From: Schizochytrium sp. TIO01 | Lineage: Eukaryota > Protista > Bigyra: Labyrinthulomycetes | Assembly: GCA_004764695.1 (NCBI GenBank) | Contig: SMSO01000031.1 | Location: forward strand, 1,650,436-1,714,435 | Direction of reading: 5' to 3' | Length of the DNA stretch: 64,000 nucleotides | Part shown: one piece after another, positions 1 through 64,000 of the stretch | Numbering within the stretch: the first letter of the stretch is position 1 | How the letters are laid out: every line of letters begins with the position of its first letter | Notes under the pieces: generated by a model | What the model was told of the DNA's origin: nothing | Seen by the model: only the letters and a program-made list of their open reading frames with translations | Database searches by the model: none | Made by a program: the position numbers and the translations under genes

Positions 1-11470: not shown

Positions 11471-14400
11471 ATGCTCCTCCGCCTTCCTCTGCGAAAAGTC
11501 AACTCAAAAGTGGAGACGATGTTAAAACAAGATGGTCATCTGATTGAGGAACAAATCTTACAGTATGCAAAACAGCATAATTCCACAGCCTCATCTGCTG
11601 ATTACAATGGCATGGATGATTTACAGGCAAACGTATTTCGTCCGAGACGCTTCAAACAAAGACTCTCACAATCCAATCGTTCATCTCAGAGTCATCGTTT
11701 GGGGGGAAGAAGAAATCCACACACCTCAAAAGAGTCATGTTTTCGTTGTGGACTCTGGAATCACTCAGCCGAAAATTGCAAATACACTACTATGAAATGT
11801 TCGATTTGCAACGAGACTGGACATAAGAATACTAAATGTCCGCAAAGGAACAAATCACTGCATAAGGAATCTAGAGAACATGCCAAGAAAAGGAAACGAT
11901 ATCAAGCAAAGAATCACAACAAGGCACTTAATGTAACCTTAGGACATGATTCATATGATTCAGATGACGAATCATGTATCTCTATGAACCTAGCAGGAGC
12001 ATTGCGAGTATGTAGAGTCAACACAGATCCGACAAAACCGAATCAAAAGTCAGAAGGGATCATAATGGACTCAGGATGCAACCTACATGTAACACCACAT
12101 CTAGAGTTACTTAAGAACTACAAGACTATTAACACCATGAGCATGAAAGACGCTCAAGGTGAATCTGTGCACATAGTAGGAAAGGGAACGCTAGAACTAC
12201 AGCTGAGGACTGACTCGAACAGAATCGTCCCAATGGCAATCACTGCGTACCATGCTCCAGATCTAGATCATACTCTAATATCGACAATGCGACTCACCAA
12301 ATGTGGTTACTCAGTTCATCATGAACAGAATCATCATTACATGAAAACTCCACATGGTGAAATAATTATCTTACAAAAACAGTCTAATTTACCGATGTTA
12401 GTTCCAGTAAGAGCACTGACAGCCACGGCTCTAGCGATTCGTGCTACAAAAGGACTGGACAAGACAAATAGAGATTGGCTGGAATTGCACTTAAAATTAG
12501 GACATGCATCAAAACAAAGAATGGCAAGTTCCTTAGGCATATCAGCATCTCACATCAATTACCGATGCATAGACTGTAAGATCGCGAATTTTGAACGACT
12601 ACCTGTGACGAAAGGACCCCACAAGCCATATGCTAATGCACCTAGGCAAGCAGCTACTGCTGATGTGATGGGACCATTTAATGTCCCCGGGTTACCACAG
12701 AGATTCAGATATGCAATCACTTATCGCGACCTATACTCAGATTTTGCGTATGTCTACTACATGAGATCGACAGAAGAAGTTGTTCTTACACTAGACAAAT
12801 TCCGCAAACAATGGTTGCAAGACACGAACAATCCTCATGTCACGATCCGCACTGACGGAGCAACATATTTTAAAGGAGGATCATTTGCATCACGGATTAA
12901 AGATCTCAAATGGACACATCAGTTCTCGGCACCACATTCACATGCAACTAATCCAGCTGAAGGAATCAATCGAGTACTCATGAATGGGCTTCGTTCACAT
13001 TTGAAAACTGCTTCACTAGGAAGAAAGTACTGGTCATTTGCCTTATCCCACACTGTGCATATAAGGAACCGTACGGCTTCCAGTCGGAATGTATTATCTC
13101 CATATGAACGACATTTTGGGGTAGCACCGGACAATAGCAAGTTTCACATTTTCGGAGCACCATGTGTATACAAGAAATTCCCAGTTCCGCCCAAACTTGA
13201 TGATAGAGGCGACATAGGATATTTCCTAGGATATGCAAGAAATTATACTCATGGAACTTACCATGTACTTACTAAAAAGGGTAAAATTATACAGTCCCGA
13301 GAAGTCATCGTATATGACGATGCAATTACTGAAAATGTTCGCAACAGAATTGAAACTCCAGATTTAGACATTAGAACTGACGAAATTCAGCACTGGGCTT
13401 ATGAAGATGCAAATAAACAGATTGAAGGGGAGAATTTCCAGGTAACACCTGAAGCAACTCCGAAGACTCGACCACTGGTCGACAGTCAACTCCAGATAGT
13501 GACACCACGACCCATTTCGAATAATTCTCCACAAGGCAGCAGAAATAAGACTAATTCTCCACAAGGCAGCAATGGTAAAGATCATTCGATGGCCGATGAA
13601 ATACCGCAAGACGGTGCACGGCAGGCGTCTGATAAGACATCGCAAGACGATGTACAGACAGTGACTGATAAGACTTCACAAGATGATGCGCAGCACGAGC
13701 CTAGAATACAAATTTCTCCGAGATCACTACAACAGTCAATTAGAACTGACCCTCTTGCTGTAGGAGGCACCACAAGGGAAGCCAAAGATGCTTTCGGTGT
13801 AGAAAGTCTCGCTGTAGGAGGCACCACAAGGGAAGCCAAAGATGCTTTCGGTGTAGAACATTTTGCTGTAGGAGGCACCACAAGGGAAGTCAAAGATACT
13901 TTCGGTGTACGCACCACAAGGGAAGCTAATGATGCTTTCGGTGAACTCACCACAAGGGAAGCTAATGATGCTTTCGGTGATAGAAGAAACAATGTTTTTA
14001 AAGACAATACTACAGACATTCGAATGGAAGATCACAATGATTCACACAGTGAACCTGAAAGTGGTGAAGATCACATACTGGATAATCACAATGACTCACA
14101 AAGTGACAGTGATACAGCCCAAGATTTGGCTAATAATTCTCAACATTCTCGTGATGACAGGCGTAGATCAAAAAGGGTCCGCAAACAAGTCGTCCCTCTA
14201 AATGTTGACTACAGTGCGAAAGGCGCTGCTAGTAAACACCGATATTATGCTCAAAGTTTAAAACGATCCCGAATGGAGGGGAAGAATGATAATAACTTGG
14301 CAGATTCGAAATCGGTTACACTTAAACAGAAAGAGAAGGTTTTTCTTGATAAGCAACTCTCCGCTCTACTTATAAAGATAGACACATCGAGAGTAGGAAG

Positions 14401-16018
14401 TAAGACTCACAAAATCCCAGTCCCGAAAATGAAGACATGTCCCTACGACGACATAGAAGCACCGGCAACGTATAAGGCAATGAGACAACTACCAAGGGCT
14501 ATACAATTATTATGGATTGAAGCAATGAATGGTGAATGTAGAAATCTTGCACGTGCCGGAGTGCTGGAACGCGTACATCTGGACACAGTACCAGAAGGAC
14601 TATCTCCTATGGGAACAAGATGGGTATTTACAAAGAAGCCGTCACCATCGAACATATTAAAAGCTAGAGTTGTAGTTCAAGGCTATGACGAGAAAGTTGA
14701 AAATATATACGATATCTACTCGCCAACTGTTAATGTAGTAAGCATTCGTGTAGCAACGATTATTGCACTTACAAAAGGATATGATGCAATCACAGTTGAC
14801 GTAACAGCTGCGTTTCTGGAAGCACACATACCAGATGATGAATTTTTGTACATTCGTGGCATAGAAGGGGTCGAACTGAAAGAAGGCTATTGTTTCAGAC
14901 TTCGCAAGAGTCTTTATGGTCTCAAAAGTGCACCTCGCCGATGGATGGATCATCTGACTGCGGTTCTAGAAAACTATGGACTGAAACGATCTATAACTGA
15001 TGCATCACTCTTTATAGGTGAAGACTTACTCATGACTATTCATGTCGATGACATGCGAATCTTTGGAACACCCTCAGCAATTAATTCTATAGTTGAGGAA
15101 CTACAGGCAAATGTAGGCATTAAAGTGAACCGAGACCAGAAGTGTCATTATCTTAGTGATACACATGTATACATGAAATCACGAAAGACTTGTACTATCA
15201 GTCAAAGAGAGTACTGTAAAAAGGCTCTTAGACGCTGTAAGATGGATCAATGTAATCCAGTCAAAACTCCGTCCATTCTCAAAGAGTTGAGTGTACATAC
15301 TGAAGATTCAGTGAATGAGAATTATCGTCCTCTGGTAGGAACACTTATGTACCTGCACAAAACTCGTCCTGATATGGCCTACACGCTGCACCAGCTAGCA
15401 AGTCATGGACAAAAGAATGGTAAAGAGCACATGACTGCACTTAAACATGCATTCCGTTATGTACAATACACAAAGGCACTGCCACTTACCCTAAAAGGTG
15501 TTAAGTCGGTGAAAGATCTGGAACTTCAGGTATACACTGATGCATCATTCAACAAGAAGAATGACAAGCTACGCCGTAGTGTTTCGGGATACGTTATAAT
15601 GTTAAATAACAGTGCTGTACTATGGAAGACAGCTAAACAGGCTACAGTAGCAAAGAGTGCATATGAGGCTGAACTAATAGCGGCAGTTGCAGGAGTTCTT
15701 TATGGGGAATTCATTAGACAATTGCTAGCTGATATGAGCATCCATATTGACGTAATACAGCTATTTGTTGACAATCAACCATTGGTCAAACGAGTTAAGA
15801 AAGAAGATGTCAATAGTGAGTCAGGATACCTGGCAGTACAACTTGCTGTACTAATTCACAGAAGACAAAATCAAACACTCAAAATTCATCATGTCAAAGG
15901 TACGGATAATATAGCTGATCTATTAACCAAACCACTTGCACTCCAATCACATTGGAAACATGCGAGTCGTATTCTCAATGCAATAGGACCTGCCAAGCAG
16001 TTTGCGGGGGTGTATTGA
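11471..16018 (+). CDS. Copia-1 polyprotein (zinc knuckles, protease, integrase, RT, RNase H); lacks capsid region
   Basis: Two CCHC knuckles, IMDSGC protease, HLKLGH..CIDC, DVMGP/RTDG/AEGINR integrase, KSLYGLK and IHVDD RT, YTDAS..IADLLTK RNase H; stop codon lies inside the 3' LTR. Confidence 0.93.
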   Translation: MLLRLPLRKVNSKVETMLKQDGHLIEEQILQYAKQHNSTASSADYNGMDDLQANVFRPRRFKQRLSQSNRSSQSHRLGGRRNPHTSKESCFRCGLWNHSAENCKYTTMKCSICNETGHKNTKCPQRNKSLHKESREHAKKRKRYQAKNHNKALNVTLGHDSYDSDDESCISMNLAGALRVCRVNTDPTKPNQKSEGIIMDSGCNLHVTPHLELLKNYKTINTMSMKDAQGESVHIVGKGTLELQLRTDSNRIVPMAITAYHAPDLDHTLISTMRLTKCGYSVHHEQNHHYMKTPHGEIIILQKQSNLPMLVPVRALTATALAIRATKGLDKTNRDWLELHLKLGHASKQRMASSLGISASHINYRCIDCKIANFERLPVTKGPHKPYANAPRQAATADVMGPFNVPGLPQRFRYAITYRDLYSDFAYVYYMRSTEEVVLTLDKFRKQWLQDTNNPHVTIRTDGATYFKGGSFASRIKDLKWTHQFSAPHSHATNPAEGINRVLMNGLRSHLKTASLGRKYWSFALSHTVHIRNRTASSRNVLSPYERHFGVAPDNSKFHIFGAPCVYKKFPVPPKLDDRGDIGYFLGYARNYTHGTYHVLTKKGKIIQSREVIVYDDAITENVRNRIETPDLDIRTDEIQHWAYEDANKQIEGENFQVTPEATPKTRPLVDSQLQIVTPRPISNNSPQGSRNKTNSPQGSNGKDHSMADEIPQDGARQASDKTSQDDVQTVTDKTSQDDAQHEPRIQISPRSLQQSIRTDPLAVGGTTREAKDAFGVESLAVGGTTREAKDAFGVEHFAVGGTTREVKDTFGVRTTREANDAFGELTTREANDAFGDRRNNVFKDNTTDIRMEDHNDSHSEPESGEDHILDNHNDSQSDSDTAQDLANNSQHSRDDRRRSKRVRKQVVPLNVDYSAKGAASKHRYYAQSLKRSRMEGKNDNNLADSKSVTLKQKEKVFLDKQLSALLIKIDTSRVGSKTHKIPVPKMKTCPYDDIEAPATYKAMRQLPRAIQLLWIEAMNGECRNLARAGVLERVHLDTVPEGLSPMGTRWVFTKKPSPSNILKARVVVQGYDEKVENIYDIYSPTVNVVSIRVATIIALTKGYDAITVDVTAAFLEAHIPDDEFLYIRGIEGVELKEGYCFRLRKSLYGLKSAPRRWMDHLTAVLENYGLKRSITDASLFIGEDLLMTIHVDDMRIFGTPSAINSIVEELQANVGIKVNRDQKCHYLSDTHVYMKSRKTCTISQREYCKKALRRCKMDQCNPVKTPSILKELSVHTEDSVNENYRPLVGTLMYLHKTRPDMAYTLHQLASHGQKNGKEHMTALKHAFRYVQYTKALPLTLKGVKSVKDLELQVYTDASFNKKNDKLRRSVSGYVIMLNNSAVLWKTAKQATVAKSAYEAELIAAVAGVLYGEFIRQLLADMSIHIDVIQLFVDNQPLVKRVKKEDVNSESGYLAVQLAVLIHRRQNQTLKIHHVKGTDNIADLLTKPLALQSHWKHASRILNAIGPAKQFAGVY
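13757..13981 (+). repeat. In-frame 54-bp/36-bp minisatellite in the integrase-RT linker
   Basis: AVGGTTREAKDAFGV-type unit x3, then TTREANDAFG x2. Confidence 0.9.
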
Positions 16019-19000
16019 AGTATAACAGCTAGGTGTGTACTCTGGTGTGTATGGGAACACCAAGTAGGATGTACATAAGCCAAAACCCTAAACCTAAGAC
16101 AATGAAGACCTTGTCAGCAGTTCCTGAATGTTAATGCTAACTATTCTTTTCCTTCATCTCTCTACCTACGCTATCTCTTGGTGATCGCCTCACGCTAACT
16201 TGCAATAGTACCTCTTGGCATGAAGACACCGTATTCGCTTGGATTGCTTGTTCTCATCTTATGGTCATTAACTACATGATCAACAATTACATCACAAATT
16301 GTATGCAAGGTGTTGCTCATGCATAATGAATGCTTGATTTAGTTTGTTTGAGCATGGTAATACGGAATGTACAAGAACAAAAACGTCCACTAGCGTGTGA
16401 TCGATTATATTATTGCTTTGCTTCAAGCTTGGAAAGTAATGAACATTCAGATAGTCTAGATTTATTGCTGGAATTAAATGAAGCACCGTCCCTCAGTGGT
16501 CCTTTTATATGATTCTTGCAAGAGCAAGACAAGTTTCATTTGCTTCTCGTAAAGGACTGAAATATATTCGCAAACGTTGGCATTCACTGTGTGAGATCTT
16601 TTGGCCTTTGTACTTCATCCCACTTGCCATAACAATTTAACTCCTTATAGATATGTAAAACATTTCTTTACCACTAAACTAATCTACAAGACATGTTTTA
16701 CTTTTCTCTATCAGTAAGAGTACTGATAAGTATGGAATGGATGCAGTTTAAAAGTAGTACAAGGTATGATCTGTCTTTGTCAAAACAAACAAAACACAAA
16801 TAACTCATTTTTAAATTTTAAATTAGACTTTTTGTTTTAAAAGGTTGAATCTTTTAAATCTAAATAAAAGTTAAACTAAACTAAAACAAAACAATTCTAT
16901 TTTTATATTCTAATTTAAAACAATTCTATTTTAATCTTCAAAAGTTAAACGGAGTAAACATATTTGTAAATTTGAAATTGACAGAAGTTATTGATGTAGC
17001 CAGAATGAAATCTTTGAGAGACTTAACGAGTCTTAACGAGTATGCTGCTTCAGATCAAGGGTTGCACAATAGTATAGGCGCCACTGCTTAGACAGGTGAC
17101 AACCCGACTTGCTGTTTAGAAGCTCAATCCAAATGAATCATTATTGTGTGAACTTTCCGAAACCAATATTGTAAACTCGTTAAGCATTTTCAAATTGGTC
17201 ATAAAGCTGTTCAACGTTGTTTGCTGCATCAAGGTTTTCTACGAATCACGTTTGTCTTTAAAACTTTCATGCTCAGAGCACTCTGCAGTATGGTGATGAT
17301 GTAAATTTGTTCGACGGGACGGCTCTGTTGAACAAAGAAATTATCAAAATTGTGTTTCCTTAGAGAGTAGACCTTTTGCATGACCTCATCTATTTAAAAA
17401 AACATCATCGGGGCCCTTTCGCGAATGTTTTGGGCAGCTGCAACAAAGTCAAGCTTTCGTTTTGCTTAGTCTCGTTTAAAAGGTTTTAAAAAAGGTTGTT
17501 TTTGTTGGAGGCAAACTCAGGTAAAAAACACTAAAATATTGTACGTTCGATGAAGGCAAGTAATACAAATTTCCATAAGACTCTGAATCAACAATCATGT
17601 ACTATATACGAATGCTTCCCAGTGTAATAGCAGAACTTAACAGCATGCCTGTATGGATTAGAATATTTATTAAAAACGATATCATGGAGCTTGGTGGAAA
17701 CGACAGAACACTACAAAATATTTCTAAATAGATTCACGGACGTTCGAAATACGATATGTTGCAGCTTTTTCGAAGCAAGTTCTTTGGCAACCGGAAATAC
17801 TAGTCAAATGTGTGGTAAGTACGCTTCGTGCCTGCACATCAAATTACTTCAATAGCATCGACATAGAAAACCTGATTTGAAGGGGAAACAGTGCAATAAG
17901 GAATTGTACAAAGAATCGCGAATTGAGGAGAACTACCACTTATTTTGTGACTACCCTTTCATGGTTAAAAAAGGTCATTTGTTAATTTGGAGATGCCGCA
18001 AAGAGGAACTCAAAAAGGATTTCTTATTTCAAAAACGCATTTCGCGAGAGCACCCCCTAAAATATAAAGAAGCAGCTATCGAACGATTTGCAACTTAATC
18101 TTTGACAGTGATGTGTTGGGGAGAAAGTTGTGTGCAAAGGCCCAGTGAAGGAATCGCAGGCACTCATTTATTCGTCGCAATTGATGTGTTTCAAAATACT
18201 TCAAAATTTGCAGTCATCGTACAGATTCGAAAGGAAAGAAGAAACTTTCTCTCCGGTTCAGTGGAAGATGCTGTGCGGTCAAAACATGCAATATTTTGCT
18301 TTGACGGTAGTGTAGGTAAACTTGTTGCTGGGCAATCATTGTTCTCAACAGTAGAATCGCAAGTTCTAATTTATACGCTAAGGTTCTGTTAGTCCTAGTT
18401 AGACAAATCTTCAAATAAAGTTCTAGATAGATTAAACTCTAGTCTGTATTTCCATTCCTATAATAAAGTGCGGGAAGATCAAAAGGAAAAGCATCAGAAC
18501 TTGAATCAAATCATAGAGGACTGCTCTAGGCGCCCCGGCCGTGAGCAGGTAGAGCATAGTGGGTGGTTCGCTTGGCCTTAGCAAAGATGCTGGGTTGACT
18601 ACCTGCGCTTGTAGGTTGCTTCCGGTTCCTTCTGCTTTGCCTCCAAACGAACGAAGCTGTGAGATGAGATCACATCAACCTTGGCTCTGCGAGACTTGGA
18701 CGAGGCTCGAGCTCCTGCCAGCACCGCTGCTTTGGCAAGATGGGTCTCTGTCTCCGCCAGCGAGCACAGAGTTAAGTGAGAACCTTTGTTTCTAAATTAT
18801 AGAAGGTGTTTTTTATGCCTCAGAAAGGTCTGTGAAACAAGTGAGGTCTTGTTGGAGAATCAGCTGTCCACCTGAAAGGAGGTCTGCCACCAAGCCTAAA
18901 CCATGGCCTCTGGAGAAAGAAATCAATGCTGGGTCATAAGCCTGGTCATTCTCACTATGCGGCTATTTTGCTCGTTGGTATGTTTTTGTAAATTCGCCGC

Positions 19001-20190
19001 TGACTAGAGTAATGAACAATTATTCATAAACACGAGCGACTTCACGGGTCGCAAAAATATTCAAAGTGATCTGCACATTTTGGCCAGGACAATAGCATTG
19101 CGAGACTTTTTGAAAAAAAGATTTTTTTAATATGGTTCCTCTACAGTGTAGAACCTTTTACGACACAAGCAATTACCGCGGTGACCATTGCAAATGTTAA
19201 AAGTGGCCATGAACTTCGCAGTGCATTTAATTGGTCCACATGTAGATGTCATTTTCCCGTATTGTTGTTCGCACTGAGCTGTGCACGAAAAGCAGTCAAC
19301 TGTACATTGGAATTATACTGTTGCAACAATAACAACGTTCTGTTGAATTTTATGCTAGCTAAGTTATGGCTTTGGTTTATTGGTCTAATGAATATGTTCC
19401 TTGTAGTAGGTATTTGCCGAAGTACCAATACCAACTTAGTTTAGGAAAAACGAAAAATAAAACGTCGTACATCACCAGATGGCCAAAGTTTCTCCTCTAA
19501 AAATCTAGATCAATTCAGGTCGCTGGATCATTGAAATCAAAATTCTTGGTACCTGACTTTGTTTCGAAAAATAGTAAATTAAACACGGCTGTCTTCAGGG
19601 AAGCTACTGAAAATTTTATTTCCTTAAATCTGCTGCTGAAGGGTATCTTTAATATATACGACTTTTGTGCTGTTGCCTTAAGCTTGTCACCCAGGCAAAG
19701 GGAGAAGAGAAAAAGTGCAGCCTCGGGCAAGCGAATGGAGTATCAAATAAACATATATCTCGATTGATTGCGGCGACGAGAATGATATTTGAAAAGCAAG
19801 TACGACCTTTTCTGTGGAACCTCTATTTATTCTACCGAGATCTTAAATTTGTTCCTTTCATTTGTTTCTGCAAGCGTACTTTCCAGAGAATGCAGTTACT
19901 GACCATGGCTTTCCTAAGTAGATCACCGATTGATGCAAAGTAATTTCGATTCTTTATCTCTTTGTGCCTAACTTTTAATGCATTGCAAAAAATAGGATAC
20001 ATCAATTTTCAGATTCCCTATCAATTTTTTTAATTTGGGAATGTTGATAGTAAGCCAACGTCACCAGTACGTATGTCAAAAATGAACAGATTAACCCCGC
20101 TTTGTGTGGAGAACTGATATCATTGCTCAATTATTAGCGATTCATATCAAAGTACCAAAAATGAGTGGTTTGGGAAAAAATTGCAAAAAG

Positions 20191-20309
20191 AACATTCAAC
20201 ACCGGGGCTTCGCATGCAGTCCCCTATCATACTACTGACCCGGCCCTACGCGACTTTACTTCTCAGTGCGAATGAGATGAGGTGTTACCCGCGTGGTATG
20301 ATCGAATGT
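20191..20309 (-). rRNA. 5S rRNA
   Basis: 119 nt ACATTCGATCATACC...AGTAGTATGATAGGGGACTGCATGCGAAG...GAATGTT with paired ends and T-run terminator; matching copy at 39624-39742. Confidence 0.95.
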
Positions 20310-20331
20310 GAACTGATAAGTCGAACTCTAG

Positions 20332-20342
20332 CATTTATACTC
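20332..20342 (-). promoter_or_regulatory. TATA-like upstream element of 5S (GAGTATAAATG)
   Basis: Same 11-mer at the same -23 to -33 offset in both 5S copies while surrounding flanks differ. Confidence 0.65.
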
Positions 20343-21565
20343 CAGACCTCTATTTCATTCTATAAAAAGTAACAACGCAGAAAGTAGCTTTCCTTCGAGT
20401 CTCTCTGGCCTGCCATGAAGACAAAAGCCTCCTTGCAGGCTTTCTGTTACAGAGTGCTTTATTTGCCTTTGTTGAAATACAAGCTGATGCCGAGCAACAG
20501 TAAAGTTTGTGAGAAGGAAAACTGACGCCATGACTTCGCATGGCTCAAAGGAACACCTTCATGACCAGATCATGTTGAAGCGTCAGTCAACATAGTGGTG
20601 AGGGAGGGAAGGGCGCAAAGCAAGCCTCAAAATGAGTTTGCAGGGCAATTCGACAAGATTAGTAAAGCTGTAGGTCCTCTACCCTCCTGGTTGAGTTGAA
20701 ACACACGCATTTCGAGCATTCGATTATTTATTCTGTGCATATTACAAATCGTGTGCATAGTCAAGAAATGCTTCATATTTCTTTCCCTAGCACGAAGTTA
20801 TCCGCCATGATTGAGAATTCTAAAGCTGTCTTGCATAGGTTAATGGTTATAAGTAGTTGCTTTAGTCTAGTTTGCACAGTTTTAAATAAATACATTTAGA
20901 AAAAAAATGAATATTTACAATGTTCTTTAGTTGTGGTGTTCCGCATTATTGAGTTAATGCAGGTCAGAAAAAAATAAAAAATAAAAAATAAAAAAAAAAT
21001 TGAAACTGGTATACTTGTTGTTTCTTGCATGGTTTGCCGTTCTGTGGTAGAAGGAAAGGTCACACTTGTTAACTTCAATATGTTCCTTTGCGTGTCCGAA
21101 TCTCACCGATATAGTTCGACTCTCTCCTTCTGAAGATTCTTCCTTTCACAGATGCAAGATGTTCTACGTTCAGGATTAAGCTTGCATTTGTGTATTTCCT
21201 AGGAAACATCAAAGAGATAATTCCCCAAGCTGGAGACAAGAAAGAAAGTTACTGGGCGCTACTATTCCTAATGAGTTAATAATATCTCGTGTTACAAAGT
21301 TTACTATAACGAGAAGTGCGTATAAAAGCAAATGAAGAGACTAGCCAAGCACGGTTGTGCGCATTCTGTTTGGCTGTGTACTCACATGTGTCTCAACTGC
21401 TTTGAAACTGACTCGAACAGAATCCTTAATGTGTGTTTGTAGAACAAAACAATCTTCAGTGGGACACCATCACAGAGATCTCGTGGGAGAAGTAGACCGC
21501 TTAACACTTTCGTTGACACTCTCAGCACATGTTGCTTAAATATGTATGTTTCCCTCTTAGAGGTA

Positions 21566-21685
21566 TATTGCAAGTTAGCGTGAGGCGATCACCAAGAGAT
21601 AGTGTAGGTAGAGAAATGAAGGAAAAGAAAAGTTAGAATTAATATTCAGGAACTGCTGACAAGGCCCATTGTCAAAGTCTATGGG
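21566..21685 (-). mobile_element. Partial LTR of the Copia-1 family
   Basis: TATTGCAAGTTAGCGTGAGGCGATCACCAAGAGATAG...GGAACTGCTGACAAGG is the reverse complement of the LTR 3' part. Confidence 0.88.
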
Positions 21686-21759
21686 CAGAGAGCAGTTGCT
21701 TTTTTGCATTCTAGTCAACGGCGCTTAAGCAAAAGATAATCATTTAAAATTCGATTAGT

Positions 21760-24700
21760 TTATTCCAATCTAAAGTTTGCGCCAACAATATCTGGTGTTA
21801 GCAAAGGTGACAATAACTCTCTCAGAACGAGTCGAAGATTTCTATCCTGAATTTGTGCATTCCAGTACTCACGCAGACGTTCTGCGCGGAGCAACTGCCA
21901 CGCCTCACGAACCTGCTCAAATGAATCAGGAAAAAATGGATCTTGCCCAAGCTTTTTCAAGCAAGTTCTCACATGAGCATGACAAGCTCGTGAATTCTGA
22001 GAACTAAACTCAAGACACCAAGCGCAGAAGTGATGACCACAAGTATCAGTACCACACTTTACAGCGCAGCAACCGGCAAAATCGTGTACATATGCCTTAC
22101 AGTTTGGACAACATGTGCTCAAGATCTTCTCTTGAATATGGAGTAAATGCCGTTGTGCGTCGCGATTCTGTTCATCTGCACGCAAAACTTCTGCTATGCG
22201 CCTTTGGATCTCCTTCTCCGCCCAAACTGCTGCTTCATTTTCTGCCTTCATCTTCGCAATCAACAAAAGATGATTCAAAGCTGTTGGTGCAAGACGAGTG
22301 ATTTCTTGACCTGATATTCTTCCCCCACATTCAGGTTTCATGCATGTCATCGTTCCATCAGCATCCACTCTTACGTTAGCAAGTGGCTGTGACGCCGCTT
22401 CTACTGCAGATTTGATACAGTCTCTGCAAAGGAAGTCTCCCTCCTCGCAGCTCGTGCCCTCGGAAAGCAGATGCTCCTCCATGCATACTAGACATATCTT
22501 GACAGGGATCTTAGGAGCTCCAAAAGCTTCATGTTGGAGTGCTTGGTGAGCAGTTGGACGCTGGCCAGGGTCTGTTGCTGTAAGAGCATCGATAAGTGTC
22601 TGCATTGCAGCGGTTCGCTCAGTAGGATACAGCTCCTTTAAGCTTATGCCCACAGAGTACATGTCCATCGCTGTTTCAAACCTATCTACAGGCCCATTCT
22701 GCAACTCGGGGGCAACGTACCGTGGCGTTGCCTGGAGTGATGTGTAAGTTGCAGTGTAGTCTGCAACCTTGATGCCGTCAAAGTCGCCGATCAATGGTGT
22801 CCCGTTGCTTGTGAGAAAAATGTTTTCTGGTTTGATATCACAATGCACAATGCCATGGGTATGCAAATCCGCCACACCGATAAGCAGGCCCATAGCAAGT
22901 CGGTCGCGCACTGCTTTGCCTTCGTTAGGATGACTCTCAATCCACTTGGCAAGGTCACCTTGCTCGTAGAAAGGCATGAGGATACATCCACGCGGTTCTC
23001 CATTAGAGGTATCCACAAAAGCGCCAGTGATACGTATCACGTGCTGAGACACCACGTTTCCCATATTTGCAGCTTGCCTGTAAAATATTTTGTGTTGGCT
23101 CGAATGGCCGAGTTGAAATTGTTTCAAAACCATAGTTTTACCAACGTTGTCAAGAACCTTTTGTACTCTCTTGCCACCTCTGGAAGCAAGGGGTTCGCGG
23201 ACAGGCTTGAAGTCCGCGGCTGTGACATTCGTCAACCAAAGGTCAGAACATGCTACTTCAAAAACACCCTCTGCACTTACGTGAAGCCTTTCCAGCCAGG
23301 CTCTATCTTGCAGCAACTCTGGATAATGTTCCTGCGCGTGTTGCAGAGTCTCAGCAAGCTTATGACGAAAAGCTTTGCTAAGGTCGATAGGGTTGCCTTG
23401 AGAGAGAATGAGCTCTTGGTTTTTCATTCTATTTCTAAAATATGCTTGATCTTCCTCATCCAGGTCCTCAGCCACTAGTTCTGCTTCGGCGATTTTTAAT
23501 CTTTCTGTGGCTTTCCTTGACTTGTCGAGTTTCTGGTATAATGCTTCAACATCTGAGACAGAAGGTTCTTTCAAACCCAGTACTACATAGTCATACAGTC
23601 CAGAGAGCTCTTCTGGTGCGCACTTGCTCGCTTCATTTAACGCAGCACTTTTAGAATATCCTTCAAATCGAGCAAATGTTACACTTATTGCGCAAAGTAT
23701 TTCGGACAACTGGGCACGAAGTATATCTCCTTGTAGAGCTTCGATTTCTTCTTGAAGAGCACGCTCAAGTTCAGACAACTCCGGTTTTAGCTCCATGGCC
23801 TGCTCCGGTGTCCTCAGGGCAACCAATAATCCATCACCAAGCTTCAGCTCAGACAATCGAGAGATGACGCGCTTTACAGCTTGTTGGCTTCGTTCACCAA
23901 TGTTGTTGGATTGTCCTTCTCCACTCCTCTTATACTCTTCGACGCATTTGACAGCCTGAACAACGAGTTCTTGGCAGTGTTTAAAGTCATCTGTGCTGGT
24001 CTCTTCCGTGACTGGCGCAGGTTTGATATTTAGATGATCTACCAAACTTTCGACTTTCACTTTGAAATCTCGCCCTATATCTTCATCACTTTCGCAAAGT
24101 TTTGCGCGAACCCATGGGTACACAACCTGCAAAAGCGAATGCAGGCGACTTCGTTCGGCGTTCCGCTTTTCGATGAGGCTGGACAAGCCATCAACAGAGC
24201 TTGCACGAATCTTGCCTTGTAGTGCGTCAAGACCCTCTTTGGAGTTCTTGATGTCAGCGGAAAGCTGTCGCAACTTCACTTGGCCAAAGTAGCCCTGGAT
24301 CGCCGGTCCTACGAATTCCTCAAGCAAGGCAATCCCAGTCTGCAGGGAGTTTTCTCTGACCCCGCCTGGGTCCGCGCGCAAGTCCGAGACTTTTTTGGCA
24401 AGCTGCACCACATCAGCGAAACTCACGCTCCCTCCATCCGGCCGTTCTCTGAGGTGGACAAAAAGACGTAAACAAACGAGCAAAGTGAAGACATTTGAAG
24501 CAGCAACAGAGGCAGAAGCAAAAGTTAGGATCTCCAAAATATCTCAACAACACAATTTGTGGAATGAATGATCACACGATCCCTAACAAAAAACGCATGA
24601 ACTTACCCAGATATGTTCTCTCCAGGAGAACGCACCCTTTCGAACAATTCTTTAAAAGACAAATATACATCATAGAGACTGCGTCTTGTAAACGAATAAA

Positions 24701-27700
24701 AAAACGAACGAAAGAGAATAACAGTACTTGATAGAATAACGATGACCGCATCTAAAGATAGCTTCGCAAGTCTATGGAGACACAGAGAGAACCAGCAGAG
24801 GCAAAAGCAAAAGTTAGGATCTCCAAAATATCTCAACAACACAATTTGTGGAATGAATGATCACACGATCCCAAATAAAAAAACGCATGAACTTACCCAT
24901 ATATGCCATCTTGCTCACTCTTCGAGGCACAGAAATCGGTCTCTGATGAGGAGTAAATATCCTCTCCAGGAGAACACACCCTTTCGAACAATTCTTTAGG
25001 GGTTCCACGAAAGCTGTCATAGCTGCGTTTTGTAACGAATGTGAATACACGAATGAAAGAGAACAAGAGCGTTTGTTAGAAGCACGATTAACGCATCTAA
25101 AGACCGCCTCGCAAGTCCATAGAGACATGGAGAGAACCATAGATGTAAAGGCTCTGCGAAAGCTAGGCCCAGCAGCAGAGGGAACGGAACTTACTAGATT
25201 TGAACAGAAGGACATGCTTTGTGCAGGGACTTCGCGACAGCCTTTGCGCCCTCATCGCCAATGTTGTTGTCGTCAAGACTGTGAGTATAAATGAATAAGT
25301 TTGTTTTGTTCATTCGTTGTCAGGAAAGACACGTCCGGTCAGTTGATCCTGTTTTGTTTTATTTTTCCTCACAATAAAAAGCAATCACCTCTTCTTCTTC
25401 TTCTTCTGCTGCTGCTGCTGCCTATCAAATTATATTGATTTCCTTCTTCTCTTTGTAAAAAAGAAAAGACTTCTTTGCCTTTCTTTGCGTACCCAACTAC
25501 GTAAACTACTTAGGTAGTGTACCAGCAGTACTACAAACACCGACCACTAAAAAGAAAGAAAAAAAAAAACTTGGTCCTGACTATTACGATAGCTTTCCCT
25601 CGTGGATGATTCCACAAACGTACGACAAAGTTTGAAGGTTCTTGCATCCCTCGAGTGCCTTTGCGACGGCCTTTGCGCCCTCCGAGCCAATGTCGTTCCC
25701 AGAAAGACTGTGAGTATAAATGAATAAGTTTGTTTTGTTCATTCGTTGTCAGAAAACACAGGTCCAGTCAGTTGATCCTGTTTTGTTTTGTTTTTCCTCA
25801 CAATAAAAAGCAATCAGCTCTTCTTCTTCTTCTTCTTCTGCTGCTGCTGCTGCTGCTGCCTATCAAATTATATAGATTTCCTTCTTCTCTTTGTAAAAAA
25901 GAAAAGACTTCTTTGCCTTTCTTTGCGTACCCAACTACGTAAACTACTTAGGTAGTGTACCAGCAGTACTACAAACACCAAGCACTCAAAAGAAAGAAAG
26001 AAAAAGCTTGGTCCTGACTATTACGATAGCTTTCCCTCGTGGATGATTCCACAAACGTACTACAATTGTTGAAGGCTCTTGCATCCCTCGAGTGCCTTTG
26101 CGACGACCTTTGCGCCCTCCGAGCCAATGTTGTTGTGCCAAAGACTGTGAGTATAAATGAATAAGTTTGTTTTGTTCATTCGTTGTCAGGAAAGACAGGT
26201 CCAGTCAGTTGATCCTGTTTTGTTTTGTTTTTCCTCATAATAAAAAGCAATCACCTCTTCTTCTTCTTCTTCTGCTGCTGCTGCCTATCAAATTATATAG
26301 ATTTCCTTCTTCTCTTTGTAAAAAAGAAAAGACTTCTTTGCCTTTCTTTGCGTACCCAACTACGTAAACTACTTAGGTAGTGTACCAGCAGTACTACAAA
26401 CACCAAGCACTAAAAAGAAAGAAAGAAAAAGCTTGGTCCTGACTATTACGATAGTTTTCCATCGTGGATGATTCCACAAACGTACTTCAGATAAGTCAGG
26501 TTCTTGCATCCCTCGAGTGCCTTTGCGACGGCCTTTGCGCCCTCCGAGCCAATGTTGTTGTGCCAAAGACTGTGAGTATAAATGAATAAGTTTGTTTTGT
26601 TCATTCGTTGTCAGGAAAGACAGGTCCAGTCAGTTGATCCTGTTTTGTTTTGTTTTCCCTCACAATAAAAAGCAATCAGCTCTTCTTCTTCTTCTTCTTC
26701 TGCTGCTGCTGCCTATCAAATTATATAGATTTCCTTCTTCTCTTTGTAAAAAAGAAAAGACTTCTTTGCCTTTCTTTGCGTACCCAACTACGTAAACTAC
26801 TTAGGTAGTGTACCAGCAGTACTACAAACACCAAGCACTCAAAAGAAAGAAAGAAAAAGCTTGGTCCTGACTATTACGATAGCTTTCCCTCGTGGATGAT
26901 TCCACAAACGTACGACAAAGTTTGAAGGTTCTTGCATCCCTCGAGTGCCTTTGCGACGGCCTTTGCGCCCTCCGAGCCAATGTTGTTTTGAGAAAGACTG
27001 TGAGTATAAATGAATAAGTTTGTTTTGTTCATTCGTTGTCAGGAAAGACAGGTCCAGTCAGTTGATCCTGTTTTGTTTTGTTTTTCCTCACAATAAAAAG
27101 CAATCACCTCTTCTTCTTCTTCTTCTGCTGCTGCTGCCTATCAAATTATATTGATTTCCTTCTTCTCTTTGTAAAAAAGAAAAGACTTCTTTGCCTTTCT
27201 TTGCGTACCCAACTACGTAAACTACTTAGGTAGTGTACCAGCAGTACTACAAACACCAAGCACTCAAAAGAAAGAAAGAAAAAGCTTGGTCCTGACTATT
27301 ACGATAGCTTTCCCTCGTGGATGATTCCACAAACGTACTACAATTGTTGAAGGCTCTTGCATCCCTCGAGTGCCTTTGCGACGACCTTTGCGCCCTCCGA
27401 GCCAATGTTGTTTTCAGAAAGACTGTGAGTATAAATGAATAAGTTTGTTTTGTTCATTCGTTGTCAGGAAAGACAGGTCCAGTCAGTTGATCCTGTTTTG
27501 TTTTGTTTTTCCTCACAATAAAAAGCAATCAGCTCTTCTTCTTCTTCTTCTTCTGCTGCTGCTGCTGCTGACTATCAAATTATATTGATTTCCTTCTTCT
27601 CTTTGTAAAAAAGAAAAGACTTCTTTGCCTTTCTTTGCGTACCCAACTACGTAAACTACTTAGGTAGTGTACCAGCAGTACTACAAACACCAAGCACTCA

Positions 27701-30700
27701 AAAGAAAGAAAGAAAAAGCTTGGTCCTGACTATTACGATAGCTTTCCCTCGTGGATGCTTCCACAAACGTACGTTAAAGTTTGAAGGTTCTTGCATCCCT
27801 CGAGTGCCTTTGCGACGGCCTTTGCGCCCTCCGAGCCAATGTTGTTGTTGTAAAGACTGTGAGTATAAATGAATAAGTTTGTTTTGTTCATTCGTTGTCA
27901 GGAAAGACAGGTCCAGTCAGTTGGTCTTGTTTTGTTTTGTTTTTCCTCATAATAAAAAGCAATCAGCTCTTCTTCTTCTTCTGCTGCTGCTGCTGCTGCT
28001 GCCTATCAAATTATATAGATTTCCTTCTTCTCTTTGTAAAAAAGAAAAGACTTCTTTGCCTTTCTTTGCGTACCCAACTACGTAAACTACTTAGGTAGTG
28101 TACCAGCAGTACTACAAACACGAAGCACTAAAAAGAAAGAAAGAAAAAGCTTGGTCCTGACTATTACGATAGCTTTCCCTCGTGGATGATTCCACAAACG
28201 TACTCTAAAGTTTTAAGGTTCTTGCATCCCTCGAGTGCCTTTGCGACGGCCTTTGCGCCCTCTGAGCCAATGTTGTTGTTACGAAGACTGTGAGTATAAA
28301 TGAATAAGTTTGTTTTGTTCATTCGTTGTCAGGAAAGACAGGTCCAGTCAGTTGGTCTTGTTTTGTTTTGTTTTTCCTCATAATAAAAAGCAATCAGCTC
28401 TTCTTCTTCTTCTGCTGCTGCTGCTGCTGACTATCAAATTATATAGATTTCCTTCTTCTCTTTGTAAAAAAGAAAAGACTTCTTTGCCTTTCTTTGCGTA
28501 CCCAACTACGTAAACTACTTAGGTAGTGTACCAGCAGTACTACAAACACCAAGCACTCAAAAGAAAGAAAGAAAAAGCTTGGTCCTGACTATTACGATAG
28601 CTTTCCCTCGTGGATGCTTCCACAAACGTACGTTAAAGTTTGAAGGTTCTTGCATCCCTCGAGTGCCTTTGCGACGGCCTTTGCGCCCTCCGAGCCAATG
28701 TTGTTGTTGTAAAGACTGTGAGTATAAATGAATAAGTTTGTTTTGTTCATTCGTTGTCAGGAAAGACAGGTCCAGTCAGTTGGTCTTGTTTTGTTTTGTT
28801 TTTCCTCATAATAAAAAGCAATCAGCTCTTCTTCTTCTTCTGCTGCTGCTGCTGCTGCCTATCAAATTATATAGATTTCCTTCTTCTCTTTGTAAAAAAG
28901 AAAAGACTTCTTTGCCTTTCTTTGCGTACCCAACTACGTAAACTACTTAGGTAGTGTACCAGCAGTACTACAAACACCAAGCACTAAAAAGAAAGAAAGA
29001 AAAAGCTTGGTCCTGACTATTACGATAGCTTTCCCTCGTGGATGATTCCACAAACGTACGACAAAGTTTGAAGGTTCTTGCATCCCTCGAGTGCCTTTGC
29101 GACGGCCTTTGCGCCCTCTGAGCCAATGTTGTTGTTACGAAGACTGTGAGTATAAATGAATAAGTTTGTTTTGTTCATTCGTTGTCAGGAAAGACAGGTC
29201 CAGTCAGTTGATCCTGTTTTGTTTTGTTTTTCCTCACAATAAAAAGCAGTCACCTCTTCTTCTTCTGCTGCTGCTGCGTATCAAATTATATAGATTTCCT
29301 TTTGCCTTCCTTCTTCTCTTTGTAAAAAAGAAAAGACTTCTTTGCCTTTCTTTGCGTACCCAACTACGTAAACTACTTAGGTAGTGTACCAGCAGTACTA
29401 CAAACACCAAGCACTAAAAAGAAAGAAAGAAAAAGCTTGGTCCTGACTATTACGATAGCTTTCCCTCGTGGATGATTCCACAAACGTACGACAAAGTTTG
29501 AAGGTTCTTGCATCCCTCGAGTGCCTTTGCGACGGCCTTTGCGCCCTCTGAGCCAATGTTGTTTTGATCAAGACTGTGAGTATAAATGAATAAGTTTGTT
29601 TTGTGTTCATTCGTTGTCAGGAAAGACAGGTCCAGTCAGTTGATCCTGTTTTGTTTTCTTTTTCCTCACAATAAAAAGCAATCACCTCTTCTTTTGCTGC
29701 TGCGTATCAAATTATATAGATTTCCTTCTTCTCTTTGTAAAAAAGAAAAGACTTCTTTGCCTTTCTTTGCGTACCCAACTACGTAAACTACTTAGGTAGT
29801 GTACCAGCAGTACTACAAACACCAAGCACTCAAAAGAAAGAAAGAAAAAGCTTGGTCCTGACTATTACGATAGCTTTCCCTCGTGGATGATTCCACAAAC
29901 GTACTCTAAAGTTTTAAGGTTCTTGCATCCCTCGAGTGCCTTTGCGACGGCCTTTGCGCCCTCCGAGCCAATGTTGTTGTTGTAAAGACTGTGAGTATAA
30001 ATGAATAAGTTTGTTTTGTTCATTCGTTGTCAGGAAAGACAGGTCCAGTCAGTTGGTCTTGTTTTGTTTTGTTTTTCCTCACAATAAAAAACAATCAGCT
30101 CTTCTTCTTCTTCTTCTTCTGCTGCTGCTGCTGCTGCTGACTATCAAATTATATAGATTTCCTTCTTCTCTTTGTAAAAAAGAAAAGACTTCTTTGCCTT
30201 TCTTTGCGTACCCAACTACGTAAACTACTTAGGTAGTGTACCAGCAGTACTACAAACACCAAGCACTAAAAAGAAAGAAAGAAAAAGCTTGGTCCTGACT
30301 ATTACGATAGCTTTCCCTCGTGGATGATTCCACAAACGTACCCAAGTTGAGTCAGGTTCTTGCATCCCTCGAGTGCCTTTGCGACGGCCTTTGCGCCCTC
30401 CGAGCCAATGTTGTTGTTGTAAAGACTGTGAGTATAAATGAATAAGTTTGTTTTGTTCATTCGTTGTCAGGAAAGACACGTCCGGTCAGTTGATCCTGTT
30501 TTGTTTTGTTTTTCCTCATAATAAAAAGCAATCAGCTCTTCTTCTTCTTCTGCTGCTGCGTATCAAATTATATAGATTTCCTTCTTCTCTTTGTAAAAAA
30601 GAAAAGACTTCTTTGCCTTTCTTTGCGTACCCAACTACGTAAACTACTTAGGTAGTGTACCAGCAGTACTACAAACACCAAGCACTCAAAAGAAAGAAAG

Positions 30701-32764
30701 AAAAAGCTTGGTCCTGACTATTACGATAGCTTTCCCTCGTGGATGATTCCACAAACGTACTCTAAAGTTTGAAGGTTCTTGCATCCCTCGAGTGCCTTTG
30801 CGACGGCCTTTGCGCCCTCCGAGCCAATGTTGTTGTTGTAAAGACTGTGAGTATAAATGAATAAGTTTGTTTTGTTGATTCGTTGTCAGGAAAGACAGGT
30901 CCAGTCAGTTGGTCTTGTTTTGTTTTGTTTTTCCTCATAATAAAAAGCAATCAGCTCTTCTTCTTCTTCTGCTGCTGCTGCTGCTGACTATCAAATTATA
31001 TAGATTTCCTTCTTCTCTTTGTAAAAAAGAAAAGACTTCTTTGCCTTTCTTTGCGTACCCAACTACGTAAACTACTTAGGTAGTGTACCAGCAGTACTAC
31101 AAACACCAAGCACTAAAAAGAAAGAAAGAAAAAGCTTGGTCCTGACTATTACGATAGCTTTCCCTCGTGGATGATTCCACAAACGTACTTCAGAAAAGTA
31201 AGGTTCTTGCATCCCTCGAGTGCCTTTGCGACGGCCTTTGCGCCCTCTGAGCCAATGTTGTTGTTACGAAGACTGTGAGTATAAATGAATAAGTTTGTTT
31301 TGTTCATTTGTTGTCAGGAAAGACAGGTCCAGTCAGTTGATCCTGTTTTGTTTTGTTTTTCCTCACAATAAAAAGCAGTCACCTCTTCTTCTTCTGCTGC
31401 TGCTGCGTATCAAATTATATAGATTTCCTTCTTCTCTTTGTAAAAAAGAAAAGACTTCTTTGCCTTTCTTTGCGTACCCAACTACGTAAACTACTTAGGT
31501 AGTGTACCAGCAGTACTACAAACACCAAGCACTAAAAAGAAAGAAAGAAAAAGCTTGGTCCTGACTATTACGATAGCTTTCCCTCGTGGATGATTCCACA
31601 AACGTACCCAAGACGAGTCAGGTTCTTGCATCCCTCGAGTGCCTTTGCGACGGCCTTTGCGCCCTCATCGCCAATGCTATTATAAGAAAGACTGTGAGTA
31701 TAAATGAATAAGTTTGTTTTGTTGATTCGTTGTCAGGAAAGACAGGTCCAGTCAGTTGGTCTTGTTTTGTTTTGTTTTTCCTCATAATAAAAAGCAATCA
31801 GCTCTTCTTCTTCTTCTGCTGCTGCTGCGTATCAAATTATATAGATTTCCTTCTTCTCTTTGTAAAAAAGAAAAGACTTCTTTGCCTTTCTTTGCGTACC
31901 CAACTACGTAAACTACTTAGGTAGTGTACCAGCAGTACTACAAACACCAAGCACTAAAAAGAAAGAAAGAAAAAGCTTGGTCCTGACTATTACGATAGCT
32001 TTCCCTCGTGGATGCTTCCACAAACGTACGACAATTGTTGAAGGTTCTTGCATCCCTCGAGTGCCTTTGCGACGGCCTTTGCGCCCTCTGAGCCAATGTT
32101 GTTTTGAGAAAGACTGTGAGTATAAATGAATAAGTTTGTTTTGTTCATTCGTTGTCAGGAAAGACAGGTCCAGTCAGTTGATCCTGTTTTGTTTTGTTTT
32201 TCCTCACAATAAAAAGCAATCACCTCTTCTTCTTCTGCTGCTGCTGCTGCGTATCAAATTATATAGATTTCCTTCTTCTCTTTGTAAAAAAGAAAAGACT
32301 TCTTTGCCTTTCTTTGCGTACCCAACTACGTAAACTACTTAGGTAGTGTACCAGCAGTACTACAAACACCAAGCACTAAAAAGAAAGAAAGAAAAAGCTT
32401 GGTCCTGACTATTACGATAGCTTTCCCTCGTGGATGATTCCACAAACGTACTCTAAAGTTTGAAGGTTCTTGCATCCCTCGAGTGCCTTTGCGACGGCCT
32501 TTGCGCCCTCACGACCAATTCTTTTCCCACCAAGACTGTGTTTGTTTGTTTGTTTGTGAACAAGTGAGAGTAAGTATATGCCATTTCCAACTTCTTCATT
32601 AGTGCCACTACTAGTTCAATTCTATTCTTCTTCTACAAAGCTGACTACTACAACACATCGACGACACGATGCCTCCTCTTCTGTCTCCTCCCTTCTGCAT
32701 CGTGCACCTACCAAATCTCCGTCGTATCTTCTGTGATGTCCTCAATTCTCTCTGCTTTGGTCAT
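21760..32764 (-). CDS. 22-exon LRR - helical/coiled region - Ser/Thr kinase - RING1/RING2(RBR-like) protein, about 1483 aa
   Basis: Hand-spliced, all introns GT-AG and phase 2, no stops. Exons: 32712-32764 (MTKAERIEDITEDTTEI); LRR exons 32452-32535, 32030-32113, 31608-31691, 31189-31272, 30761-30844, 30342-30425, 29905-29988, 29490-29573, 29060-29143, 28632-28715, 28204-28287, 27773-27856, 27339-27422, 26914-26997, 26486-26569, 26061-26144, 25624-25707, 25195-25278; linker exons 24897-25022 and 24607-24678; terminal exon 21760-24448, in frame with the 925-aa ORF (VLK, HCDIKPEN, DFD, APE kinase motifs; Cys-rich fingers). Total 4452 nt. Confidence 0.88.
25195..32540 (-). repeat. ~430-bp tandem array (84-nt LRR exon plus ~340-nt intron), 18 exons and 17 introns
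   Basis: Unit spacing 415-437 bp; donor GTACGT and acceptor CACAG on minus strand; exon consensus LxxNNIGSEGAKAVAKALEGCKNLxxLx; intron holds a variable (CTT)n(CTG)m tract. Confidence 0.96.
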
Positions 32765-32874
32765 CGTGTTTTGCAGCAGTGAGTGTCACCTTTGATGGAT
32801 GGATTGATGGATTGATCAATCGCGTTGATATTGACTTTGCTTTGTCTTTGTCTTCGCTTTGCTTTGGCGCTCGA

Positions 32875-32899
32875 AAGAGAGAGAGAGAGAGAAAGAGAG
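32875..32899. repeat. (GA)n microsatellite upstream of the LRR-kinase start codon
   Basis: GAGAGAGA run about 110 bp 5' of the ATG at 32764. Confidence 0.75.
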
Positions 32900-58455: not shown

Positions 58456-61400
58456 TATTATACATTATATTTATTTAATGATTTTACAATAAAAAGTTAG
58501 TTTAATGAAGAATTTAAAATATTTTCTTTTAAAAAATTAAAAAGATTTTATGCGCCTGCTGACATTCGCGGATATGGGAGACTTCAATAAGAACAGTATA
58601 TAATATGATGGAAGTCCTTTGTCTAATTTGTAGAACTATTTTTTCACCACAATTCAATGTTGATCGTCGATGAATTGTGAAGCGTTCTAGTGGTGCTTGT
58701 AGAAAAGTTCTACCTATTTCATTCATAGTGTCAAGAGATAATCTATATATGGGACCGGGGTATACTAGGTATTGACGAGTGGTCATTAGTCACGCCTTTT
58801 TATAGCCCCTTAACAATATCTTTCCCCGTTGTTGAGAAAATGAGTCTTATACTAAACAATTTATTCTCTGTCCTGCTAACAAATAGAGTGATAACCTCCA
58901 GCTTCATTTCTCAAGCTTGCGAGAAGCTTTTCTCTCATGAATCAAATGTGGTCATCTCAACAAGTAATGGGCTATCGAGTGGTTCTTCTAGAAAATTTCT
59001 GGTTTTTCTTTTCATAGAGTTAGAACACTACTAAACTCAGCTCTTTCTCCTTATTAATAATATGAGAAACTAAGAAATGACTTTGAAAGTAAAAAAAACA
59101 TAATATTAATTTATTTTTTTCTAAAGCACCACGTCTATCTTGTTGCAAATTGCACCAGGGTCCCAACGGTACCCCTACATGATTTATATCTTTCCCTGTT
59201 GATAAGAAAATGTAGTTTATACTGGTCATTTAATTCTTTATCCTGCTCACAAATAGAGTGACAACTTGGAGCTTGTTTTCTCAAGCTTGCAAGAAGAGTT
59301 TTTCTCGTAAATCAAATACACGCATCTTAACAATCCATGAGCTATCGAATGGTGCTTGTAGTAAAGCTCTGTCAATTCTATTGATAAAGTTAGAACACTA
59401 CCAAACCCAGTTCCTTTCCCCTATTAATAATATGAGAGACCAAAAATAAACTTTCAAAGGTCAGTAAAACTATATGTTTAAAGTATTGTTTCGGAGAAAA
59501 CACATCTACCCTGCTGTAAATTCAAGCCGCTTTCCAATGGTACCACTGGATGATTAATATATTATCTCATAGTTGAGATACTGAATCTTATACTATTCAA
59601 TTTACCCTTTATCATGCTAATAAATAGAGTAATAACTTAGAGCTTCTTTTCTCAAACTTGAAAAAAGATTTTCTCTCATGAATCAAATGAGGCCACCTCA
59701 ACAATCCATGCCTTATCCAGTGGTTTTTCTTGGAAAGTTTTGCTTACTCTACTCATAGAGTTAAAACACTACTAACTCGGTTCCTTCCCCATATTAATAA
59801 TATGAGAGACCAAAAATAAACTTTCAAAGGTCAGTAAAACTATATGTTTAAAGTATTGTTTCTGAGAAATTACATCTACCCTGTTGTAATTTCAAGCAGC
59901 TTTCCAATGGTACCACTCCATGATTTATATGTTCCCCTGTTGTTGAGAAAATGAATCTTGTACAAATCTTTTAATTATTTCTTTTGTTATCAAATAGAGT
60001 AACAACTTAGAGCTTCTTTTCTCAAACTTAAAAGAAGATTTTCTCTCATAAATCAAATGCACTCATCTTAACACTTCATAAACTATCGATTGATGTTTGT
60101 AGAAAAGCTCTGTCGATTGTATTTATAGAGATACAACACTACTAACCCAGTTCCTTCCCCCTATTAATAATATGAGAGACAAAAAAAATAACTTTTAAAG
60201 GTCAGTCAAATGCATGTTTAAAGTATTTTTTCTGAGAAAACACATTCAATCTGTTGTAAATTCAACCAGCTTTCCAATGGTACACTTCAATAATTAATAT
60301 ATTATCCCGTTGTTAAGAAAATGAATCTTATACTAACCATTTAATTCTCTGTCCTGCTCACAAACAGAATGATAACTTGGAGCTTCTTTTCTCAAGCTTG
60401 ACAGGGTCTGTTTTCTCACAAATCAAATTCGGGCATCTCAACAATTCGTGTTCTATCAAGGGATGTCTATAGCAAAGTCCTTTCTATTCTATTCATAGAG
60501 TTAGAGCACTACTAAACTCAGTTCTTTCTCCCTATTATTGATATGGGCGATTAAGAAATAACTTTCAAAGGTCAGTAAAAATAAATTTTAAAAACATTTC
60601 GCCTGAGAAAACACATCTACCCTGTTGTAAATTGCCCCAGCTTTCCAACGGTACCACCTGATGAGTAATATCTTTCCCCGTTGTTGAGAAAATGAACCTT
60701 ATTCTAATCATTTTGCTGCTCACAAATAGAGTGGCAACTTAGAGCTTCTTATCTCAGGCTTGAAAGAAGAGTTTCTCTCATAAATCAAATGCACCCACTT
60801 TAACTATTATTCAGCTATGCGACGATGCTTGTAGCAAAGTTCTATCTATTATATGCATAAAGTTACAACACTACTAAACTTGTTCCCTCCCCCTATTAAT
60901 AATATGAGAGACCAAGAAATAACATTCAAAGGTCAATAAAAATTAATTTTAAACATATTTCGCCTGAGAAAACACATCTCGCCTATTGTAAATCTTAACA
61001 GCTTTCCAACGGTACCACCTGTTGATTAGTATCTTTAGTGGTTAATGAAATATTGTCCCTTGTGAGGATCCATCAACTGCTTGTTTAAATAAAGTGATAA
61101 CTAGGAGCTTTTTTTCGCAAGCTTGAAAGCATATTTTCTCGCAACGATTATAACTATACTGTGGTAACAACGACGCACTTCCCGACGGTGCTTGTCGAAA
61201 AGACCTAACAATTTTATCAAGAAAGTTATAACAGTACTAAGTTTAGTTCTTTTCTCTTATTAATAATATAGAAGAGTAACATTTTCTTTTAAAAGTTCGA
61301 AAAATACTTTCAAAGATTTGTTTTTTCTGACTCATGCCATCATCCGTATTCTGTATTGCTTGCGCTTTCTACTGATCCAAATCTTTAAATGATCAATAAT

Positions 61401-64000
61401 GTAGTTGTGGAGATAATGGGGTTTTGAAGAAGTGAGAGGCTGCTGCCAAATACCTGGAAGGGTATTTTCTCATAATTTTAGAACGATTTCCTCTGGAGAA
61501 CTTCAATAGTATAGCTCTCCATAAATTTTCTGGTCTAATGGTGCAAGAATAACATGTGTCTTTCGAGTAGTTGTCGAGAAAATATGTCTTTCTTTCTTTC
61601 GATAATCCATCAGTTGCCTGATAAAGTGATCACTTGGAGCTTCTTTCCGCAAGCTTGAAAACATAATTTTTCGCAACGATTATAACTATACTGTGGTAAA
61701 ACCGACGCAGGTCCCGTCAGTGCTTGTCAAAAATATCTAGCTACTTTATCCAGAAAGTTACAACAGTACTAAGTTTAGTTTTTTTCTCTTATTAATAATA
61801 TAGAAGAGTAACATTTTCTTTTAAAAGTTCGAAAAATACTTTCAAAGATTTGTTTTTTCTTGTTCATGTCATCGTCCGTATTCGTTATTGCTTGCGCTTT
61901 CTACTGATCCAATTCTTTAAATGATCAATAAAGTAGTTGTGGAGATAATGGGGTTTTGAAGAAGTGGGAGGCTACTGCCAAATACCTGGAAGGGTATTTT
62001 CTCATAAATTTCGAATGCTTTCCTCTGGAGAATTTCAATAGTACAGCTCTCCATAAAATCGCTGATCTAATGGTACAAAAATAACATGTGTCTTTCAAGT
62101 ATTTGTCGAGAAAATATGTCTTTCTTTCTTTCGATAATCCATCAGTTGCCTGCTAAAGTGATCACTTGAAGCTTCTTTCCGCAAGCTTGAAAACATATTT
62201 TTTCGCAACGATCATAACTACCCTGTGGTAAAACCGACGCAGGTCCCGTCAGTGCTTGTCAAAAAGATCTAGCTATTTTATCCAGAAAGTTACAACAGTA
62301 CTAAGTTTAGTTCTTTTCTCTTATTAATATTATGGAAGAGTAACATTTTCTTTTCAAAGTTCGAAGAATACTTTCAAAGATTTGTTTTTTCTCACTCATG
62401 CCATCATCCGTATTTTATATTGTTTGCGCTTTCTACTGATCCAAATCTTTAAATGATCAATAAAGTAGTTGTGGAGATAATGGGGTTTTGAAGAAATGGG
62501 AGGCTGCTGCCAAATTCCTGGAAGGGTATTTTCTCATAATTTTAGAATGGATTCCTCTTGAGAACTTTCACAGTACAGCTCTCCATAAATTTGCTGATCG
62601 AATGGTGCAAGAATAACATGTGTCTCTCAAGTAGTTGTCGAGAAAAGCTGTCTTTCTTTATTTATTCTGAGTTAAATTAAAAATAATTTCAAAAGATGGC
62701 AACTACGTAGGGGTCAAACTCGATGTTGCCAAGAGTATTTTTCAATTCAGGCACACCTATTCTATGCAAAATTAAATTTCCGATCTAATGATATCATTTT
62801 TATGGATCTCACTCTTCTTGGTGTTGATAAAATACCCCTTTGTTCAAAGTAATAGTATATTGAGAAAGACAGAGCGAGTTGAAAGAAGCGTTATAAGGAT
62901 GATGTAGGGGTCTTCTGAGCCATTAATAAAATATTTTTTAACTTTTGTGCTGTCACCATGTTCATTCTTGCCGAATCCTAGCTCGTAGTTCAAAAACGAA
63001 AAACATCAATCAACTCCTCATCGAGAAAAGACCCCCTCAATATCAATAGCATTATTCTTACTTTCTTTTAAAAATTAAAAACCTTCAGTTCGATTTAAAA
63101 GAAAATTAAAAGATGGCAACTACGTAGGGGTCAAACTCGATATTGCCGACCGTATTTTTCAATTCTGACACGCCTATCCTATGCAAAATTGAATTTTCTA
63201 TCCAATGATGCCACTGTTATGGACCTCTCTTTGCTTGGGGTTGATTAAATACCCCTTTGTTCAAAGTAATAGCATATTGAGAAAGACAGAGCGAGTTGAA
63301 AAAAGCGTTATAAGGATGATGTAGGGGTCTTCTGAGCCATTAATAAAATGTTTTTTAACTTTTGTGCTGTCACAATGTTCATACTTTCCGAACCCTAGCT
63401 CGTAGTCCGAAAACGAAAAACATCGATCAACTCCTTATCGAGAAAAGATCCCCTCAACAGTATCTTTTTCTTACTTTCTGTTTCAAATTAAAAACCTTTA
63501 AATAGATTTAAAAGAAAATTAAAAGATGGCAACTACGTAGGGGTCGAATTCGATGTTGCTGACAGTATTTTGCAATTCTGGCACACCTATCCTATGCCAA
63601 ATTGAATTTCCTGTCCAATGGTACCCCTTTTAAGGATCTCACGTTTCTTGGTGTTGATAAAATACCCCTTTGTTTAAAGTAATAGTATATTGAGAAAGAC
63701 AGAGCGAGTTAAAAGAAACGCATTAACTATGATGTAGGGGTCTTCTGAGCTATCGATCAAAATATTTTTTACCTTTTGGGCTGTCATCATGTTAATACTT
63801 TCCGAATCCTAACTCGTAGTCCAAAAATGAAAATCATCGATCAACTCCTTGTCGAGAAAATACCCCCTCAATAGCATCATTTTTACTTTCTTTTTTAAAT
63901 TAGAAACCTTTTTAACAATTCTTTAAATTTAAAAGAAAGCATAAAAATATTTTAAATAACCTAACGACGGTTCTCTGTTTAAAACGTACTATTATTTCCT
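58456..64000 (-). repeat. Inverted copy of subtelomere 52029-57573 (classes C, B, A)
   Basis: Position x maps to 116029-x; mirrored ORF translations are identical (e.g. 57243..57500+ and 58529..58786-). Confidence 0.95.

What the first reader, a model, noticed from the sequence alone, without database searches (positions are those of the whole stretch)
25195..32535. Hidden one-exon-one-LRR array with variation focused on the predicted binding face: candidate variable immune-type receptor
Seen: what looks like satellite DNA is 18 in-frame 84-nt exons on the minus strand. Framework codons (NNIGSEGAKAVAKALEGCKNL) and ~340-nt introns are almost invariant. The x positions of LxxLxLxxN differ by multi-nucleotide non-synonymous changes: 10 exon-start types (GG, SQ, SY, RN, YN, DQ, SE, WH, SG, DD) and 10 exon-end types (QTLD, QQLS, TRLG, TFLN, TQLG, KTLD, QTLS, QTLT, QQLY, TYLN). 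Established: these x residues form the concave ligand-binding sheet of RNI-type LRRs. One-repeat-per-exon diversification has been reported for Ectocarpus LRR-ROCO and NB-ARC-TPR genes. Inference: codons more variable than the neighbouring introns imply diversifying selection on a recognition surface, possibly against viruses or parasites. I do not know of such a system described in labyrinthulomycetes.
Basis: partly seen in the sequence, partly recalled or inferred. Interest (0 to 1): 0.95.

Follow-up and report, generated by a model that had tools for sequence, protein, structure and literature searches.

The report
Hypervariable LRR-kinase gene hidden in satellite
A 428-base "satellite" between two 5S rRNA genes near a chromosome end of an Aurantiochytrium-like protist is really the exon-intron array of a spliced gene for an 18-repeat leucine-rich-repeat protein fused to a kinase, and only the predicted binding-face residues vary, as expected of a fast-diversifying recognition receptor family.

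Summary
On the minus strand, 25195-32535 holds 18 exons of 84 nt in phase 1, each flanked by CAG|..|GTACG. Each encodes one 28-residue RI/NLR-type LRR.

Nucleotide diversity is 0.49 in the 18 binding-face nucleotides, 0.035 in the scaffold and 0.02 in the introns.

The array belongs to one gene (32764..21760): a short N-terminus, 18 LRRs, two linker exons, a helical region, a protein kinase and a Cys-rich RING-like tail. RNA-like contigs lack the introns and carry GT-AG joints. A public transcriptome peptide (P0097) is a spliced paralogue.

The unit occurs at 268 or more places on 17 or more contigs. At least 45 loci keep the open terminal exon.

Introns differ by about 3% both within and between arrays. 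The sequence just 3' of the arrays differs by about 15%. So the arrays are homogenised genome-wide while the x positions of xxLxLxx stay diverse.

Selection for diversity is the likeliest cause, but it is not proven. pN/pS is only about 1.5, and synonymous sites inside the patches are also hypervariable.

An immune role is inference only.

By position and unit length the array fits the published "non-coding" LORE-TEARS Group 5. This scan has already found the same system many times on other DNA of this genome.

The parts
32712..32764 (-). Exon 1: ATG at 32762-32764, 17 codons (MTKAERIEDITEDTTEI) plus 2 nt, donor GTAGGT.
   Evidence: The N-terminus is 12/17 identical to that of the transcriptome-derived paralogue P0097 (MTKVTRIIDIKEDTTEV). 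No reads were laid here, so this exon is inferred.
25195..32535 (-). 18 LRR exons of 84 nt, one 28-residue RI-type LRR each, phase 1, separated by 17 near-identical introns of 331-353 nt. Exons: 32452-32535, 32030-32113, 31608-31691, 31189-31272, 30761-30844, 30342-30425, 29905-29988, 29490-29573, 29060-29143, 28632-28715, 28204-28287, 27773-27856, 27339-27422, 26914-26997, 26486-26569, 26061-26144, 25624-25707, 25195-25278. The first (LGGKRIGREG..) and last (..AKSLHKACPSVQI) repeats are conserved cap types.
   Evidence: Joints 25278/25624 and about 29143/29490 appear in RNA-like contigs.
24897..25022 (-). Linker exon A (YYDSFRGTPKELFERVCSPGEDIYSSSETDFCASKSEQDGIY).
   Evidence: Contig X4 record 13 joins 25195 to 25022. 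Joint 24897/24771 (GT..AG) is seen in X1 and X4. Translation.
24607..24771 (-). Linker exon B, a tandem duplicate of the exon A region. Its 5' part is exonised intron-like sequence encoding a hydrophobic stretch (LAKLSLDAVIVILSSTVILFRSFFYSF). Kyte-Doolittle 19-residue mean reaches 2.0.
   Evidence: Joints 24771/24897 and 24607/24448 in X1 and X4. Hydropathy. The segment is present in only a few paralogues.
21760..24448 (-). Terminal exon, 895 codons plus stop. It encodes a helical region of about 420 residues with no Pfam match, then a protein kinase domain (about 22627-23163), then a Cys-rich tail (21763-22560) with a RING-like finger (about 21928-22113).
   Evidence: ORF. Pfam Pkinase E 1.9e-28 at residues 429-607. 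The tail matches the RNF4 RING weakly, E 5e-4. The tail is 68% identical to P0097.
20191..20309 (-). 5S rRNA gene flanking the 3' end of the gene.
   Evidence: Rfam RF00001, 96.5 bits.
39624..39742 (-). Second 5S rRNA gene. The array therefore lies between two consecutive 5S genes, about 25 kb from a telomere repeat at 57598-57961.

Best explanation
The 428-bp tandem repeat is the ligand-binding domain of a transcribed, spliced gene (32764..21760, minus strand). The gene is built of exon 1, 18 one-LRR exons, two linker exons, and a 2.7-kb exon encoding a helical region, a protein kinase and a RING-like zinc-finger tail. It is one of roughly 50 paralogues that sit mostly beside the 5S/rDNA units near chromosome ends.

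The repeat units are kept near-identical within and between chromosomes, introns included. I infer that frequent short-tract ectopic gene conversion and unequal crossing-over cause this. The same process changes unit number and reshuffles the two small variable patches of each exon.

The five solvent-facing x residues of the xxLxLxx beta-strand escape homogenisation. Each strand is encoded half by the end of one exon and half by the start of the next. The most likely reason is that selection favours repeats that differ on the concave face.

The product lacks a signal peptide and carries NLR/RI-type repeats. It is most likely an intracellular recognition protein whose LRR horseshoe binds variable ligands and signals through the kinase and RING module.

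Shown: gene structure, splicing, family size, homogenisation, and the position and chemistry of the variable residues. Inferred: gene conversion as the mechanism, selection as the cause of diversity, and any immune or other recognition role.
For: Exon array and diversity contrast.

Splicing:
- In runs X5 and X8 the intron-only bins have depth 0 while exon bins are covered.
- GT..AG joints are seen at 24448/24607 and 24771/24897 (X1, X4) and at 25278/25624 (X8). Contig X4 record 13 joins 25195 to 25022.
- P0097, a peptide labelled MMETSP0961 (a transcriptome project), has the same N-terminus, four in-frame LRRs, the same linker motif and a tail 68% identical to ours.
- P0097 maps to G000 C31:8498633-8500585 with one LRR per exon.

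LRR class: LRR_6 hits per exon. PDB sequence matches to DRC5, designed RI-like LRRs, NOD2 and RanGAP1. In the P0097 model the LRR part has pLDDT 80-93, with strands covering repeat residues 26-28, 1 and 2 and helices covering residues 7-18. Structure matches: NOD2 Z 16.2, RanGAP1 Z 16.2, NLRP1 Z 13.1.

Family: 268 or more unit matches on 17 or more contigs at 92-98% identity. At least 45 loci keep an open terminal exon of about 925 aa.

Homogenisation: intron p-distance is 0.028 within arrays and 0.030 between arrays. The 300 nt just 3' of the last LRR exon differ by 0.148 on average between the same loci. The closest paralogue (flank 0.7% different) has 6 units of largely different types against 18 here.

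Diversity: among 148 intact exons there are 58 start types, 41 end types and 138 distinct exons. Entropy peaks at residues 2, 3, 25, 26 and 28. pN/pS is 1.5-1.6 in these codons against 0.28-0.45 in the scaffold. Variable residues are 77% polar or charged, 11% aromatic, 2.6% aliphatic and 0.1% Pro, which indicates a filtered protein surface rather than decay.

Shuffling: association between sites falls from z 12-23 for adjacent codons to 4.3 at 12 nt, 3.2 at 47 nt, 2.4 at 62 nt and 0.3 across the intron.
Against: - The runs laid are only guessed to be RNA and are contigs, not reads. The linker is 100% identical in a copy on C34, so the joints cannot be assigned to this locus rather than a near-identical paralogue.
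- Only two canonical joints inside the array were listed. Most other joints come from paralogues.
- pN/pS is modest. Synonymous sites within the patches are as variable as replacement sites, so positive selection is not formally shown.
- No ligand, expression response or phenotype is known.
- The hydrophobic stretch in linker exon B could be a membrane anchor, which would change the topology. It is recent and present in few paralogues.
- The kinase has DFD in place of DFG and no obvious alpha-C glutamate, read by eye.
- Some paralogous arrays carry frame-breaking changes, so either the assembly is imperfect in these repeats or some family members are decaying.
Confidence: 0.62

Rival explanations
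1. The diversity is made by a mutational mechanism aimed at the patches, not by selection. This could be local hypermutation or templated micro-conversion from a pool of cassettes, possibly even somatic. Selection would only remove stops and unsuitable residues.
For: Synonymous positions inside the patches are hypervariable. Third position of Leu24 has pi 0.34. First and third positions of Leu27 have pi 0.41 and 0.57. Patches behave as tight haplotype blocks. In paralogous arrays the rare frame-breaking indels and stops lie at the variable sites. The closest paralogue has an almost wholly different array.
Against: No mechanism or cis-signal was identified. Elevated linked synonymous diversity is also expected for old haplotypes held by balancing selection. 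The indels include chimeras of the two scaffold variants (GGTCGATGAG, GGCGATCGGAG). These look like consensus or polishing errors where repeat copies differ. The strong residue filter and pN/pS above 1 show that selection acts in any case.
Confidence: 0.13
2. The gene is real, but its role is not defence. The variable LRR may be a substrate- or partner-selecting module of a kinase/E3 family (as in F-box-LRR adaptors), or it may serve self/non-self or mating-type recognition.
For: The architecture ends in a kinase and a RING-like finger. There is no NACHT, TIR or death-fold domain in this gene. RI-type LRRs occur in many non-immune proteins such as DRC5, RanGAP1 and tropomodulin.
Against: Hypervariability confined to the concave face, a large subtelomeric family and rapid array turnover are the classical signature of recognition of fast-changing ligands (plant R genes, VLRs, Ectocarpus ROCOs; PMC3341825). 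Housekeeping adaptors are conserved.
Confidence: 0.2
3. The repeat is structural chromosome-end DNA, the published view of LORE-TEARS, and the open frames are incidental or relics. Alternatively, the array is an assembly artefact.
For: Its position between 5S genes and its unit length of about 421-428 bp fit LORE-TEARS Group 5, described as lacking similarity to known sequences and proposed to serve chromosome-end maintenance. The contig contains a telomere-to-telomere join. One paralogous array, L007, looks badly polished.
Against: All 18 of 18 exons are in frame with canonical splice sites despite 49% diversity at the patches. The residue filter points to a protein surface. Intron-free RNA-like contigs and a transcriptome peptide exist. 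At least 45 terminal exons are open. Every unit of this array is individually distinct in SNPs and microsatellite length, which argues against collapse or artificial expansion. A structural role for the DNA is not excluded and could coexist with coding.
Confidence: 0.05

Closest known systems
Ectocarpus LRR-ROCO (and NB-ARC-TPR) candidate immune receptors with one repeat per exon (Zambounis et al. 2012, PMC3341825; brown-algal ROCOs 2024, PMC11378527)
   Same: One LRR per exon, also in a stramenopile. Exon duplication and shuffling occur. Positively selected sites lie on the concave face. The genes form clustered, fast-turning-over families.
   Different: The exons are 84 nt encoding an RI/NLR-type 28-residue repeat, not 72 nt encoding a 24-residue repeat. 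The output is a kinase plus a RING-like tail, not ROC-COR. Introns are homogenised genome-wide to about 97%. The arrays sit in the subtelomeric 5S/rDNA setting. Each beta-strand is split by the intron.
LORE-TEARS, probably Group 5, of Aurantiochytrium limacinum (Collier et al., bioRxiv 10.1101/2023.06.15.545109)
   Same: A tandem unit of about 421-428 bp between two consecutive 5S genes near TTAGG telomeres. The 417- and 370-bp arrays distal to the 28S gene match Groups 1 and 2.
   Different: They were published as anonymous spacers with a proposed role in chromosome-end maintenance. 'LRR' and 'leucine' do not occur in that text. Here they are the exons and introns of a protein-coding gene. 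Sequence identity with the published elements could not be tested.
Plant LRR resistance genes (NLRs, RLPs, RLKs) with hypervariable xxLxLxx residues
   Same: Variation is focused on the solvent-exposed x of xxLxLxx. The genes form families reshaped by unequal crossing-over and gene conversion (established knowledge; cited in PMC3341825).
   Different: The LRR class is different (RI-type, 28 residues). There is no NB-ARC domain and no signal peptide. The scaffold and introns are far more uniform than in plant clusters.
Vertebrate NLR and ribonuclease-inhibitor LRR domains
   Same: Same fold class: NOD2 Z 16.2, NLRP1 Z 13.1, RI Z 10.8. From memory, they also use symmetric phase-1 LRR exons that allow in-frame exon gain and loss.
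   Different: Vertebrate exons encode two repeats (57 residues), and the repeats within a gene are not homogenised. There is no NACHT domain here.
Lamprey and hagfish variable lymphocyte receptors
   Same: Conserved first and last LRR caps flank variable internal LRR modules. Diversity lies on the concave sheet.
   Different: VLRs are assembled somatically from flanking cassettes by cytidine-deaminase-linked gene conversion. Here complete arrays are encoded in the germline, and somatic change was neither seen nor testable.
Subtelomeric contingency gene families (Plasmodium var, trypanosome VSG, yeast FLO/PAU)
   Same: Location near chromosome ends, ectopic recombination among ends, and rapid turnover of variable surfaces.
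   Different: Those encode surface antigens or adhesins of parasites or yeasts. This family encodes an apparently intracellular LRR-kinase and is interleaved with rRNA genes.

Membership tests
RI/NLR-type leucine-rich repeat (Pfam LRR_6, 28-29-residue class) | Repeat of 28-29 residues with LxxLxLxxN(x)IGxxGAxxLAxAL: a beta-strand followed by an alpha-helix. | tested here: met
   Period is exactly 28 residues. Four of five single exons hit PF13516 at E 6.5e-4 to 8e-3, each below the whole-protein cut-off because one repeat is 27 aa. PDB sequence matches to RI-like LRR proteins, E 5e-7 to 1e-3. The strand and helix pattern is seen in the model of paralogue P0097.
RI/NLR-type leucine-rich repeat (Pfam LRR_6, 28-29-residue class) | Curved solenoid fold matching solved RI-class LRR domains. 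| tested here: met
   P0097 model residues 4-147 match NOD2 LRR at Z 16.2, rmsd 2.5 over 140 residues. RanGAP1 Z 16.2. NLRP1 LRR Z 13.1. This was tested on a paralogue, because the joined product of this gene was not built.
LORE-TEARS Group 5 (Collier et al. preprint) | Tandem unit of about 421 bp lying between two consecutive 5S rRNA genes in the subtelomere. | tested here: met
   Unit is 415-437 bp, TRF period 428. 5S genes at 20191-20309 and 39624-39742. Telomere repeat at 57598-57961. 5S genes lie beside eight paralogous arrays.
LORE-TEARS Group 5 (Collier et al. preprint) | Sequence identity to the published Group 5 consensus. | not testable with these tools
   The published sequences are not held in any searchable collection here. 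The species of G000 was not established. P0097 is only 93-94% identical to its best G000 locus.
Ectocarpus-type exon-shuffled ROCO receptors | ROC-COR GTPase module downstream of the LRR exons. | tested here: not met
   Pfam finds only Pkinase and PK_Tyr_Ser-Thr in the 895-residue terminal exon.
Plant-type LRR receptor kinase | Signal peptide, extracellular 24-residue plant-specific LRRs, a single transmembrane helix and a cytoplasmic kinase. | tested here: not met
   The N-terminus MTKAERIEDITEDTTEI is acidic with no hydrophobic core. The repeats are RI-type, 28 residues. A hydrophobic stretch exists in linker exon B, but it is recent and absent from most paralogues.
RING / RBR-type E3 ligase tail | Cross-brace Cys/His zinc finger(s), and for RBR the RING1-IBR-RING2 order with a catalytic Cys. 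| tested here: inconclusive
   No Pfam hit at E up to 0.1. Weak phmmer match of tail residues 150-211 to the RNF4 RING, E 5e-4, and to a parkin fragment, E 0.5. The tail model of P0097 had pLDDT below 50.
VLR-like somatically assembled receptors | An incomplete germline gene completed by somatic insertion of LRR cassettes. | not testable with these tools
   The germline array is complete and open. No single-cell or clonal data are available.

The most novel reading that the evidence does not exclude
The chromosome ends of this protist would carry a diversity-generating system. Subtelomeric recombination, perhaps with patch-targeted mutation or templated micro-conversion and possibly varying between clonal cells, would continuously remake the binding faces of about 50 LRR-kinase-RING sensors. 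That would make it a protist counterpart of anticipatory immune repertoires, hidden in repeats published as rDNA spacers.
Probability: 0.12. Interest if true: 0.95.

Novelty: new variant of a known kind. Interest (0 to 1): 0.78.

Why it matters
- It re-reads a published class of "non-coding" chromosome-end repeats as protein-coding exons.
- It gives labyrinthulomycetes, hosts of persistent mirusviruses, a first candidate large variable receptor family.
- It is an unusually clean natural case of genome-wide concerted evolution and maintained diversity seen side by side within 84-nt exons.
- It extends the one-LRR-per-exon design known from brown algae to a second stramenopile lineage, with a different LRR class and a kinase plus RING-like output.
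- It makes testable whether subtelomeric recombination serves as a receptor-diversifying engine in free-living protists.

Tried and rejected
- **Second genome fetch.** The family statistics therefore rest on 19 arrays.
- **Annotated full-length relatives.** The search for homologous proteins with the terminal exon returned only three ORF-called relatives (51-59% identity) without LRRs. No annotated full-length protein was found.
- **Origin of P0097.** Its header taxid 87120 resolves to a fungus. A. limacinum is 87102, and 'MMETSP0961' is in no searchable paper. The organism of that transcriptome is therefore not established here.
- **Exon skipping.** Joints between non-adjacent units carry foreign patch letters between the two sides. 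I read them as transcripts of paralogues, not as evidence of alternative splicing.
- **'Head-to-head pair of LRR genes'.** The large plus-strand ORF next door is a copia-type retrotransposon. The diverged LRR exons lie beyond the next 5S gene.
- **Functional RNA in the introns.** No Rfam family is present in 25195-32535.
- **Bacterial promoter scan** is irrelevant for a eukaryote.
- **Transmembrane receptor topology.** Considered but not adopted, because there is no signal peptide and the hydrophobic exon is recent and subfamily-specific.
- **Joined spliced product.** It was never built, searched or folded. Exons were handled one by one by reference, and a natural transcript-derived paralogue was folded instead.

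Full report
**1. Observation**

Tandem Repeats Finder reports a single array at 25230-32519, period 428, 17.1 copies, 93% matches. Reading the minus strand and scanning for CAG + 84 nt + GT(A/G) with an open frame gives exactly 18 units. All share the same phase: the first nucleotide of each exon completes the last codon of the previous one.

Each unit encodes L-x-x-N-N-I-G-S/D-E-G-A-K-A-V-A-K-A-L-E-G-C-K-N-L-x-x-L-(x).

An alignment of the units shows introns of 331-353 nt. They differ by a few substitutions and by the length of a (CAG)n(AAG)n microsatellite. Nucleotide diversity over units 1-17:

| Region | Diversity |
|---|---|
| nt 5-10 and 73-84 of the exon | 0.487 |
| the other 66 exon nt | 0.035 |
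| 329 ungapped intron columns | 0.020 |

**2. The whole gene**

- Upstream, an ATG at 32762-32764 opens a 53-nt exon (MTKAERIEDITEDTTEI) with a GTAGGT donor.
- Downstream of the last LRR exon lie two linker exons, 25022..24897 and 24771..24607.
- A 2,689-nt terminal exon follows, 24448..21760.
- Pfam places a protein kinase domain at residues 429-607 of the terminal exon, E 1.9e-28.
- The last 266 residues are Cys-rich and match the RNF4 RING only weakly, E 5e-4.
- Linker exon B is a tandem duplicate of the exon A region. Its 5' part corresponds to intron sequence of exon A and encodes a hydrophobic stretch, with a Kyte-Doolittle 19-residue mean up to 2.0. Only a few paralogues have it. I do not take it as proof of a membrane topology.

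**3. Transcription and splicing**

No run is on record as RNA. I laid four contig sets whose sizes (21-39 million letters against a 64-Mb genome) and word shares (0.19-0.42) suggested transcriptomes.

- In X5 and X8 the intron-only bins (26700-26899, 27100-27299, 27500-27699, 27900-28099, 28700-29099) have depth 0, while neighbouring exon bins are covered.
- Joints with CT..AC ends, which are GT..AG on the minus strand, occur at 24448/24607 and 24771/24897 (X1, X4) and at 25278/25624 (X8).
- A near-canonical joint lies at 29143/29491 (X8).
- Contig X4 record 13 joins 25195 to 25022.
- Joints between non-adjacent units carry 9-27 foreign letters that decode as other variable patches. I read these as spliced transcripts of paralogues.

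Caveats: these are contigs, RNA is a guess, and the linker is 100% identical in a copy on contig C34. The joints therefore prove splicing of this gene type, not of this locus alone.

Independent support came from a phmmer search of 1.84 billion proteins. The query was one exon read by reference, 27 codons plus 13 intron codons. Among generic RI-LRR proteins it returned P0097, a 399-residue peptide whose source label is an MMETSP transcriptome.

- P0097 starts MTKVTRIIDIKEDTTEV.
- It has four in-frame LRRs and the same last-repeat motif (AKSLHKSCPFVRI).
- It has the same linker motif (PRELFARVCSRGEDI).
- Its tail is 68% identical to ours, E 2e-121.
- Its best locus in this genome (C31:8498633-8500585, 93-94% identity) is split at 28-residue intervals, one LRR per exon.

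**4. What the repeats are**

Single exons hit Pfam LRR_6. In the PDB they match DRC5, designed RI-like LRRs, NOD2, RanGAP1 and ribonuclease inhibitor.

I folded the natural paralogue P0097 instead.

- Its LRR part is confident, pLDDT 80-93.
- Strands lie at residues 16-20, 44-48, 72-76, 100-104 and 128-132, with helices in between.
- In repeat numbering the strand covers residues 26-27-28-1-2 and the helix covers residues 7-18.
- The hypervariable residues 26, 28 and 2 therefore alternate with the core leucines 27 and 1 inside the strand. Residues 25 and 3 flank the strand. Together these five are the x positions of the classical xxLxLxx motif.
- The model aligns to the NOD2 LRR (Z 16.2, rmsd 2.5 over 140 residues), RanGAP1 (Z 16.2) and the NLRP1 LRR (Z 13.1).

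Concave-face exposure itself follows from established LRR structure. It was not computed here.

**5. Family and setting**

- One unit (exon plus intron) matches at least 268 places on at least 17 contigs at 92-98% identity. Many lie within 75 kb of contig ends.
- The tail of P0097 finds at least 45 loci with an uninterrupted terminal exon of about 925 aa.
- Rfam shows that the window holds two rDNA units and two 5S genes, at 20191-20309 and 39624-39742, which bracket our gene. Eight fetched paralogous loci also have a 5S gene beside the array.
- TRF shows 417-bp and 370-bp arrays distal to the second 28S gene, then (TAGGT)72 abutting (AACCT)63 and the mirror image of those arrays. This is a chromosome end joined telomere-to-telomere to another within the contig.
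- The layout is that of the LORE-TEARS described for Aurantiochytrium limacinum: Group 1 about 406 bp, Group 2 about 366 bp, Group 5 about 421 bp "between two consecutive 5S", and a TTAGG telomere.
- That preprint calls the repeats spacers without database similarity and never mentions LRRs. No other paper in the library uses the term. I found no thraustochytrid LRR-kinase literature.

**6. Evolutionary pattern**

I fetched 20 paralogous loci. After setting aside one suspect array (L007), 148 intact internal exons from 19 arrays remained.

- They give 58 start types, 41 end types and 138 distinct exons.
- Entropy is 3.4 and 3.2 bits at residues 2 and 3, and 1.4, 2.4 and 2.8 bits at residues 25, 26 and 28.
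- Entropy is at most 0.6 bits elsewhere, except for residue 5 and the S/D dimorphism at residue 8.
- Intron p-distance is 0.028 within arrays and 0.030 between arrays on different contigs.
- The 300 nt immediately 3' of the last LRR exon differ by 0.148 on average between the same loci. For the window against most of the other loci the difference is 0.17-0.24.
- The arrays are thus homogenised as a genome-wide pool, independently of their flanks.
- The closest paralogue (flank 0.7% different) has 6 units against 18 here and shares only a few unit types. Array content therefore turns over faster than flanking sequence.

Statistical association between variable sites decays with distance:

| Pair of sites | z |
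|---|---|
| adjacent codons | 12-23 |
| 12 nt apart | 4.3 |
| 47 nt apart | 3.2 |
| start patch to end patch of one exon (62 nt) | 2.4 |
| two halves of one strand, across the intron | 0.3 |

This is what frequent short-tract conversion among units would produce. It means each beta-strand is a free combination of two patches.

**7. Selection or mutation?**

- Nei-Gojobori proportions in the five variable codons are pN 0.53-0.56 and pS 0.33-0.37, a ratio of 1.5-1.6. In the scaffold the ratio is 0.28-0.45.
- The ratio exceeds 1 but not by much, because synonymous positions inside the end patch are themselves hypervariable. These are the third base of Leu24 and the first and third bases of Leu27.
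- That fits old patch haplotypes kept by diversity-favouring selection while everything around them is converted. It would equally fit patch-targeted mutation.
- The variable residues are strongly filtered: 77% polar or charged, 11% aromatic, 8% Gly, 2.6% aliphatic and 0.1% Pro. These are typical of binding surfaces and unlike neutral decay.
- I therefore favour selection for diversity acting against homogenisation. I rate it likely, not shown.

**8. Caveats on the assembly**

In array L007, 13 of 19 units carry 1-nt indels or stops at the variable sites. Some are chimeras of the two scaffold variants. A handful of such units occur in other arrays. This looks like consensus or polishing error where repeat copies differ, but real decay or targeted mutation cannot be excluded.

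The window's own array has none of these defects, and every unit is individually distinct. Some contig ends appear twice in the assembly, with identical scores for C24:4394-6214 and C32:2893928-2895748. Family counts are therefore approximate.

**9. Comparison and novelty**

- The design, one LRR per exon with shuffling and variation on the concave face, is known from Ectocarpus ROCO genes (PMC3341825; PMC11378527).
- Focused xxLxLxx variation is classical for plant R genes.
- At the protein level, other public RI-LRR arrays show the same near-identical scaffold with variable strand positions: P0012, a ROC-type protein, and P0037, a kinase-LRR.
- New here are the RI-type 84-nt exon with the intron splitting the strand, the genome-wide homogenised introns, the kinase plus RING-like output, the interleaving with subtelomeric rRNA genes, and the fact that the repeat class was published as non-coding.
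- I file it as a new variant of a known kind.

This scan has already reported the same system many times on other DNA of this genome: 84 notes hold 'LRR exon hypervariable'. One follow-up concerns a 425-base repeat on a kinase-ligase gene, which is evidently this family. My figures were obtained independently on this window.

**10. Steps not done**

- The joined spliced protein was not built, searched or folded, by operator rule.

Noticed in passing
window 57598-57961 and 58113-58430; arrays 52118-53338, 54994-57214, 58825-61032, 62691-63911: (TAGGT)72 abuts inverted (AACCT)63, with the 370-bp and 417-bp arrays mirrored on either side. Two chromosome ends are joined telomere-to-telomere 1.7 Mb inside a 9.8-Mb contig. 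This is either an assembly or scaffolding join or a real fusion.
   Followed up: no
window 33809-38845 (+) and 33478-33503: An intact 1,678-aa intronless ORF has RVT_2, integrase core, Pol beta-barrel and SH3-like domains. It is a Ty1/copia-type retrotransposon lying between the 5' end of the LRR gene and the next 5S gene. A short interstitial telomere-like (TTAGG)5 lies just before it.
   Followed up: partly
window 41304-42707 (+): Six diverged 84-nt phase-1 RI-type LRR exons with short, unrelated introns lie between the 5S and 18S genes, where the published scheme places the 385-bp Group 0 repeat. They are an old, non-homogenised version of the same exon design.
   Followed up: partly
L007 (G000:C7:1068000-1077999); also single units in L008, L009, L014, L019, L020: 13 of 19 units in L007 carry 1-nt indels or stop codons at the variable sites. 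Some are chimeras of the S-E and D-E scaffold variants. This could be polishing error in repeats, a decaying array, or patch-targeted mutation.
   Followed up: partly
L006:5814, L011:5761, L016:7438, L018:7622 and 8510 (array-strand coordinates): A recurrent longer exon variant has a G-rich insertion in the start patch (LGGGGWGCNKIG / LGGGFFGGNNIG). It is about 96 nt. In some copies it is out of frame by one G in a homopolymer.
   Followed up: no
window 32761-33159 (-): A 132-aa low-complexity ORF ends in a TGA that overlaps the ATG of the LRR gene (ATGA). It may be an upstream ORF in the 5' leader.
   Followed up: no
proteins P0012 and P0037: Unrelated public proteins, a ROC-type GTPase with 20 RI-LRRs and a kinase with 7, show the same near-identical repeats with entropy confined to the strand positions after LxxL. 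The homogenised scaffold with a variable face therefore recurs widely, even without introns.
   Followed up: partly
G000:C24:4394-6214 and G000:C32:2893928-2895748: Two contig ends give identical scores unit for unit, which suggests the same chromosome end is present twice in the assembly.
   Followed up: no
window 2267-7792 and 45596-51137: Two complete 18S-5.8S-28S units lie in the same orientation 43 kb apart, with tRNA genes at 193-544, 8953-9023 and 9775-9848.
   Followed up: no
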